From: Myxococcota bacterium
GTDB taxonomy: Bacteria; Myxococcota_A; UBA9160; SZUA-336
Assembly (NCBI GenBank): GCA_965247115.1
Contig: CBDFGR010000003.1
Coordinates: forward strand, 96,001 to 160,000
Direction of reading: 5' to 3'
Length of the DNA stretch: 64,000 nt
Shown here: positions 1 through 64,000 of the stretch, piece after piece
Layout: each line of letters opens with the position of its first letter
Numbering within the stretch: the stretch's first letter is position 1
Notes under the pieces: model-generated
The model's database searches: none
What the model was told of the DNA's origin: nothing
What the model saw: the letters and a program-made list of their open reading frames with translations, nothing else
Program-made: the position numbers and the translations under genes

Positions 1-543
1 CGCGCGCAGGCGTTCCAGCTCCTCCGTCTGAGTGCGCAGCTGGTCCTTTGCGAGCTCGTGCTCGCCCCGTAGCACCATGTAGACCTTGTCGAGGTTCTCG
101 GCGCGCTTGCGCCAGCGTCCCAGCTCGTGTCGCGCAACCTCGATCTCGTCCTCCGCTTTCGAGAGGCCAGCCTCGGCGCGACCGAGTTTCGCCGTGGCCT
201 CTCGCGCTCTGGCGTCGGCCTCTTCGCCTGGCCCTGGCCCCGGCACCGTCTCTCGCTCGCGCTCCAGCCTGGCGTGGACACGCGCGAGCTCGCTATGCGA
301 TTGCTGCAGCTCTTCACTCGCTCGAGCCAGGTCTTCGGTTCGGAGCTCAAGCGAGCGCTCCAGCTCTTCGATCCGCCCGGGCTCGGCCCGCTCCCGCTCG
401 CGCGCGGCACCGCGACTACGCTTCGTTTTCTCGAGCCGCTTGCGCAGATCGGCGAGCTCCTCACCCCGGCGGCGGTGCTCGTCACGCTGCTGCTCGCGCT
501 TGTGTTCGAGAGCCTTCAGCTCCTCAGCGAGACCCGCGAGATC
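1..543 (-). pseudogene. Coiled-coil protein fragment with no clear 5' end, runs off the window edge
   Basis: Minus frame is open from about 543 to base 1 and reads DLAGLAEELKALEHKREQQRDEHRRRGEELADLRKRLEK...RAENLDKVYMVLRGEHELAKDQLRTQTEELERLRA. It is E/R/L-rich, has no convincing RBS or start, and abuts the LLM gene out of frame. Confidence 0.5.
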
Positions 544-1073
544 GTCTGGTTGTACTTTCCGTCGAAAGCGAAGGGCTCGTCCTCGGCCCACGCTTTCATG
601 ATCAGCCGGTGCGCCTCGTCGTACTTGTCGCGCGTCAGGGCCGGAATCTGCCCGTAGCAGTAGTTCGTGTCCATCGGAGTGCCGACGGGGAAGCCGGCCA
701 CGAGACGACCACCGGAGATCACGTCCAGCATGGCGAACTCCTCGGCCACACGGATCGGCGGGTTGTACAGCGCGATCGAGTTGCCGATCACACAGAGCGC
801 CGCCCTGGAGGTCCGCCGCGCGAGCCCGGCCGCGATCAGGTTCGGAGACGGCATCAACCCGTAGCCGTTCTGATGGTGCTCGTTCACACCGATGCCGTCG
901 AAGCCGAGCGCATCGGCATACTCGAGCTGATCCATGTACTCGTGGTAGACGCGGTTGCCCTCATTCGGATCATAGAGCTTGCTGGGAATGTCGACCCAGA
1001 CCGAACGCGTCGTCTCCCGGAAGTCGTCGGGGAGATTCGGCCAGGGCATCAAGTTGAACCAGGTGAACCTCAC
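516..1073 (-). pseudogene. LLM-class (luciferase-like) flavin-dependent oxidoreductase, C-terminally truncated
   Basis: GTG at 1073 with GGAGG RBS. Motifs ADALGFDGIGVNEHH, PIRVAEEFAMLDVISGGRL and FDGKY. Stops at about 185 aa, just before the expected PxPxQxPHPP segment. Confidence 0.7.
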
Positions 1074-1182
1074 GGGTGCCTCCCTTGCTGGACCGATTAT
1101 GGAGCTCCCATCGACCCCCGTCGAGCGGCCCCAGCCGAGCTGTTCGCGTCGTGCTTGGTATGATCGACTCTTGGAGGACTCC

Positions 1183-2232
1183 ATGCAGATCGGCATTGGA
1201 TTCGGAGGCGCAGCGTCGGGCAGGACGCGCGACTGGGAACGGACGGTTGACTTCGTGTGTGAAGCGGAACGCCTCGGCGTTGACGTGGCCTGGTCGGCCG
1301 AAGCGTGGGGCTACGATGCAGTCACTCCGATCGCCTTTCTCGCTGCACGAACGACGCGACTTCGCCTCGGCACGGGGATCGTGCAGATCAGCGCCAGGGT
1401 TCCGGTGATGACCGCGATGACGGCGCTCACACTCGCAACCATGTCTTCGGATCGCTTCATCCTCGGCCTCGGAGTCAGCGGCCCCCAGGTCGTGGAGGGG
1501 CTTCACGGCGTCCCGTTCGCACGCCCGCTCGGCCGCATGCGCGAGACGATCGAGATCGTCCGCCTCGCCTTCCAGGGTGAGAAGATCAGCTATGCCGGGC
1601 GACATCACGAGCTGCCCCGCCCCGGGGGAGAGGGCAAGGCGCTTCGCCTCAGTCAGCCAGCGAACCCCAACATTCCAATTTACCTCGCAACGCTCAGCCC
1701 TAACGCCCTCGAGCTCACGGGCGAGCTCGCAGATGGATGGCTGGGGACCTCATTCACGCCGGAGCACGGGGAGAGCTTCTTTACCCATATCAGCGCCGGA
1801 GCAGCGAAGGCGGGACGCACGATCTCGGACCTCGACATCCAGGTCGGCGGGAATGTGGCCTTTGGGGACGATCTCGAACGGCTGATCGCGCCCCACAAGC
1901 CAGGACTCGCCTTCACGCTCGGCGCCATGGGCTCGCGCGATCACAACTTCTACAACGATGCCTATAAACGCGGCGGCTTCGAGGACGCGGCCATCGAGGT
2001 GCAGCAGCTGTGGCTGGACGGCAAGCGCGAAGAGGCGGCAAAGCGCGTTCCCGATGAGATGGTGATCCAGACCTGCCTGCTCGGGACCGACGACATGGTG
2101 CGCGAGCGGATCCGCGCCTATCGCAACACGGGCGTGACGACCCTGCGCCTCAGTCCCGCCGGGAGCGATATCGCCGAGCAACTCGACACCCTCGGCCGCG
2201 CCATCGACCTGGTCCGTGAGGTGTGTGCCTAG
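1183..2232 (+). CDS. LLM-class oxidoreductase, probably F420-dependent
   Basis: GGAGG RBS and ATG at 1183. WSAEAWGYDA, LGTGIVQISARVP, FILGLGVSGPQVVEG, ELTGELADGW. Confidence 0.85.
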   Translation: MQIGIGFGGAASGRTRDWERTVDFVCEAERLGVDVAWSAEAWGYDAVTPIAFLAARTTRLRLGTGIVQISARVPVMTAMTALTLATMSSDRFILGLGVSGPQVVEGLHGVPFARPLGRMRETIEIVRLAFQGEKISYAGRHHELPRPGGEGKALRLSQPANPNIPIYLATLSPNALELTGELADGWLGTSFTPEHGESFFTHISAGAAKAGRTISDLDIQVGGNVAFGDDLERLIAPHKPGLAFTLGAMGSRDHNFYNDAYKRGGFEDAAIEVQQLWLDGKREEAAKRVPDEMVIQTCLLGTDDMVRERIRAYRNTGVTTLRLSPAGSDIAEQLDTLGRAIDLVREVCA

Positions 2233-2263
2233 GAGAGCGACTCACACGTCGCTGTGCGAGCGC

Positions 2264-2764
2264 TTACTCGCTGTCAGCCTCGACGGCGAAGGTCATGGTT
2301 CGGTCGAAGTTTACATCGGAGCTCGCGAACTCGAGCTCGAACGCGTAAATCCCGACCTCCGCCCCCTCAGGCAGGCGCACGAAGGAGTCGATCACCCAGC
2401 GACCGGGCTTGAGGTCGTAGGCGGCGTCCTTCTCGTGAACGACCGCGCTCCCTCGGTGCATGATGCGGGTCTCCATATTCCCCGTGACCACACCCGTGGA
2501 TGCAGCGGTGCAGAGCGCATAGATCAGGCGCTGCTTGAACAGCTCCCCAGGCTTCAGCCTGCGCGGCGAGAGGTCCAGGAGCTCGATCTTGAAGAACGGC
2601 AGCGGCTGCTTCTCGCATTCGTACTGCTTCCACACCTTGTCCGGGAACGCCTTCAGGTGTTCACCGGGCTCACGAAATGGTCGGTCGAGAACCGAGACCA
2701 CGCTGGTACAAGCCGCTCCGAGCGCAATCGCGAGCAGCGCCGCTAGCGCCTTTCGATGCTCCAT
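2264..2764 (-). CDS. Hypothetical lipoprotein
   Basis: Signal peptide with lipobox (ALAALLAIALGAAC). GGAGG RBS. Overlaps the end of the kinase gene. Confidence 0.65.
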   Translation of the reverse strand: MEHRKALAALLAIALGAACTSVVSVLDRPFREPGEHLKAFPDKVWKQYECEKQPLPFFKIELLDLSPRRLKPGELFKQRLIYALCTAASTGVVTGNMETRIMHRGSAVVHEKDAAYDLKPGRWVIDSFVRLPEGAEVGIYAFELEFASSDVNFDRTMTFAVEADSE

Positions 2765-4380
2765 CCGTCCTCCTCGAGGTCGTCCGCTGCCGGCTCCTCC
2801 GCGGCCGTCGGCTCCTGCGGGACCGGAGACTCCGAACTAGGCGTATCGTCCGCCGCTGGCGCATTCATGATCCATTCGTCGGGGCTGAGCTCGGTGCCAG
2901 CCGTGGCCGGCTCATCGGTGACGGTGTCAGTGGTGTTCATCCGCGCACTCTTCGGCGTTCTGGCGCGCTTCGGGGCCTCGGTGGCGGGCGGTGCCGCTGG
3001 CTTTGGCTTCACGCGAGGCGTGGCCACGACGCGCGCGGGCGGCGGCGGCGCAGGAGGCTCTGGCTCCAAGACCGGTTCGCTTGGCAGCGGAGTCACCGCC
3101 TCCGAAGCTTTGGGTACGACAATCGGGATCTCTACCGCAAGATCTTGCCGTGGCGACGCCGAGGTCGGCTCCACGACAGAGGGCAACGCCTCCGCGCGCG
3201 GTGCGATGGGCTCCGCCCGCGCCGGCGGAAGCTGCGAGGCCTCTGCCTCCAGAGGCTCGGGTTCCGGTCGCGTCGACACGAGCGCCAGTGTGAACCCGAT
3301 CAGGAGCAGCAAGCCTCCGAGACCCAGCGACGCTTGCCAGAGCAGTCGCGGAGAGAGCCAGGTGAGGCCACGCAGCGCCGCAGGCAGTCTGGTCCTGGGC
3401 CAGGACAGCTCGCCGAAGTCGAGCTCGTCGGTGACGAGAGAGTCCTGCTTCACGTAGACCGCGGGCTGGCCGGGGGGTGTCGCATCGATCAGCGTCGGCT
3501 CCATGCCCTCCACCTCGACTCCTGCTGCACCGCGCCCGATGTCCAGGTCGCCGGTGAGGTGGAGGGAGGTGGGCAACGTGTCCTCGAGCACGGATCGGAA
3601 CTCCTGGGTCGATTCGAAGCGCCCCTCCGGATCCTTGGTAAGCGCACACAGGATCGCGCGCTCCAGCGCCTCGGGCGCGTCCTCGAGGACCGAGCGCAGT
3701 GGCGGCGGAGGATCTTCGATCTGCATTCGAATCAGCTCGTACTCGCGCGTGCTGTCGAAGGGCAAACAGCCGGCGAGCATTTCGAAGAGCATCACACCGA
3801 GCGAGTAGATGTCCGAACGGGCGTCCGTGTCGTCGCCCTGGATCTGCTCGGGAGACATGTAGTGCGGGGTTCCGGCGATCAGTCCGTCCCGTGTCAGTCG
3901 GCTCGAGCCCAGACAGCGCGAAATGCCGAAGTCCATCACCTTGACGACGCCAGCGCTGCTCAGCATCAGGTTCGACGACTTGATGTCACGATGAATCACC
4001 CCGCGCTCATGGGCGAAGCCGATCCCGTCGAGGGCCTGGAGGAACAGCGGCAGGGCCTGCTCCACGGTCATGGGTCCCGACTCGCGGAGCAGCTGCGTGA
4101 GGGACTGCCCCTCGACGAACTCCATCACCATGACCAGCACGGCTTCCTCGCGCAGCAAGGCGTAGAGCGTGGCAATGTTGGCGTGATTCAGACGAGCCAG
4201 CGTGCGCGCCTCGACGCGAAAGCGCTTGACGATCTCGGCCGACGACGCGAGCTCGGGACGCAGGACCTTGATGGCGACCTCGCGCTCGAGCATGAGGTCG
4301 GTGGCCCGGAAGACTTCACCGACACCGCCCTCGCCGACCTTCTCGGTGATCTCGTAGCTGCCTATCGTGAGACCGATCAT
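2743..4380 (-). CDS. Membrane-anchored Hanks-type Ser/Thr protein kinase
   Basis: GEGGVGEVF, VAIK, HRDIKSSN, DFG, GTPHYMSPEQ. One TM helix, then a Pro/Ala/Glu-rich tail. Confidence 0.92.
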   Translation of the reverse strand: MIGLTIGSYEITEKVGEGGVGEVFRATDLMLEREVAIKVLRPELASSAEIVKRFRVEARTLARLNHANIATLYALLREEAVLVMVMEFVEGQSLTQLLRESGPMTVEQALPLFLQALDGIGFAHERGVIHRDIKSSNLMLSSAGVVKVMDFGISRCLGSSRLTRDGLIAGTPHYMSPEQIQGDDTDARSDIYSLGVMLFEMLAGCLPFDSTREYELIRMQIEDPPPPLRSVLEDAPEALERAILCALTKDPEGRFESTQEFRSVLEDTLPTSLHLTGDLDIGRGAAGVEVEGMEPTLIDATPPGQPAVYVKQDSLVTDELDFGELSWPRTRLPAALRGLTWLSPRLLWQASLGLGGLLLLIGFTLALVSTRPEPEPLEAEASQLPPARAEPIAPRAEALPSVVEPTSASPRQDLAVEIPIVVPKASEAVTPLPSEPVLEPEPPAPPPPARVVATPRVKPKPAAPPATEAPKRARTPKSARMNTTDTVTDEPATAGTELSPDEWIMNAPAADDTPSSESPVPQEPTAAEEPAADDLEEDGWSIERR

Positions 4381-4481
4381 CGGATCACCCGGCTGTCTCT
4401 GGGCGTGGGGAGCCTGTACGGAGGCCGTATCGGAACAGCTCCACCGGCTCTTGAAGGCTCGATAGGGTGCAGATCTGCCGC

Positions 4482-5354
4482 CTACGAGCGCTCCCTCACG
4501 TCGGGAAGAGACACCGGAGCGGCTTCGGCTTCGATCGCGGCGTGGATCCTCAGCGCATCCCGCAGGGCGGCCACCGAGTGGGTTCGGATGTAGTCGACTC
4601 CGGCGCGCGCGGCGAAGAGCTCCGCAGCCAGCGTCGCCGCTTCCGCTCCCTGCGCGTCGCGGCCAGCCAGGGCCTGAAGAAAGGACTTGCGCGACACGGA
4701 GACCAGCAACGGCAGCCCGAAGCGCTCCCGCAGTCTGGGAAGAGCGCGCAGAACCCGCAACGAGGCTTCGGGATCGGTGCCGAGAAAGAGGCCCATGCCA
4801 GGGTCCAGGATGATCCGCTCGCGTCCGATGCCTGCGCGCCGTAGCACCTCGAGGCGCCTGGCGAAGAAGGCCTCCACCTGCTCCACGATTCGCTCGGCCT
4901 CAGCCCGCCGACGCCGCGCCATCCCCGCAGGGTCGAGGGAGTGCATCACGATCAAGCGGGCCGGCGTCTCTGGCAGGCCTGCAACCGCCTCCGGGTGCGG
5001 GAAGCCGCGAGTGTCATTCAGATACGCAACCCCGTGGGCGAGCGCCCAGGCCTGCGTCGCCGTCTGACGGGAGTCCACCGACACGCGTAGCCCCCGCGCG
5101 ACAAGCGCGGGCAGGACCGACGCCAGACGCTCGATCTCCGTATCGGCTGAGACGGGCTGTGCGTCCGGATGCGAGGACGCGGGCCCAAGCTCGATCACGT
5201 CGGCACCGCTCTCCGCGAGCGCAAGGGCATGCGCCAGCGCAAGAGCCGGAGCGAGATACCGACCACCGTCCGAGAAGGAGTCCTCCGTGATGTTGACGAT
5301 GCCGACAATGTGAGGGGTGCAGCGGTGATTCCTCGACGGGTCGCGGCTCGTCAT
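4482..5354 (-). CDS. folP: Dihydropteroate synthase, Sul-like (Sul2-type) subfamily
   Basis: GIVNITEDSFSDGGRYLAP, GPASSHPDA, VAYLNDTRGFP, ILDPGMGLFLG, SVSRKSFL, IRTH. Confidence 0.9.
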   Translation of the reverse strand: MTSRDPSRNHRCTPHIVGIVNITEDSFSDGGRYLAPALALAHALALAESGADVIELGPASSHPDAQPVSADTEIERLASVLPALVARGLRVSVDSRQTATQAWALAHGVAYLNDTRGFPHPEAVAGLPETPARLIVMHSLDPAGMARRRRAEAERIVEQVEAFFARRLEVLRRAGIGRERIILDPGMGLFLGTDPEASLRVLRALPRLRERFGLPLLVSVSRKSFLQALAGRDAQGAEAATLAAELFAARAGVDYIRTHSVAALRDALRIHAAIEAEAAPVSLPDVRERS

Positions 5355-5612
5355 CGGCTTCCGGGCTCCTCGCCTTCCACTATAGTCCCCTCACCCGCGC
5401 AACAGCCGATTTCGCTGCTGGCACGGGATCTTAGCTCGAGCGGGATGGGCCCTCGAGGCGGAGAGGTGACGTTGGGGTGGCTGGCGTGTACCTTAGGCGC
5501 CGAAAGTCGCAGCGCGGCCAATCCCTTTCGGGAACCGGGCCTCCACAGCAGACTGCGCCGAAACCTTCTCGGGCCCCGTTTCCTCCGCGGTACGCTCAAT
5601 CAGGAAGCAGCC

Positions 5613-5804
5613 ATGGCACGAAAGAGCAAGCAGTCGATCCTCAAGCGCCAGCGGGAGCTCAGAAAGGCCGAGAAGGCGGCTCTCAAGCGCGAACGTCGCG
5701 AGCAGCGAGTTTCGGAGGCGGGACCCGCCGGGGATCAGGTCGCCACCAAGGAGGACCTGGAGGGTTATGGCTTCGAGCCGGAGCCAGGGAGCACCGAGCA
5801 GTAA
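5613..5804 (+). CDS. Small basic/acidic hypothetical protein (63 aa)
   Basis: AGGAAG RBS and ATG at 5613. MARKSKQSILKRQRELRKAEKAALKRERRE... Confidence 0.6.
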   Translation: MARKSKQSILKRQRELRKAEKAALKRERREQRVSEAGPAGDQVATKEDLEGYGFEPEPGSTEQ

Positions 5805-5905
5805 GCCGTCGCAGGCTCTCTCGCCGGCCCGCAGCGCGGGGGATGCAGCTGAACCCTCGGGCCTGCGCCTCTCCGGCTCCCGGCGCTTCTAGCCCGCGCC
5901 GCGCC

Positions 5906-5921
5906 TGGCACTCCACTTGCT
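5906..5921 (+). promoter_or_regulatory. Sigma-54 (-24/-12) promoter
   Basis: TGGCAC-TCCAC-TTGCT matches TGGCAC-N5-TTGCW exactly and ends 23 nt before the ATG at 5945. Confidence 0.6.
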
Positions 5922-5944
5922 CAAGACCCCGCCATGCTGCTTCC

Positions 5945-6811
5945 ATGCCCCAGCACGAGGGCCGAGGGTCGACCGAAACGCTGCGGGCGGAGGAGTGGCT
6001 CGAGAAGACCGTCCCGGTCAAGGCGGGCGGGAGACTCTTCATCAACGCAGATCGCGGCTCCATCGACGTCCGCTCTCACGACTTGAGTGAGGTGCGGATC
6101 GAGGCCGAAGCTCGCGGGTGGCGCGCGGGGCTGGTGACCTTCTGGCTGGAAGGCGACGACAACGACGTCTACGTAGATGCCAGCATCGATCGATTTCTCC
6201 CTCGGCTGTTCGGTGCCGCGCACATCTCCATCCGTGCCCGGGTCCCCCGCAGCTACTCCCTCGATGCGGAGACGGGCGGGGGACGCGTGCAGATAGAGGG
6301 TATTCAGGGTCAGGTCGTCGCGCACTCACACGGGGGCCGGCTCCGAGTTTGTCGGATCCGGGGTCCTCTCGTCCTGCGCACGGCCGGAGGCGACGTCGGG
6401 ATCGAAGACGTCGAGGGAGACGTTCGCGCGCGAACTTCCGGGGGCCACCTCGAGATGACCGGGATCCGGGGCGACGTGGAGGCGCGTTCGTCCGGTGGCA
6501 GAGTCGATGTGCGGGCCATCGACGGGCAGCTCGACCTCCGCACGAGCGGGGGCTCCGTGTACGCCAGCTTCGTCGCGGAGGCCTGCGGGCGCCTCGAGAC
6601 AAGCGGCGGTGGGATCGACGTCGCATTCCCCGAAGACGCCCATGTGGACCTGGATGCGAAGACCGCTGGCGGGAGCGTGTTCCTCGAGCACGACCTCGAC
6701 GAAACTACGCGCCGCAGCAACACGGTGATCGGTCGCATTAACGGCGGCGGCCTGCCGCTGCGGATCCGTAGCTCCGGCGGCCCGATCTACATTCGCCAGT
6801 CGCTTCCGTAG
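5945..6811 (+). CDS. DUF4097-like beta-strand repeat protein
   Basis: Repeated (T/S)(S/A)GG-x-(V/I)-x units. Ends GRINGGGLPLRIRSSGGPIYIR. Confidence 0.75.
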   Translation: MPQHEGRGSTETLRAEEWLEKTVPVKAGGRLFINADRGSIDVRSHDLSEVRIEAEARGWRAGLVTFWLEGDDNDVYVDASIDRFLPRLFGAAHISIRARVPRSYSLDAETGGGRVQIEGIQGQVVAHSHGGRLRVCRIRGPLVLRTAGGDVGIEDVEGDVRARTSGGHLEMTGIRGDVEARSSGGRVDVRAIDGQLDLRTSGGSVYASFVAEACGRLETSGGGIDVAFPEDAHVDLDAKTAGGSVFLEHDLDETTRRSNTVIGRINGGGLPLRIRSSGGPIYIRQSLP

Positions 6812-7360
6812 CTACATCCGCTCGACGTAGCTCCGATCGCGGGTATCGATCCTGAGCTTCTCGCCGCGGTCGACGAAGCTCGGGACTTGCACGACGGCTC
6901 CCGTCTCGAGAGTTGCGGGCTTGAGGTTTCCGCCCTTCTCCGGCGGATCGGTGCTGGTCACCTCGAGTACCACGAAGTTCGGCAGCTCGACGCCGACGGG
7001 CTTCTCGCCGTGCAGGAGCACGTCGACCTGACAGCTCTCCGAGAGCAGATCCACGTTCTCGATCAAGTCTCGAGCGATCTCGATCTGGTCATAGCTCTCC
7101 TGGTCCATGAAGACCAAGCGCTCCCCTTCCGGGTACAGGTACTGCATCTTGCGCTGGCTCACGTCGGCGACCGGAAGCGACTCGCCGCCCTTGAGCGTGC
7201 GGTCGATCACTGCTCCCGAGAGCAGGCTCTTCAGCTTGAGTCGCACGAAGGCACCGCCCTTACCGGGCTTCACGTGCTGATACTGCGTGACGACGTGGGG
7301 CTCACCGTCGATCTCGACGCGTGTGCCCGGCCGGATACGCGAGCTGTCGATGTTCGCCAT
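6812..7360 (-). CDS. efp: Elongation factor P
   Basis: HVKPGKGGAFVR, MQYLY, FMDQESYDQ, KPATLETGAVVQVP. Confidence 0.92.
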   Translation of the reverse strand: MANIDSSRIRPGTRVEIDGEPHVVTQYQHVKPGKGGAFVRLKLKSLLSGAVIDRTLKGGESLPVADVSQRKMQYLYPEGERLVFMDQESYDQIEIARDLIENVDLLSESCQVDVLLHGEKPVGVELPNFVVLEVTSTDPPEKGGNLKPATLETGAVVQVPSFVDRGEKLRIDTRDRSYVERM

Positions 7361-7400
7361 CGGAGCCGCGAAACGTAGCCGCTCTCGGGAGCGCGCTCAA

Positions 7401-7488
7401 CGCGAGCGAAGTCGGCTCGATGCGAGCGAAGTCGGCTCGATGCGAGCGAAGCCGGCTCGATGCGAGCGAAGCCGGCTCGATGCGAGCG
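7401..7488. repeat. 20-bp tandem repeat (TGCGAGCGAAGYCGGCTCGA, 4 copies plus a partial)
   Basis: Units at 7401, 7421, 7441 and 7461 and a partial at 7481. No spacers. Confidence 0.95.
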
Positions 7489-7496
7489 GGACTGGC

Positions 7497-8252
7497 TCAG
7501 AGAGCCGCGATCCGGGCCAGCTCCCGCAACGAATCCAAGCCCACGCTCTCCGGCGTCCGGGTCGAAACGATGAGTCGGTCCACCCCGAGCTCCCGCAGAC
7601 GCGCGCGCTCGCGTAGCAGCGTGTTCTCGCCGGATACGCTGAGCTCGAAGCGCCCGTCAGCGGTCTCGTTCTCGCGCTGATAGCGGCGGAGCAGCTCGAT
7701 GCGCGCGGGGAGCGCCTCTAGTGCGAGAGCCGTAGCAACCCAGCCATCTCCCATGCGAGCAGCGCGCCAGATTGCAGCATCGGTCGCTCCCGCCACCAGC
7801 AACGGCGGCCACGGCTTCTGGAGTGGTTTCACCTCGAGCCTTGCGTCCGCAGTGTGGAAGCTCTCTCCGCTGTGCTGCACGATCTCCTCGGTCCACAGTC
7901 TCTTGCACAGGATGATCGCCTCACTCAGCCGGGCCGCAGGCGAGGTCCCTTCGGTCGCGCGCCCGTGCGAGCCAGGCTCTACCACGATCAGCTCGGCGCG
8001 CCCCTGCGATACGTCATCCAGGGCCTGAAGCCCGCGCGCGAGCGCCACCGGATCCCGGTGTGCAAGCTCCACGACCTGCAATCCGAGGCGCAGAGTCACC
8101 GTGGCGCCCGCCGCAGCCGAAAGATGGGCAAAGGCATCGCCTGTCGGAGCTTCCGAAAACCAGACGGACTCGAAGCCCAGGGCCTCCGCCTCACGAGCCG
8201 CTTGCATGTAGAGAGCGGGCTTCGCACCCACCAGGCAAACACCGAGCTTCAC
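7497..8252 (-). CDS. LLM-class flavin-dependent oxidoreductase
   Basis: GTG at 8252. AREAEALGFESVWFSE, LDDVSQGRAEL, KPLQKPWPPLLVAG, RAARMGDGW. Confidence 0.8.
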   Translation of the reverse strand: MKLGVCLVGAKPALYMQAAREAEALGFESVWFSEAPTGDAFAHLSAAAGATVTLRLGLQVVELAHRDPVALARGLQALDDVSQGRAELIVVEPGSHGRATEGTSPAARLSEAIILCKRLWTEEIVQHSGESFHTADARLEVKPLQKPWPPLLVAGATDAAIWRAARMGDGWVATALALEALPARIELLRRYQRENETADGRFELSVSGENTLLRERARLRELGVDRLIVSTRTPESVGLDSLRELARIAAL

Positions 8253-8278
8253 GCCGGCGAGGCTATCAGCTCGGCGCG

Positions 8279-11200
8279 CTACGCGTCGCTCGACGGTCGA
8301 CCGGCGTTCCGGGCGATGCGCCGCACCGCAGGCTCGGCATCGTCGACGTACCGGGCGAGAACACTCGCTGCCTCCTCGCCACCGAGCTGAGAGAGGGCGA
8401 GCGCCCCGGCCTTGCGCACGCCGGACTCCCAGCCGCGGCGCAGCGAGAACGGGCGGCGCGGCGCAAGGACCTTTGCCAGCGCCACGATTGCCACGGGGTC
8501 GTTGAGCTGACCGAGCGCCTGACAGCACGCGATCACCCGGTCCGGGTCCCTGGCGGTGCGCAGGATCTCCAGCACTTCGGCAACAGCCCCGCGAGGCTCG
8601 AGCTGCGCGAGACAGCGAATCGCCATCGCGGCTGGCCCTGCTTCGGGCCCTCGGGCCTGCTCTTGTACGATCTCCGTGATCTCGGGGGTCGCGACGCGCT
8701 CGGCCAGGCGAAGCGCCGCCATACGAACCTCCATCGCGCCGTCCGCGAGAGCACAGGCCAGCTCCGCGCCGACATCCGCCGTGACGCGATCGAGAACCTC
8801 GAGGATCCGAACCCGCTTCTCTCGGGCCGCCTCGAACGCAAAGGCACGCTTCAACACGGCCCCGGCGTCGTCTCCGCCCTGTGCCAGCAGCTTGGCAGCA
8901 ATCTGGCGGACTCTGCGGCTGTCTTCGCTCCGGATCACCTCCACGAGCAACGACTCGGCAGCGCCCCCGAGGGCGCCCAGCACACGGGTCGCCCCCTGCT
9001 GACGCTCGACGTCGGGAGAGCCGAAGTCGTCGAGGATGAGATCCCGTGTCGCTGCGTCGAGCTCGGGCCTGAGGACCTGCGCTAGAACCTGCGCCCGCAA
9101 GGGAGAGCTCTCGGACTCCGGCTCGAGATAGAGCGCGGAGAGCAGCTGGCACGCGAGTGCATACTCGCCGAACTCGATGGAGAGGGTCGACATCTGGCGC
9201 AGTGTCGCAACCATCATGCCCAGCGGGTCCGGCTGATCCTCTCCGGTGTACACCTCGAGAAGTGGGTCCGCAAGAAGCTTTGCAAAGATCGGTTGGGAGC
9301 CCGCAGGGAGAAGGCTGAGGGCCGTTCGGCAGGCGACGACTGTGTCCTCACGCAGGTCCGCATCTCGCACGGGGAAATTGTCAAAGACTCGCTCTACAAG
9401 CTCCGCGACGGCTGCAGGATCATCCGCGCGCAGGCACTGGGCCGCGCGCTCGGGCAGCGACTTCAGCAGGCTCGCAAGGTCGTGTGGATCCGTCTCGGTC
9501 TCCGCGTCGAGACACTCTTCCTGTCCGGAGTCAGACTCGACCTCCTTTTGTCCTTCGACGCCGATCTCTTCTCGAACCTCGTACAGAGTCTCATGTACAT
9601 GGATTTGTGTCAGATCTCGCTCGGAAGCAAAACGCGACCAGAAGAGCTCATCGGTAGCGAGCTCCGGAAGGTCGCGAAGGCCGGCAATGAAGGACGCGAC
9701 CTCACTCTCAGGGACGGGAGCGACGAAGGTCAGCCCCGCGAGCTTGACCGACGTCATGAAGTCGCGCAGGTCTGCCGTCAGCTTGTCGACGTCGGTCCCT
9801 CCGAGCCGCTGGCCGTTGACGAGGACTGCGTCGCCGGCCGTGGCGAGGCTCAGCGTCGGGTGGGCCTCCAGGACTCGTCCCAGCGCCTCTTCGAGCTGCT
9901 CGTGAGCGGCCCGGATCGCCCGACTGCGAATTGGGTAGAGTCGCACGCCGCGCGCCGCCCCGAGCAAGCAGCGGATCAGCTCCCGTATGTCGTTGCGCGA
10001 GTCGCTCTCGAAGGTGTCCTCGCCCTGCGGTGTCGGCGACGCCGGACGCGCAATCTCCGCCCCCTCCACAGCCGCGAAGCTGGCGCCCGTCTCCACTCTG
10101 GTGTAGCGGAGCTGCCGAAGCTCGATGTTCGTGATGCCGCATTCGACCAGGAAACGCTCCCAGAAGCGCGGGTCGATCTCCTCCGGCCGCGTGCGGGCAA
10201 ACGCCACGAGCAGGGGACCGAGCTCATGCTCGCCGACACCGGCGCGGAGCACGATGGCTCCGAGCTCTAGCCGACGCAGGATGTTGAGGAGCCCCTCTAC
10301 CACGAGCTCAGCCTCCCCCTCCAGGGGCTCGCCGTTGACCAGAATGCCGCGCTCGACCCGCCGAACGTCCAGCACCCCGACCCTCGCCAGCACTGCTTCG
10401 AGCACGCTCTGCAGCTCTGTCGTCGCCGAGATAATCGCGCTGCTCTCCGCGGGGTAGAGCCGCACGTTGTTCACCACGGTGAGCATCCAGCGCACGATGC
10501 TGGGCAGCTGGTTGCGGCTCTCCTCATCGAGCGCCGAGTACTCGGCCACGTCGTCGCCCGAGTAGAGGCTCGCCTCGTCGGCCAAAAACACGCCCTTGTC
10601 CCGCGCTCTCTGGATCTCTTCGTAGCTCTCGGCCTTCTGCTCGTTCGCGGAGCATTTGAAGTGGTAGGCCAGGATCGAGGCGGAGGGCATGAGCTCCCGC
10701 TCGTACAGGATCTCCTGAAATTTTCCCGCTCGCTCGTGCAGAGCCTGCCGCTCCGGCGTTTGGATGTTGCCGTAGACAATCTCCAGCACGCGGCGGCTGA
10801 TGAAGTGGATCGACTCGTCGTTGACCTCGAACTCGCTGTTGAGGATCCCCAGGCGCACCGCCTGATCGAGGAACTCGAAGACCCTCGCCTCCATCATCTC
10901 CGACGTTCCGGCCAGCGCGCTCAGCTGCACGTTCTCGCCGATCACGCACGCCTGCGCGAGCAGCTGCTGACCCTCCTCGTCGAGGATCGCGACCTTCTCG
11001 GCGATGACCTGCTCGAGCGAGCGAGGGAGCTCGTTCCTCCGCATGGGTCGGATCACCCACTGCTGGCCCACAAGCGCGATCTTCTGCTCCATCACGAGCT
11101 TGCGGAGCACCTCGACCAGGAACAGCGGGTTGCCCTTTACGATCTCGCACAGCTGTGACTCGAAGCCCTCGGGGATCTCGATCGAGGGAAACACGCTCTG

Positions 11201-12469
11201 CAGGTGGGATGTGATGTCCGACGGCGTCAGCGGCGTGAGAGCGATCTGCTCCAGGCCGAGCTCTTCTCGCTGACGTTCCAGGAAACGCTCCAGGGGAAGA
11301 TCGTCCGAGATGGCCTCGGTCGAGGTGGCGCACACGAAGAGAGGAACCTCGGCCCGGTTCATGAGCACACGAAGCAGGTTGAGCGTCGCCTCATCGGCGA
11401 AGTGCAGATCGTCGATCAGCACGACGAGAGGTCGGAAGTCAACGACCCGGAAAATGAGCAGGAGCAACGTGTTGAAGATGAACTCCCGACGCAGTCCCTG
11501 CTCGTGCCCAGTGTCAGAATCCCTGGCTCCACCGAGCTGCGGCAGGATCCGCGACACGCAGGCGAACTGCTCCTCACTCAGGCCCTCCATCACCGAGAGG
11601 CCTTTGTCGGAGCGCTGACTCATGAGGCCGACGAGCACGTCCGAGGCCAGATAGTAGGGCCGGAACAGCTCCTCCGGCCGACCGCGCACGCTCACGATCT
11701 TGCCGACGGAGCTCGCGTCGAGATGCGGTCGGATTTCTTCCAGGAGCGTACTCTTGCCGAGACCTGGACCCCCGCGTATGACGAGGAACTGACTCTCCCG
11801 CAGGGCAAAGCGCTCCAGGCTCGCGGCAACCCGCTCGAGCTGCGACCGGCGTCCGGCGATCTCGGCGCCCCCCAGCAGATGCAGTGCGGTCCTCTCGACG
11901 GGCTGCTGCAGGTTGGCCGCATCGGCCACCACGTGGCGGCCCCGACCCTGCGCCTTCGCCGCGTACAGGGCCGCATCGGCACGTCGGATCAGGCTCGTGG
12001 CGTCGCGGGCATGCTCCGGCGCCGTCGCAATGCCGATGCTGAAGCAGAGCTGGATCTCCTGTCCAGCGGTGGCGCGAAACACCTGCTGTCGGGAGCGTTC
12101 GTGGAGCCGCTCCGCCAGCTCCACGGCCTCGGGGCAACCCCCCTGGGGCATCAGCACGATGAACTCGTCACCCGCGTAGCGGACCGGCAGGGCGTGCGGC
12201 CCGCCCTCTTCGCGCAGCTGCTCCGCCAGCCACACCAGTGCCTGGTCACCGACTTCGTGGCCGTAGGTGTCGTTGATCTCCTTGAAGTCGTCGAGGTCGA
12301 TGAGAAGGAGAGACAGGCGGCAGTTCTCCCGGCCCCACTCCACCTTGTGTTCGAGGTAGTTTCGCAGGAAGCGACGGTTGGAGATCCCCGTTAGCTCGTC
12401 CTCAAAGATCAGACGAGCCGGGTCCTTCCCCGTGTGCTCCAGGAGGTTTAGGAGATCTTCGTACTGCAT
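8279..12469 (-). CDS. Multidomain diguanylate cyclase: GGDEF, STAND-like P-loop ATPase, two LYP-type domains, HEAT repeats
   Basis: DELTGISNRR, DLDDFKEINDTYGHEVGD, RYAGDEF, ADAALYAAKAQGR. Walker A GGPGLGKST, Walker B VVLIDDLH, GNPLF. C-terminal HEAT-like repeats. Confidence 0.85.
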   Translation of the reverse strand: MQYEDLLNLLEHTGKDPARLIFEDELTGISNRRFLRNYLEHKVEWGRENCRLSLLLIDLDDFKEINDTYGHEVGDQALVWLAEQLREEGGPHALPVRYAGDEFIVLMPQGGCPEAVELAERLHERSRQQVFRATAGQEIQLCFSIGIATAPEHARDATSLIRRADAALYAAKAQGRGRHVVADAANLQQPVERTALHLLGGAEIAGRRSQLERVAASLERFALRESQFLVIRGGPGLGKSTLLEEIRPHLDASSVGKIVSVRGRPEELFRPYYLASDVLVGLMSQRSDKGLSVMEGLSEEQFACVSRILPQLGGARDSDTGHEQGLRREFIFNTLLLLIFRVVDFRPLVVLIDDLHFADEATLNLLRVLMNRAEVPLFVCATSTEAISDDLPLERFLERQREELGLEQIALTPLTPSDITSHLQSVFPSIEIPEGFESQLCEIVKGNPLFLVEVLRKLVMEQKIALVGQQWVIRPMRRNELPRSLEQVIAEKVAILDEEGQQLLAQACVIGENVQLSALAGTSEMMEARVFEFLDQAVRLGILNSEFEVNDESIHFISRRVLEIVYGNIQTPERQALHERAGKFQEILYERELMPSASILAYHFKCSANEQKAESYEEIQRARDKGVFLADEASLYSGDDVAEYSALDEESRNQLPSIVRWMLTVVNNVRLYPAESSAIISATTELQSVLEAVLARVGVLDVRRVERGILVNGEPLEGEAELVVEGLLNILRRLELGAIVLRAGVGEHELGPLLVAFARTRPEEIDPRFWERFLVECGITNIELRQLRYTRVETGASFAAVEGAEIARPASPTPQGEDTFESDSRNDIRELIRCLLGAARGVRLYPIRSRAIRAAHEQLEEALGRVLEAHPTLSLATAGDAVLVNGQRLGGTDVDKLTADLRDFMTSVKLAGLTFVAPVPESEVASFIAGLRDLPELATDELFWSRFASERDLTQIHVHETLYEVREEIGVEGQKEVESDSGQEECLDAETETDPHDLASLLKSLPERAAQCLRADDPAAVAELVERVFDNFPVRDADLREDTVVACRTALSLLPAGSQPIFAKLLADPLLEVYTGEDQPDPLGMMVATLRQMSTLSIEFGEYALACQLLSALYLEPESESSPLRAQVLAQVLRPELDAATRDLILDDFGSPDVERQQGATRVLGALGGAAESLLVEVIRSEDSRRVRQIAAKLLAQGGDDAGAVLKRAFAFEAAREKRVRILEVLDRVTADVGAELACALADGAMEVRMAALRLAERVATPEITEIVQEQARGPEAGPAAMAIRCLAQLEPRGAVAEVLEILRTARDPDRVIACCQALGQLNDPVAIVALAKVLAPRRPFSLRRGWESGVRKAGALALSQLGGEEAASVLARYVDDAEPAVRRIARNAGRPSSDA

Positions 12470-12659
12470 CGCACCGGGGGGGAGCTGTCCCGCTAGGGAG
12501 ATCGGCTCCGGGCTGGCCCGACTGTAGGTTGCCCGGCGACGCGCGAGTCCTCGAAACGCCACGAGGGTCCGCTTCCGCGCGCGCGCGGTGGCGCAGCTGA
12601 CCTATCCGGTCGCCACCCGATGCCTGCCCCTCACCGATCTGGTGGTGTACCTTGCCGGC

Positions 12660-13997
12660 ATGAACGCGGAACGTCTAAGCCGATTCCCCTTCGTGCAGAC
12701 CCCTGGCGCAACGCCCCTCGCGATCGATCACGCCGAGGGGGCCTATCTCATCACCGCCGACGGGCAGCGCATTCTGGACGCTGCGGGCGGCGCCATCGTC
12801 GCGAACATCGGCCACGGCCGACGCGAGGTGGCGGAGGCGATCGCCGAGGCCACCGAGCGCTCGAGCTACGTTGTGCCGACCTGGGTGACGCCGAGTCGAA
12901 TGCGACTCGTCGAGCGCCTGCTCGACCACTGGCTCCCGAGCGGCCTCGAGCGCGTGCTGCTCGTGAGCGGCGGATCCGAGGCCATGGATGCCGCGATCCG
13001 GATCGCCCGCCAGCATCAACGCGCGTGCGGACGCGAGGGTCGCCACAAGGTCATCGGTCGCGAGCTCTCCTATCACGGCACGACGGTGGCGACGCTGGCA
13101 GTCGGGGGCCACGAGAAGCGACGCTCGGACTTCGCGCCGCTGCTCTACTCGCACCCGAAAGCCCCGGCGTGCTACTGCCTGCGCTGCCCCTTCGACCGCA
13201 GCTATCCCGAGTGCGGCGTCGCCTGCGCGGACGAGCTCGAGCAGATCATCGCGCGTGAGGGCGCGGAGAGCATCGCCGCCTTTGTGGCGGAGCCAATCAG
13301 CGGCAGCGGCGCCGGGGCACTCGTTCCGCCCGCAGAGTACTGGCCTCGCATCTCCGAGATCTGCAGGCGCCACGACATCCTGTTGATCGCCGATGAGGTG
13401 ATGACGGGATTCGGTCGCACGGGCCGCCGCTTCGCGGTGGAGCATTGGGATCTCGAGCCCGACCTCCTGATCTCGGGCAAGGGTCTCTCCGGCGGCTACG
13501 CACCGATCTGCGGGATCTTCGCTCGCTCCGAGGTCGTCGACCCGATTGCCGAGCAGGGCCTGGAGGTCATGTTCTACACCTACGGGGCTCACTCGGGCGC
13601 CTGTGCAGGCGCCGACAAGGTGCTCGAGATCATGCAGCGCGAGTCCCTCGTGGAGCGGGCCGCCGAGGTCGGAGAGAAGCTCTCGAAGCACCTCGACGGT
13701 CTGCGCGAGCACCCACACGTCGGGGACATCCGCGGTCAGGGCCTGCTCTGGGCCATCGAGCTCGTGCATGATCGCGACACGCTCGAGCCGTTCCCGGCCG
13801 AGGCTCGCCTGAATGCGAAGGTGGTCGCTTCGGGGCTGTCTCAGGGTGTCTTCTTCTATCCCGGAGGAACCGGGATCGCGCGCGACATCATCGTGCTCGG
13901 CCCTCCGTTCACGATCGGCGACACCGAGCTGGATCTCATCGCGGAAGTGCTGCCCCGAGCGATCGATGAGGCAGTCGCGCGAGTGGGCAGCCACTAG
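12660..13997 (+). CDS. Class III PLP-dependent aminotransferase
   Basis: SGGSEA, SYHG, FVAEPI, LIADEVMTGFGRTG, PDLLISGKGLSGGY. Confidence 0.92.
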   Translation: MNAERLSRFPFVQTPGATPLAIDHAEGAYLITADGQRILDAAGGAIVANIGHGRREVAEAIAEATERSSYVVPTWVTPSRMRLVERLLDHWLPSGLERVLLVSGGSEAMDAAIRIARQHQRACGREGRHKVIGRELSYHGTTVATLAVGGHEKRRSDFAPLLYSHPKAPACYCLRCPFDRSYPECGVACADELEQIIAREGAESIAAFVAEPISGSGAGALVPPAEYWPRISEICRRHDILLIADEVMTGFGRTGRRFAVEHWDLEPDLLISGKGLSGGYAPICGIFARSEVVDPIAEQGLEVMFYTYGAHSGACAGADKVLEIMQRESLVERAAEVGEKLSKHLDGLREHPHVGDIRGQGLLWAIELVHDRDTLEPFPAEARLNAKVVASGLSQGVFFYPGGTGIARDIIVLGPPFTIGDTELDLIAEVLPRAIDEAVARVGSH

Positions 13998-14188
13998 CCG
14001 AGACCGAACAACCGTCGCGCCCGGGCCGCGCAACGCCGGGTCGACCGCGGAACTGGTTTGCCCGGACTGAGAAGCGCGCTTCACACCTCGGCGGCAACGT
14101 TCGCGCAGCAAGCGCGCAGCTCCGCTTGCATCCTCGCGGAGTGCGTCCCCGTGACTTCCGGGGCCTGAAACTTGCACCGGCTCCGGAC

Positions 14189-15412
14189 ATGCGCCCCCTC
14201 ATCGCGACCCTACTCTGCGGCCTGCTTCTCGGATGCGGACTCGGCTACAGCAAGGGACAGGTGGACCGCCGGCCCGAGCGCGCTCTCGGCGTAGGGGCCC
14301 GCGTCATCTATCCCGGCGAGACCTCGCCTGCCCTCGGAATGCCCGGCAGTGGCAGCTCCCAGAGCAGCAGCAGCTCATCAGGGGGACAGCAGTCCGGCTC
14401 CAGCACGAGCTCAGGAAGCTCGAGCTCTCCCGCGGAAGAGAACCTGACGATGATCGGCGGACACTCCGGCAGCGCCCAGGAAGAGCAGACGTCGAAGGAG
14501 GGTCCCGCCTTCCTACCACTCCTTGGCTACCCCTTCTGGTTCCTGGGCAAGTCGATCAGGGAGAAGGCGGATCGAGCGGTCGAGCGCGAAGCGAACACGG
14601 AGCAGCAGAAGCAGACCCCCGAGCTGGCGCCAGCGCAGACCCCCGACGATGCCGAGCGCGCGCGTCTCAGACGCGAGAACGAGCAGCTGCGAGACCAGCT
14701 CCGACACTCACACGAGAGCGCAAGTGAGCCGCGAGAGAGTCGACTCTCTATTGCCGACGAGCTCGCCGCCCTCGAGAGCTCGCTTGCTCCGGCGCCGCAC
14801 CCGACGCCGGCCCCGCGGTCTTCCCAGGAGACTGGACTCTCGCTTCCCGAATCGGTCGATCGCAACGCAGATGGCCGCGCGGACCTCTGGTCCTACAGCG
14901 AGTCCGGCGGGCGCGTTCGGGAAGCGCTCGACGATGACCACGACGGGCGCGTGGACAAGATCCTGAGCTATGACGCGGAGCGCCGACTGCAGAAGAGCGA
15001 GGAGGACCTGGACCGCGACGGGGTGATGGAGACCGTCACTCTGTTCCAGAACGGCCACATCGTTCGTCGGCGGACCGACTCGGATGGCGACGGGCAGATG
15101 GATGCCTGGAGCTTCTACCGTGCCGGGGAGCTGGAACGCCACGAGATCGACCGCGACGCAGACGGGTTCAGAGACCTGGTGCTGAGCTACCGCGACGGCG
15201 AGCTCTCGCGCGAAGAAGAGGACAGGAACAGCGATGGTCGACCGGATAACGTCACCCTGTACAGCGATGGGGAGATCGCGACGACTCGCGAGGATCTGGA
15301 TTACGACGGCGTGACGGACATTGAGTCCACGTACGAACGGGGCAAGCTCGTCCGCCGTGATCTGAACAGCGCGACCGGCCTCGAGAACTGGGGGGCTGAG
15401 GTCGAGCAGTGA
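14189..15412 (+). CDS. Lipoprotein with Ser-rich linker, coiled coil and seven DxDxDG-type repeats
   Basis: Lipobox LLLGC. Repeats DRNADG, DDDHDG, DLDRDG, DSDGDG, DRDADG, DRNSDG and DLDYDG at about 22-23 aa spacing. Confidence 0.75.
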   Translation: MRPLIATLLCGLLLGCGLGYSKGQVDRRPERALGVGARVIYPGETSPALGMPGSGSSQSSSSSSGGQQSGSSTSSGSSSSPAEENLTMIGGHSGSAQEEQTSKEGPAFLPLLGYPFWFLGKSIREKADRAVEREANTEQQKQTPELAPAQTPDDAERARLRRENEQLRDQLRHSHESASEPRESRLSIADELAALESSLAPAPHPTPAPRSSQETGLSLPESVDRNADGRADLWSYSESGGRVREALDDDHDGRVDKILSYDAERRLQKSEEDLDRDGVMETVTLFQNGHIVRRRTDSDGDGQMDAWSFYRAGELERHEIDRDADGFRDLVLSYRDGELSREEEDRNSDGRPDNVTLYSDGEIATTREDLDYDGVTDIESTYERGKLVRRDLNSATGLENWGAEVEQ

Positions 15413-15894
15413 TTTCCCCACTGCTTCGAGTCGTGACGAGCTTTGCGCTGGGCTTCGGGAGCGTCGTCTGCTCGACGACCGGAGCGCTCTCCGCTCTGAC
15501 CGGACCCGACGCCGAGCTCGTGCAGCGCGTGAACGAGCTCCGCGCCAGCCACCACCTGATTCCGCTGCGCGGCTCGCCGGAGCTGGGCCGCGTGGCGCGC
15601 GCGCACGCGGAAGACATGGCCCGTCGGGACTACCTCTCTCACGTCAACCCCGCGGGTCTCGACCCGCTCGGCCGTGTGCGTGCGGCCGGAGTGGACGGCT
15701 TTCGCCTGCTGGCGGAGAACATCGCAGCCTCGAACGTGGAGGGCGATCGCACCTCGGTTGCGATTGCCGAGTGGCTGCAGTCGGAGAGCCACCGCGAGAA
15801 CCTGCTGAACCCCGCCTTCAACACTACGGGCGTCGCTGTGGTGGACGCGCCGGGAAACCGCACGCTGTTCGTTCAGCTCTTCGCGACGTTCTAG
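15409..15894 (+). CDS. CAP (SCP/PR-1) domain secreted protein
   Basis: VNELRA, ARAHAEDMA..YLSH, AENIA, WLQSESHRENLL. GTGA overlap with the upstream gene. Confidence 0.9.
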   Translation: MISPLLRVVTSFALGFGSVVCSTTGALSALTGPDAELVQRVNELRASHHLIPLRGSPELGRVARAHAEDMARRDYLSHVNPAGLDPLGRVRAAGVDGFRLLAENIAASNVEGDRTSVAIAEWLQSESHRENLLNPAFNTTGVAVVDAPGNRTLFVQLFATF

Positions 15895-16757
15895 GAAGAG
15901 GACCCGGACTCGGGAGCCAGCGTCGCAGCGACGGGAGCCAGGGTCGCAGCGACGCTGCGATCGTTCCACCAGAGCTCCATCGACTCCGCCGGGTCGAACG
16001 CCGTCGGGACGATCAGATACCCGAGCGCCAGGCCGCGGGCGGGAATGGCGCCAGCAGAGCCGACGAGCAGGCCCAGCTCGCGCGGGTCTTCGGGGTCCGG
16101 CCGGAAGGTGCGAGAGCCCTGAACCACGAAGAAGTTGGGATGGAACTCGGCTTGCTCGCCCGGCGCGCTGACGACAAACGCGATCACGCGCCGCTCTTCC
16201 GGGTCGAGACTCAGGGACGCGAGCAGGATCGACTCGAAGGCCGGAGAGTACGCCAGCAGGATGCGCAGTCTCTCCCCCCCGCGAAGATCCTCGAGCGTGA
16301 GCTGGGCGCTGGCGACCTGCTGTCGCATCTGGACAAGCCGGACCAGGTCGCGGAGCTCCCCCTCGTCGAACCGGAGTGCGGACACCGGGGGCGCCGGCGG
16401 CGCGGCCGACTGCGGGACTCGCGTGGTACGGGTGGCGGTGCTTGGCTCGGCTGCGGGCCGCGGGGCCCGGGCCTCACGGATTTTCTCCGCAGCCTCCAGC
16501 AGGTTGTAGGGGTTGTTCGGATCCCTGGCCCCCTGATCGACATACCAGGTATAGGGCCGCGGCAGGAGCTGTGGCCGGATCGGAGGAAGATCGGCCGGGT
16601 CCACGAGCTTGGCCCGCGCACACGGCACGCTCTCCATGGTCTGCACGATGAAGAAGCTGCCGTCCGGGCAGACTCCGCTCAGGGATTCCGCCTGCGCCAG
16701 CGTCCCGCACACCCCTCCCAGGACGAGAACGAGGGTCGTGAAGCCGAGCCGTGTCAT
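15891..16757 (-). CDS. Secreted hypothetical protein
   Basis: Signal peptide, Cys pair (GVCPDGS...VPC), GC-rich codon pattern, C-terminal VAATLAP duplication. Confidence 0.65.
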   Translation of the reverse strand: MTRLGFTTLVLVLGGVCGTLAQAESLSGVCPDGSFFIVQTMESVPCARAKLVDPADLPPIRPQLLPRPYTWYVDQGARDPNNPYNLLEAAEKIREARAPRPAAEPSTATRTTRVPQSAAPPAPPVSALRFDEGELRDLVRLVQMRQQVASAQLTLEDLRGGERLRILLAYSPAFESILLASLSLDPEERRVIAFVVSAPGEQAEFHPNFFVVQGSRTFRPDPEDPRELGLLVGSAGAIPARGLALGYLIVPTAFDPAESMELWWNDRSVAATLAPVAATLAPESGSSS

Positions 16758-16895
16758 GCCCACAGTATACTCGAACGGACGACTCTAAGTATCTGAATTC
16801 AGGAGGATTCTGCTCCTTGGTCTCTTTCCTTGTGGGCTGCTGAGTTGCGCTCGACACTGCCGCTTCCCTGCCTGCCTTCCCACCCCGGCCATCGT

Positions 16896-17690
16896 TCAGG
16901 AGCGGCGAGGCCTCCTCCCTTTGGCTCGCGCCACCATGCGCTCGAGAGCCTGCGTTTCGGCAGGTCGCAGGCGACGCGATTCGCCCGGCTTGAGGCTTCC
17001 GAGTCGAAGTGGGCCAAAGCGGATCCGTAGCAAGCGCCGCACCGGATGATCGAGCGCTCGCATCATCTCGCGGATCTGGCGCCGGCGCCCTTCGATCAGC
17101 GTGATCTCGACCACGCTCCGAGCGGGCGCGGCCGACAATACCCGTACATCGCAGGGTGCCGTCTGGCGCCCGTCGAGCTCGATCCCGGCCGAGATCTGCT
17201 GGGCCTCCGCGCCGCTGAGCTCGCCCTCCACGCTCACCCGATAGGTACGGGGAACCTCAAAGGACGGGTGGAGCAGAGCCTGCGTCAGCTCCCCATCGTT
17301 GGTGAGGAGCAGCAGACCCTCACTGGGGGCGTCCAACCGCCCGACGGGAAACAGGCGCTCGCGGGACGACACCAGGTCGAGCACCGTCTTCGTCGCGTGC
17401 GGATCCCGCGTCGTGCTCACGACGCCGCGCGGCTTGTAGACGAGATAGCTCTGGCGCCTGCTCTTGCCAGCGACGCGCCGACCGTCGACGAGGATGCGGT
17501 CGCGCTGCGGATGGGCGCGGGTACCGAGCTCGGTGACCACGCGGCCGTTCACCCGCACACGACCCTCGCGGATGAGAGCCTCCGCGGCGCGCCGGGACGC
17601 GATGCCAGCGGCGGCAAGGATCTTCTGGAGCCGCTCCTCGCGCTTGCGGGCTTCAGGCCGGGGGGTCGTTTTGCGAGTCCGGCTGGACAC
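16896..17690 (-). CDS. rluB: rRNA pseudouridine synthase with S4 domain (RluB-type)
   Basis: ERLQKILAAAGIASRR, YKPRG, PVGRLD..SEGLLLLTNDG. Follows scpB. Start approximate. Confidence 0.88.
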   Translation of the reverse strand: MSSRTRKTTPRPEARKREERLQKILAAAGIASRRAAEALIREGRVRVNGRVVTELGTRAHPQRDRILVDGRRVAGKSRRQSYLVYKPRGVVSTTRDPHATKTVLDLVSSRERLFPVGRLDAPSEGLLLLTNDGELTQALLHPSFEVPRTYRVSVEGELSGAEAQQISAGIELDGRQTAPCDVRVLSAAPARSVVEITLIEGRRRQIREMMRALDHPVRRLLRIRFGPLRLGSLKPGESRRLRPAETQALERMVARAKGRRPRRS

Positions 17691-18327
17691 GGTCACTCCC
17701 GACGACACCCGGCGCCTCCTCTGCCGGGCTTGTGTTCGACAGCTCCGCTCCGCCGGCACGGGCGGCCGCGCCGAGATCGACGACCGTCCCGTCCTCCTCG
17801 ACCATCGCGTGCGCTTCGCGCAGATCCGGGAGGTCCCGAAGCGAGCGCAGGCCGAAGGTCTCCAGGAAGTGGGAGCTCGAGCCGTACAGGCTCGGGCGAC
17901 CGGGAACGTCCCTGCGTCCAACGATCCGCACCAGGTCCCGTTCGAGCAGCGTCCTGAGCACCGCTCCGCAATCCACGCAGCGCAGGTCCTCGAGCTCCGC
18001 CCGCGTGAGCGGTTGCCGATAGGCGACAACCGCGAGCGTCTCGAGCGCCGCGCGCGAGAGTCGCACTCTTCGCTCCGGTCTCGCGGCTCGGATCACGGCG
18101 CCGTACTCGGGCCGGGTCCGGAACTGGTAGCCGCCGTTCACCTCGACGATCTCGTACGGACGCCCCTGGTCCAGGAGCGTCGTGTTGATGGAAGCCACGA
18201 TCCGCCCCAGCTCGAGTCCGGAAAGCTTTGGGAAGACCTTGCGAAGCCGTGCGGTGGTCGAAGGCCGATCGCCTGCGAAGATCAGCGCCTCGATCGCGCT
18301 CGCCATGCTCTCGGCGTCCCGTTCCAA
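17653..18327 (-). CDS. scpB: SMC-Scp complex subunit ScpB
   Basis: IEALIF, LSRAALETLAVVAYRQP, PGRPSLY, FLETFGL..LRDLP. Confidence 0.93.
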   Translation of the reverse strand: MERDAESMASAIEALIFAGDRPSTTARLRKVFPKLSGLELGRIVASINTTLLDQGRPYEIVEVNGGYQFRTRPEYGAVIRAARPERRVRLSRAALETLAVVAYRQPLTRAELEDLRCVDCGAVLRTLLERDLVRIVGRRDVPGRPSLYGSSSHFLETFGLRSLRDLPDLREAHAMVEEDGTVVDLGAAARAGGAELSNTSPAEEAPGVVGSDRVQPDSQNDPPA

Positions 18328-18336
18328 GCGACCCCC

Positions 18337-19203
18337 CTATTCTTCCTCTGGCTCCCCGGCGGACCCTCTCGCCGAGACCTCTTCGCGGGCCTTCTCGCTG
18401 ACCGAGGCCCAGGCGCGTTCTGCCTCCTTGCCGGCCGCCACGATCTGGTCCGAGTCCGGGGCGGTGTCAACCGCCGCGCGTACACGCACGGGACCGAATA
18501 GCATGCCGTCCGCGTTGATGTTCTGGAACAGGCGCAACGCCTGAATTTTTGCCAGCTCGAGGATCGCGAGGAAAGTCATCACAATTCTGTGTCGTGTGAA
18601 ATCGGCATCCCGCAGCAGATCCTCGAAGCGCAGGGAGTCCGTCGTACGGCTGCGAAGCTGGTCCATGACCGCGACCATCCGCTCCTGCAGTGTGATCCGC
18701 TCGAGCGCGATCCGATGATGTTGCTCCTCTTCGGGGAGGCTCTCCAGCACGCGGCGCATGGCTTCCACGAGAGCGAACAGGCTGACGTGCAGGCTCGGCT
18801 CGGCCTCCGGGAGCCCCGCAACGTCTGCCAGAGACGTGAAGACGTCCCTTCCCAGGAGCGGCCGCCGATCGAACTCGATGGCAACCTCCTTGAAGATGGC
18901 GTACTCGGCCAGGCGGCGGGCCAGCTCGGCTCTGGGATCGCCGCCTTCCTCTTCGTCGAGGTCGCCCGGAGCCGGCGGCAGCAGCATGCGCGACTTGATG
19001 TACGCGAGCGTGGCGGCCATCAGCAGGTAGTCGGCGGCCACGTTGATGTCGAGCTGCCGCATCAGCTCGAGGTACTCGAGGTACTGCTCCGAGATCAGCG
19101 CGACCGGAATGTCGGCGACATCGACCTCGTTGCTCCGGATCAAATGGAGCAGCAGGTCGAGGGGCCCCTCGAACACGGGCAGGTTTACGGCACAGCCGCG
19201 CAT
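18337..19203 (-). CDS. scpA: Segregation/condensation protein ScpA
   Basis: FEGPLDLLLHLI, ADYLLMAATLAYIKSRMLLP, TFLAILEL. Alternative GTG start at 19251. Confidence 0.92.
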   Translation of the reverse strand: MRGCAVNLPVFEGPLDLLLHLIRSNEVDVADIPVALISEQYLEYLELMRQLDINVAADYLLMAATLAYIKSRMLLPPAPGDLDEEEGGDPRAELARRLAEYAIFKEVAIEFDRRPLLGRDVFTSLADVAGLPEAEPSLHVSLFALVEAMRRVLESLPEEEQHHRIALERITLQERMVAVMDQLRSRTTDSLRFEDLLRDADFTRHRIVMTFLAILELAKIQALRLFQNINADGMLFGPVRVRAAVDTAPDSDQIVAAGKEAERAWASVSEKAREEVSARGSAGEPEEE

Positions 19204-19283
19204 ACCCGCAGGGCTGGCTTCGCCTGAGCTGTCCAGTTCAGTTCTGATCACACGAGACCCGACGGGGCTACGTCGGCGGCAGA

Positions 19284-20567
19284 CTACCCAATCTGTCGCC
19301 GTCGAGCCAACCAACGACGGGCCCAGACGTCGTCTACGGCACGACCGTCGAGAGCGCGTCGCCTCGCGACCCGAAGCAGCTTGCCGACGAGCGGGCCCCG
19401 AGCCCCGAGGGCGCGGGCCCGGTGGCCGTCAAAGGGGCCTCGCACATGACGCAGGCTGCGCGCGTAGCGCACGACGCACCGCTGGCTCGCGCTCGGCGCG
19501 CTGCAGAAAAGCATCAGCAGAGCCGGCTCCGTGCTGCCAGACAGCGTGGCGTCGAGCTGGCCGGGGCTGTGCGCCCCGGCGAGGGCGCGCAGTAATCTCG
19601 GGTGGGCCGCTAGGTCGCGCTCGATCCTCTGGGCCGCGCTTCCGGCGATCCCCAGGCGCTCGAGCACTCGCGAGCGGAGCCTCTTCCTCAGGCCGCTCTG
19701 CAGGAGGCGCAGCCCGCACGCTCGGATCTCGCGATCCGCTGCGGCCTCGGACCACGGCGCGCGGACTTTTACCCGATCGAGGCGGCGGAGCGCGCGGCCG
19801 CCAGCAGCCGCGAGATCCCAGCCCTGCACGGCGGCCTCGAGAAGCCCGAGGCGCTGCGTCTGTGCGAGCGCCCTGGCGCTGGCCCCCTCGTCCAGCAGGC
19901 GCTCGAATTCGTGGAGGACGCGGGCAGCCGAGAGCGTAGCGACCGAGTCATGGCGCACGGCGCTCCGCGCGAGGGCTGCAGTCTTCCGGTCCAGACGAAA
20001 GCGCAGGCGGGCTGCGTAGCGCGCCGCCCGATACAGGCGGGTCGGGTCGTCCGTGAAGCTCGCGCTATGCAACACGCGCAGACGGCGAGCCTCGAGGTCC
20101 TCGAGACCGGCATGAAGATCGACAAGTACGTCTCCTGAATGCTCGTCGAGAGGCAGCGCCATCGCGTTTACGCTGAAGTCCCGCCGAGCGAAGTCCTCCT
20201 CGAGCTCCGCCGGTTGCACGCGCGGCAGGGCCCCGGGCTTCCGGTAGACCTCGGTGCGCGCACGGGAGAGATCGATCCGAAACTCGGCTCCCTGAAGCGT
20301 CGCGGTGAAAAATCGAGAGTGGTGTCGAACACGCGTCGAGAGGCGCCGGGCGCACGCTTCAGCGATCTGCTCCAGCCGATCCGACAGCAGCACGTCCACG
20401 TCTTGCACGGGCAGGCCGAGCAGCAGATCTCGGACGGGCCCTCCCACCAAGAACACTCGCACGTCCCGGCGCCGTGACTCCTCCACCACGATGCGCAGTG
20501 GATCGCCCCGGGTCTCCAGTGCCCGGAACAGGCGTCGCCGCAGCGGCGCGGCGGGCAGCGTCTTCAT
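19284..20567 (-). CDS. Class II tRNA nucleotidyltransferase (CCA- or A-adding)
   Basis: LVGGPVRDLLLG..DVD, ARTEVY..PGALP, EDFARRDFSVNAMA, SFTDDPTRLYRAAR. Confidence 0.85.
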   Translation of the reverse strand: MKTLPAAPLRRRLFRALETRGDPLRIVVEESRRRDVRVFLVGGPVRDLLLGLPVQDVDVLLSDRLEQIAEACARRLSTRVRHHSRFFTATLQGAEFRIDLSRARTEVYRKPGALPRVQPAELEEDFARRDFSVNAMALPLDEHSGDVLVDLHAGLEDLEARRLRVLHSASFTDDPTRLYRAARYAARLRFRLDRKTAALARSAVRHDSVATLSAARVLHEFERLLDEGASARALAQTQRLGLLEAAVQGWDLAAAGGRALRRLDRVKVRAPWSEAAADREIRACGLRLLQSGLRKRLRSRVLERLGIAGSAAQRIERDLAAHPRLLRALAGAHSPGQLDATLSGSTEPALLMLFCSAPSASQRCVVRYARSLRHVRGPFDGHRARALGARGPLVGKLLRVARRRALDGRAVDDVWARRWLARRRQIG

Positions 20568-21457
20568 CGGCGGGAGCCGCCTCGAGGATGGCGGCGCTCC
20601 ACCAGCTCGCGCAGACGCGCCCGGCTGACGTGCGTGTAGATCTCCGTCGTCGCGATGTCCGCGTGACCCAGCATCTCCTGCACCGAGCGCAGATCGGCGC
20701 CACCTTCCAGCAAGTGGGTCGCAAACGAGTGCCGCAAGACATGGGGCGTGAGCTTGTGGGCAATGCCAAGCAGCTGTCCGTAGCGGCGAATGCGGTACCA
20801 GACCGCCTGACGCGTGAGCGCAGCTCCGCGCTGTGAGACGAAAACCTCAGGCGGTCCGGCTCCCCGAACGCAGCGCGGACGCACTTCCTCGAGATAGCGC
20901 GACAGCCGGTTGACCGCTGGCGCGCCAAGCAGCGCCAGCCGCTCGCGACGTCCCTTTCCCTGAACCGTGCAGCAGTGCGAGTCGAGCTGAAGATCGGCGA
21001 GTCGGAGGGACGTGAGCTCGGACACTCGGAGCCCCGCCGCGTAGAGAACCTCGAGCATCGCTCGATCCCGGATGCCGAGCACGGACTCGTCGGGCGCTTC
21101 CACCAGGGCGCTGACCTCTGCAAGGCTCAGGACCTTCGGCACGCTACGCGCGCCCTTGGGTCGAGATACGTCCCCGAGTGGGTCCGTCTCGAGCCGCCCC
21201 TCACTGCGCAGGTAGGAAAAGAGCCGGGAGATGGCCGAGAGAGCCCGGGAACGCGTCGAGGCGGCGCAGCTGCGAGCCTCGAGGGCGTCGAGATGGCGGC
21301 GCAGCGAGGACGCATCAACGCTCTCGACCGCGACCTCGCCAACGCTGTCCGCAAGACTCGCGAGGTCGCGCCCGTAGGCCTCGATGGTGGCTGGCGACAA
21401 GCCACGCTCTACGGCCAGATGAGCCAGGAACGCATCAATCGCAGCGTCGAGCTTCAC
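20564..21457 (-). CDS. xerD: Site-specific tyrosine recombinase XerD
   Basis: RDRAMLEVLYAAGLRVSEL, GKGRRER, TPHVLRHSFATHLLEGGADLRSVQEMLGHADIATTEIYTHV. Confidence 0.92.
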   Translation of the reverse strand: MKLDAAIDAFLAHLAVERGLSPATIEAYGRDLASLADSVGEVAVESVDASSLRRHLDALEARSCAASTRSRALSAISRLFSYLRSEGRLETDPLGDVSRPKGARSVPKVLSLAEVSALVEAPDESVLGIRDRAMLEVLYAAGLRVSELTSLRLADLQLDSHCCTVQGKGRRERLALLGAPAVNRLSRYLEEVRPRCVRGAGPPEVFVSQRGAALTRQAVWYRIRRYGQLLGIAHKLTPHVLRHSFATHLLEGGADLRSVQEMLGHADIATTEIYTHVSRARLRELVERRHPRGGSRR

Positions 21458-21658
21458 GCCAACCCCCACCGCGAATGTGTACCACCGCCCGACCGCCCCT
21501 CGCCACCGCTCTCCAGGAGTGCTGCCGCTCTCTAGACCCCAAGGAAGGGATACCCGCGCTCCTCGACCATCGCGACTGGGTGCGTCATGAGGAAGCTCCG
21601 AAGAAAAGCGCCTCGGAGCCGCGGCTGCGAAGCCGGTAGCCCGCGTGAGTGGGTCAGT

Positions 21659-22348
21659 CTAGGGCGAGGCACGCGCCCCTCCAGGGACATCCAGAGGATC
21701 GAGCAACCCGTAGCGCCGCCAACCCTCTCTGAGAAGCCAGGTGTGCGCAGCAGCGACCGGAACCTCGTCCCCCATCTCTCGCCGCATTGTTCCTCTTCTC
21801 CAACCGTCAAACCATCGCCCGGATGAGGCGGGATCCAGCTCCCCTAGCGCCCTACGGCGATGCCGCGCCGCGTTGAGCAGGACGTACCGGACCGCATTCC
21901 GGACCTCGCGCGGCGTCCTCAAGATCCGCGCGTGGTAGCGATCCGCCAGCAGCCCCCCACGCCACCCAAACACACGCCTCATCGTCCAGACCATCCTCCG
22001 GCTCAGACTCTTCATCCCCCGACCGAGCGCGTACTGATCCTTCGCCTCGACGATAAGGTGCGCGTGGTCCCGCAAGAGCGCGTAGTGCACCAGCCGAAAC
22101 TCCCCCCGGTCGCACCCTCGCGCTAGCGTCTCCTCAAACGCCCGCACAAAGGCCGGAGCCCGCAACGACGGAGCACCATCGCGCACCCGCAGGGTCACGT
22201 GACACGGATGCCGCGACGCGAGACTCTGCCGACTTCGGTGGCGAACCAGCGGATTCGGCCCAGGCTTGCGCCCCGCCCCCTCGCGCCGCCCGCCATGACG
22301 CGCCAGAGGCCGTAGACGAAGCGAGAGCTGCCGATCTGACTTTCTCAC
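21659..22348 (-). mobile_element. HUH Y1 transposase, REP-associated tyrosine transposase (RAYT)-like
   Basis: PCHVTLR, HUH motif DHAHLIVEA, ADRYHARIL, catalytic-Tyr region RYVLLN. Basic N-terminus GGRREGAGRK. Confidence 0.8.
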
Positions 22349-22353
22349 GTCTT

Positions 22354-22395
22354 CACCAATTGGTGTAGATTAGGGCTTTCTATTTATTCTGTCAA
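22354..22395 (-). promoter_or_regulatory. Sigma-70 promoter of the RAYT-like gene with a palindromic site
   Basis: Minus strand TTGACA (22395-22390), 17-nt spacer, TAATCT (22372-22367). Perfect palindrome CACCAATTGGTG at 22354-22365. Confidence 0.7.
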
Positions 22396-22400
22396 GATAG

Positions 22401-22747
22401 GTCCGGTCCTGGCACATGGTTTACAGAAGTCCGTAGTTTACAAAAGTCCGAGAACACCGTTTACACCTGGGAGATGCCTGGATGGAAACGAATAAAGAAG
22501 ATCAAAGGGGAAACTTCGTGATGGAGTTCCTGAGCGGACAGTGGTCGATGACCGAGTTCTGCGAGCGCTACCGAGTGAGTCGTCCGACCGGGTACAAGTG
22601 GCTGCACCGAACTAACGAGGGCCTTGCGGGACTGGGCTCCTGCGAGCCCGTGTCTCGAAGCCAAGGACATCAAGGGAACAGAGAAAGGAACGACAGAGTG
22701 TTACCTATGTTGCCGGTCTAACCGTTACCCATGTCTACAGTTGAACA
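22401..22747 (+). mobile_element. Internally deleted IS481-family element (relic)
   Basis: Frameshifted N-terminus MP/WMETNKEDQRGNFV..FCERYRVSRPTGYKWLHR joined to an IS481-like right end TGTTACCTATGTTGCCGGTCTAACCGTTACCCATGTCTACAGTTGAACA. No DDE domain. Confidence 0.75.
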
Positions 22748-22882
22748 AAGGGAGGTCCGGTCAAGCCGAGATCCTCAGCGCTGCCCTCACCTGTCTGTGG
22801 CAGACATCACCCATGGAAGGCCGAGTACCTAGCCGGTTTCTACTCGGTGAAGGAGCTCTGCGAGCAGTTTTGGGGTCGGCCG

Positions 22883-25591
22883 CTAGACGCGGTCATCCTG
22901 GATGGCTCGGAGGACGCTGGCTTCGATCTCTTGCTGACGTCCGGGATCCGCCACCTTGTCGCCACCGTTGGTGATGTAGAAGGTGTCCGTGACGCGGTTC
23001 GCGCGAGTGGCCGCACGGGACATGACGATCTCCAGACCGAGGTCTGAGAGGGCGCGCGTGATGTCGAAGAGGAGTGCTGGGCGGTCGTTCGTGGACACGT
23101 CGATGATCGTGTAGAAATCCGAGTCCTGGTTCGCGATGCGGACGGTCGGCGGCGCAGCCCTCAGGCTGCGCGGCCGCCTCGCGCTGGGTCGGGCCGTGTG
23201 GGTGCCCGCATCCCGGACGCCCGAGAGTAGCCCGCGAAGCCGGGTCTCGATCCGATCCACCTCGAGCTCTTCTTCCGCCGCGCCGCCCGCGATCGGATCC
23301 AGCTGGTAGATCTCGATCGCGAGGCCGCTGCGCGTCGTGTAGACGTGCGCGGCCAGGATGTTGTGCCCGCAGGCCGTGAGCACGCCGGTCACCTGCGAGA
23401 ACAACCCCGGGCGATCCTGCGCGATCACACAGATCCCCCAGAACTCTTGCTCGTCGTGATCCGGATGGAAGGGGTAGACGCCGACAAGGTCGTCACAAGC
23501 GACGAACGCCAGAGCGGAGCGGAGCTGCGCCAGGAGCTGGCCCGGACTGTGGTCGAGAAAGAGTCGCGGCGGGACCACGTCGAGGAAGTTCTCGACTTTC
23601 GGACGACTCGCGCCGTCCTCCACCAACCGATCCGCTGCCTCCCGCCGAGCCTCGTCCGCGCGCGTCATGGCGCGCTCGAGATACGCGCGGGTGGCGTCGG
23701 GTGCCTCGCCGCCGACCTCCAGCCACTCCGCGGCGTTGCGGTAGAGCGCCTCCAGCAGGCCTCCCTTCCAGGTGGTCCACGCTTCGGGGGAAACGCTGCG
23801 GATGTCCGCGATCGTCGCCAGATAGAGGCTGCGCAGCCGCTCGCGGCTCCCGCACAAGTTGGCCAGGTTGAGGATGACGCGAGAGTCGTGCACGTCGCGC
23901 CGCTCTGCCATCTGACTCATCGTCAGGTGCTCGCGAACGATGAACTCCACCCGGTCCTGCTCGTCTTCACTAAAGCCGAGACGCTGAGCAATGTCCGGGA
24001 TCATCGCCGCGCCCCTCTCGGAGTGTCCACCTCCGAGACCCTTGCCGATGTCGTGCAAGATGCAGCCAAGGTAGATGACCTCCGGCGCCTGGATCTCGCG
24101 GACGAGAGCAGTCGGGAACGGGAGCTCTTCGCGAAAGTTCCCCTTGCGAAGCCGTCGAAGCTGCTCGACGAGAAACAGCGAGTGCACGTCGACGGTGTAC
24201 GTGTGGTACATGTCCTGCTGCCACAATCCCACGAGTCGACCGAACTCGGGCAAGTAGGCTCCGAGCAGATCCAGCTCGTCCATGACCGCGAGCGTTCGAT
24301 AGACGCGGTTCGGAGACTGCAGCAGCTGCCGGAACAGCGTAGCGGCCTCGGGATCCTTTCGGAACGCGTCGTCCACCAGATGCAGGTGGTGGCGGACCAG
24401 GCGTTGGGCGCGGGCGGAGAGCTCCACGTCGTGGTGCTGAGCGAGCGCGAACGCGGAGAGCAGGCGCACGGGGCGCTCCTCGAGCAACGAGGCACTGGGG
24501 ATCTCCAGACGGCCGTCGACGAGCGCAAAGCCTTCGGCCAGAGCGTAAGAGCCGCGCTGGACAGAGGGGTGGCGCAGACGCTCGGAGTTGCGCGCGTCGT
24601 CGATCACCCGACGGCTCAGGCGCGCCACCGCACGCGCGTGTATGTAGTAGGAGCGCATGAGCTCCTCGATCGGGAAGGCACCATCGCCACCCTGGTAGCC
24701 GAGACGCTCTGCCAGATGCTCCTGCAAGACAAAATGGAGCCGATCGTTCTTTCGACCGCTCCGGTGGAGCTCGTTGCGCGCGCGCCACAGGAAGTCGAGT
24801 GCTACCAGCAGCTCGTCGAGCTCCTCGGCGTCGAGGAAGCCGTGCAGGAGCAGATGCTCCGGCCGCCTGACCTCCCAGCGAGACGCGCGCGCGGTCCACA
24901 TGGCGGTGTGGTAGTCGCGCAGGGCACCGACGCCCTCCCGGAGGTTCGGCTGCAACAAATAGAGCGACTCGCCGAAGCGCTCGTGCCTGTCTCGCATCTC
25001 CTTGAGCTTGCCGTCTACGAAGCTCGTAGCGTGCTTCTTCAGGTAGTCGCGGACCTCGTGCTCCAGCTCCGCGTGGAGGCCCGGATCGCCGATCAGGAAA
25101 CGAGCGTCGAGAAACGACGTCAGCGTCGGCAGATCCTCGCGCCCGACTCGCATGCAATCCTGAATGGTGCGAGTCGCATCGCCCAGGGTGAGCTGCGCGT
25201 CCCACAGCCGGTGCGTGATCACCTCGGTCAGCGTCTCGACGTACGGATTGATCTTGCCACGGTAAACGAAGAGAAGATCGATGTCGGAGCCGAGGGACAG
25301 CTCGCGTCGTCCGTAGCCGCCGACCGCAATCACCGAGAGACGAAAGTCCAGCCGCGGAAAGTGCTCGAAGTACCGGTCCTCGGCCAGGCGGAACAGCTTG
25401 CGGACCAGACGATCGACGAGATCTGCGTGCTCCTCGTTCACCCGACGCGCCGGGACGCCGTCGTCGTGGAGTCCAAGCAGGTAGGTACGAACGGCGTCGA
25501 GGTAGCTGCGGACGAAGGGATTCAGCTGAGAAGATGTCGTCTCAGCGACCGGGCCCACCGCCTTGAAAAACTCGTCGCAAACGGGCTGCAC
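22883..25591 (-). CDS. glnD: [Protein-PII] uridylyltransferase
   Basis: AVGGYGRRELSLGSDIDL, YHTYTVDVH, LHDIGKG (HD domain), two C-terminal ACT domains (DRPGL, DRPALL). Confidence 0.95.
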   Translation of the reverse strand: MQPVCDEFFKAVGPVAETTSSQLNPFVRSYLDAVRTYLLGLHDDGVPARRVNEEHADLVDRLVRKLFRLAEDRYFEHFPRLDFRLSVIAVGGYGRRELSLGSDIDLLFVYRGKINPYVETLTEVITHRLWDAQLTLGDATRTIQDCMRVGREDLPTLTSFLDARFLIGDPGLHAELEHEVRDYLKKHATSFVDGKLKEMRDRHERFGESLYLLQPNLREGVGALRDYHTAMWTARASRWEVRRPEHLLLHGFLDAEELDELLVALDFLWRARNELHRSGRKNDRLHFVLQEHLAERLGYQGGDGAFPIEELMRSYYIHARAVARLSRRVIDDARNSERLRHPSVQRGSYALAEGFALVDGRLEIPSASLLEERPVRLLSAFALAQHHDVELSARAQRLVRHHLHLVDDAFRKDPEAATLFRQLLQSPNRVYRTLAVMDELDLLGAYLPEFGRLVGLWQQDMYHTYTVDVHSLFLVEQLRRLRKGNFREELPFPTALVREIQAPEVIYLGCILHDIGKGLGGGHSERGAAMIPDIAQRLGFSEDEQDRVEFIVREHLTMSQMAERRDVHDSRVILNLANLCGSRERLRSLYLATIADIRSVSPEAWTTWKGGLLEALYRNAAEWLEVGGEAPDATRAYLERAMTRADEARREAADRLVEDGASRPKVENFLDVVPPRLFLDHSPGQLLAQLRSALAFVACDDLVGVYPFHPDHDEQEFWGICVIAQDRPGLFSQVTGVLTACGHNILAAHVYTTRSGLAIEIYQLDPIAGGAAEEELEVDRIETRLRGLLSGVRDAGTHTARPSARRPRSLRAAPPTVRIANQDSDFYTIIDVSTNDRPALLFDITRALSDLGLEIVMSRAATRANRVTDTFYITNGGDKVADPGRQQEIEASVLRAIQDDRV

Positions 25592-25593
25592 TG

Positions 25594-26730
25594 TCAGCGT
25601 CCAGCCACCATTCGAGCGTGGCGATCTCTGTATCTGACCACCCCGCGAGCGATCCCATCCGCCACCGCCCGCGCGAAGCCCCGAGTCTGTAGACGCTTGA
25701 TCTCACTCTTGTTCGTGACGAAGCCCACCTCTACCAGAATCGCGGGCATGTCCGCCTGAAACAGCACCAGGAAGGGGCCGCGTTTGACGCCGAGATTTCC
25801 CGTCGCTCGGTGGTCCTTCCGCAGCCGCTTCACCAGACCCGTCTGCACGTCTTCTGCGAGCCGCGCGGCGTAGCGCTCGGTATAGCCCAGCCGAAGGGAT
25901 GCCACGATCAGGTCCAAGTCGGTGAGCTGGGCCACCGTGGTGCCGTTCTCACGTGCCGCTACGCGCGCAGTCTGGCGATCGTAACGGGTGTCGAGCAGGT
26001 ACGTCTCCACGCCATGCGTGTGCCGATTCGGCGAGGCGTTGGCGTGGATCGAGATGAACAGGTCGGCATTCGCTCGGTTTGCCCGCGCGGGTCGCGCGGC
26101 GACCGGCAGGAAGACATCGGAGTCGCGGGTCATCAGCACCTCGAAGCCGCGCTGCTCCAAGCGCCCGCGCAGTTCCTTGGAGATGCGCAGGACCACGTCC
26201 TTCTCACGTACACGGCCCCGTGTCGCCCCGGGGTCCTTGCCACCATGTCCCGGGTCGATCACCACGCGTCGCACCGGGCGCTCGTCGAAGTCCCGCCCAC
26301 TCGCGACGGCAGGTGGGCGGGAGGCGCCGGTGTAGACGTCGGTCACGATGCGGAACGGGTTCTCGAGCTGGAAGGTGCGGTAGCCGTGATCGTTCCCGGA
26401 CAGCTCCAGCACCACGCGCGCGCGGTGGAGCGTGTTCTGACCGCCGCGAACGAGACGCACGGGCGTAGTGGAGCCCCGCGCGCCGCGCGGCTCGCGCAGC
26501 TCCTTCCCGAGCCACGTATCCTCGATGTCGATGTAGAGCCGGTGTGGATCCTCGATCTTGTGGGTCTGGAAGGACACGCGCCGTGACAGCTCGATCGTGA
26601 TGCGTGTATAGGCGGAGTGGGCGTAAACCCGGATATCGGCGACGTCGCCAAGCCCCGGAGGGCGGTCCCCGGCGCCGAGGCAGACGGCTGCCACAAGTAC
26701 GAGCAACGCGCAGCGGGCGGGGGATCTCAT
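25594..26730 (-). CDS. N-acetylmuramoyl-L-alanine amidase (AMIN + Amidase_3)
   Basis: VIDPGHGGKDPGA, EKD, FISIHANA, PAILVEVGFVTN. Confidence 0.92.
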   Translation of the reverse strand: MRSPARCALLVLVAAVCLGAGDRPPGLGDVADIRVYAHSAYTRITIELSRRVSFQTHKIEDPHRLYIDIEDTWLGKELREPRGARGSTTPVRLVRGGQNTLHRARVVLELSGNDHGYRTFQLENPFRIVTDVYTGASRPPAVASGRDFDERPVRRVVIDPGHGGKDPGATRGRVREKDVVLRISKELRGRLEQRGFEVLMTRDSDVFLPVAARPARANRANADLFISIHANASPNRHTHGVETYLLDTRYDRQTARVAARENGTTVAQLTDLDLIVASLRLGYTERYAARLAEDVQTGLVKRLRKDHRATGNLGVKRGPFLVLFQADMPAILVEVGFVTNKSEIKRLQTRGFARAVADGIARGVVRYRDRHARMVAGR

Positions 26731-29276
26731 TCGCCTTGCTCCGCGAGTCGCCGCAGGCGTTCGAGCTCAACGAGGGCTTCGAGCGGCGTCATCCCGTCTG
26801 TGTCCAGCGCTCGGAGGGCGGTCCGCAGCGGATCGGGAGCTCCAGAGAAGAGCTGAAGCTGCGCGGGAGCGTCCCCCGCTTCGCGGGCCAGCCGCGGAGT
26901 GCCGCGATCGTCAAACTCTCCTCCTTCGAGATTTGCAAGGATCTCCCGTGCACGGCGGATCGCCTCAGCGGGGAGACCCGCCATCCGCGCTACCTCGATG
27001 CCATAGCTGCGACTGGCGGCACCCGGCTCCATGCGCCTCAGGAAGAGGACCTCGCCGTCCCGTTCCGCACACGCAAAGTGAAAGGTCTTCACCGCCTCTT
27101 TCGTGTGCGTCAGGTCCGCCAGCTCGTGATAGTGGGTCGCGAACAACACCCGGGAACGCAAGCCCGGAGCGTCGTGCAGATACTCAGCCACGGCCCAGGC
27201 AATCGAAAGGCCATCGAAAGTCGACGTGCCTCGCCCGATCTCATCAAGGATCACGAGACTGCGCGGGCTGGCCTGATCGAGAATCGTGGCCGTCTCGCGC
27301 ATCTCCGTCATGAAGGTGCTCTCCCCGGTGACAATCGAGTCGGAAGCGCCGACCCGCGTGAAGATCCGATCCGCGACCCCGATGCGTGCGCGCCGCGCCG
27401 GTACGAAGGCGCCCATCTGGGCGAGCAGGGTGACCAGCGCGACCTGGCGCAGGAAGGTCGACTTCCCGGACATGTTGGGACCCGACAGGATCAGAAAGCG
27501 TGCGTGAGCCGGCTCGAGGACCACGTCGTTCGGGATGAATCCGTCCGGCGTGAAGCGCTCGACGACCGGGTGCCGACCGCCCTCGATCTCGATGCGCAGG
27601 GAGTCGTCGAGCTCGGGCCGCACGTAGTCGCCCTCGCGCGCCACCTGCGCGAGCGACTGCGCCACGTCGAGCTCGGCGATCGCGTCCGCGACCCGACGCA
27701 CACGCCCGGCCTCGCGCACAACGAGAGTACGCAGGTCCGCCAGCACCCGAGCCTCGCGAGCCGCCGCGCGCTCGCGCGAGCGGAGCACGACTCCCTCCCA
27801 GCGCTCGAGCTCTTCGGTCGTGAAGCGCTCCCCGTTCACGGTGGTCTGCTTGCGCTTGTACTCGTCGGGGACTTTGTGCAGGTGGCTTCGCGTCACCTGA
27901 ATCGAGTAGCCGAAGACCCGGTTGTACTTGAGCTTGAGCGAGTGAATGCCGAGCCGCTCTCGCTCGCGCGTCTCGAGCCGCGAGAGGAACTCGTCCCCCT
28001 CCCGCGTTTCCGCACGCACACCGTCAAGCTCCGCGTCGATGCCGGTACTGATGTAGCCCGTGTGCGGCTCGCCGCGCGGAGCCGGCGGCGGGCTCTCGAC
28101 GACCACACGCTCGAGCTCCAAGCGCACCTCGGAGAGGGCGTCCGCCAGGGGTAGAACCTCGTTCACGGCCGCGACTCCCTGCAGGCCCGCACGCAGTCGC
28201 GCGAGCTCTGTGGGACCGGAGACGGGCTGGCAGGCTCGGCTCAAGCTGCGCTCGAGATCCCCCACCCGGCTCAGAGCGGCCGCCAGCGCGGCACGGCGAC
28301 TATCGGGCTCGAGCCACTCCTCCACGCGCTGCTGGCGCGCTCGGATGGCATCCAGATCGATCAGGGGCTCCCCCAGCCAGCGTTCGAGCCTGCGCCTGCC
28401 GAGCGGCGTCCGCGTCTGATCGAGAAGCTCGAACAGGGTCCCCCCGCGGCCACCGTCACGCAGGTTTCGGAACAGCTCCAGGTGTCGGCGCGTCGACGCG
28501 TCGAGCAGCAATCGGTCGTTCGGCTCGTAGCGGCGCAGCGCACCGACCTGGTCGAGCGCGCCCGGCTGCAGGCTACCCACGGTGGCCCAGAGCGCCGCGG
28601 CCGCGCGGGCCGAAAGCGAGGTGTCGCCCTCGCAAAGTCCCTCGGGCAGGCGCCCGACGCGTTCCCTGACGGAGGCGGGAACAAAGTCAGAGTCGGGGGC
28701 GGGGCGTACCCGGACCTCTGGCGGGAGGTTCTTCTCGGCCCCGCGGGCCACGATCTCACGCGGTGCGATGCGGTCGAGCTCGGCGTCTTGAACCGCGCGC
28801 TCTGTCGTTTCCGCTGCTGCGAACTCACCCGTCGACACGTCGAGGTAGGCCAGGCCGAAGCCCTCAGAATCCGAGATCACAGCTGCGAGATAGTTCGGGG
28901 CTGCACCCTCGAGGCGTTCGGGGTTGGAGACGAGGCCAGGAGTCGCGACCTCGACGATCTCGCGTTTCACCAACCCTCTGGCCTGGCGCGAGTCCTCGAC
29001 CTGCTCCGCGATCGCGACGGATTTTCCCGCCTTGAGAACCTTGCGGACGTAGCCTTCCAGCGCGTGGAAAGGCACGCCGCACATCGGCATGGGATTCGGC
29101 GCGTCCTTGTCCCGAGAAGTCAGGACGATGTCCAGCAGCGGAGCCGCCTCCTCCGCGTCGGCGCCAAACAGCTCGTAGAAATCCCCCATCCGAAAGAACA
29201 GCAGCGCCTCCCCAGCCTGACGCTTGAGACTCCGGTACTGCCTCATCATCGGGGTGTCCGTGGGCTGCCGCGCCAT
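26727..29276 (-). CDS. mutS: DNA mismatch repair protein MutS
   Basis: TPMMRQY, FFRMGDFYELF, GPNMSGKST, STFMTEM, DEIGRGTST, FATHYHEL. Confidence 0.97.
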   Translation of the reverse strand: MARQPTDTPMMRQYRSLKRQAGEALLFFRMGDFYELFGADAEEAAPLLDIVLTSRDKDAPNPMPMCGVPFHALEGYVRKVLKAGKSVAIAEQVEDSRQARGLVKREIVEVATPGLVSNPERLEGAAPNYLAAVISDSEGFGLAYLDVSTGEFAAAETTERAVQDAELDRIAPREIVARGAEKNLPPEVRVRPAPDSDFVPASVRERVGRLPEGLCEGDTSLSARAAAALWATVGSLQPGALDQVGALRRYEPNDRLLLDASTRRHLELFRNLRDGGRGGTLFELLDQTRTPLGRRRLERWLGEPLIDLDAIRARQQRVEEWLEPDSRRAALAAALSRVGDLERSLSRACQPVSGPTELARLRAGLQGVAAVNEVLPLADALSEVRLELERVVVESPPPAPRGEPHTGYISTGIDAELDGVRAETREGDEFLSRLETRERERLGIHSLKLKYNRVFGYSIQVTRSHLHKVPDEYKRKQTTVNGERFTTEELERWEGVVLRSRERAAAREARVLADLRTLVVREAGRVRRVADAIAELDVAQSLAQVAREGDYVRPELDDSLRIEIEGGRHPVVERFTPDGFIPNDVVLEPAHARFLILSGPNMSGKSTFLRQVALVTLLAQMGAFVPARRARIGVADRIFTRVGASDSIVTGESTFMTEMRETATILDQASPRSLVILDEIGRGTSTFDGLSIAWAVAEYLHDAPGLRSRVLFATHYHELADLTHTKEAVKTFHFACAERDGEVLFLRRMEPGAASRSYGIEVARMAGLPAEAIRRAREILANLEGGEFDDRGTPRLAREAGDAPAQLQLFSGAPDPLRTALRALDTDGMTPLEALVELERLRRLAEQGE

Positions 29277-29394
29277 CTCGCCGTCTCCTCCCCTCGCGGC
29301 CAGTCTACTGTAGCGGCAGGACCGCGGCCGCCCGGCCCGGTCGAGCTTGACCCGGCGCTTGACCCAGTGTCGCTGACTGCGGTAAAGAGAGTTC

Positions 29395-29481
29395 GTGCGT
29401 CGACTGGACCCGAACGCGTTCGCCTTTGCCTATTACCGCTGGTTTACCAGCGGGGCACGAGGGACCTGCGCGATCCAGTAG
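29395..29481 (+). CDS. Aromatic amino acid leader peptide (28 aa) MRRLDPNAFAFAYYRWFTSGARGTCAIQ
   Basis: GTG at 29395 to TAG at 29481. Six aromatic codons within nine positions (F3, Y2, W1), immediately upstream of an intrinsic terminator and DAHP synthase. Confidence 0.85.
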   Translation: MRRLDPNAFAFAYYRWFTSGARGTCAIQ

Positions 29482-29540
29482 AACGCATCCGCAGGTAAGA
29501 CCCTTTCCAGCCCCGAGAAGAGTTTCTCGGGGTTTTTTTT
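29436..29540 (+). promoter_or_regulatory. Ribosome-mediated transcription attenuator
   Basis: 1:2 hairpin CCGCTGG/CCAGCGG (29436-29453). 2:3 antiterminator CGGGGC(29451-56)/GCCCCG(29510-15), AGGG/CCCT and ACCTGCG/CGCAGGT. Mutually exclusive 3:4 terminator. Confidence 0.82.
29511..29540 (+). terminator. Rho-independent terminator of the attenuator
   Basis: CCCCGAGAA-GAGT-TTCTCGGGG followed by T8. Confidence 0.9.
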
Positions 29541-29582
29541 CGCCGGGGCCAGACCCGGCTCCAGCTAGCGAGGAAGCTCCCG

Positions 29583-30677
29583 ATGCAAGAACAACTCGAC
29601 GGCGCAGGCCCCACCCTCCTGCCTTCGCCCGCAGAGCTGAAGACCCGGCTCCCCAGGGGAAGCGCGGCTCGGGCCGTGGTGAAGTCTGGCCGCCGCGCGA
29701 TCGCGGACGTCCTCCACGGCCGCGATGCTCGTTTCGTCGTGGTTGCTGGCCCCTGCTCACTCCACGACCCCGAAGCGGCCCTGACCTACGCGCGGCGCCT
29801 GGCACGGCTGGCACGCGAGACGAGCGACGTGCTGGCGATCGCCATGCGCACGTACGTGGAGAAGCCCCGGACGGCGCTGGGCTGGAAGGGTCTGGTCAAT
29901 GATCCCGACCTCGACGGCTCGTGCGACATCGCGCTCGGGCTCGAGCGCAGCCGACGGCTGCTGCTCCAGATCAACGAGCTCGGGCTGCCCTGCGCCAGCG
30001 AGATCATCGATCCGATGACCCCGCACTATCTTGGCGACCTGCTCAGCTGGGCCGCGATTGGCGCACGTACTTCGGAGAGCCAGACCCACCGTGAGCTGGC
30101 CAGCGGACTGCCCATGCCGGTGGGCTTCAAGAACGGGACCTCGGGGGCGCTCGATGTTGCGTGGAACGGAGTCGTAGCGGCGCGTCGACCGCACAGCTGC
30201 TTCGGACTGGACTCGCACGGACGAGCTGCGCAGCTGCGTACTCCGGGGAACCCGGACGTGCACCTCGTCCTGCGCGGCGGTGGCGGTCGCACCAACTTCT
30301 CCGTCGAGGACGTAGCAAGCGCCAGCGCACGCCGGAATGGTCTGGCGCGGCCGCTGTTGATCGACTGCTCCCACGACAACTCCGGCTTCGACCCGGGGCG
30401 TCAGGCAGGCGTCTGCCGGGCGGTGCTCGAGCAGCTGCTCGACCGCGGAGAGACCCCGATCCTGGGGATACTGCTAGAGAGCCATCTGCTCCCTGGCCGG
30501 CAGGACTGGGCACGCGGTAAGCAGCTCGAGTTCGGCGTCTCGATTACCGACGGCTGCATCGGCTGGGAGGAGACCGAGGCCCTGCTCTACGAGATCGCGG
30601 AGGCTGTCGCCCGCTCGAAACGACAGCGCGCTCCAGATACCCTGCGCCTCGGAACAGCCATGAGGGAGTGTTCGTGA
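29583..30677 (+). CDS. DAHP synthase, type I-alpha (AroF/G/H-like)
   Basis: [54 protein letters not shown]. Confidence 0.95.
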
Positions 30678-31141
30678 GCGAGCGACCGTTCTCCGTGCTA
30701 GGGCTGCAGCAAATCGCGATCGGCTCTGACGACAAGTCGAGGCTGCACCGTCTCTGGGTGGAGCTCTTGGGGCTGCAACAGAGTGGAAGCTTCAAGAGCG
30801 AGTCGGAGAACGTCGACGAGGACATCGCCACGCTGGGCTCGGGTCCCCGCCAGGTGGAGGTCGACCTGATGCAGCCGATCGATCCCGACGCCCGGCCGCG
30901 CGTGAGCACGCCCGCGCTGAACCACATCGGGCTCTGGATCGACGACCTTCCAGCAGCCGTCCGCTGGCTCGAAGAGCAGGGCATGCGCTTCACCCCCGGC
31001 GGCATCCGCAAGGGCGCCGCAGGACACGACGTCTGCTTCGTCCACCCCGTCGCGAACGACGAGTTCCCCCTGAGCGGCGAAGGTGTCTTGATCGAGCTCG
31101 TCCAGGCCCCCCCCGCCGTCATCGAGGCCTTCCGCCCATAA
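30674..31141 (+). CDS. VOC family protein (methylmalonyl-CoA epimerase/glyoxalase-like)
   Basis: [48 protein letters not shown] overlap with the DAHP synthase stop. Confidence 0.85.
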
Positions 31142-31214
31142 CTTGGGGACGGTCCTTAGTTATAACTCTTCCGCGCTTTCCAAGAGTTATAACTAAGGAC
31201 CGTCCCCAAGTTAT
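31138..31214. repeat. Perfect 33-bp inverted repeat (REP doublet-like), 11-nt loop
   Basis: ATAACTTGGGGACGGTCCTTAGTTATAACTCTT (31138-31170) and its exact reverse complement (31182-31214), between convergent genes. Confidence 0.92.
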
Positions 31215-31226
31215 TCCAGGTTTGGG

Positions 31227-32966
31227 TTAGCCCTCGTAGACTCGGTCGCCGCGGTGTAGGCGGAGGGCGATGGTGGCGGTTTGCTGGCCCGCTCGTCGGG
31301 TCGGGCAGTGGGCAGCCAGGTTGCGGACGACGCCGACCAGGATGTGCTCTGCCTCGGCGCCCCCGTTCCAGGCCCGTGCTTGCCTGACTCCAGCCTCGAG
31401 CACCTGCAGGGAGTGGAAGTCGAGGTCTTCGCGCACGGTCGCGAAGGTGAGGGTATCTACCAGCTCGGCAAAGGGGTGTCCCAGTCTGACGTAGCGGGCT
31501 ACCAGTCGGGCAGTTGTCTCGATCTCTCCTCTGCGGTCGAGGTGGATCAGCAGTGACTCCTGTAGCTCCTTGGCACTGTCCGGGAGCTCATCGAGCTCGC
31601 TCCCCACTCCTGGCAGCCTTGCCGGCGGAACATTGAGAAAGCGATCGGTGTAGACCGCGATCGCCGCTTGCAGGATCGCGCGCACCACGTCAGGTGTGGG
31701 GCTGCGCAGGATCGCCTGGTGCACGGCATTGGCGTGGATGAAGGTGTGTTGCGGGTTGAACCAGTCGGTCACCTCGTTGGAGGTCGCGAAGCGCGCGAGA
31801 CGCAGGGCCGCCACGTAGGCGACACGTCGCGCGAGCAGCTCCGGCGTCGCTCCCTGCCGCAGCGCGTCCACCAGGCTGTGGATGATCGCGAGCGGATCGT
31901 CGCCGAGCAAGATGTCGGCCAGATGCTTCGATTCCGTCCACGTCTTGCCCTGGCCCTCACGCATGAGCTCGGAAAGTGAGCGCTCCGCCGCCCGTAGAGG
32001 CTCGACGATCTCAACGGGGTGGTGCCAGTCGGTGCTCTCCTCCTCGCCTCTGGCAGCACTGAGCCGCTGCATGAGCAGGGGCAGCAGCTCCGGGGCTCGC
32101 TCCCAGCCCAGGAGCTCGATCAGCTCGAATGACTTGTTCCAGGCGTCAAACAGGTGGCCCCCCTCCGCATACAGTCGCTCGCAGGCCACCCCGAAGCCCA
32201 GGTCGGCGAGCTCGGCGTGGGAAAGGCAGCGCAGCGCGGTCAGAACCGTGCGCTCGGCACCGTCTCGATGTCGGGTCATGACCCACTGGCGCAGCCACCC
32301 CTTCAGAGCTTCGGCCGGGTGATCGTCCGCATCCAGCGGCTCGCGCTCGCGCCTCGGGACCGAGCCGCTCGTCTCTGCCGCGATCTGCCGGATCGCGTAC
32401 AGGAGCGCCTGGTAGGCTGTCTCCCGCGTCAGATCGGGATACAGGTTCGCGACGCAGCTCAGCCGAACCATCCCTTCGGTCCAGCTGTTCAGGTTCGCGC
32501 TCCCATAGCGCGCGACCTCGACCGCGATCCCGTCGAGATCCCCCCCGGAGTCGATCAGGCAGAGCAAGCTCTTGGCCTGCACGAGCGGGATGTTCTGCTC
32601 CATTCCCAGGCGCAGGCGACGCCGGTGGTACGCGGCGTCACGCTGACGGAACGGCTCGCTTGCGACGTAGACCTCGTCTCTCTCGATCCGCGTCTCGAAA
32701 CGCGGCACGTCGTCGGCCCAGAGGTCGAAGGTACAGCCGCTGCGCAGGTCGAAGCGCGCCTGATGCCAGTGACAGGTGAGGATGCCGTCCCGCACGGTCC
32801 CCTGATCGAGTGGAAAGCCCATGTGCGGACATCGGTTGTCCACCGCCCACACATCCGCTCCGTCCGCGAAGACAGCGATCCGTTGGCGCCCCGCTCGCAC
32901 CGTCACGGCACCCTGTGTCTCAAGCTCACGCAACGTGGCCACGCGTACGAAGTCGGGGCGGCTCAT
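31227..32966 (-). CDS. Rieske (2Fe-2S) domain protein with a large helical C-terminal region
   Basis: NRCPHMGFPL and TCHWHQARFDL Rieske ligands. AAGGAG RBS. About 470-aa helical region containing several His motifs. Confidence 0.85.
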   Translation of the reverse strand: MSRPDFVRVATLRELETQGAVTVRAGRQRIAVFADGADVWAVDNRCPHMGFPLDQGTVRDGILTCHWHQARFDLRSGCTFDLWADDVPRFETRIERDEVYVASEPFRQRDAAYHRRRLRLGMEQNIPLVQAKSLLCLIDSGGDLDGIAVEVARYGSANLNSWTEGMVRLSCVANLYPDLTRETAYQALLYAIRQIAAETSGSVPRREREPLDADDHPAEALKGWLRQWVMTRHRDGAERTVLTALRCLSHAELADLGFGVACERLYAEGGHLFDAWNKSFELIELLGWERAPELLPLLMQRLSAARGEEESTDWHHPVEIVEPLRAAERSLSELMREGQGKTWTESKHLADILLGDDPLAIIHSLVDALRQGATPELLARRVAYVAALRLARFATSNEVTDWFNPQHTFIHANAVHQAILRSPTPDVVRAILQAAIAVYTDRFLNVPPARLPGVGSELDELPDSAKELQESLLIHLDRRGEIETTARLVARYVRLGHPFAELVDTLTFATVREDLDFHSLQVLEAGVRQARAWNGGAEAEHILVGVVRNLAAHCPTRRAGQQTATIALRLHRGDRVYEG

Positions 32967-32977
32967 TGGAGCTCCTT

Positions 32978-33034
32978 TTTATAAAGATATCACTTTATAA
33001 ACACTAGCGTGACGCTTTCTTGAACTCGGGTCAA
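32978..33034 (-). promoter_or_regulatory. Operator-like inverted repeat and candidate promoter of the Rieske gene
   Basis: TTTATAAAG-N6-CTTTATAAA (32978-33001). Minus strand TTGACC (33034-33029), 17 nt, CACGCT (33011-33006). Confidence 0.6.
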
Positions 33035-33121
33035 GCAGAAACCACCCAGTGTTTGACGCGATTTTCGGGGACGCCGCGCTTTTCAACGGGGTAGTCGAGT
33101 CTGGGACTATACTCGTCTTCG

Positions 33122-33490
33122 ATGGACCACCCGCAGCGAAAGACTACGAAGTCGCACGTCGCGCGCCTGCGCAAGCTCTGTCTGCGCTACCCGGAGGCGG
33201 TCGAGGTGGAGCAGTTCGGCGGGCCGTGGTGGAAGGCGGGAAAGAAGTCCTTCTGCATCTACGGTGCCGACGGCGGCCGCTCCGGCGCAGCCTTCAATCT
33301 GTCCGCCATGGATCAGGTACTCCTCATCGAGGACCCGCGCTTCTCGAAAACTCGCCACCTGGGGCAACACGGTTGGACGACCATGCAGTTCGATGGGGCG
33401 GTGGACTGGGAAGAGGTCGAGGAGCTGATCGACGTTGCGTATCGGCGGGTGGCGCTGAAACGCATGCTCAGGGCGCTCGACGGCGCCTGA
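33122..33490 (+). CDS. MmcQ/YjbR family protein
   Basis: LRKLCLRYPEAVE, KKSF, HLGQHGW, DWEEVEELIDVAYRRVA. Confidence 0.8.
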   Translation: MDHPQRKTTKSHVARLRKLCLRYPEAVEVEQFGGPWWKAGKKSFCIYGADGGRSGAAFNLSAMDQVLLIEDPRFSKTRHLGQHGWTTMQFDGAVDWEEVEELIDVAYRRVALKRMLRALDGA

Positions 33491-33503
33491 CGGAGGTTAC
33501 GCC

Positions 33504-34145
33504 ATGCTGAAATTTGTCTTTTTCGTGAAGCGCGCCGACCACGTCACACACGACGAGCTGGTCGGGCACTGGCAAGAGGTCCACCTGCCCGGCGTCTCGG
33601 AGCACCTGCGTCCGGACCACTACCGCGTGACTCTCTTCGACCAGAGGGCCGAGACTCCCTTCGATGGGATGGCGGCGCTCTGGTACGCCGACGCGGAGCG
33701 CGGCCGTCACATGCTGGGCGAAGGCTCGCCTGTAGCCGTCCGCGACGACGGCTTCCTCGAGCGCGTCCAGACGCCGCTCGTCTCGCTCGAGTGCGAAGAG
33801 CACCTGATCGTCGATGGCCCCCGACCCGAGGAGGCACTCAAAGTCACAGGCCTGGTCAGCGCGAAGTCGGGTATCGACCGCCAGGACATCTACCAGCACT
33901 GGCTGGACGTGCACGCGCCGAACGTGGCGAGAGAGCTTCGGTCCACTGCAGGCGGCCTGCGCTATGCGGTGTCGTTCGCGACGCAAGGGCCGAGTGAGCC
34001 GGAGTTCGCGGGTATGGCGGAGCTGTGGTACCAGAGCGCTGACGCCTCGCGCGCTCATGCAGAGAAGCTCGAGGACGACGGTTTCGGCCGCTATACGGGC
34101 GCGGCCACCATGCTCATCGGGCGAGAGATCGTCGGGGTCGCCTGA
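33504..34145 (+). CDS. Tandem EthD-domain protein
   Basis: Two repeats: HWQEVHLP...FDGMAALWY and HWLDVHAP...FAGMAELWY. Confidence 0.8.
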   Translation: MLKFVFFVKRADHVTHDELVGHWQEVHLPGVSEHLRPDHYRVTLFDQRAETPFDGMAALWYADAERGRHMLGEGSPVAVRDDGFLERVQTPLVSLECEEHLIVDGPRPEEALKVTGLVSAKSGIDRQDIYQHWLDVHAPNVARELRSTAGGLRYAVSFATQGPSEPEFAGMAELWYQSADASRAHAEKLEDDGFGRYTGAATMLIGREIVGVA

Positions 34146-34188
34146 CTCGCCTCACTCCAACGCGGAGCACAGTGATACACTCGGATGC

Positions 34189-34602
34189 ATGATGAATGAA
34201 CAGGAACGTGAGGCGTTCTTGAAGGAGACACGCCTGGGAGTTCTCAGCACGCTGGACGAAGGGCGTCTTCCCGTTTCCGTGCCGGTCTGGTTCGAATGGG
34301 ACGGCCAGGTCGTCCGGATGTTCTCGGGCAATGACACCCCGAAGGTGAGGCGTCTCCAAGCAGACCCTCGAGGATCGCTACTGGTGGTGAATCACCTTCG
34401 CGAGCAGGAATCGTGGCTCGCGTTCGACGGCGAGATCGCGATCAGCGACGAGGGCGGATTGGCCCTGGCGGAGCGGATCGCACCGAAGTACTGGGACCTG
34501 AGCGATCCCGCGCGGGCCAACATGCTAGAGGAATGGCGGAAGAGCCCCGAAGCCTTCTGCTTGCTCACGCTCACGCCTTCGCGCGTACGGACGGGCAGCT
34601 GA
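34189..34602 (+). CDS. Pyridoxamine 5'-phosphate oxidase-like (PPOX class) protein
   Basis: EREAFLKE..LGVLST, PVSVPVWF, KVRRLQADPR. Confidence 0.8.
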   Translation: MMNEQEREAFLKETRLGVLSTLDEGRLPVSVPVWFEWDGQVVRMFSGNDTPKVRRLQADPRGSLLVVNHLREQESWLAFDGEIAISDEGGLALAERIAPKYWDLSDPARANMLEEWRKSPEAFCLLTLTPSRVRTGS

Positions 34603-34619
34603 ATCCATAGCCTTGCAAG

Positions 34620-37559
34620 GTGGAGAGTTCGGCGATCAGAGCGGTCGAAGAACGACTCGAGCTGACCGGCCTCGGAGCGGAGCTTCGCGCCGCCTGCGGG
34701 GTCGGGCCGGAGCCTCGGGCCGCGCTCCAGCGGGCAGGCGCCGTGCTGAGCGCCGCGGCCGAAGCGGATCCGTCGCGCTTGACCACGGCCTGGCAGCGCG
34801 ACGGGGCCGGGCTGGCCCGCGCGCTCTGCATTCCAGCCGGCATCGCACCCTTTCTCGTCCGCTACCTGGTCCGCTACCCTGGCTGGCTCTTCACGCTCGC
34901 TGAAGACGACCTCCGCGCGGCGCGTTCGACCGCCGACTACGAGACCGGCCTCGACGGGGCCCTTGCCGGAGTCTCGCCCCAAGAGGAGGACGACGCGCTC
35001 CGACGCTACAAGTACCTCGAGCTGGCGCGAATCACCCTGCGCGACGGATCGGACGACCTCGTACCGCAGGAAGCCGTGGGCGAGACCCTGGCAGAGCTGT
35101 CGCACCTTGCAGATGCTCTGCTCTCGCGGGCGCTGGAGGTCGCAGGACGCAGCCTTGCTAGCCGGCTGGGAGCGCCGCACTGGGAGGGAGCCGGTGGCGA
35201 AGAGGTCTCCCCCCGGTTCTGCGTGCTCGGACTCGGCAAGCTCGGCTCCGAGGAGCTGAACTATTCCTCCGACGTCGATCTTGTCTACGTGTTCGAGGCC
35301 GAGCCGATTTCCGCGGGGGTGCGCGATGGCCCCTCCGAGCTCGGGCCGCAGGAGTACTTCACCCGCCTCGCACACGAGTTCGGACGGCGCGTCGCGACCG
35401 CGACCTCAGAGGGATTCCTGTACAGAGTGGACCTCGGCCTGCGACCCGAAGGTGCCCAGGGGACGCTCGTCGTGTCCGGCGACTGGCTTGCGAGCTATTG
35501 CGACAGCTGGGCCGCGACCTGGGAGCTGGCCGCCTGGATGAAAGCTCGCCCCGTTGCGGGGGATCTCCGCTTTGGGTGGGACGTGATCCGCTCGCTCGCT
35601 CCCATGCTCTACCGCTCGGCAGTGGACTATGCGGGGGTCGAGGGCATCAAGTCGATGAAGAGGCGAATCGAGCGCGAGATGGAGCGCCGTGGCGAAGACT
35701 TCGATGTCAAGCTCGGGCAGGGCGGAATTCGCGACGTCGAGTTCGTGGCGCAGGCGCTGCAGCTCCTGCACGGCGGGCGCATTCCTCAGGTACGCGGGCG
35801 CTCGACGCAGAGCGCGCTCGTGTCGCTCGCAGAGTGCGGCGCGCTCGAGCGAGAGCAGGCAGAGGGTCTGCTCAGCTCGTACCGTTTCCTGCGACGCGTT
35901 GAGAATCGCCTGCAGATGCGCGAAGAGCGGCAGACGCATCGGCTTCCGCTTCAGGCAGAGGCCCGCGAGCGTCTGGCCCGCTCGCTCGGCTACGCAGGAC
36001 GCGACGGCGTCGCGGCTTTCGATACGGATCTCCAGAGCCAGCGCGAGCGTGTGCGCGGGATCTTCGACCAGCTCCTCTCGGAGGAGGGCAGCGATCGTGT
36101 CCTGCCGCTCTTTGCCCGAGGAGCCGCGCGGCTGCTGGCGATCCCCTCCACGCGCACGATGGTCGAGGATCTTGCCCAGCGCTTCGCTCGCGAGATCGAC
36201 ACGTCTGCCGATCCCGAGCTCGCCCTGAACAACCTCGATCGCTTCATCCAGGGAATCGGCACCCACCCGTCGTACTACGGTCTGCTCCTCGATCGCCCCG
36301 AGCTTGTTCCGCGGCTCGCGCGGCTCTTCGGCGCGTCCAGGTACCTGTCCATGTTCTTCGCTCGGCACCCGGACCTGATCGAACCGGTATTCCGAGATCC
36401 GGACACCCTGCTGCCTGCAAAGCAGGTCCTGCGCGACGACGCGGCGCAGATCCGCTTGCAGCTTGCGGAGCAAGGCCGCTTCGACGCGACTGCCGCCGAG
36501 TTCGCCGCGCTGCGTTTCTTCTACCACCGAGGCGTCGTGAACGTGGCGCTGCTCGACCTCGACGCAAAGATCACACGACCCGAGGCGGAGGTGGCTCTCA
36601 GCGAGATCGCCGACGTCTGCCTGGAGCGAGCCCTCGCACTTGCGCAGGAGCAGGTTCGAGCCTCGCTGGGGGGCCCGGTCACGGCGGCGGATTTTCTGGT
36701 CGTGGGTATGGGCAAACTCGGCAGTCGCGAACTCAGCTACGGCAGCGATCTCGACGTGATCTTCCTCTACGACCTCGAAGCCGGCGATGATGCCGCGTTG
36801 CTCGAGGCGCAGGGGTCTTCGGTTCAACTCGCGCAGAGGCTCATCGGCGCGCTGCAGACTCGCACAGCAGAGGGCACCTGCTACGAGGTGGACGCGCGCC
36901 TGCGACCATCGGGAAGACAGGGCACTCTGGTTACCTCGCGTGCCTCATTCCGGAGCTACCACGAGACCAGCGCGGTGTGGGAGCGCCAGTCGCTCCTGCG
37001 GGCGCGCTCGGTGGCCGGGAGTCCGACGCTTGCCGCGCGCTTCGAGGAGATCAGGCAAGAGATCCTCCGCCGGCCGCCCCGCGCTGACATCGCCGTAGAG
37101 ATCCACCGCTCCCGCTCGCGAATTGAGCGCGAGCTGGCGCAGGAGCGACGCGGGCGCTACGACCTGAAGACGGGTCGCGGGGGCCTCCTCGACGTGGAGG
37201 ACGTCGTCCAGTACTTGCAGCTTCGGAACGGCGCGGCGTATCCGCAGCTGTTCGACCCGGAGTCGATCGTGACGCAGCTGGGTCGGATCGAGGCACTGGG
37301 CCTGATCGGAGCTGAGCCGGCCGCGCGACTGCGCGAGGGGTGGGAGTTCCTCCAGCGACTGTCGAGCCGCCTCCGGATCGTCGAGAACCGCTCGATCTCC
37401 AACCTGGACGAGGACCGAGGGGACCTGGAGGCGGTGACGCGCGCCCTCGGGTATTCCGATTCCGGCCGGTCGGGCAGCTCCCGACGGCAGCTGCTGGACG
37501 ACTACCGACGTCACACCGAAGCGATACGCGCTGTCTACCTCGAGGTCCTGGCAGTCTGA
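34620..37559 (+). CDS. glnE: Bifunctional glutamine synthetase adenylyltransferase/deadenylase
   Basis: Two nucleotidyltransferase domains: GLGKLGSEELNYSSDVDL..RVDLGLRPEG and GMGKLGSRELSYGSDLDV..VDARLRPSG. Confidence 0.95.
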   Translation: MESSAIRAVEERLELTGLGAELRAACGVGPEPRAALQRAGAVLSAAAEADPSRLTTAWQRDGAGLARALCIPAGIAPFLVRYLVRYPGWLFTLAEDDLRAARSTADYETGLDGALAGVSPQEEDDALRRYKYLELARITLRDGSDDLVPQEAVGETLAELSHLADALLSRALEVAGRSLASRLGAPHWEGAGGEEVSPRFCVLGLGKLGSEELNYSSDVDLVYVFEAEPISAGVRDGPSELGPQEYFTRLAHEFGRRVATATSEGFLYRVDLGLRPEGAQGTLVVSGDWLASYCDSWAATWELAAWMKARPVAGDLRFGWDVIRSLAPMLYRSAVDYAGVEGIKSMKRRIEREMERRGEDFDVKLGQGGIRDVEFVAQALQLLHGGRIPQVRGRSTQSALVSLAECGALEREQAEGLLSSYRFLRRVENRLQMREERQTHRLPLQAEARERLARSLGYAGRDGVAAFDTDLQSQRERVRGIFDQLLSEEGSDRVLPLFARGAARLLAIPSTRTMVEDLAQRFAREIDTSADPELALNNLDRFIQGIGTHPSYYGLLLDRPELVPRLARLFGASRYLSMFFARHPDLIEPVFRDPDTLLPAKQVLRDDAAQIRLQLAEQGRFDATAAEFAALRFFYHRGVVNVALLDLDAKITRPEAEVALSEIADVCLERALALAQEQVRASLGGPVTAADFLVVGMGKLGSRELSYGSDLDVIFLYDLEAGDDAALLEAQGSSVQLAQRLIGALQTRTAEGTCYEVDARLRPSGRQGTLVTSRASFRSYHETSAVWERQSLLRARSVAGSPTLAARFEEIRQEILRRPPRADIAVEIHRSRSRIERELAQERRGRYDLKTGRGGLLDVEDVVQYLQLRNGAAYPQLFDPESIVTQLGRIEALGLIGAEPAARLREGWEFLQRLSSRLRIVENRSISNLDEDRGDLEAVTRALGYSDSGRSGSSRRQLLDDYRRHTEAIRAVYLEVLAV

Positions 37560-37727
37560 AGGCACGGCCCGGGCCGGCGCCATCGCAACCCAAGCTGGCG
37601 ACTCCAGAACTTATGTGTGTCGGTAGGTTCGAGACCAACTGTCATCCGATTCATGCGAGTTCCGCTGGGCGGATTCATGCGCCCGTTGACATCGGCCGTC
37701 GTGTTTCAAGTATGCTGGATAATTCCG

Positions 37728-38840
37728 ATGTGCCTGTCCGACTCCCAGGCTCGCTGGATCGCTCCGTTCCTGCTTTGGGCCGCTCTTCTGAGCTGCTCCG
37801 CTGCCCAGCACGGCTTTCGCCTGGCTGAGTACGAGGGACAAGTCCTCGTTGCGACGGAGGGTCGAGGAGCCGCACGCGTCCGGGTCGAAGCGGACTACGA
37901 CTCTACGATCGACGAGTGGATCTTCCAGCACGGTAGGCCCGACTACGTCCACGTGGAATCCGGAGACAAGGTGGAGTTCTGCTACCTCGCTCAGGATCGA
38001 GCCATCGTCTTCACGCGACTTGGCTGGCGCAGGCGGAGCAGCGTGGAGATCGTCCGACCCGTTCCAGATCGTCTAGCCAGGTTCTTTGTCGGACAGGATC
38101 GAGAACGCCTTCGTTCTTCACGCGAAGTGGCGTCGGGACATGGCGGCATGATCTACGCGACGACTACCGCGAACATCCGCGAGGGCCCGGGCCTGAGCTA
38201 TCCCGTTGTCGCAAGAGCAGTGCCCGCTCAGGCGCTTGCCTACCGCTATCAACAGGCGGAGTGGTACAGGCTGGCTCGCCATGGCTGGATACACAGATCC
38301 GTGGTTTCCCGGACTGTACAAACCCCGCCAGACTACGAGATTGCGGCCGTGGAGGACACGAGCATCGGCAGCGTCAAGCGCCTGCAATACCGCGTCAGGC
38401 TGTCACGTGGCGCATCGGAGCAAGAGTTGACGACGATCAGTGAGTCGATCATCAAAGCAGCGCCTCCGCAGAACGGGCTGGACATCCTCTACTATCTTCC
38501 CGAGTCGTCGGTGGATGGCGGCTACACCGCGGGCAAGGCCGACTGGTGGCCCTACGGAGAAGTCGCAGATGCGGCGGGCGGACGCACGGGGGACTATTCG
38601 CTCCACCAGCTCGAGATTCAGACCGGTAGCTTCGCAGGCCCCATCCCCGAGCCGAAGGTCTCTGCAACACTGCCGCTGTCAGTGCGACAGGAGATCTTCT
38701 TCCATGCGGTCCAGCTGGAAGATCGTGGCTACAACCGAGAACAGGTGCACCAGGCCCTCGGGTCGAGCTATCAGATTAGCCCGGAAGCTACCGACGAGAT
38801 CCTCCTTCAGGGCGCCGTGAGTGGTTGGCCGATGCCTTAG
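37728..38840 (+). CDS. Putative lipoprotein with a bacterial SH3-like domain
   Basis: LLWAALLSC possible lipobox. ANIREGPGLSYPVV...EWYRL..GWIHRS SH3b motif. Start uncertain. Confidence 0.65.
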   Translation: MCLSDSQARWIAPFLLWAALLSCSAAQHGFRLAEYEGQVLVATEGRGAARVRVEADYDSTIDEWIFQHGRPDYVHVESGDKVEFCYLAQDRAIVFTRLGWRRRSSVEIVRPVPDRLARFFVGQDRERLRSSREVASGHGGMIYATTTANIREGPGLSYPVVARAVPAQALAYRYQQAEWYRLARHGWIHRSVVSRTVQTPPDYEIAAVEDTSIGSVKRLQYRVRLSRGASEQELTTISESIIKAAPPQNGLDILYYLPESSVDGGYTAGKADWWPYGEVADAAGGRTGDYSLHQLEIQTGSFAGPIPEPKVSATLPLSVRQEIFFHAVQLEDRGYNREQVHQALGSSYQISPEATDEILLQGAVSGWPMP

Positions 38841-38874
38841 GTCCGGCTCCAAACGCGTCTAGAGGTCGCCCACG

Positions 38875-39369
38875 ATGGATACGCCAGAGATCTTCCGACT
38901 ACAGTTCCTTCTCAGCCTTGTTGTTTGGACCGTGATTGCCAGGTCGCTGGTGGGTCCCTGGTTGAACGGCATGGCACGCGACCGGGCTCTCCTCTGGCTC
39001 ACCCTGCCGCATGCGTTTCGCCACATAGGAATGGTGTTCCTTGTCCCTGGCGTCGTAGCCCAACCGCTGCCAGCCGACTTCTCCGTTCCTGCAGCGTATG
39101 GGGACTTGCTTGCGGGTGTGCTCGCGTTGGTGGCCCTCATCGCACTTCGGGCTCGCTGGGCGGGCGCCGTGGCACTGGTCTGGCTCTTCAACCTCGTCGG
39201 CACGGTGGATCTGTTGAATGCCCTGCGCCATCGAGGCGTTGCGGCAGACTTTGGGGCGGCGTGGTTCATTCCCACGTTTCTCGTTCCCCTGCTCCTGGTG
39301 ACCCACTTCATGATCTTTGTGCGGCTCCTCCGAAGAGAGCGTGGGACCACGCGGATGGACGCACCCTGA
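38875..39369 (+). CDS. Hypothetical membrane protein
   Basis: GAGG RBS, about five hydrophobic segments, motifs HAFRHIG, AYGDL, FNLVGTVDL. Confidence 0.7.
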   Translation: MDTPEIFRLQFLLSLVVWTVIARSLVGPWLNGMARDRALLWLTLPHAFRHIGMVFLVPGVVAQPLPADFSVPAAYGDLLAGVLALVALIALRARWAGAVALVWLFNLVGTVDLLNALRHRGVAADFGAAWFIPTFLVPLLLVTHFMIFVRLLRRERGTTRMDAP

Positions 39370-39408
39370 TAGGCTGAACGCGGCTGCCCGAGTCGGAGGT
39401 TTCGTCCC

Positions 39409-39876
39409 ATGGATCGTCCCAAGCCCGGCATCGCTCTCACAATCGCGGCCCTGTTCTTCGTCGTCATCGCCGTGGAGAGCGTTCTCAAGCCGTTCGAAAC
39501 GCGGCCGGGCATGGGATTCATGCTGCTCGGGTTTCGCACGGATGGACTTCTGGAGGCGATCGTCGCCCGTGTGCACGCGGCCCTCATGCTCGCGATCGCC
39601 TATGGCATCTGGCGGCTCAGGCGCTACGCCCTCTACTCCCTGCTGGTCTACGCACCGTACGTACTGTTGAATATCATCCTGTTCTCCTTGCGCTACGACT
39701 GGCCCGATCTTCAAGGCGGAGGTCCAACCGGGATCCTAGGAACCGGGATCTTTGGGCTGCCCTCTCCGGGCGACATCCCCGGTCCCGTGTTCGCGGTCAG
39801 CTACGCGCTCTTCGCCGTCGGCATGCCCTGCGTAATCGCCTATCTGCTGTTCCGGCGTCGTCCCGAATTGAGCTGA
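39409..39876 (+). CDS. Hypothetical membrane protein
   Basis: GGAGG RBS and about four TM segments. Confidence 0.65.
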   Translation: MDRPKPGIALTIAALFFVVIAVESVLKPFETRPGMGFMLLGFRTDGLLEAIVARVHAALMLAIAYGIWRLRRYALYSLLVYAPYVLLNIILFSLRYDWPDLQGGGPTGILGTGIFGLPSPGDIPGPVFAVSYALFAVGMPCVIAYLLFRRRPELS

Positions 39877-39995
39877 GCTCGTACCAGCGGATCGACAACC
39901 CCTCGATACGCAGACAGTGCGATCGCAACGGATTGGTCCGTCGTTGCCTCGACTCCTTCTCAGAGTGGGTTCGGCGCTAAGAGAGGTATTGCGTC

Positions 39996-40844
39996 TCAGT
40001 CCACGACTTTGAACACCTGCTCCAAAGAGCGACGGAGAAGGATCTGTTCGACCATCTCAACGCGGAGCCGGCCATCCGGGAGGCGGATCACCTCTCGGGA
40101 GAACTCCGAGCTATCAACCGGGATGTCGTCGCCCCGAAACCCGAAGAAGAACAAGGGGTGAGCGCCAGCTGGGCCATCGCTCAGGTATGTGTTGATCCTC
40201 AGGCCCCCTCCGGGAAATTCGGCCGGGTCATCATCTATTCGGTCACCAAGAACTTCGTCGCCCGTAGCCTCCACCCGAAACCTGAACCCGTCGGTACCCT
40301 CGACCCGGATTTTTACACTAACCTCCCCCTCGCTCTGCTTGACCGTCCATCTGAACTCGCCGTCCCGAGCCACGTCCGACCCGAATACGTCGTTGAAAAC
40401 GTCCGGGTCGGTTGTGTAGAGCGCAAGGACCGCGAACTCTGCCTGATCGGGATCGGTGGTGGTGTTATTTACGAATGCCGTCACGCTCGATGTCGAGATG
40501 GAACCAAAGAGCATGCCGTCGTCCCGCTCTTCGATGCGCTCGATGGTGGCCAAGACGAAGACCCGCGAGAGGCCCGGGAAGCCTGGAGCCTCGAAGGCCT
40601 CGTACCCGCCGCCTGTGAGATTGTCGAGCAGCGCCTGAAGGTCGGACGTCGGGACGAACAGGTCCGTGCGGATCCTCCAATGCGAGAAGTCGCGCAGCTC
40701 TGGATCCAGCAGGTCCGGAGACATGAACTTGGCGTGCATGGGCGGCGGCCCTGCCTGTGCCCAGATACTCCTGCCTGTGCCAAACGAGAACACCAAGGAG
40801 AGAACTGCAACTAAGCCAGAAGCAATCGGTCGTGAGTTCGACAA
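39996..40844 (-). CDS. Secreted hypothetical protein
   Basis: AGAGGAGA RBS 6 nt before TTG at 40844. Signal-peptide-like N-terminus and beta-rich body. Confidence 0.6.
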   Translation of the reverse strand: MSNSRPIASGLVAVLSLVFSFGTGRSIWAQAGPPPMHAKFMSPDLLDPELRDFSHWRIRTDLFVPTSDLQALLDNLTGGGYEAFEAPGFPGLSRVFVLATIERIEERDDGMLFGSISTSSVTAFVNNTTTDPDQAEFAVLALYTTDPDVFNDVFGSDVARDGEFRWTVKQSEGEVSVKIRVEGTDGFRFRVEATGDEVLGDRIDDDPAEFPGGGLRINTYLSDGPAGAHPLFFFGFRGDDIPVDSSEFSREVIRLPDGRLRVEMVEQILLRRSLEQVFKVVD

Positions 40845-41230
40845 CGGGGATCTCCTCTGTGGATGAAAATCGAGCTTATCAGCCCAAGAGCGAATGTGCG
40901 GGGGGAAAAGGCTACTGGGCGTTCGGCAACTTCCCCCGTCACCGCAGGCTGTCCCACCCGCTGCACTGGGGGCAGGGTACGACGACAAACCTTCAGAGAT
41001 CCTTGTCGCTCGCGTGAACTTCTTCACGATCGGGCGGCTGTTCCCCTACGTGCTGCGTCCTACGGCCCAACCAAGACGACAACCAAAATACGAAACGCTG
41101 GCATGCGGCCTGCTCGTCGAGGCCGAGCGCCCAGGCATAGGTAGTAACGCCGAACGCACTGACCAATCGATCGCCGGGCCGATTGGCTCCGAATCCGGCT
41201 AGAACCTAGGATTCGGTAGCTTCCCAGACC

Positions 41231-42313
41231 TTACGCGAAGCTGTCCCACTCCCCGCACTGGGGGCAGCGCCAGTGGAGGTTCGAGTCCTGAGTACCGCAG
41301 GCGCTGCACTGAAGGGTCGGGGGTTCGCGCGGGAGGAACTCGAGCAGCCGCCCGACGGCTTCGATCGCTTCCTTGTCTCGATTCTCTGCGAGGAGTGTGC
41401 GCGTCATCTCGGCGTGCGCGGGCAGGAAGCCCGGCTCCTGATCGAGAAGTCGATCCAGTGTCGCCAGGCTGTCGGTGACCCGCTCCTGCTCGATGAGCAC
41501 CCGGGCGAGCCAGAGGCTCGCATCCGCGTCCGCTGCCGCGGTTGCGATGCGCTGCACCAACAGGGTCTCGAAGCCTTGCAAATCGTCCGTGCTCTTGAAC
41601 GCGTCCCATAGGCGCGGGTACGCCTCCAAACCAACCGCGGGATGCAGGTCGAGAACGCGGCGCCAGTGACCGATCGACCTCTTCGGCTTCCCCTCGCGCA
41701 AGCACTGATCGCCCAGAGCGAGGTACGCCTCCGAACAGCTCTTGTCGTGTCCGAGTGCGCGACGGAACGCTTTTCTCGCCTCGCTCTCACTCGACTCTGC
41801 CGCACGCCGACGTCCGAGCCCGGTCCACAGATGCGCCAGGATGCTCGGCGTGCCCGGCTCGCGCGACCCGATCCGCTTGCGGATGCGGATGGCCTCCTCC
41901 CACTCGCCGCCATCGACCCGAATACGCTCGAGCTCGCGCAGGGCTTGGATGTTGTGCGGCTCGACTTCGAGCAGCTCCTCGAAGGATGAGGCCGCGCGCT
42001 TCAGGAACCCGCCGCTGCGAAAGTCCAGAGCCAATCCGAGGAGCGCCTCTTCACGCAGCTCCTTCGGGAGGTCTTGCCGCAGCAGCAGATTCTGGTGGAC
42101 CTGGATGGCTCGGCCAACGTCACCGCGCGCCCGATACAGATTCGCCAGCGCCATGTATACGTCGGACGACGAGGAGTCGACGCGACCCGCCTCGGCGAGC
42201 GCCAGCTCCGCAGCACTGAGATCCCCGGCAAGCACGTAGTGCAGCGCCAGCCGCATCTGAGCCGTCGCGCTGGCAGGCGGTCCTTCGGGCCGCCTGCGTC
42301 GGAGCCAGCGCAC
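41231..42313 (-). CDS. lapB: LPS assembly protein B (TPR + rubredoxin-like domain)
   Basis: ALANLYRARGDVGRAIQVHQNLL, LALDFRSGGFLKRA, C-terminal CSACG...WRCPQCGEW. Confidence 0.88.
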   Translation of the reverse strand: MRWLRRRRPEGPPASATAQMRLALHYVLAGDLSAAELALAEAGRVDSSSSDVYMALANLYRARGDVGRAIQVHQNLLLRQDLPKELREEALLGLALDFRSGGFLKRAASSFEELLEVEPHNIQALRELERIRVDGGEWEEAIRIRKRIGSREPGTPSILAHLWTGLGRRRAAESSESEARKAFRRALGHDKSCSEAYLALGDQCLREGKPKRSIGHWRRVLDLHPAVGLEAYPRLWDAFKSTDDLQGFETLLVQRIATAAADADASLWLARVLIEQERVTDSLATLDRLLDQEPGFLPAHAEMTRTLLAENRDKEAIEAVGRLLEFLPREPPTLQCSACGTQDSNLHWRCPQCGEWDSFA

Positions 42314-42317
42314 GGGC

Positions 42318-42641
42318 TCAGCTCTCCTGCGCCTGCCGCTCCGGCGTCTCCTCCGAGAGGGGTAGGGTGCGGAGTCCGTGAAGCTCCTGCTCGAGCTCGT
42401 CGATGTTGCGTGCCTGTCTGCGGACGCGCAGCCTCGTTCGAAGCAACGGCCAGGAGAGGAAGCCCACCGCAAGCGCCGCTCCCACGATGGCAGAGCTGAA
42501 CAGTGCCATCCAGACCGGGACCTCGGTAGGACGGGCGATCAACAGGTTGATCTCCGGGATTCGGCCGGTGTTCTGATACGCGAACCACCCCACGACAGAA
42601 ACGAGCGCTAGAGCGGCGACCGCGGTGAGCGCCTGTCTCAT
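42318..42641 (-). CDS. lapA: LapA family membrane protein
   Basis: FAYQN, two TM helices, coiled-coil tail. Lies between HIT/ihfB and lapB. Confidence 0.75.
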   Translation of the reverse strand: MRQALTAVAALALVSVVGWFAYQNTGRIPEINLLIARPTEVPVWMALFSSAIVGAALAVGFLSWPLLRTRLRVRRQARNIDELEQELHGLRTLPLSEETPERQAQES

Positions 42642-43129
42642 GGTAGCTCCCGGAACCGCTCGGAGAGCTCCGCGTAGATGTGCTCGATGTGCGTAGGGAT
42701 GACTCGGATCTCACCCACGACAGTCATGAAGTTGTGATCTCCGCTCCAGCGTGGGACCACGTGAAAGTGGAGATGATCCTCGAAGCCAGCGCCTCCTGCA
42801 CGGCCGATGTTCGCGCCAATGTTGAGCCCGTCGCACCCGTAGTGCGCTCGCAGGAGTCCGGCAGAAGCGGAAATCCGGGACATCAGATCCTGCTGCGTCT
42901 CGCTGTCGAGCTCCTCGACCAGGCCCACATGCTCATAGGGGGCCACCATGACGTGTCCAGGCGAGTACGGGAAACGATTGAGGAGCACGAAGACGCGCTC
43001 GGATCGAAGCAGTATGAGGCGCTCCGCATCGGAAACGGGCTCGGCGGGCTCACAGAAGATGCAGGCCCGAGCCTGGTCCACACCCTCGATGTATTGCATC
43101 CGCCAGGGAGCCCAGAGGGGGCCCTCCAC
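42638..43129 (-). CDS. HIT family hydrolase
   Basis: LWAPWRMQYI, CIFC, LNRFPYSPGH, HLHFHVVPRW. Confidence 0.9.
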   Translation of the reverse strand: MEGPLWAPWRMQYIEGVDQARACIFCEPAEPVSDAERLILLRSERVFVLLNRFPYSPGHVMVAPYEHVGLVEELDSETQQDLMSRISASAGLLRAHYGCDGLNIGANIGRAGGAGFEDHLHFHVVPRWSGDHNFMTVVGEIRVIPTHIEHIYAELSERFRELP

Positions 43130-43130
43130 G

Positions 43131-43484
43131 TCAGCGGACCTCCGAGGACCCCGCGGCCGGCTGCGCGCCGCCTCCGACGCCCTGGTCCGTAAGCTCCCGC
43201 TTGCGACGCTCCTCGATCCGCTCCTTGAGCTCTTTGCCCACCTTGAAGAACGGGGCCCGTTTGGCGGGGATCCTGACCTCGTCACCAGTCTTCGGGTTCC
43301 GTCCCTCCCTGGCCTCGCGGATCTTCACCTGAAAACTGCCAAAGCCTCGAATCTCGATGCGATCCCCTTGCTTCAATGACTCCGTCATGCTGTCGAAGAT
43401 GGTGTTGACGACCGTCTCCGTATCCTTCTTTGAGATATGTGGCAGCCGTTGGGCAACCCGCTCGATCAGATCACTTTTCGTCAT
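43131..43484 (-). CDS. ihfB: Integration host factor beta subunit
   Basis: MTKSDLIE, RIEIRGFGSF, GRNPKTG, FKVGKELKER. Downstream of rpsA. Confidence 0.92.
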   Translation of the reverse strand: MTKSDLIERVAQRLPHISKKDTETVVNTIFDSMTESLKQGDRIEIRGFGSFQVKIREAREGRNPKTGDEVRIPAKRAPFFKVGKELKERIEERRKRELTDQGVGGGAQPAAGSSEVR

Positions 43485-43526
43485 ACGAAAGAGCTCCCCC
43501 CGTGTCCCTCCGCTGCTTCTCGCGGC

Positions 43527-45305
43527 TCAGTCGTCCTCGGAGGACGGGCCTCGTCCTCCCAGCCTGTCGCGTGCCTCTCGCGAGAGCAGGTCACCGAGCG
43601 TCGCGCTCTGAGAACGCGACTGCGCGGCCACACGATCGATGGCCTTGCGCTCCTCTCGGTCGTGGATGGCGCGCATCGACAGCGCGATCTTCTGCTCCGA
43701 AGGGTCGATGCGAACCACAAGGGCCTCCACCTCGTCTCCCTCTTTGACCACCTCGCGGATGTTCTCCACGTCCTTACCCACTTCCGACGAATAGACCAGG
43801 CCCTCGATCCCCTCCTCGACCTCCACGAAGACTCCGAAGTCGGCGATGCTCGTCACCTTGCCGGTGATCTTGCTGCCGATCGGGAACTTCTCCGGAATAT
43901 CGTCCCAGGGATTGCGTAGCGTCTGCTTGACGCCGAGTGAGAACTTCTCGTTCTCCTTGTCGACCTTGAGAACGACCGCCTCGACCTCATCGCCCTTCTT
44001 GTAGAGCTCCTTCGGGTCGCGGATCTTCTGCGTCCACGAGATGTCGGACACGTGAATCAGGCCGTCGATCCCGTCCTCGATGCCGACGAAGACACCAAAA
44101 TTCGTCACGTTGCGGACGACGCCCTTGACCTTGGTTCCCGGCGGGTAGCGGTCTTCCAGCAGGGACCATGGATTCGGCTCGATCTGCTTCATGCCGAGCG
44201 AGATCTTGCGGCTCTCCTCGTCCACGTCGAGCACGATCACGTCGACCTCGTCGCTGATAGCGACGACTTTGGACGGGTGTTTGACACGCTTGGTCCAGCT
44301 CATCTCCGAGATATGGATCAGGCCCTCGATGCCCGGCTCGAGCTCCACGAACGCGCCGTAATCGGCCAACGAGACAACCGACCCGTGGATGCGCAGGCCG
44401 ATCGGATAGCGGGACCCGACATCGATCCACGGATCGGGCAGGGTCTGCTTCAGACCGAGGCTGACACGCTCGCTGTCTCTGTCGTACTTGAGGACACGAA
44501 CCCGAACCTGGTCGCCCACCTGGAAGAGCTCCGAAGGGTGAGCGATGCGACCCCAGGACATGTCCGTGATGTGCAGGAGGCCATCGATGCCGCCGAGATC
44601 GATGAACGCACCGTAGTCGGTGATGTTCTTGACGATGCCCTCGACAACCAGGCCCTCCTTGAGAATCTCGAGCGTTCGCTCGCGCAACGACTGACGTTCG
44701 GTCTCGAGCAGCGCCCGACGCGACAGGACGATGTTCCCGCGCCTCTTGTTGAACTTGATGATCTTGAACTTGTGCTGCTCGCCGATGATGCGGTCCAGAT
44801 TCCGCACTGGCCGCAGATCGACCTGGCTTCCAGGCAGGAAGGCCTTCACGCCCTTGAGACCGACGGACAGGCCGCCCTTGACGCGGCCGGTGATGAGGCC
44901 CTCGACGACTTCGCCCTGCTCGTACGCGTCCGATAGCTGGTCCCAGACGCGGAGCCGATCCGCCTTCTCCTTGGAGAGGACGATGACTCCATCATCCGTC
45001 TCCATGGTCTCGACGAGCACCTCTACCGTCTGGCCCGGCTCTATGCGTGCGACGCCGCTCTGGTCCGCAAACTCCCAGGTGGCGATCCTGCCCTCGGACT
45101 TGCAACCGACGTCGATCAGGACGAACTCGGGATCGGCGGTGAGGACGGTGCCCTCCACGACGTCCCCCTCTTTGATCATCTTCGCCGTGCCCTCGAAGAG
45201 CGCCGCGAAGCTCTCCTCCTCGGGAGCCCCAGCAACGGCGGCAGCCGCAGGAGCGGCGGGAGCCAGTTCGGCTTCAGGTTCTGTGGTCTGTGCTTCTTCC
45301 GACAT
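43527..45305 (-). CDS. rpsA: 30S ribosomal protein S1
   Basis: Six S1 repeats. AFLPGSQVD, NITDYGAFIDLGGIDGLLHITDMSW. Confidence 0.97.
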   Translation of the reverse strand: MSEEAQTTEPEAELAPAAPAAAAVAGAPEEESFAALFEGTAKMIKEGDVVEGTVLTADPEFVLIDVGCKSEGRIATWEFADQSGVARIEPGQTVEVLVETMETDDGVIVLSKEKADRLRVWDQLSDAYEQGEVVEGLITGRVKGGLSVGLKGVKAFLPGSQVDLRPVRNLDRIIGEQHKFKIIKFNKRRGNIVLSRRALLETERQSLRERTLEILKEGLVVEGIVKNITDYGAFIDLGGIDGLLHITDMSWGRIAHPSELFQVGDQVRVRVLKYDRDSERVSLGLKQTLPDPWIDVGSRYPIGLRIHGSVVSLADYGAFVELEPGIEGLIHISEMSWTKRVKHPSKVVAISDEVDVIVLDVDEESRKISLGMKQIEPNPWSLLEDRYPPGTKVKGVVRNVTNFGVFVGIEDGIDGLIHVSDISWTQKIRDPKELYKKGDEVEAVVLKVDKENEKFSLGVKQTLRNPWDDIPEKFPIGSKITGKVTSIADFGVFVEVEEGIEGLVYSSEVGKDVENIREVVKEGDEVEALVVRIDPSEQKIALSMRAIHDREERKAIDRVAAQSRSQSATLGDLLSREARDRLGGRGPSSEDD

Positions 45306-45315
45306 GTGGGCTTAT

Positions 45316-46155
45316 TCAGTCTCCAGTTCGCTCGACGTTTAGTGCCCTCGCCTGGGCGTGTTCCAGCTCATCTTCCAGCGCTGCTCGATCTCCGTGCTGC
45401 AACGCATCTGAAATTCTGTGGAGATCCTCTTCGAATCGGCCAATCTGTTCGGCCACCCTGTAACGGTTCCTGAGCAGAATCTCACACCACAGCTCGGGGT
45501 TGGCTCGAGCTATGCGAATGAAATCACGCAGTCCGGGACCCGCCAACCGCAAGACGTCCTGATCGGGCAGACCCCGCGCGAAGGCAAAGGCAATCACGTG
45601 CGGGGCGTGAGAGAGAACTGCGGTGATGGCGTCGTGCTCCTCCGGGGCTCTGCGAACCGTAACTGCGCCAAGACACTGCCAGAATTCGTCGATGCGGTCC
45701 ACTACTTCGGCCGCTTCGTGGCCTTCGGGAGTGAGGATGCAGGGCGCCCCGACGAACAGATCGGCCCGGGCTCGCGCGAAACCGGTCTGGTGGCCTCCCG
45801 CCATTGGGTGTGCACCCACACAGTTCTCGGGATTCGGTAGGATTCTTCTCGCCATCTCCGCCATCGGAGCCTTCACGCTGGCGAGATCTGTGATGAGTGT
45901 GTCGGGCCGGAGATGGGGGACCAACCCCTTGAGTACGCTCTCCATCGCCTCGATCGGGACGGCGAGCAGCAGACCGTCCGCCCAGCGTCCGGCTTCGGCC
46001 AGCGAGACCAGCTCGATCTCGCCAGCATCCGCGAGATTGGGGTCGACTCCTCGTACCTCGTCCGCCGCGCCCCGGTCTCGCGCCGCCAACGCCGCCGAGC
46101 CCCCCAGCAGTCCCAACCCTATGACGGCGAGGCGAGAGAACCCGGGGACGCTCAC
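45316..46155 (-). CDS. tyrA: Prephenate/arogenate dehydrogenase
   Basis: IGLGLLGGS, TDLASVK, HPMAG, HD....LSHAPH, GLRDFIRIA. Confidence 0.88.
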   Translation of the reverse strand: MSVPGFSRLAVIGLGLLGGSAALAARDRGAADEVRGVDPNLADAGEIELVSLAEAGRWADGLLLAVPIEAMESVLKGLVPHLRPDTLITDLASVKAPMAEMARRILPNPENCVGAHPMAGGHQTGFARARADLFVGAPCILTPEGHEAAEVVDRIDEFWQCLGAVTVRRAPEEHDAITAVLSHAPHVIAFAFARGLPDQDVLRLAGPGLRDFIRIARANPELWCEILLRNRYRVAEQIGRFEEDLHRISDALQHGDRAALEDELEHAQARALNVERTGD

Positions 46156-47270
46156 CCCCGGAGCTCGTCGGCCAGCGCCGCCAGGAAACGCTCGTTCTCC
46201 TCGGGAAGTCCCACCGTCACCCGCAGGTGTTGTGGTAACCCGAAGCCAGCCATGGCTCGGGTGATCACGCCGCGCCGCAAGAGGCCCTCGTACAGTGGAG
46301 CCGCCTCCCGGCCGGCGTCGACGAGCAGGAAGTTCGCGTCGCTCGGTGCGACCCCCAGGCCGAGTGCCTGCAAGCCAGCTTCGAGCTGGGACAGGCCCTT
46401 GTGTGTCAGGTCCCGCACCCTGCGCACGTGCTCACGATCCTGGAGGGCGCCGCGCGCGGCGGCCTGGGCCAGGCTGCTGACGTTGAACGGGTGTCGCGCC
46501 CGCGCCAGGTAGCCGATCAGCTCGGGATCACCGATTCCGTAGCCGACGCGAAGTCCTGCCAGCCCATAGACCTTGGAGAACGTGCGCAGCACGACCAGAG
46601 TCGGTCGCCCGGACAACGCGGCCACACTGTCGGGAAAGTCCGGCCGGCGCACGTATTCCAGGTACGCCTCGTCGGCAACGAGAACGACCCGCTCCGGCAG
46701 CTCGGCAAGCAGGGTCCGGAACGCCTCCGCCCCGATCGACGTCCCCGTCGGGTTGTTCGGGTTGGCCAGAAACAGGAGACGCGTTCGTTCCGTGACGGCT
46801 TCCAGAAGCGCAGCGACGTCGGCGCGCAGCTCGGCGTCGAGCGGCACCTGGATCGCAGTCCCGGCGACGCTTTGCGTGACGATCGGGTACATGGCAAAGC
46901 TCGGCCAAGGAAAGACGGCCTCGTCTCCCGGCCCGAGCAGGCACTTTGCGAGCAGCTCGAGAATTCCGTCGGAGCCTGTACCGAAGATCAGGCTCTCGCC
47001 TGCGATGCCCAGGCTCTCGGCCAGCTCCCCCCGCAGGTAATGACAGGAGTCCTCCGGATAGCGGTTGATGTCTTCGGCCGCGGAGAACATCGACTGCATG
47101 GCAAGGGCAGAGGGGCCGAGCGGACACTCGTTTGAGGCCAGCTTGATCGACTCGCGGATCCCGAGCTCACGCTCGAGCTCCTCGATCGGCTTGCCGGGGG
47201 AGTACGGCTCGAGGTCGCGGATGTGCGGGTTGACGAGCTCGCGCAGCTTCAGCTTCCGCTTCAGCGTCAT
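46152..47270 (-). CDS. hisC: Histidinol-phosphate/aromatic aminotransferase
   Basis: IKLASNE, NPNNPTG, DEAY, RTFSKVYGLAGLRVGY. Confidence 0.92.
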   Translation of the reverse strand: MTLKRKLKLRELVNPHIRDLEPYSPGKPIEELERELGIRESIKLASNECPLGPSALAMQSMFSAAEDINRYPEDSCHYLRGELAESLGIAGESLIFGTGSDGILELLAKCLLGPGDEAVFPWPSFAMYPIVTQSVAGTAIQVPLDAELRADVAALLEAVTERTRLLFLANPNNPTGTSIGAEAFRTLLAELPERVVLVADEAYLEYVRRPDFPDSVAALSGRPTLVVLRTFSKVYGLAGLRVGYGIGDPELIGYLARARHPFNVSSLAQAAARGALQDREHVRRVRDLTHKGLSQLEAGLQALGLGVAPSDANFLLVDAGREAAPLYEGLLRRGVITRAMAGFGLPQHLRVTVGLPEENERFLAALADELRG

Positions 47271-48358
47271 CCCGAGCCCTCAGCCTCCGGGTAGCTGCCG
47301 AGCACCTTCACAAAGTCACAGCGAGGTCGGAGCTGCTCGATAGCCTTCGCGACGTCGGGCTCCTCGACGTGTCCCTCGAAGTCACAGAAGAAGACGTATT
47401 CCCAGGCACGGGCGCGGGTGGGCCGCGACTCGATTCGGGTCAGGTTCACGCTGTTCTCTGCGAAAGGTTGCAGAGCCTTGTAGAGCGCGCCCACCTGGTC
47501 GCGCTTGATCGAGAACAGGAGCGACGTGATGTCGCGCGAGCTCCGCAACGGGGGCTGCTTGCCGATCACGAGAAAGCGCGTCGTGTTCTCGGAATGGTCC
47601 TCGAGGCCCGAGCGAACGACGCGCAGCCCATAGAGCTCGGCAGCGATCGGGCTCGCGATCGCTGCCGCACGCTCTTCACTCGTCACGCGCTCCGCTGCCT
47701 GTGCGGTGGAGTGAGTGGAGTGCTGTGGCACGTTCGGAAGGTTGAGCTCGAGCCAGCTGCGGCACTGGGCGAGCGCCTGAGGGTGCGAGTACACGACCTC
47801 GATCCGACTCTCGTCGCCGCTCTTCGAGAGCAGGTCGTAATGGACGGCGACGTGGACCTCGGCACAGATCGTGAGCGGCGAGTCGACGAAGAGGTCGAGC
47901 GTGTGGCTGACCACGCCTTCGTTCGAGTTCTCGATGGGTACCACGCCGTACTCCGCGCCACCCGCCTCGACGGAGTCGAAGATCTCCCGGGTCGTCGAGA
48001 CCGGCACCAGATCCGCCATCTGTCCGAACTGCTGAATGGCAGCCTGCTGCGTGTACGTCGCGGGAGGTCCCAGGTACGCAACACTCACGCCGCGCTGAAG
48101 CGAGATCGAGGCGGAAATGATCTCGCGGAATACGTTCCGAATGGCGTCTTTGGGAAACGGACCGCGGTTCCTCGCCTCCAGGCGCTCGAAGATCTCGAGC
48201 TCCCGCCCCGGCACGAAAGGCGTAGAGCCGCTTGTGGCCTTGAGCTTCCCGATCTCCGCGTTGCAGCTGGCGCGATCGTTCAGCAGGTCCAGGATCTGGT
48301 CGTCGTGCGCGTCGATGCGAGCGCGCAAGGCGGCGATCTCTTTGTCCCTCTCCGTCAT
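47267..48358 (-). CDS. pheA: Chorismate mutase/prephenate dehydratase (P-protein)
   Basis: LRARID..D (chorismate mutase), AYLGPPATY, VPIENS, SHPQALAQC, NTTRF, IESRP. Confidence 0.93.
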   Translation of the reverse strand: MTERDKEIAALRARIDAHDDQILDLLNDRASCNAEIGKLKATSGSTPFVPGRELEIFERLEARNRGPFPKDAIRNVFREIISASISLQRGVSVAYLGPPATYTQQAAIQQFGQMADLVPVSTTREIFDSVEAGGAEYGVVPIENSNEGVVSHTLDLFVDSPLTICAEVHVAVHYDLLSKSGDESRIEVVYSHPQALAQCRSWLELNLPNVPQHSTHSTAQAAERVTSEERAAAIASPIAAELYGLRVVRSGLEDHSENTTRFLVIGKQPPLRSSRDITSLLFSIKRDQVGALYKALQPFAENSVNLTRIESRPTRARAWEYVFFCDFEGHVEEPDVAKAIEQLRPRCDFVKVLGSYPEAEGSG

Positions 48359-48422
48359 TCCAGGCTGTTCTCCCAGTCTTGCGGGTCCCGGCGGTTGAGC
48401 GGTCGCGCGGCGCTCGCTGGCC

Positions 48423-48476
48423 CGAAGTCGGCGCGAGGCGCGCGAAGCCGGAGCGAAACGCGCGAAGCCGGCGCGA
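48423..48476. repeat. Degenerate 20-bp tandem repeat (about 2.7 units), same family as 7401-7488
   Basis: CGAAGTCGGCGCGAGGCGCG / CGAAGCCGGAGCGAAACGCG / CGAAGCCGGCGCGA. Confidence 0.7.
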
Positions 48477-48553
48477 CTATACCCCAGGGGCACATCGGTG
48501 CCAACTCGTTCGCAGGAATTTCTTTAGCAAAGACGGACTGTTAGGAGGTTGCG

Positions 48554-49348
48554 TCAGTGCAGTGCCGCCGCCAGACCCGACACGAACTCGGTCGCTGCAG
48601 AGACGGCAGCCGAGCGGCTGGTGGCCGCACCGATGCGACTGACGAGGGCGCTTCCGACAATCACGCCGTCTGCCAGACGACCCACCGCAGCCGCGTGCTC
48701 TGGTGTGGAGATTCCAAAGCCGACACAGACTGGAGTCGCGGTCACACGCTTGATGCGGCCCACGAGCAGCGACAGGTCGCTCGGCAGCTCGGCACGCTCG
48801 CCGGTTACGCCCGTCGTCGACACACAGTAGACGAAGCCTCGGCTGCGGGCGGAGATCTGCACGGTGCGCTCGGGGGTGCTCGTCGGCGCGACCATGAGGA
48901 TGCGGTGCACGCTGTGCGCGTCGCAGGCGCTCTGCAGCGCGGGCGCCTCTTCGTAGGGCGCGTCGGCCACGATCAGGCCGTCGACCTGCGCGGCGGCGCA
49001 GTCCCGAGCGAAGCGTTCCTCACCTCGCGCGAGCACGTTGTTCAGATAGCCCATCAAGATGAGCGGCGCGTCGCTTACCTCGCGCGCCGAGCTGCAAAGC
49101 TCCAGTACCTGGTCCAGGTTTGTCCCCTGCTCGAGCGAGCGGAACGAGGCGCCCTGAATGGTCGGACCCTCGGCGATGGGATCGCTGTGCGGCACTCCGA
49201 TCTCGATGATGTCCGCACCCGCGGCGAACAGCTCGGGGATTAGGTCGGCGGTGGTCGCGATGTCGGGGTCTGCGGCCGTGATGAACAGGATCAACGCCGC
49301 GCGGCCCTCGGCACGGGTCTCGGCCAGTACGCGGTCAATCCGGTTCAT
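48554..49348 (-). CDS. trpA: Tryptophan synthase alpha chain
   Basis: [45 protein letters not shown]. Confidence 0.95.
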
Positions 49349-51132
49349 GTCTTCTTTCCCAGCAGGTCACGCGCTTCGGCCGCGTCCTTGTCGCCGCGTC
49401 CCGACAGGTTCAAGACCACGAGGGCGCCCGCAAGCTGCGGTGCTCGCTTGCGCAGCGCGGCAATGGCGTGCGCCGACTCGAAGGCCGGAATGATCCCCTC
49501 CATGCGCGCGAGGTAGACGAATGCGTCCAGAGCTTCGGCATCTGTGGCCGCCACGTACTCGGCGCGACCAGTGTCCTTGTAGTACGCGTGCTCGGGTCCA
49601 ATGCCAGGGTAGTCCAGCCCAGCCGCGATCGAGTGGGCCGGAAAGATCTGCCCCGCGTCATCTTGAAGGACGTACGAACGGCTCCCGTGCAGGACGCCCG
49701 GGCTGCCCGCAGCCAGCGGCGCCCCGTGTCGTCCCTGCGTCAGGCCCTCGCCGCCGGCCTCAACACCGAGCATGCGCACCCCACGATCGTCATAGAACGG
49801 GTGGAACAGGCCGAGGGCGTTGCTACCACCACCGAGACACGCGACCAGCAGATCCGGGAGCCGACCCTCGGCGGCCAGGATCTGCTTGCGCGTCTCCTCT
49901 CCGATTACGGCCTGGAGATCGCGGACGAGTCGCGGATAGGGATGAGGACCGGCGGTCGAGCCGATCAGGTAGTACGTGCTGCGAACGTTGGTCGCCCAGT
50001 CACGCAGGGCCTCGCTCATCGCATCCTTGAGCGTACGGCTGCCGGCTGATACGGGATGCACCGTTGCACCGAGCAGCTCCATGCGAAAGACGTTGAGCGC
50101 CTGGCGACGCATGTCCTCCTCACCCATGTAGACCTCGCAGTCGAGGCCATAGCGCGCACAGGCGGTGGCACTCGCAACGCCGTGCTGTCCTGCGCCGGTC
50201 TCGGCGATCACACGCTGCTTTCCCATCCGTCGAGCGATCAGAGCCTGCCCTATGGCGTTATTGATCTTGTGCGCGCCGGTGTGTGCGAGCTCCTCGCGCT
50301 TCAGGTAGACGCGACAGCCCAGGTCCTCGCTGAGTCGCTCGGCAAGAGTGAGGGGTGTGGGCCGGCCCGCGTAGGTCTGTCGCTCGAGCTGCAGCTCGTC
50401 CCAGAAGCTCTGGTCCTGCGACAGCGCGTCGTAAGTCTCGCTCAGCTGCTCCACCGCGGGAACGAGAGTCTCCGGAACGTAGCGTCCCCCGTACGCGCCG
50501 AAGTATCCGAGCGCGTCCGGACGTCCCACGTCGAGCGGCGCGTGGGCTGCCTTGACGAAGCGGCGCACCTGCTCCGCGGACTTGCGACCCGGCTCCGACT
50601 CGAGCGACGACGAGGCGTCCACCCCGTGGGGCTGGGCTGCTCGCACCGCGGCGGCCACGTTCTCGGCAGACAGGCCACCCGCCAGCCAAACGCGTCGCCC
50701 GCGCGAGACGAGCGACCGGGCGAGCTCGAAGTTCCAGCTCTTTCCGCTTCCACCTCCCCCGGGGTGATCGATGAGGAGATCGGCGGCGGGATAGCGGGCT
50801 GCCTGTGCCTCGAGCGACTCGTCGCCTCGAAGGACCACGATCACGGGATATCGAAGCTTCGCAACGTAGGCCGGGGACTCCTGGCCGTGAAGCTGTACCG
50901 CGTCCAGGCCGACGCTCTCAACGAGCTCCTCGATTCGCTCCGGCGCTGCGTCCTGGAAGACACCCACGCGCAGAACGCGACCAACGGCCAGGCGGCTGAT
51001 CTCGAGAGCGCGCTCCGGGTCGAGCGCGCGCGGCGTTCCCGGGACGAAATTCAGCCCAATCGCGTCGGCCCCCGCCTCGATCGCGGCGCGTGCGTCTTCC
51101 ACGGAAGTCAGGCCACAGATCTTCACCTGCAT
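49345..51132 (-). CDS. trpFB: Fused phosphoribosylanthranilate isomerase-tryptophan synthase beta chain (TrpF-TrpB)
   Basis: N-terminal VKICGLT, VQLHG, LAGGL, GVDASS. From about aa 205: [46 protein letters not shown]. No internal stop. Confidence 0.93.
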
Positions 51133-51911
51133 CAGCCCGTCCCCCGCAGCCTGGCCAGCTCTTCGCCCGGCTCAGGTGCCCGCATCAGCGCCTCGCCGAT
51201 CAGAAACGCCTCGACTCCCTCGGCCTGCAGCGAGCGCAGCGTCGCCGCGCTGTCGAGACCGCTCTCGCTGACCACGCTCCGACCGGCCGTGTGTGGCAAG
51301 AGGGAGCGCGTGACAGCGACGTCGGTGTGGAAGGTCTTGAGGTCGCGGTTGTTGATGCCGAGAATCCCGCCGTCGAGCGCGAGGGCGCGGTCCAGCTCCG
51401 GACGAGAGTGGACCTCGACGAGGACGTCGAGACCGCTCTCGAGGGCCGCGGCAGCGAGCTCGTGCAGGCGGGCGTCGTCGAGCGCCGCGACGATCAACAG
51501 CACGGCATCCGCTCCGGCGGCGCGCGCCTCCAGCACCTGGATCGGGTCGACGGTGAAGTCTTTGCGCAGCACGGGAAGCGTGCAGGCGGCCCGTGCCGCA
51601 CGAAGGTCCGCGAGGCTGCCCTGAAAGAAGTCGGTATCCGTAAGCACGGACAGCGCCGAAGCGCCAGCGTCCTCGTAGGCGGCGGCGATCGCGGCCGGAT
51701 CCGCGGCTGGCCGAATGGCCCCACGCGAGGGCGAGGCTCGCTTGAACTCTGCGATCACGCGAGGCCGCGTGCCGCTGCGCAGCGCCGCGGCGAAGCCGCG
51801 CGCGGGCTCGGCCGAGGAGACCAGCTCGCAGAGCGCCGACTCGCCAACGCTTCGACGCAGAGCGCTCGCCTCTTCTACTTTGCGAGCGAGGATCTCCTCG
51901 ATGATGCTCAC
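51132..51911 (-). CDS. trpC: Indole-3-glycerol phosphate synthase
   Basis: [33 protein letters not shown]. Confidence 0.95.
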
Positions 51912-52926
51912 AGTGCAGCCTCATCGCCGCGTGTGAACGCGACGAAGCTTGCCAGCAGCCGCTCTGCCTTGCCGGAGTCGATCGTCTCCGCCGCAAGCTG
52001 GACACCGTCCTCGAGGCTGGCGGTGCGCTCGGCCGCGCAGAGCCCGGCTGCCGCGTTCAAGAGCACGACGTCGCGCCGCGGGCCGCGTTCCCCGGAGAGG
52101 ATGGCGCGCGCGATCTCGGCGTTCTCGTCGGCGTCTCCTCCGACCAGCTGCTCGGGATCCGCCGCCGGCACGATCTCGTCGGGTTGCAGCCTGCGCTCCT
52201 GGGTCTGACCCGCTTCGTAGCTGAGCACTCGAGTCGGCGCGGAGATCGAAATCTCGTCCAGCCCGTCTTCGCCATGAACGACCCAGGCACGGCTAGTACC
52301 GAGCTCGATCAGCGCTTGCAGCATCGCATCCATGTGATCCTGCACCGCGACACCGACGACCTGTCTGCGTACGCCCATCGGGTTCGTGAGCGGTCCCAGG
52401 CGGTTGAAGAGGGTCCGAATGCCGAGGGCCGAGCGGATCGGCGCAACCCGGGCCATGGCCGGATGGCAGGCGGGCGCAAACAGAAAGCCGATCCCGACGT
52501 CCTGCACGGACTGAGCCATCAGGTCGGGTGGCGCGTCCAGGTCCACGCCGAGCGCCGCCAGTACCTCGGCGCTCCCGCAGCGACTGCTCGCCGCGCGGTT
52601 GCCATGTTTCGCCACCGGCACGCCGGCGCCCGCCACCACCAGGGCAGAGACCGTCGAGATGTTGAAGGTGTTCGAGCCGTCTCCTCCGGTGCCGCACGTA
52701 TCGATCGCGCCCTCGGGTGCCTCGGGCAGCTCCACTGCGAGCTCGCGCATCGCCTGCGCAGCGCCGATCAGCTCTTCCACGCTCTCGCCGCGCGTGCGCA
52801 TGGCCGCGAGCAGACCCGCGATCTCCAGCTCGTTGCCATCGCCCTGCATGATGGCGCGTACGAGCTCGTTCGCCTCACCGCGCTTCAAGACCTCGCCATC
52901 GACCACTCGCTCGAGAACGTCTGGGA

Positions 52927-52930
<4 letters not shown>
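51908..52930 (-). CDS. trpD: Anthranilate phosphoribosyltransferase
   Basis: [34 protein letters not shown]. Confidence 0.95.
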
Positions 52931-53513
<583 letters not shown>

Positions 53514-53517
<4 letters not shown>

Positions 53518-55016
53518 GCTCGTTCGCCTCGACCTGCAAGCTCCACCGCCTGGAGCGGGCCCCTGGCCTTGTGCAGGGACTCCTGATACTCGAGCTCCGG
53601 ATCCGAGTCCGCAACGACGCCGCCCCCCGCCTGGATGTAGACCTGACCGTCCTTGATCAGCAGCGTCCGGATCGCGATACACATATCCATGTTACCGCGG
53701 TAGTCGATGTAGCCCACGCTTCCACCATACAAACCGCGCCGCTCGGGCTCTAGCTCCTCGATGATTTCCATGGCGCGGATCTTCGGCGCTCCCGTAAGCG
53801 TACCGGCCGGGAATGTGGCTCGGAGCAGGTCGATCGCGTCGCACTCCGGCCGCAGCTTGCCCCGCACGTTCGAGACGATGTGCATGACGTGCGAGTAGCG
53901 TTCGATCACCTGGAACTCGTCCACCTCCACCGAGCCGATCTCCGATACGCGCCCGATATCGTTGCGGCCGAGATCGACGAGCATCAGGTGCTCGGCGAGC
54001 TCTTTCGGGTCTGAGAGCAGCTCGGCCTCGAGGCTGCGATCCTGCTCTGGCGTCGCGCCACGTGGCCGCGTTCCGGCAATCGGCCGCAGCTCGATGTTGT
54101 CCCCTTCCAGACGCACGAGAATCTCCGGCGACGATCCGGTCACGACGTGATCGCCGCAGCGCAGAAAGAAGAGGTAAGGCGACGGGTTGACCACCCGAAG
54201 CTGGCGATAGATGGAGACTGGATCGGTCTCCAGGGGAACCCTGAGTCGCTGCGACGGCACTACCTGGAAGATGTCGCCCGCCTGGATGTACTCCTTCGCC
54301 CTCTTCACCACCTCGCAGTAGCGCTCCCGGGTGGTGTTCGAGCGGACCTGCGTGTCGCCCTCAGGGGGAGCCTCGGTGGTGACGTCCGCGGGACGAAGCG
54401 GCTGAGCGAGGCGCTCCAGCACGCGCTCGATCTCGGCCAGGCCTTCTGCGTACGCGGCATCGGTCTGCCTCGGGTCCGCGACGCGGACGGGGTGAATGAT
54501 CATGAGTCGCTGGAGCTTGCGATCGTGCACGAGCACGGTCCGCGGCACCGTGAAGAAGCAGTCCGGGACGCCAAGCGTGTCGGGATTCTCCTCCGGCAAG
54601 CGCTCCACGTAGCGCACCCAGTCGTAGCTCAGATAGCCGACGGCACCGCCAGCAAAGCGTGGCAGCCCCGGCAGCTCCACCGGCCGCAGCTCCGCGATGA
54701 GCGTGCGCAGCCGGCTGAGCGGATCCACCGAGTGGTCCCGAGGGAGCTCGACGGTCTCCGTCTCGCCATCACGCGTGACCTCGACGCGTCCCTTCCGCGC
54801 GATCAGCGTCGCGCAGGCGCCGAAACCGATGAAGCTGAAGCGCCCCCAGTGCTCCTCGCCCTCGGCGGACTCGAACAGAAACGTCGTCTCGCCATCGTCG
54901 ACTTTCAAAAAGGTCGCGAGCGGCGTGTCGAGGTCGGCTAGAACCTCGCGTACGAGGGGGACGACGGCCCCTCGGGCAGCGAGCGCCCGAAAGGAAGCAA
55001 GATCGGGCCGAACCAT
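53514..55016 (-). CDS. trpE: Anthranilate synthase component I
   Basis: [52 protein letters not shown]. Confidence 0.95.
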
Positions 55017-55067
55017 GGAACTGACCTCATGGCCGCGGAATTTCCCACACTGCCCACCGAACGTCAA

Positions 55068-57620
55068 CTAGGGCGAGCGGTCGTCGCGGTCCCTCTCCAG
55101 ATCGTAACCCAAGACCCTGGCCCGCCGACCGAGACCGAGGAGATTCAGAACCAGCACAAAGCGCGTCTCCCGCGGACGGGTTTTGTGCTCAATGGCAGCA
55201 ATCAGGTCCCAGCAGCCGCAACCCGAGGTCAGGACGAGGCCCGTGGCCCCCGAGCCGTTGGACGCCGACTGCAGGGTCACATAGCCCTGTGCAAACAGCC
55301 GCACCCGCTTCGAGATGGCCAGCTCGCCGTTGATGTTGAGTTGCTTGACCGTGTCGCCGCTCTCGAACCGCCCGTAGACGTCGTCGTTGAACTGGAAGTT
55401 CTCAAAGCCCACCGAGGCGTCGCGCAGGTAGCGGTAGCGCAGGGCAAGGAAGTTGTCGCCCTGCCCCCGCCAGCTCAGGCCGATCTCCGCATCGCCGAGC
55501 TCCTTCTCCGCGAGCTCGTAACCTACGTCCCAATCGAGCCTCAGTCTCGGACTGACGACCCAATGACCCTCCACGAACAGGCGCGTCCACTCGTCTTGCA
55601 GGAAGTCGTAGCCTGAGCCGACGTTCAGCTTCACGATCTCCGACCCTCGTCTGCCGCTGGCCGCGTCCGTGCGGTAGAAGTAGTTCACGAGCTGAACCAG
55701 GAGGAAGCGCTCGTCCGCGACCCGATCACTCGGGTTGCGGGTCAGCACGCGCAGGTCTCCGTCGATCAGGCGCCGGAGACGAACGCTAGAGGCGGGAATG
55801 AACAGCGGATGTTTTTTCTGATCGGGCGTCGACAGAAAAGCGAAGCCCAGCCGCGGCTCCACGACGTGCCGCACCCCCCCGCCGAGTTGAAGGTCCTTTG
55901 AGAAACGGCTGCGGGCCTCGAAGCGACCCGTCCAAAGGCCGCGGCGCTCGGAGGAGGCGCGCTCGGGGAAGTAGAGTGTCTCGCGGTAGCCGATCTCGCT
56001 CAACGTCTCGACGATGCCGACGCGCATGGGCAGATAGGTATGCGGGTATACGTCGAGGCGATGGCCCCAGTCCGCGAGTACCTCGCCTTCCTGAAAGAGT
56101 CCGTCTCCCTGCGAGAACTGATCCGCGGTCCTTCCGGGAAAGAGGAAATCGTCGTTGCTGTTGTCGCCGCCCGTGAAAGCGCCCAGCGAGTCGGGCTCGT
56201 GCGGATTGAAGAGCGCGTCCTGGCCCGTGTCGAAGAACTGCCCGTTCACCGGCGTGAAGCCGTCGATCTGCCTGCTCCGGTCAAAGCGGTAGAAGTAGTC
56301 GTAGCGGCTCTCGACGCCGAAGCGCAGCGGCGTCCCCCCGAGCTTGCCAGGCAGCGTGGCGATCCGCACCTCGGGTAGCGGCTGTAGTAGGTAGTCATCC
56401 CGGTCGAGGTCGTTCGGGCTCTGCAAGTCGTCTGCGAGCGAGAGCTCGACGCCGGCATAGAGCGCATCACGCGCGTAGCTGTACCAGGCGGAAGACCACA
56501 GGAAGCGGGCGTGGCGCAGTGTGTCGTCCCCGCGTCGCTGCGAGAGCGAGATGGAGCTCCCATTCCGACCTGACGCGTGGGGGTCGTCATCGAGGTAGCC
56601 ACCAGCCTCCTGCTCCAGGAGGCCCAGCGTGAGGTCGCGGAAGTCGATGATGTAGTCGTTGTCGCTCACTCGCTTGATCGACGCGCCGAGCCGGATTCCC
56701 GGCGCCAGGGGCTGCTCGTGCCTCAGCCAGAGCGCCCAGCGATCGTCGCCGTAGCGCGTCTCCGGGTCGTCGCGATCGACGACGTTGTCGCTGGGCAGCA
56801 CAGCCGCACCTCCTTCGCTCCAGCCGGACTCGCCGAACAGGTACTCAAAGGACGCGCTGTACTTCATGCCCCTGCGCCCGATCAGCCTCGGACGGGCCAG
56901 CACATTGAGATTCTCGGCAGCCGCCCAGAAGAAAGGCACCTCGACCTCGACACCGTCGCGGGTGGAGGTGCTGTAGGTGGGCAGCAGGAAGCCGGTCTGT
57001 CGCTCCGTCTTGGCGGGAAAGATGGCCCACGGCATGTACACGATGGGCAGTCCCAACGTCTTGAACCACAGGTTCCTGGCAACGCCGTACCCACCGATCT
57101 CGACGTTCGCCTCGCTCACGTCGACCTCCCAGGGGGGCGTCGACTCTCCGCTGGCCTTTGGCGGGCAGCGGCAGGCGGTGAGCGTGCCATGCTCGATGCG
57201 GTAGCGGTTGAGGCCTGTTCGCTGGATCGACCGTCCGCCGGCGATCAGGCCAGGCTTGCTGCTGTCCAGGGTCGCCTCTCCCGCCAGGGACACGCCCGTG
57301 TTCATGTTCAGGGCCAGGTACTCCGCCTCGACGACCTGGTCTCCATCCTCCATGCGCACGTTCCCGGTGGCGACGCCGACTCCGGTCGGAACGCTGAAGG
57401 TCACCCAATCGGCGATCAGGACCTGCCCATCTTCCTGGACGATGCGGACGTTACCGGTCGCCTCGTACAGGTCCCGAGCGTCGTCGAACTCCAGCTCGTC
57501 GGCGGTGAGCTCGTAGCTCGGGCGCTGGCCACCCTCGGCGATCTGGCCGAGGGCTGCGCCTGGCAGCAGCAGGCCACAGAAGACGAGGGCAGCAGCAGCG
57601 GGGCGGAGGGGGCGCACCAC
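55068..57620 (-). CDS. lptD: LPS-assembly outer membrane protein LptD
   Basis: Signal peptide, ELTADEL..EATGNVRI, TACRCP..PW, ERQTGFLLP, VPFFWA, VVEPRL, C-terminal GCGCW and terminal beta strand. Confidence 0.85.
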   Translation of the reverse strand: MVRPLRPAAAALVFCGLLLPGAALGQIAEGGQRPSYELTADELEFDDARDLYEATGNVRIVQEDGQVLIADWVTFSVPTGVGVATGNVRMEDGDQVVEAEYLALNMNTGVSLAGEATLDSSKPGLIAGGRSIQRTGLNRYRIEHGTLTACRCPPKASGESTPPWEVDVSEANVEIGGYGVARNLWFKTLGLPIVYMPWAIFPAKTERQTGFLLPTYSTSTRDGVEVEVPFFWAAAENLNVLARPRLIGRRGMKYSASFEYLFGESGWSEGGAAVLPSDNVVDRDDPETRYGDDRWALWLRHEQPLAPGIRLGASIKRVSDNDYIIDFRDLTLGLLEQEAGGYLDDDPHASGRNGSSISLSQRRGDDTLRHARFLWSSAWYSYARDALYAGVELSLADDLQSPNDLDRDDYLLQPLPEVRIATLPGKLGGTPLRFGVESRYDYFYRFDRSRQIDGFTPVNGQFFDTGQDALFNPHEPDSLGAFTGGDNSNDDFLFPGRTADQFSQGDGLFQEGEVLADWGHRLDVYPHTYLPMRVGIVETLSEIGYRETLYFPERASSERRGLWTGRFEARSRFSKDLQLGGGVRHVVEPRLGFAFLSTPDQKKHPLFIPASSVRLRRLIDGDLRVLTRNPSDRVADERFLLVQLVNYFYRTDAASGRRGSEIVKLNVGSGYDFLQDEWTRLFVEGHWVVSPRLRLDWDVGYELAEKELGDAEIGLSWRGQGDNFLALRYRYLRDASVGFENFQFNDDVYGRFESGDTVKQLNINGELAISKRVRLFAQGYVTLQSASNGSGATGLVLTSGCGCWDLIAAIEHKTRPRETRFVLVLNLLGLGRRARVLGYDLERDRDDRSP

Positions 57621-57650
57621 CCACCTTCTTAACCCGGCGTCGGCTCCGGT

Positions 57651-58265
57651 TCAAGCGGAGAGCTTTTCGAGCTCCTCTACCTCGAGGACGGCCAGCTGGT
57701 CGTCGACAAGCCGGATCACGCGGTCGTCGAGCAAGGCCTGCAGACAGACATAGGCGTCGTGCATCGAGACCCCGGCCTGCTCCGCCAGGTCGGCGAGCTT
57801 GCCCTTTACGGCGCTCGGGGTCTCGCCGGAGACGCGAGCCACCAGGATGGCCCGCACGAACAGCTTGCCGGCGTCCCTGGCCCCAGTCTTCGCGCTACGG
57901 CGCTTACTGCGCCGCGGGGCGGGAATGGCGGCGACCTGCGTCTGCCCGAGCTGCTGCGCGAGGTGCCGGAGCAAGCGGAACGAGAACTCCTGGCTGTCGC
58001 GGCAGAGCTCGTTCAAGAGCGGCAGGGTGATGCCCAGGACGGAGACGTCACCCTCGGCCTCGGCCCGGAAGGGATACGGCTTGCCCAGAATGACGGCCGC
58101 CTCGCCAAAGATCTCCCCGTGCGAGACCAGGCGGGGCGCATCGTCCTCGGTGGGGTAGACCCGAACGATACCGGTGCGTACGACGAAGAGGGTATCACCG
58201 GGATCACCCGGCTCTACGATGCACTCGCCACTGGCAAACCAGCGCTCAATTTCCCGTTGATCCAT
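57651..58265 (-). CDS. Crp/Fnr-like cyclic-nucleotide-binding protein
   Basis: GDPGDTLFVVRTG.V, GEIFGEAA, C-terminal HTH-like LADLAEQAG. Confidence 0.75.
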   Translation of the reverse strand: MDQREIERWFASGECIVEPGDPGDTLFVVRTGIVRVYPTEDDAPRLVSHGEIFGEAAVILGKPYPFRAEAEGDVSVLGITLPLLNELCRDSQEFSFRLLRHLAQQLGQTQVAAIPAPRRSKRRSAKTGARDAGKLFVRAILVARVSGETPSAVKGKLADLAEQAGVSMHDAYVCLQALLDDRVIRLVDDQLAVLEVEELEKLSA

Positions 58266-58325
58266 GCGTGGCGCACTATCCCCGTGCCCCAATCGACGCA
58301 AGACCAGGACTGCTTGAGTGAGTCT

Positions 58326-58704
58326 TGTGGGACCCGGCCCGCGGGCGGCCGCGGTCCACCCACCTCCGCTCAGGCCTTCGGCCTTCGCTGCGCGCGCCGC
58401 GTTCCGCGGCGCTTGCAGGGAGGTCCCAAAGAAATCGAACTTGGGGACGGTCCTAAATCCGAACTTATTCCGCGTGAGACGACCGCAGCGACGTCCATAT
58501 GAACGAATGTGCCCGAGAGTCCTACTTCAGTGACCAGAAGTTCCGACTTCGGCCAAACAAGTTCGGATTAAGGACCGTCCCCAAGTTCGGATTCCTACGG
58601 GGCTTGGCACCCATGCAAGTGCCGCAGAAGCGGCGCGCGCAGCGAAGGGCGAAGCCCTGAGCGGAGGTGGGTGGCCCGCGGCCGCCCGCGGGCCGGGTCC
58701 CACA
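58326..58704. repeat. Nested palindromic element: outer inverted repeats of about 90 bp
   Basis: 58326-58417 and 58614-58704 are reverse complements with about 5 substitutions and 1 indel. They enclose the inner element. Confidence 0.9.
58436..58589. repeat. Inner REP doublet-like element, 31-bp arms (1 mismatch), 92-nt spacer, same core as 31138-31214
   Basis: CGAACTTGGGGACGGTCCTAAATCCGAACTT (58436-58466) and AAGTTCGGATTAAGGACCGTCCCCAAGTTCG (58559-58589). Confidence 0.9.
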
Positions 58705-58707
58705 GCT

Positions 58708-59190
58708 CTAGCCGTGGCGGGCTAGGAGCTCGTTGAGCTCTTGGCGGTCGTGGAAGCCTGGGGGGAGGCGTTCGACGATGCGGCCGTCGGGCGAGATGAG
58801 GATGTGGTAGGGGAACTGATCGGCGCCGTAGGCCAGGGCCAGCTCGAGATCTCCGATGGCCACGGGGTAGAGCACACCTTTCTGGGTGACCCAGTCTTCC
58901 ACGAACTTGCGCGGCTCGGTGTCGATGGAGATGGCGAGGACCTCCACTCCGTTCTCCCGGTGAGCGGCGTAGAAGGCGTTCAGCTCCGGCACCTCGCGCA
59001 CACAGGGGGCACACCAGGTGGCCCAGAAGTCGATTAGCACGGTCTTGCCCTGCAGCTCTCGCAACGACACCCGGCCGCCGAAGAGCTGCTCGAGCTCGAA
59101 GGCAGGAGCGGGCTCGCTCTTCCCGGGAGGCTCCGCGCTGCAGCCCAGACAGACTGCCAGGACGCCTGAGAGGACCCACCCGCTTCTCAT
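58708..59190 (-). CDS. TlpA-family thiol-disulfide oxidoreductase (lipoprotein)
   Basis: LIDFWATWCAPC, APAFEL, possible lipobox CLGC. Confidence 0.88.
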   Translation of the reverse strand: MRSGWVLSGVLAVCLGCSAEPPGKSEPAPAFELEQLFGGRVSLRELQGKTVLIDFWATWCAPCVREVPELNAFYAAHRENGVEVLAISIDTEPRKFVEDWVTQKGVLYPVAIGDLELALAYGADQFPYHILISPDGRIVERLPPGFHDRQELNELLARHG

Positions 59191-59268
59191 GACAGCTCTT
59201 TCATCGGAGCCCTGTGCCCCTCGCGCCGTCAGGATAGCCACCCGGTGGAACGGCCGTCCAACTCGATC

Positions 59269-59718
59269 CTAGGAGTCCTCACCTGTGTCCAGAATCAGCG
59301 TGACGGGGCCATCGTTCGTGAGCTCGAGCTCCATCCGAGCCCGAAAGCGTCCGGTCGTAACCGTGACGCCCCGGTTCTCCAGGTCCGCGACCAGGATCTC
59401 GATCAGGCGCTCCGCCTCGTCGGGTGGGGCAGCCGCGTTGTAGCTCGGTCGTCGGCCCTTGCGCGGGTTTCCGAGGAGCGTGAACTGCGACACGATCCCC
59501 AGGGAGCCGCCGGCGTCGAGGACCGAACGGTTCATCTTCCCGGTCGCGTCGGGAAACACGCGCAGGTGGACGAGCTTGTCGGCGAGCCAGCGCGCATGCT
59601 CAGGCTTGTCGCCGACGGCCACGCCAACAAGCACCAGCAACCCGATCCCCATCGCGCCCACCCTCTCTTCGCCAACACGGATCTCCGCCCGACTGACGCG
59701 CTGGGCCACGGCCCTCAC
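59269..59718 (-). CDS. dtd: D-aminoacyl-tRNA deacylase
   Basis: RAVAQRVS, VSQFTL, GRRPSY, NDGPVT. Confidence 0.93.
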   Translation of the reverse strand: MRAVAQRVSRAEIRVGEERVGAMGIGLLVLVGVAVGDKPEHARWLADKLVHLRVFPDATGKMNRSVLDAGGSLGIVSQFTLLGNPRKGRRPSYNAAAPPDEAERLIEILVADLENRGVTVTTGRFRARMELELTNDGPVTLILDTGEDS

Positions 59719-60230
59719 GGCGACTCCTGCCGCGCATACTTTCCGCTGTACACCGCCTCGCCCTCGGTACGCTGGAGAACGATCTGGCAGATGCGCGTGC
59801 CGGGTTGCAGCTGGAGCGGTATTCCCGCGAGGTTGCTCATCTCGAGCACCTGGCGATTCGAGACGCCGGGCTGGATGAAGCCGGAGCTTGCGTGCACGGT
59901 GAGACCGAAGCGCGCGATGCGACTGCGGCCCTCGATCCACCCACAGATGTCTGGCGGGAAGACCAGGCACTCGCGAGTCACTCCGTGGACCGTGCGCCCG
60001 GGCTCGAGCACGTACGGCGACGTGAACGGAACCACCTCGGTCTGCATCAGCGGCTCCTCCTCGTCGCTCACCGGAACCGGGCCGTTCTGGTGCAGGGACA
60101 GAATGCGCAGCTCGCTTCCCAGATGAAGGTCGATCGAGGCCGCACCGATCTGGCACTCCTCGAGCGGCTCCACCCGGAGCCTGCCGAGCTCGATCTCGCG
60201 CAAGATCACGTCCCGGGTCAGAACACTCAT
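59715..60230 (-). CDS. dcd: dCTP deaminase
   Basis: ASIDLHLG, EGRSRIARFGL.VH, IQPG, LEMSN, ICQ, YSGKY. Confidence 0.88.
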   Translation of the reverse strand: MSVLTRDVILREIELGRLRVEPLEECQIGAASIDLHLGSELRILSLHQNGPVPVSDEEEPLMQTEVVPFTSPYVLEPGRTVHGVTRECLVFPPDICGWIEGRSRIARFGLTVHASSGFIQPGVSNRQVLEMSNLAGIPLQLQPGTRICQIVLQRTEGEAVYSGKYARQESP

Positions 60231-60313
60231 GAACTCTCCTCAACCGCCGCCTCCCGAACGTCGCGTTCGGCGGCCGCTTGTCAAGGCACCGACGGCGCGC
60301 CTACGGTGTGCCG

Positions 60314-61102
60314 ATGCATCCTTTCCTGGCGCTCGACCCACCACACCTGTTTGGCCATCGGGGAGCGAGCGGTGAGGCGCCAGAGAACACCATGGTCTCG
60401 TTCGAGCAAGCATGGGCGGCGGGCGTGTCCTACCTGGAGACGGACTGTCACGCAACGCGCGACGGTGTGATCGTATTGCAGCACGACCCGACCCTCGATC
60501 GCACGACGGATGGCGAGGGGCCGGTCAGCGCGCACTCGTACACCGAGCTTCAGCAGCTCGATGCCGGCTATCGCTTCACGCCAGATGGCGGGGTCACCTT
60601 CCCGTTTCGAGGTACGGGGATCCGCGTGCCGCGCCTCTCGGAGCTGATCTCGGCCTTTCCAACAGCCCGGATCAACCTGGAGATCAAGGCGGCGGAGCAA
60701 GCAACGGTCGACGAAGTCATACGCCTGATTCGAAGTGCGAATGCCGAGCACCGCTTCCTGTTGGCGGCGGAGAGCGACGCGATCATGACCAGGATTCGCA
60801 GCGCTTGCCCGGGAACCGCCCTGGGGACGTCCCGTGGCGGAGTCATCGAGTTCTTCACTGCTCTGCAAGAGGGACGTATCGCAGACTTCGCAGCGCCCGG
60901 CGACGCACTTCAGATTCCACCGGCCGCTTTCGGACAGGAGCTAGTGACTCCCGCCTCGATCGAGGCCGCGCACTCGCTGAACATGCAGGTGCACGTGTGG
61001 ACGATCAACGACCCGAGCGAGATGCGGCGTCTGCTTTCACTCGGTGTCGACGGACTGATGTCCGACTACCCCGGCACGCTCGTACGAGAGGCTAGGAGCT
61101 GA
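60314..61102 (+). CDS. Glycerophosphodiester phosphodiesterase
   Basis: [45 protein letters not shown]. Confidence 0.92.
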
Positions 61103-62156
61103 GCTGCGCGAGCGCCCAGCTCGCGGCATCTGCGAGCACCGGGTCCGGGTCGTCGAGATAACGCTCGACGCTGGGCAGCAGTGCACGGTCACCCAGGTTC
61201 CCTGCGGCTATCAGAGCGTTGCGGCGCAGGCCGTGCAGCTTCGTCCGCTTCATCGATGAGTGACGCAGACGCAGCTTTAGCGCGGCATCGTCCAGACTCA
61301 AGACATCAGCCAGCGATGGCGCGTGCCAGCTGTCACGCGGCTGGAACGCCTCCTCGTCTGCCAACGGCCGACCCGTTCGCTGGTTCCACGGACAGACCTC
61401 CTGGCAAAGATCGCACCCGAACAGATGGTCGCCCAGGCCTGGGCGCAGCCCGGCGGGCACGGACCCGCGCAGCTCGATGGTCAGATAGGAGATGCAAAGC
61501 CGCGCATCCAGCACGCCTGGCTCGGGAAACGCGTCGGTCGGACAGACATCCAGACAGGCCCGGCAGGTGCCACAGTGGTCCACTGCAGGTGGATCCGGAG
61601 CGATCACGAGGTCAGTGAGGACGACTCCAAGGAACAGGTACGACCCCCATTCCGGGTCGATCACGCAGGAGTTCTTCCCGATCCAGCCGACGCCGGCGCG
61701 CTGCGCGAGCAAGCGTTCCGGCACGGGACCTGTGTCGACGTAGGGACGGAATGCGGCCTGTGGGAATTGTCTCTGCAGCGCCGCGATCAGCGCCTCGAGG
61801 CGCGCCGACACCACCCGGTGGTAATCGTCCCCCCAGGCATAGCGGGACACCCATCCCGTATGCTCGGGACGCGCCGCGGTCGAGTCCGGCTCCCCCGTAT
61901 CGTAGGGGACACCGACAACGATGACCGAGCGTGCCCCGGCCAGAACCCGGGTGAGATCCGCGCGCTCTTCGAGACGCCGCCCGATGTAGTCCATCTCTCC
62001 GGCGTAGCCGCGCGCCACCCACTCGCGCACGCGCTGCATCTCCGGATAGGCCTCGACAGGGGTCACGCCGACCCGCGCGATCCCGAGTTCCCGCGCCAGA
62101 ACGTCGAGCCTCTCGCGCAGCGATCTGGCCGACTCATCGCTGACCGGTTCAAGCAT
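61092..62156 (-). CDS. queG: Epoxyqueuosine reductase
   Basis: [55 protein letters not shown]. Confidence 0.95.
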
Positions 62157-62298
62157 TGCTAGGCTTGCGCCGTGCCGGGACCCACGTGGCCAATCAGCCT
62201 AGCCCTTCCCGAGAGCTCCATCGACCACTCCGGGTTGAGCGGGCAAGCGCTGCGGGCCGGGCCACGCAACTGCGAGCCGCAGGCGAGCGAAGGCGAGT

Positions 62299-62330
62299 GA
62301 CCCGCGGCCGCCCGCGGGTCGGGACCCGCA
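62299..62330. repeat. Solo partial copy of the outer-arm terminal hairpin of 58326-58704
   Basis: GACCCGCGG-CCGC-CCGCGGGTC-GGGACCCGCA compared with GGCCCGCGG-CCGC-CCGCGGGCC-GGGTCCCACA (58673-58704). Confidence 0.7.
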
Positions 62331-62356
62331 ATGCCCGCCCCGGTCCCAAGACAGGG

Positions 62357-62782
62357 ATGTTCACTGACGGCTCGTGCGAGGGGAATCCCGGTCCGGGGGG
62401 CTGGGCCTTCGTGTTCGTCGAGGACGATCGGATCGTGGCAGAGAAGCACGGCCGCGAGCCCGACACGACGAACAATCGGATGGAGCTACGCGCCCTGATC
62501 GAAGCCTACCGCTACTTGCCCGAGGACGAGCGCACCACCGTCTATTCGGACAGTGAGCTGTGCGTCAAGACGATGAACGAATGGGCTCTGCAATGGGAAC
62601 AGCGCGGTTGGCGCAGGAAGGGCGGCGCCATCAAGAACCTCGAGCTCGTCCAGGAGCTCTACGCGCTCGTCAACTCCCATACAGGAGTCGAGCTGCGCTG
62701 GATCCGTGCACACTCGGGCTCGCGCTGGAACGAGTACGTCGACTCGCTTGCCTCGGGCTACCTGCGCGACCGTCGATCCTAG
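62357..62782 (+). CDS. rnhA: Ribonuclease HI
   Basis: FTDGSCEGNPGPGGW, TTNNRMEL, YSDSE, KNLEL, WIRAH..NEYVDSLA. True start may lie upstream (in-frame GTG at 62297). Confidence 0.92.
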   Translation: MFTDGSCEGNPGPGGWAFVFVEDDRIVAEKHGREPDTTNNRMELRALIEAYRYLPEDERTTVYSDSELCVKTMNEWALQWEQRGWRRKGGAIKNLELVQELYALVNSHTGVELRWIRAHSGSRWNEYVDSLASGYLRDRRS

Positions 62783-62815
62783 TCCGGTATCACGCTGCGA
62801 ACGCTCTCGACCACG

Positions 62816-63256
62816 TCAAAACAGCATAGCGTCGAGCGAGTAGGCGCCGGGTCCCAGCAACGCGAAGACCAGGCAGACCACAGCCAGGTTGATGGTGTAC
62901 TCGGCGCCCGGAGGCTCGTTCGTGATCAGATACCCCGCGCCCCGATGACCGATCCGTCCGGCGACGATCATCGTGAGAATCAACAGCAGACATGCGGGAC
63001 GGGTGAACAGCCCCAGGGCGAGCAAGGCGCCCCCGCTGAACTCCGACAGCATGGCCATGCGAGCCTGGATGTGGGGCATCGGCACGCCGAGCTCGTCCAG
63101 CCAGGCAACGAAGCCAGCCATGGTGCCTGTGCCAACCACGCCCAGCTTCCCGAGTGCGTGGATTATGAAACAGACGCCGATGGCAACACGCCCGATCAGC
63201 GCAGCCAGGTCGACCAAGGACTGGCTGGTCCCCGTGAAGAGGGTCTCGAGACTCAT
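62816..63256 (-). CDS. DoxX family membrane protein
   Basis: GGAGG RBS. GRVAIG..FIIHALGKL, EFSGGALLALGLFTR, EY, GPGAYSLD. Confidence 0.9.
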   Translation of the reverse strand: MSLETLFTGTSQSLVDLAALIGRVAIGVCFIIHALGKLGVVGTGTMAGFVAWLDELGVPMPHIQARMAMLSEFSGGALLALGLFTRPACLLLILTMIVAGRIGHRGAGYLITNEPPGAEYTINLAVVCLVFALLGPGAYSLDAMLF

Positions 63257-63264
63257 CGCACACC

Positions 63265-63416
63265 TCCGAGTGAGCTCTCTTGTACCAGATCCGCCCCCGA
63301 TGGAAGGCACCCGGCTCGGATTCTGTGCGTACCCGTCTTCGGGCGGACACCGGAGTGGCCGTATCTGCGAGGGGGTGCGCCTCGAAGACAACCAACTGCG
63401 AGAGAAATCTCTCGGA
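63265..63416. ncRNA. Candidate structured RNA or cis-element, family unknown
   Basis: Nested complementarity: TCCGAG/CTCGGA, CTCTTGTA/TGCGAGAG, GCCCCC/GGGGGT, CCGG/CCGG and CCCG-TCTT-CGGG. Confidence 0.25.
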
Positions 63417-63522
63417 ACTGCTCATCCATAAAGCGTTTCAATACTTTACTCCGGCAAGCGCGGCACCCTGTAGCCGCGGGCGCTGGACTCCGGGCCACTT
63501 CAAGCGGTATATCAGGGTGCGC

Positions 63523-64000
63523 ATGGCTGCCCCCGCCGAGACCCCCCTGCATCTACTCGAGCTGCCGGAGGCACGTCCCGACTCCGCTAGGGTCGCGCTG
63601 CCACCGGCCGACGACTCGCGCGGCGAAGTGGAGTACTGCCTGGTGGACGAGGGTGGGTCCTGGCAGGCAGTACGGCTCGCGGAGCACTCTTACTTCTGGG
63701 AGCGCCCGGACGTCTACGAGTACCTCGTTCGGGACCTGCTCGAGGGCCAGGCAGCGGAGACGATCTCCAGGATGCTCGCGCGCGAGGTCGAGACCGTAGG
63801 GAGCCGTATCGAGCGTCTGCGCCTGCTCGACTTCGGTGCTGGAAACGGCTGGGTCGGCGGCGAGCTCGCCGAACTCGGGGCGCGCCAGATCTACGGCATA
63901 GACCGCTCCCCGGCGGCAGCCTCCGCGGCCGCGCGCGACAATCCCGGTGTATACGAGGACTATCTGGTCATGGACATGCGCCGGCTGAGCGAGGCGCAGC
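63523..64000 (+). CDS. Class I SAM-dependent methyltransferase (partial, runs off the window)
   Basis: Frame open from ATG at 63523. LRLLDFGAGNGWVG and IYGIDRS motifs. Confidence 0.85.
   Translation, partial: MAAPAETPLHLLELPEARPDSARVALPPADDSRGEVEYCLVDEGGSWQAVRLAEHSYFWERPDVYEYLVRDLLEGQAAETISRMLAREVETVGSRIERLRLLDFGAGNGWVGGELAELGARQIYGIDRSPAAASAAARDNPGVYEDYLVMDMRRLSEAQ

Follow-up and report, generated by a model that had tools for sequence, protein, structure and literature searches.

Chromosomal dihydropteroate synthases (DHPS) that carry the Sul motif, termed FolP*, have been reported to confer sulfonamide resistance in Rhodobiaceae and Leptospiraceae, and the folP* genes of Parvibaculum and Leptospira gave MICs of >512 and 512 mg/L, respectively, in E. 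coli (PMC6335563). In the mobile enzymes, Sul1 Phe178, Sul2 Phe179 and Sul3 Phe177 are reported to clash with sulfonamides: exchange of this Phe for Gly lowered Ki 243- and 90-fold and abolished resistance in Sul1-3, its deletion abolished resistance in Sul2 and Sul3, and its side chain was termed essential by the authors, who also describe an inserted Ser-Gly within this same region that leads to resistance in Neisseria and note hundreds of DHPS with Gly-Phe-Phe (PMC10328974). As the Neisseria insertion works, Phe is not the only workable residue. DHPS recovered from forest soil carry the Sul motif according to a preprint (10.1101/2022.06.30.498311). Why Sul-motif enzymes predate the sulfa drugs is stated as an open question in two of these papers (PMC6335563, PMC10328974).

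Here we analysed a DHPS gene in a 64,000-nt stretch of DNA (the window; positions 96,001 to 160,000 of contig CBDFGR010000003.1, assembly GCA_965247115.1) from a Myxococcota bacterium. Based on the letters of the window, the original prediction had described its product as a Sul2-like, chromosomal DHPS and a possible environmental relative of mobile sulfonamide resistance genes. In a literature search that left most subscription journals uncovered, we found nothing on Leu at the Sul determinant or on folP being replaced by a Sul-type gene in Myxococcota.

Results

The window encodes a Sul-type DHPS that scores below the Sul cut-offs

The gene (4482..5354, minus strand) encodes a folP*-like protein of 290 aa in an intact reading frame without internal stops. 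The five Sul2-like blocks and the DPGMGLFLG loop quoted in the original prediction are all present in the translation. Against NCBIfam models, the protein scored 306 bits for Sul2, 250 for Sul3, 239 for Sul1, 240 for generic DHPS, 143 for E. coli-type FolP and 91 for Sul4. It clears the generic DHPS cut-off (239.9 versus 162.6 bits; TIGR01496, PF00809), and all Sul1/2/3 scores are far under the respective cut-offs (600, 575 and 475 bits for Sul1, Sul2 and Sul3). Identity is 58.9% to Sul2, 48.8% to Sul1 and 47.1% to Sul3, and falls to 32–40% against the canonical FolP proteins found in its family and class. Among proteins of solved structure, the top sequence match was Sul2 (284.6 bits), with any FolP at 142 bits or less. 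The predicted model (mean pLDDT 91) has the TIM-barrel fold of DHPS, and the best 15 Foldseek rows were all Sul1-3 chains, headed by Sul2 7s2k (TM 0.89, rmsd 1.8).

Residues N21, S26, F27, S61, N113, D184, M187, F190, L191, K223, S224, R257 and H259 are identical to those of Sul2; N21, S26, F27, S61, N113, D184, F190, K223 and S224 are equivalents of reported Sul1/Sul2 ligand contacts (PMC10328974). Alignment with E. coli FolP showed a two-residue insertion: where the latter reads DPGFGFGK, the window protein has DPGMGLFLG (D184-G192; codons at 4779..4805, minus strand), a Sul-type alpha-6 loop in which the model places a helix at 188-191. The published Sul PROSITE pattern is matched at 27/34 positions, and the seven that are missed include the first Phe, so that the pattern core Gly-Phe-Phe-Leu reads Gly-Leu-Phe-Leu. 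Sul1-3 match 34/34 positions of this pattern and Phe-bearing environmental relatives match 25–30.

Sul-type and canonical DHPS fully separated in a 100-row tree. Membership of the window protein in the Sul1/2/3 clade had a support of 100/100 in a tree of 58 rows for which seven residues of the motif had been masked, and was recovered in 200/200 bootstrap trees of a 44-row mixture-model analysis restricted to rows with known genome or taxon. The tree rows, chosen by hand among the proteins fetched, covered Sul1-3 and chromosomal FolP but no Leptospira or Chlamydiae FolP and no Sul4; in this version of the suggested phylogeny, the window protein did not branch with ordinary FolP, in agreement with its description as an environmental relative of the mobile sul genes. 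The label 'Sul2-like' fits by score, but not by phylogeny: the sister of Sul2 was a protein that its source labels as Parvibaculum (198/200 bootstrap trees), and the genus of the window protein joined this pair in 0/200 trees. Under a simpler model, a clade of the genus, Sul2 and Parvibaculum was nonetheless not rejected by an AU test (p 0.587), and constraining the five rows of this clade in a quick LG tree gave a likelihood 5.7 log units above that of the free search. Likewise, the Sul genes of the family formed one clade in 0/200 bootstrap trees, although the AU test did not reject such a clade (p 0.449). Bootstrap trees and AU tests thus differ on the deeper position of the window gene inside the Sul clade. 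Naming a donor was dropped, as the backbone of the Sul clade was without resolution in all trees. Because Sul2 has the Parvibaculum protein as its sister and the window protein scores far under the Sul cut-offs, these sequence comparisons identify the window gene as a cousin of sul2 and not as the source of clinical sul2.

The gene is an old resident of a conserved chromosomal locus

The DHPS gene sits on a 2.6-Mb contig among housekeeping genes, and its neighbours are a Ser/Thr kinase, a divergent basic ORF of 63 aa (5614..5805, plus strand), a DUF4097 protein and efp. The 63-aa ORF, found beside the DHPS gene in 3/3 genomes of the genus and therefore a synteny marker, had no family match, and no functional link to the DHPS gene is known; a conserved block upstream of it resembles a promoter. 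A conserved -10-like hexamer, TATAGT (5379..5384, minus strand), lies ~25 nt upstream of the DHPS start codon, is followed by GGAG and represents a putative promoter. Its equivalents in two congeners are TATACT and TATATT; a consensus scan revealed no full sigma-70 site. Two scans, of 9 and of 47 window proteins, revealed neither a transposase nor an integron integrase; the sole recombinase among these proteins was XerD-like, 15 kb off and adjoining scpAB, and glmM of the same genome is on a different contig from the DHPS gene. Together with the genus-wide synteny, this supports the earlier view of a chromosomal gene without an adjoining integron, ISCR or glmM fragment. We detected no Rfam match in positions 1-14000 of the window and no convincing repeats in 3500-7000. 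Two short contigs from one RNA library overlap parts of the DHPS gene; as DNA carry-over is possible, they were not counted as expression.

Two further ORFs of the window, both on the minus strand, combine several domains. One (8279-12562; 1,427 aa) has a GGDEF domain at its N-terminus, a part that matches a kinase/cyclase-fusion model, and a C-terminus that is helical and repetitive; it has a counterpart in the congener G002, and its C-terminal part is also present in the congener G001. The other (49348-51132; 595 aa) joins a PRA isomerase (TrpF) to a tryptophan synthase beta-type domain and appears to be a trpF-trpB fusion.

The DHPS gene occupies an identical locus in 3/3 genomes of the genus, which represent three species with dS of up to 1.0. 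A scan of genome contigs confirmed only two loci, and the closest locus in a named genome has 83% identity and the same gene order. In comparison with G002, dS of the DHPS gene is 0.42 (0.34–0.51 for four neighbours) and dN/dS is 0.25, versus 0.10–0.18 for the four neighbours, which may reflect relaxed constraint. Among 3,609 crudely called genes, its codon adaptation falls in the 36th and its GC3 in the 52nd percentile, both of them host-typical values. These values characterize the DHPS gene as an old resident under purifying selection, and dS of 0.4–1.0 suggests divergences far older than the sulfa drugs, so that any resistance would be a by-product.

The Sul-type gene is the sole DHPS of its genome

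In the genome (97.99% complete, three contigs), only two pterin-binding matches were found, the window DHPS and a long ORF with the sequence of a methionine synthase. A tblastn search across the genome returned no second DHPS copy. The search for a second canonical folP that had been suggested with the original prediction thus came back empty: the window gene is the genome's sole DHPS and not an extra resistance gene. This removes the idea of a resistance gene in the sense of an additional copy; the prediction had also overlooked that the Phe replaced here is the published resistance determinant. In the standard folate pathway, FolE, FolB and FolK lead to pterin diphosphate, which DHPS combines with pABA to give dihydropteroate for FolC and DHFR. 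As folE, folB, folK, folC and DHFR of this genome all clear their respective cut-offs, and as the window gene is the only DHPS copy and has an intact active site, it probably encodes the housekeeping enzyme, which would condense the FolE/FolB/FolK-made pterin diphosphate with pABA and supply dihydropteroate to FolC and DHFR.

In relatives, canonical folP is located in the order ftsH-folP-cdaA-ybbR-glmM. In this genome, the stop codon of ftsH is at C1:131006 and cdaA starts 24 bp on, with no folP remnant detected between the two. The window gene lies outside this cluster, and its product does not group with FolP of its family.

Probable replacement of folP recurs in the family, class and phylum

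Among 32 genomes of the family, the Sul-type gene is complete or almost so in 11 and partial in one, where it lies at the edge of a contig. Canonical folP is present in 19 genomes, one genome has neither type and none has both. A cdaA match was present in 31 family genomes and 30 cdaA loci were fetched, of which 19 keep folP upstream and 11 are without it. Ten of the 11 folP-less loci belong to genomes with a Sul-type gene elsewhere, whereas 0/19 folP-keeping genomes have a Sul-type match. Outside the family, where 10 Sul-type genomes were examined, folP was missing from the slot in 9/9 with a cdaA locus, and canonical outgroups of the class had folP in the slot in 4/4 cases. A species tree built from four partial genes of one operon (the same ftsH-cdaA operon), with most relatives being incomplete MAGs, needs five changes, at least four of which are forced by well-supported branches. 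As the outgroups carry folP in the slot, we read these changes as folP losses. The Sul-type gene is at differing loci in most genera of the family. At class level, 39/191 genomes scored >230 bits on the Sul2 model, with 146 bits as the next best score, and 21/401 genomes of a phylum sample did so. Both one family-level entry with reciprocal losses and several entries are compatible with the tree and AU results.

Several observations were made alongside this survey. Family f32, from another class of the phylum, contributed four more Sul-type genomes (L143, L146, L147, L148); in 3/3 of those checked, the Sul-type gene was the only DHPS above cut-off and no folP lay between ftsH and cdaA. G020 (L124; 95% complete) has ftsH adjoining cdaA and no DHPS match at all, reflecting either an assembly gap or a real loss. 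A divergent DHPS-like paralog is present in G147 (L171:1390-2541, minus strand; ~100 bits, ~31% identity to FolP, altered loop after the conserved Asp-Pro), and similar weak matches occur in G044, G046, G055 and G140; these genomes belong to family f5 and include both FolP types. In G002 (L134, around position 3345), glmM aligns as two pieces in different frames, which suggests a frameshift or an assembly error.

Leu replaces the sulfonamide-discriminating Phe

According to the numbering of the fetched proteins, the determinant corresponds to the motif's first Phe, a position taken in the window protein by Leu189 (codon CTC, 4788..4790, minus strand), aligned with Sul1 Phe178, Sul2 Phe179 and Sul3 Phe177. 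The Phe-to-Leu exchange had already been noticed in the original prediction, and its codon is unchanged in G002 as well as in covering contigs assembled from two sequencing runs, which stem from two separate studies. A sequencing error was therefore rejected. In the 100-row tree, eight Leu-bearing rows formed a clade nested among Phe-bearing relatives, including the congener G001, showing that Leu189 is derived from Phe; Leu at the determinant recurs in at least four other places of this tree. The congeneric Phe/Leu pair (G001 versus the window type) shares ~71% identity. Among the best 150 representatives at 50% identity, 94 have a Sul-type motif, 35 are canonical and 21 are neither. The determinant residue of the 94 Sul-motif proteins, which were not screened for assembly errors, is Phe in 66, Leu in 10, Tyr in eight and Ala in four, with six other residues occurring once each. 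As Phe is needed in Sul1-3 and the window protein has Leu, resistance cannot be assumed. By analogy with the characterized enzymes, we expect the window DHPS to be at least partially insensitive to sulfa drugs, although any resistance would likely be no more than partial; full sensitivity would be the less likely outcome.

Lack of pabB does not generally accompany the Sul type

The genome has no dedicated pabB: its two matches are the trpE gene of the trp operon and a gene for isochorismate synthase (window 53517-55067; L181:943-2367). A CADD-like match reached 122 bits, which is under cut-off, and CADD-family proteins above cut-off are present in G001 and G008. Within the family, a single pabB/trpE-type match, meaning no separate pabB, was found in 7/12 Sul-type versus 1/19 canonical genomes. 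At class level, however, two such matches are present in every Sul-type genome of g29, g31 and g67. Loss of pabB as a general cause of the Sul type was therefore rejected, as the link seen in the family fails across the class.

Discussion

We propose that a Sul-clade gene likely arrived by ancient horizontal transfer, no later than in the ancestor of the genus, and that it came to lie at a new locus, probably under a promoter of its own. The then redundant folP would have been deleted from ftsH-folP-cdaA-ybbR-glmM, and the Sul-type gene likely took over the housekeeping folate step; across the family, at least four losses of folP would have occurred. The residue inserted in Sul enzymes lines the pABA pocket and blocks the bulkier sulfonamide group. 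The window enzyme retains Met187 and Leu191 in its longer alpha-6 loop, which likely still narrows this pocket, and Leu189, smaller than Phe yet branched and hydrophobic, would probably make discrimination weaker than in Sul2 without abolishing it. We are highly confident of this role and history. The whole reading, in which a sole Sul-clade DHPS of ancient horizontal origin displaced folP and is partially insensitive to sulfa drugs as a by-product, we consider probable.

The same role and history could also have led to an enzyme in which Leu189 restored sulfa sensitivity, making the protein a false positive for similarity-based resistance calls. The reported need for the Phe side chain and the 90- to 243-fold lower Ki with Gly (PMC10328974) point in this direction, and the natural variation of the determinant among the 94 Sul-motif proteins suggests little natural selection for sulfa exclusion. 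However, Gly and deletion are the only changes at this site that we found tested in that paper, whose tables and supplements may hold further mutants, a Ser-Gly insertion suffices in Neisseria (PMC10328974), and the window protein retains the insertion, Met187 and Leu191; we therefore regard restored sensitivity as unlikely, although it deserves serious weight. Retuning of the enzyme for pABA scavenged among natural mimics, or for another aryl amine, would explain a change from Phe to Leu in a genus without pabB. It is raised as an open question in the preprint version of the Sul structure paper (10.1101/2022.06.30.498311) and would fit the excess of single pabB/trpE-type matches among Sul-type genomes of the family, but all Sul-type genomes of g29, g31 and g67 have two matches, a single match is also found in G016, a canonical sister lineage, the Phe-bearing G001 is likewise without pabB while its CADD-family protein exceeds the cut-off, and the downstream folate genes are ordinary, all of which makes such retuning very unlikely.

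Recent acquisition of the gene as a mobile sul gene, or a role as chromosomal origin of the clinical sul2, might be suspected from Sul2 being the best database match and from the AU test, which did not reject the genus, Sul2 and Parvibaculum clade. The sequence data largely refute this and leave it hardly credible: identity to Sul2 is 59%, the best 5,000 plasmid records are mostly <60% identical with none >80%, neither a mobile element nor glmM is close by, the gene keeps one locus across three species with dS of up to 1.0, and Sul2 pairs with Parvibaculum in 198/200 trees, as published (PMC6335563). Just as implausible is a native folP that relocated and converged on the Sul motif; passing the generic DHPS cut-off and being the only DHPS in the genome would be expected of such a gene, yet identity to canonical FolP of the family and class is only 32–40% and the protein stayed in the Sul clade (100/100) with the motif masked, a result that refutes this reading under the model used. 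Displacement of folP by an anciently acquired Sul-clade gene thus remains our preferred reading. A further step, that natural pressure on the pABA pocket before the drug era drove repeated folP displacement in Myxococcota and that the Leu form still excludes sulfas, is a conjecture that we think rather doubtful. If true, the 'essential' Phe would be one of several solutions, and the intrinsic reservoir of sulfa resistance would be wider than Gly-Phe-Phe screens show.

The window gene brings no new resistance mechanism and is neither mobile nor the origin of clinical sul2. What the family does offer is matched relatives of either FolP type, an ancestral slot that is empty, and two congeners that differ in Phe versus Leu. 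This pair bears on the need for Phe, and through it on over- or under-counting of environmental sul-like genes by similarity-based calls.

Among described systems, Sul1/2/3 (PMC10328974; PDB 7s2j, 7s2k) share with the window protein the fold, the active-site residues and an extended alpha-6 loop that contains Met and Leu; in contrast to these, the window gene is under the family cut-offs, non-mobile, the sole DHPS and not an added copy, and without the determinant Phe. The forest-soil metagenome DHPS (PMC6416219), compared here by description only, are similarly divergent, environmental and free of mobile elements, and one clone was closest to a Deltaproteobacteria protein, but they were selected for and shown to be resistant, with an SMX MIC of 500 reported for three. 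A sul4 gene in a Myxococcota MAG (PMC12772301) is a sul-related gene from the same phylum; Sul4, however, is described as lacking the insertion (PMC6335563) and rides an integron/ISCR module, and the window protein reached only 91 bits against it. FolP* of Parvibaculum/Rhodobiaceae and Leptospiraceae (PMC6335563) is alike in being chromosomal, non-mobile and apparently old, in its two-residue insertion and in grouping with Sul1-3. The window gene differs from folP* in that it is not beside glmM but at a new locus, with the ancestral slot empty, in having Leu for the first Phe of the motif, and in its Myxococcota host. Overall, the window DHPS probably works like FolP*, lacks the Phe that marks the resistance determinant and is not a member of Sul1-3, with at least partial insensitivity predicted by analogy. 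Whereas chromosomal Sul-motif FolP was already known, the repeated displacement of folP documented here and a natural Leu variant with a Phe-bearing congener are new.

Follow-up and report, generated by a model that had tools for sequence, protein, structure and literature searches.

A predicted leader-peptide attenuator with phenylalanine, tyrosine and tryptophan codons ahead of a DAHP synthase gene in Myxococcota

In the genome of a Myxococcota bacterium, a class I-alpha DAHP synthase gene is preceded by a short open reading frame crowded with Phe, Tyr and Trp codons and by overlapping RNA stems that end in an intrinsic terminator. We consider it likely, on sequence and folding evidence, that this is a classical ribosome-mediated transcription attenuator, which would induce an extra DAHP synthase when aromatic amino acids run short. 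We also lean, with distinctly less assurance, towards all three inputs (Phe, Tyr and Trp) being functional. The mechanism itself is textbook, and the three-input claim would be the new part. The locus lies in a window of 64,000 nucleotides (contig CBDFGR010000003.1, positions 96,001 to 160,000), by which we mean the whole stretch of DNA that was analysed, and all coordinates refer to it unless another contig is named (Table 1). An earlier note, made from the letters of the window, had proposed a leader-peptide attenuator here, and the proposal is strongly supported by the conservation, covariation and geometry described below, as far as sequence and a folding model can speak to it.

The 28-codon frame was recovered as the earlier note had given it, with three Phe, two Tyr and one Trp codons within nine positions. 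Among 1410 terminator-like sites genome-wide, this leader is the only one with six aromatic codons in ten in an upstream short ORF, and two other sites have five in ten. At the aromatic frequency of the genome (6.9%), at least six aromatic codons in nine has a nominal P of 7e-6. All aromatic codons are intact in the sister species and in the strains of three other runs, among the differences listed.

Table 1 Features of the leader, the controlled gene and related genes (window coordinates unless a contig is named).
Feature	Position	Strand	Remarks
Predicted -35 element, TTGACC	29359-29364	+	36 nt before leader start; family peak 35-39 nt
Predicted -10 element, TAAAGA	29383-29388	+	6 nt before GTG
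Leader peptide ORF	29395-29481	+	GTG 29395 to TAG 29481; 28 codons; no Shine-Dalgarno sequence
Control codons	29419-29445	+	Phe9, Phe11, Tyr13, Tyr14, Trp16 (29440-29442), Phe17
Protector hairpin 1:2	29436-29453 (core)	+	Extends to about 29427-29457; -17.1 kcal/mol folded alone
Segment 2, switch arm CGGGGC	29451-29456	+	11 nt after first base of Trp codon
Antiterminator 2:3	29451-29470 with 29487/29490-29515		-32.3 kcal/mol folded alone
Antiterminator inner stem	29459-29505	+	29459-29470 with 29487-29505; can form alongside terminator; draws segments 2 and 3 close
Segment 3, GCCCCG	29510-29515	+	Common to antiterminator and terminator
Intrinsic terminator 3:4	29511-29540	+	Stem 29511-29532, U8 29533-29540; -18.2 kcal/mol folded alone
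Shine-Dalgarno-like GAGGA of DAHP synthase gene	29570-29574	+	From sequence
Class I-alpha DAHP synthase, 364 aa	29583-30677	+	TIGR00034, 402.9 bits (cut-off 173.2)
VOC/glyoxalase-family gene	30674-31141	+	Pfam PF13669; overlaps DAHP synthase stop codon
Aromatic gene run	45316-55014	-	trpE, trpG, trpD, trpC, trpF-trpB (one 595-aa frame), trpA, pheA, hisC, tyrA
Second DAHP synthase, probable class I-beta	L213:1429-2544 (genome G000, contig C2)	-	Regulatory-type N-terminal domain

When the alternative structures were folded, as the earlier note had suggested, all three stems that it postulated (1:2, 2:3 and 3:4) were present, together with the T8 terminator, which indeed ends 42 nt ahead of the DAHP synthase ATG. 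The mutual exclusivity of the stems was refined: it is confined to the outer 6 bp of 2:3 (29451-29456 with 29510-29515), and the terminator and the inner stem of 2:3 can form together. The region as a whole has a folding z-score of -4.48, and equal stability was reached in 0 of 200 shuffles. Folded at equilibrium, the full transcript carries the terminator wherever the ribosome is placed (P at least 0.98), and forcing the antiterminator gives -34.3 vs -39.4 kcal/mol. Since the full transcript always prefers the terminator at equilibrium, the switch must be kinetic, that is, co-transcriptional.

Transcription probably starts at or beside the GTG, as judged from sequence, which would make the leader leaderless. 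The promoter call rests on family spacing, and a strict sigma-70 scan found no promoter at the locus. Of the 84 leaders, 42 have a -35-like hexamer 33-39 nt before an in-frame start, the distances peaking at 36-37 nt, and out-of-frame starts, used as a control, gave three distances of 33-39 nt. A second TTGACC copy (29347-29352) belongs to a short duplication (29347-29364), at which runs X4 and X7 show a 12-nt deletion and the sister species has one copy. Run X1, the only run recorded as RNA, covered 6 of 30 bins, none of them on the leader, and gave a single exact contig of 151 nt within the enzyme gene.

Ribosome stalling was modelled on the transcript as it stands before segment 4 is made, with two ribosome footprints tried. 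In the query leader without a ribosome, the protector suppresses the antiterminator (P 0.027). With the A site on Phe9 or Phe11, the modelled P of the antiterminator is 0.88-1.0; from Tyr13 to Trp16 it is about 1; on Phe17 it is 1 or 0 depending on the footprint; and from Thr18 onward it is 0. The caution in the earlier note that a ribosome stalled on the last Trp/Phe codons may cover segment 2 thus applies to Phe17, where only the shorter footprint permits the antiterminator, and not to Trp16, where both do. For the family, 81 leaders were modelled (L034, L035 and L147 were left out), and the antiterminator was permitted at Trp in 78 of 79 leaders, at Tyr in 76-80 of 80, at Phe in 80 of 81 and at the stop codon in none of the 81. 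Permissiveness falls from 0.95 to 0.59 to 0.37 over the two codons past the last aromatic codon. Permissive upstream positions are partly trivial in such a model, and this sharp edge is its informative part. Trp codons cluster 9-14 nt ahead of the switch arm, which in the model is the edge of the ribosome's reach. The antiterminator formed without a ribosome in 65% of the 81 truncated leaders, and a local protector hairpin, counted without a shuffle control, was present in 71 of 72; the model does not clearly make the protector universal in the family.

For conservation, 41 relatives and 201 genomes of the class were searched. The 130 in-class loci comprise 30 loci (L001-L030) and 100 regions, the latter being, among the matches listed, those of at least 357 bits except one at a contig end, plus 32 weaker ones. 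A further 80 loci came from named genomes, and the duplicates L031, L032 and L041 (of L002, L021 and L162) were removed. A protein tree with low inner supports splits the loci into the query clade (97), a paralogue clade (39) and others (71). We applied a fixed rule (a terminator, a short ORF ending near it and at least three aromatic codons in ten), with the clades set by the protein tree, and found such leaders at 84/97 sampled loci of the query clade, 2/39 of the paralogue clade and 13/71 of the others; these counts cover kin and therefore overstate independence. The F/Y/W-rich uORF and covarying stems that the earlier note had proposed to look for upstream of orthologues are hence present in most of the query clade. 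Codons for all three amino acids are present in 81 of the 84 leaders, those for Tyr in 83 and those for Trp in 82. Both paralogue hits (L193, L205) and the outgroup hits L044 and L104 were rejected as chance, as they have no Phe or Tyr codon before the helix and lack the switch geometry. Among the 13 query-clade misses, two are true leaders that escape the rule, six keep the RNA switch with fewer aromatic codons, four have no leader, the gene lying directly behind another (L003, L111, L116 and L015), and one has diverged. In 11 further genomes of the phylum outside the class, no aromatic-rich short ORF was found before the class I-alpha genes; the enzymes that these encode have N-termini like those of the paralogues.

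Several loci depart from the common pattern. DAHP synthases of thermophilic Synechococcus and of a planctomycete (L033-L039) fall inside the Myxococcota query clade and carry the same leader; at weak node support, the sequences suggest that gene and attenuator may have been transferred together. In family f11 (L114, L123, L132, L143 and L173), the RNA switch and a Trp codon in its usual place remain, most Phe and Tyr codons have been lost and single His codons appear (four readable leaders, plus one with Ns); these are possibly Trp-centred or retuned sensors. Burkholderiales loci (L051, L054, L061, L066, L070 and L081) have Phe/Tyr-only leaders before DAHP synthases of another branch. Phaeobacter (L068) and a relative (L099) likewise have leaders before DAHP synthases from outside the query branch, in Phaeobacter with all three residues. 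The Burkholderiales and Phaeobacter-type leaders use a different switch helix, GGCGG with CCGCC.

The covariation alignment was built from sequence only and holds 82 leaders (L034 and L035 were left out). Within it, pairing in the 6-bp switch helix reaches 93.4% of cells, against at most 54% in slid controls, with 12 two-sided changes vs 2.5 in shuffles (0/500), while the terminator is paired in 96.6% of cells with 34 two-sided changes vs 7.3 shuffled; related sequences can outdo these shuffles without any structure. The better evidence is repeated three-way change: a G-C to A-U replacement in the switch occurs in 11/82 leaders, in seven of them across all three segments, and takes seven parsimony steps on a tree with weak inner supports. 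The codons also carry a signature of their own. Aromatic codons of the family leaders number 578 in frame vs 132 and 197 in the other frames, a bias partly built into the detection rule, and TTT and TAT make up 179 of the 422 Phe/Tyr codons in leaders vs 47 of 710 in the enzyme genes. Gly, Ala, Ser and Thr predominate among the spacer residues. A point against the three-input attenuator is that Trp is mostly present as one codon per leader.

The downstream gene is a DAHP synthase, as the earlier note had it, and can be assigned to class I-alpha (Table 1). The VOC/glyoxalase-family gene behind it, which is probably co-transcribed, is found at 11 of the 30 loci L001-L030. Directly past the VOC gene lies a near-palindromic stretch (31143-31201). 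Its depth goes up in DNA runs, which makes a repeated element probable, and L013 has a similar stretch upstream of its leader. The gene upstream of the leader, mutS, is divergent from the DAHP synthase gene.

In alignment, the N-terminal DDLRI-type strand is missing from the DAHP synthase of the window, and His, Pro and Cys replace Q151, S180 and F209 of E. coli AroG, positions that we take to form the allosteric (feedback) site. The AroG residues are kept in 39/39 paralogues. By its sequence, then, the controlled enzyme has likely lost feedback control. In the query clade, residue 151 or 180 is changed in 30/97 members, and the rule detects a leader for 29 of these; the positions are retained in most of the clade, so loss of allostery would be a feature of a subgroup.

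The leader does not gate the whole of the shikimate pathway entry step, as the earlier note had implied, because the genome also encodes a second, probable class I-beta enzyme (Table 1). This candidate has a Pfam DAHP domain above cut-off, a ferredoxin-like domain at 26.5 vs 27 and NCBIfam matches below cut-off, and such an enzyme was found in 19 of 41 genomes, mostly where the paralogue clade is not represented. Among 22 sampled query-clade genomes, 21 have a second DAHP synthase (12 of class I-beta type, nine paralogues), and the remaining one has an unplaced fragment. L212 proved to be a KDO8P synthase and was rejected. With the queries used, no class II DAHP synthase was found in the genome, and neither TrpR nor TyrR domains were found in this 98% complete assembly. 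In the aromatic gene run of the window, trpE begins within about 50 nt of the preceding lptD and no leader stands ahead of the run; there is no space for a trp leader behind lptD, and so no other aromatic attenuator was seen.

Taken as an attenuator, the locus would work as follows. Transcription would start from the GTG, and the ORF would be translated leaderless. When amino acids are plentiful, the ribosome would move on to cover segment 2, the terminator would form and the RNA would end near 29540. A shortage of charged tRNA-Phe, tRNA-Tyr or tRNA-Trp would instead pause the ribosome on codons 9-16 (17 is borderline), which would open the protector. Segment 2 could then pair with segment 3 ahead of the synthesis of segment 4, and the polymerase would read through. 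In logical terms the device would act as an OR gate for the three shortages, with responses that are probably unequal and strongest for Phe. The product would be an inducible extra isoenzyme, with feedback inhibition likely lost, working alongside the probable class I-beta enzyme.

The main alternative is that the attenuator is real and has one or two inputs, mainly Phe (perhaps Phe and Trp), which we judge unlikely, although it has to be taken seriously. The closest precedent speaks for it: the C. glutamicum aroR leader showed no Tyr response despite its Tyr codon (summarised in the available text of PMC11802643). Phe also outnumbers Tyr and Trp in the clusters (277:123:105 in 82 clusters; L034 and L035 left out), and the Trp codon also belongs to the protector, with its GG paired in 52/72 folds. 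Yet Tyr and Trp are kept in nearly every leader, as counted above, and family f11 retains the switch and its Trp codon while most Phe and Tyr codons are lost, so Trp appears to be under selection of its own. TGG occupies its aligned column in 72/82 leaders, and the U of UGG is unpaired or G-U paired in 56/72 protector folds, so the U is probably kept for coding. The tested precedent that ignored Tyr is why we are less sure of three working inputs than of attenuation itself; the near-universal retention of Tyr and Trp, and of Trp in f11, is why we still prefer them.

A second alternative is that the leader mainly reports tRNA modification or decoding speed, as all control codons start with U and are read by MiaA-modified tRNAs. 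MiaA acts on UNN-reading tRNAs, and in Pseudomonas aeruginosa trp attenuation is overridden when MiaA is lost (available text of PMC13434334). Non-aromatic UNN codons are also somewhat frequent in the clusters (30/287 vs 5.8% in the genome), but there is no pull towards UNN within amino acids: Ser is split into 25 UCN and 25 AGY, Leu uses UUR in 0/8 cases and Cys contributes only five codons. Moreover, the regulated gene makes the precursor of exactly Phe, Tyr and Trp. As the main signal we consider tRNA modification quite improbable; it may be a side input to the leader.

We think it highly improbable that the peptide itself is the effector, either through nascent-peptide arrest on a free ligand (TnaC-like) or as a small protein acting in trans. 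The fixed place of Trp would suit arrest, and an aromatic patch could touch the exit tunnel. However, the order and number of Phe, Tyr and Trp vary freely and the lengths differ; Trp is fixed relative to the RNA arm, whose own distance to the stop ranges from at most 16 to more than 40 nt; and in the folding model a stall at the stop codon would favour termination. A small membrane peptide would look different, as Leu, Val and Ile make up only 12/287 spacer residues. Lastly, a simple terminator or an ORF that arose by chance, neither of them regulatory, would agree with the lack of leader coverage in RNA run X1, which is uninformative either way, and is barely credible in view of the clade-specific conservation, the covariation, the uniqueness in the genome and the divergent mutS, which leaves nothing else here that needs terminating.

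Attenuation by leader peptides is well described. Classical attenuators (trpL, pheL, hisL) mostly sense the products of their own branch, multi-input leaders are known for the thr and ilv operons, and enterobacteria control DAHP synthase through three isoenzymes and TyrR/TrpR. The aroR leader of C. glutamicum is leaderless. It lies upstream of aroF, a DAHP synthase gene (Mentz 2013; available text of PMC4046766), and has Phe-Tyr-Phe codons, of which Phe limitation acted and Tyr limitation had no effect (PMC11802643, summarising Neshat 2014). Judged by description, the present leader resembles aroR in placing aromatic codons ahead of a DAHP synthase gene and differs in having a Trp codon, for which none is reported in aroR, and in belonging to a different phylum. 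A second relative is the uORFC-13-1 motif upstream of Acholeplasma aroF (24 representatives; Brewer 2021), a prediction with a ribosome-binding site and at least one Phe codon for which the available text of PMC8632094 does not propose Tyr or Trp sensing. It likewise combines a predicted uORF and terminator ahead of a DAHP synthase gene, whereas our leader has no Shine-Dalgarno sequence and starts at the predicted transcript start. In E. coli trpL and pheL, ribosome stalling drives the 1:2, 2:3, 3:4 logic (available text of PMC11802643), and Shewanella aroF is listed as 'attenuator sensing tyr-tRNA' in the available part of PMC2659441; the logic of these is as here, but each serves a single amino acid and is branch-specific.

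The earlier note knew of no described example in this lineage and left room for one. Leader control of DAHP synthase has been described elsewhere (aroR) or predicted (uORFC-13-1), and the version with Phe, Tyr and Trp was not found described. In the literature text covered, there was no Phe/Tyr/Trp leader before a DAHP synthase and no such leader in Myxococcota; Lopatovskaya 2010, Vitreschak 2004, Merino 2008 and supplements may bear on this. The available texts of PMC1262725, PMC4833913 and PMC3937554 contain nothing on this element. An Rfam scan gave nothing at gathering score, and no leader family (Phe_leader, Trp_leader) was among its seven sub-threshold hits. One published observation may be connected: in the screen for premature terminators by Naville and Gautheret (2010), the supplement lists the aroG family HBG000409 as over-attenuated with 21 cases (P 2.5e-10), among them Silicibacter, Bordetella and Synechococcus, with its sensor given as '?' and the family unnamed in the available main text (PMC2965389). 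Leaders of this kind stand at Phaeobacter, Alcaligenaceae and Oxalobacteraceae loci in our set, and the device is a candidate answer to that '?'.

A wider reading, which we put forward tentatively and hold to be somewhat short of even, joins four elements: a leaderless three-input OR gate; replacement of allostery, with tRNA charging as the sole control; input sets that evolve by codon swaps, of which the Trp-centred family f11 and the Phe/Tyr-only Burkholderiales would be examples; and identity with the sensor behind the aroG family of 2010. If this is true, one leader does what E. coli splits over three isoenzymes and two repressors. It would show the first shikimate step reading three aromatic amino acids without TrpR or TyrR, through about 150 nt of RNA, and would describe a widespread element that is absent from Rfam. 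The natural series of three-input, Phe/Tyr-only and Trp-centred leaders would offer a way to study how control-codon position relates to sensitivity, and the element would be a compact candidate biosensor for aromatic amino acids.
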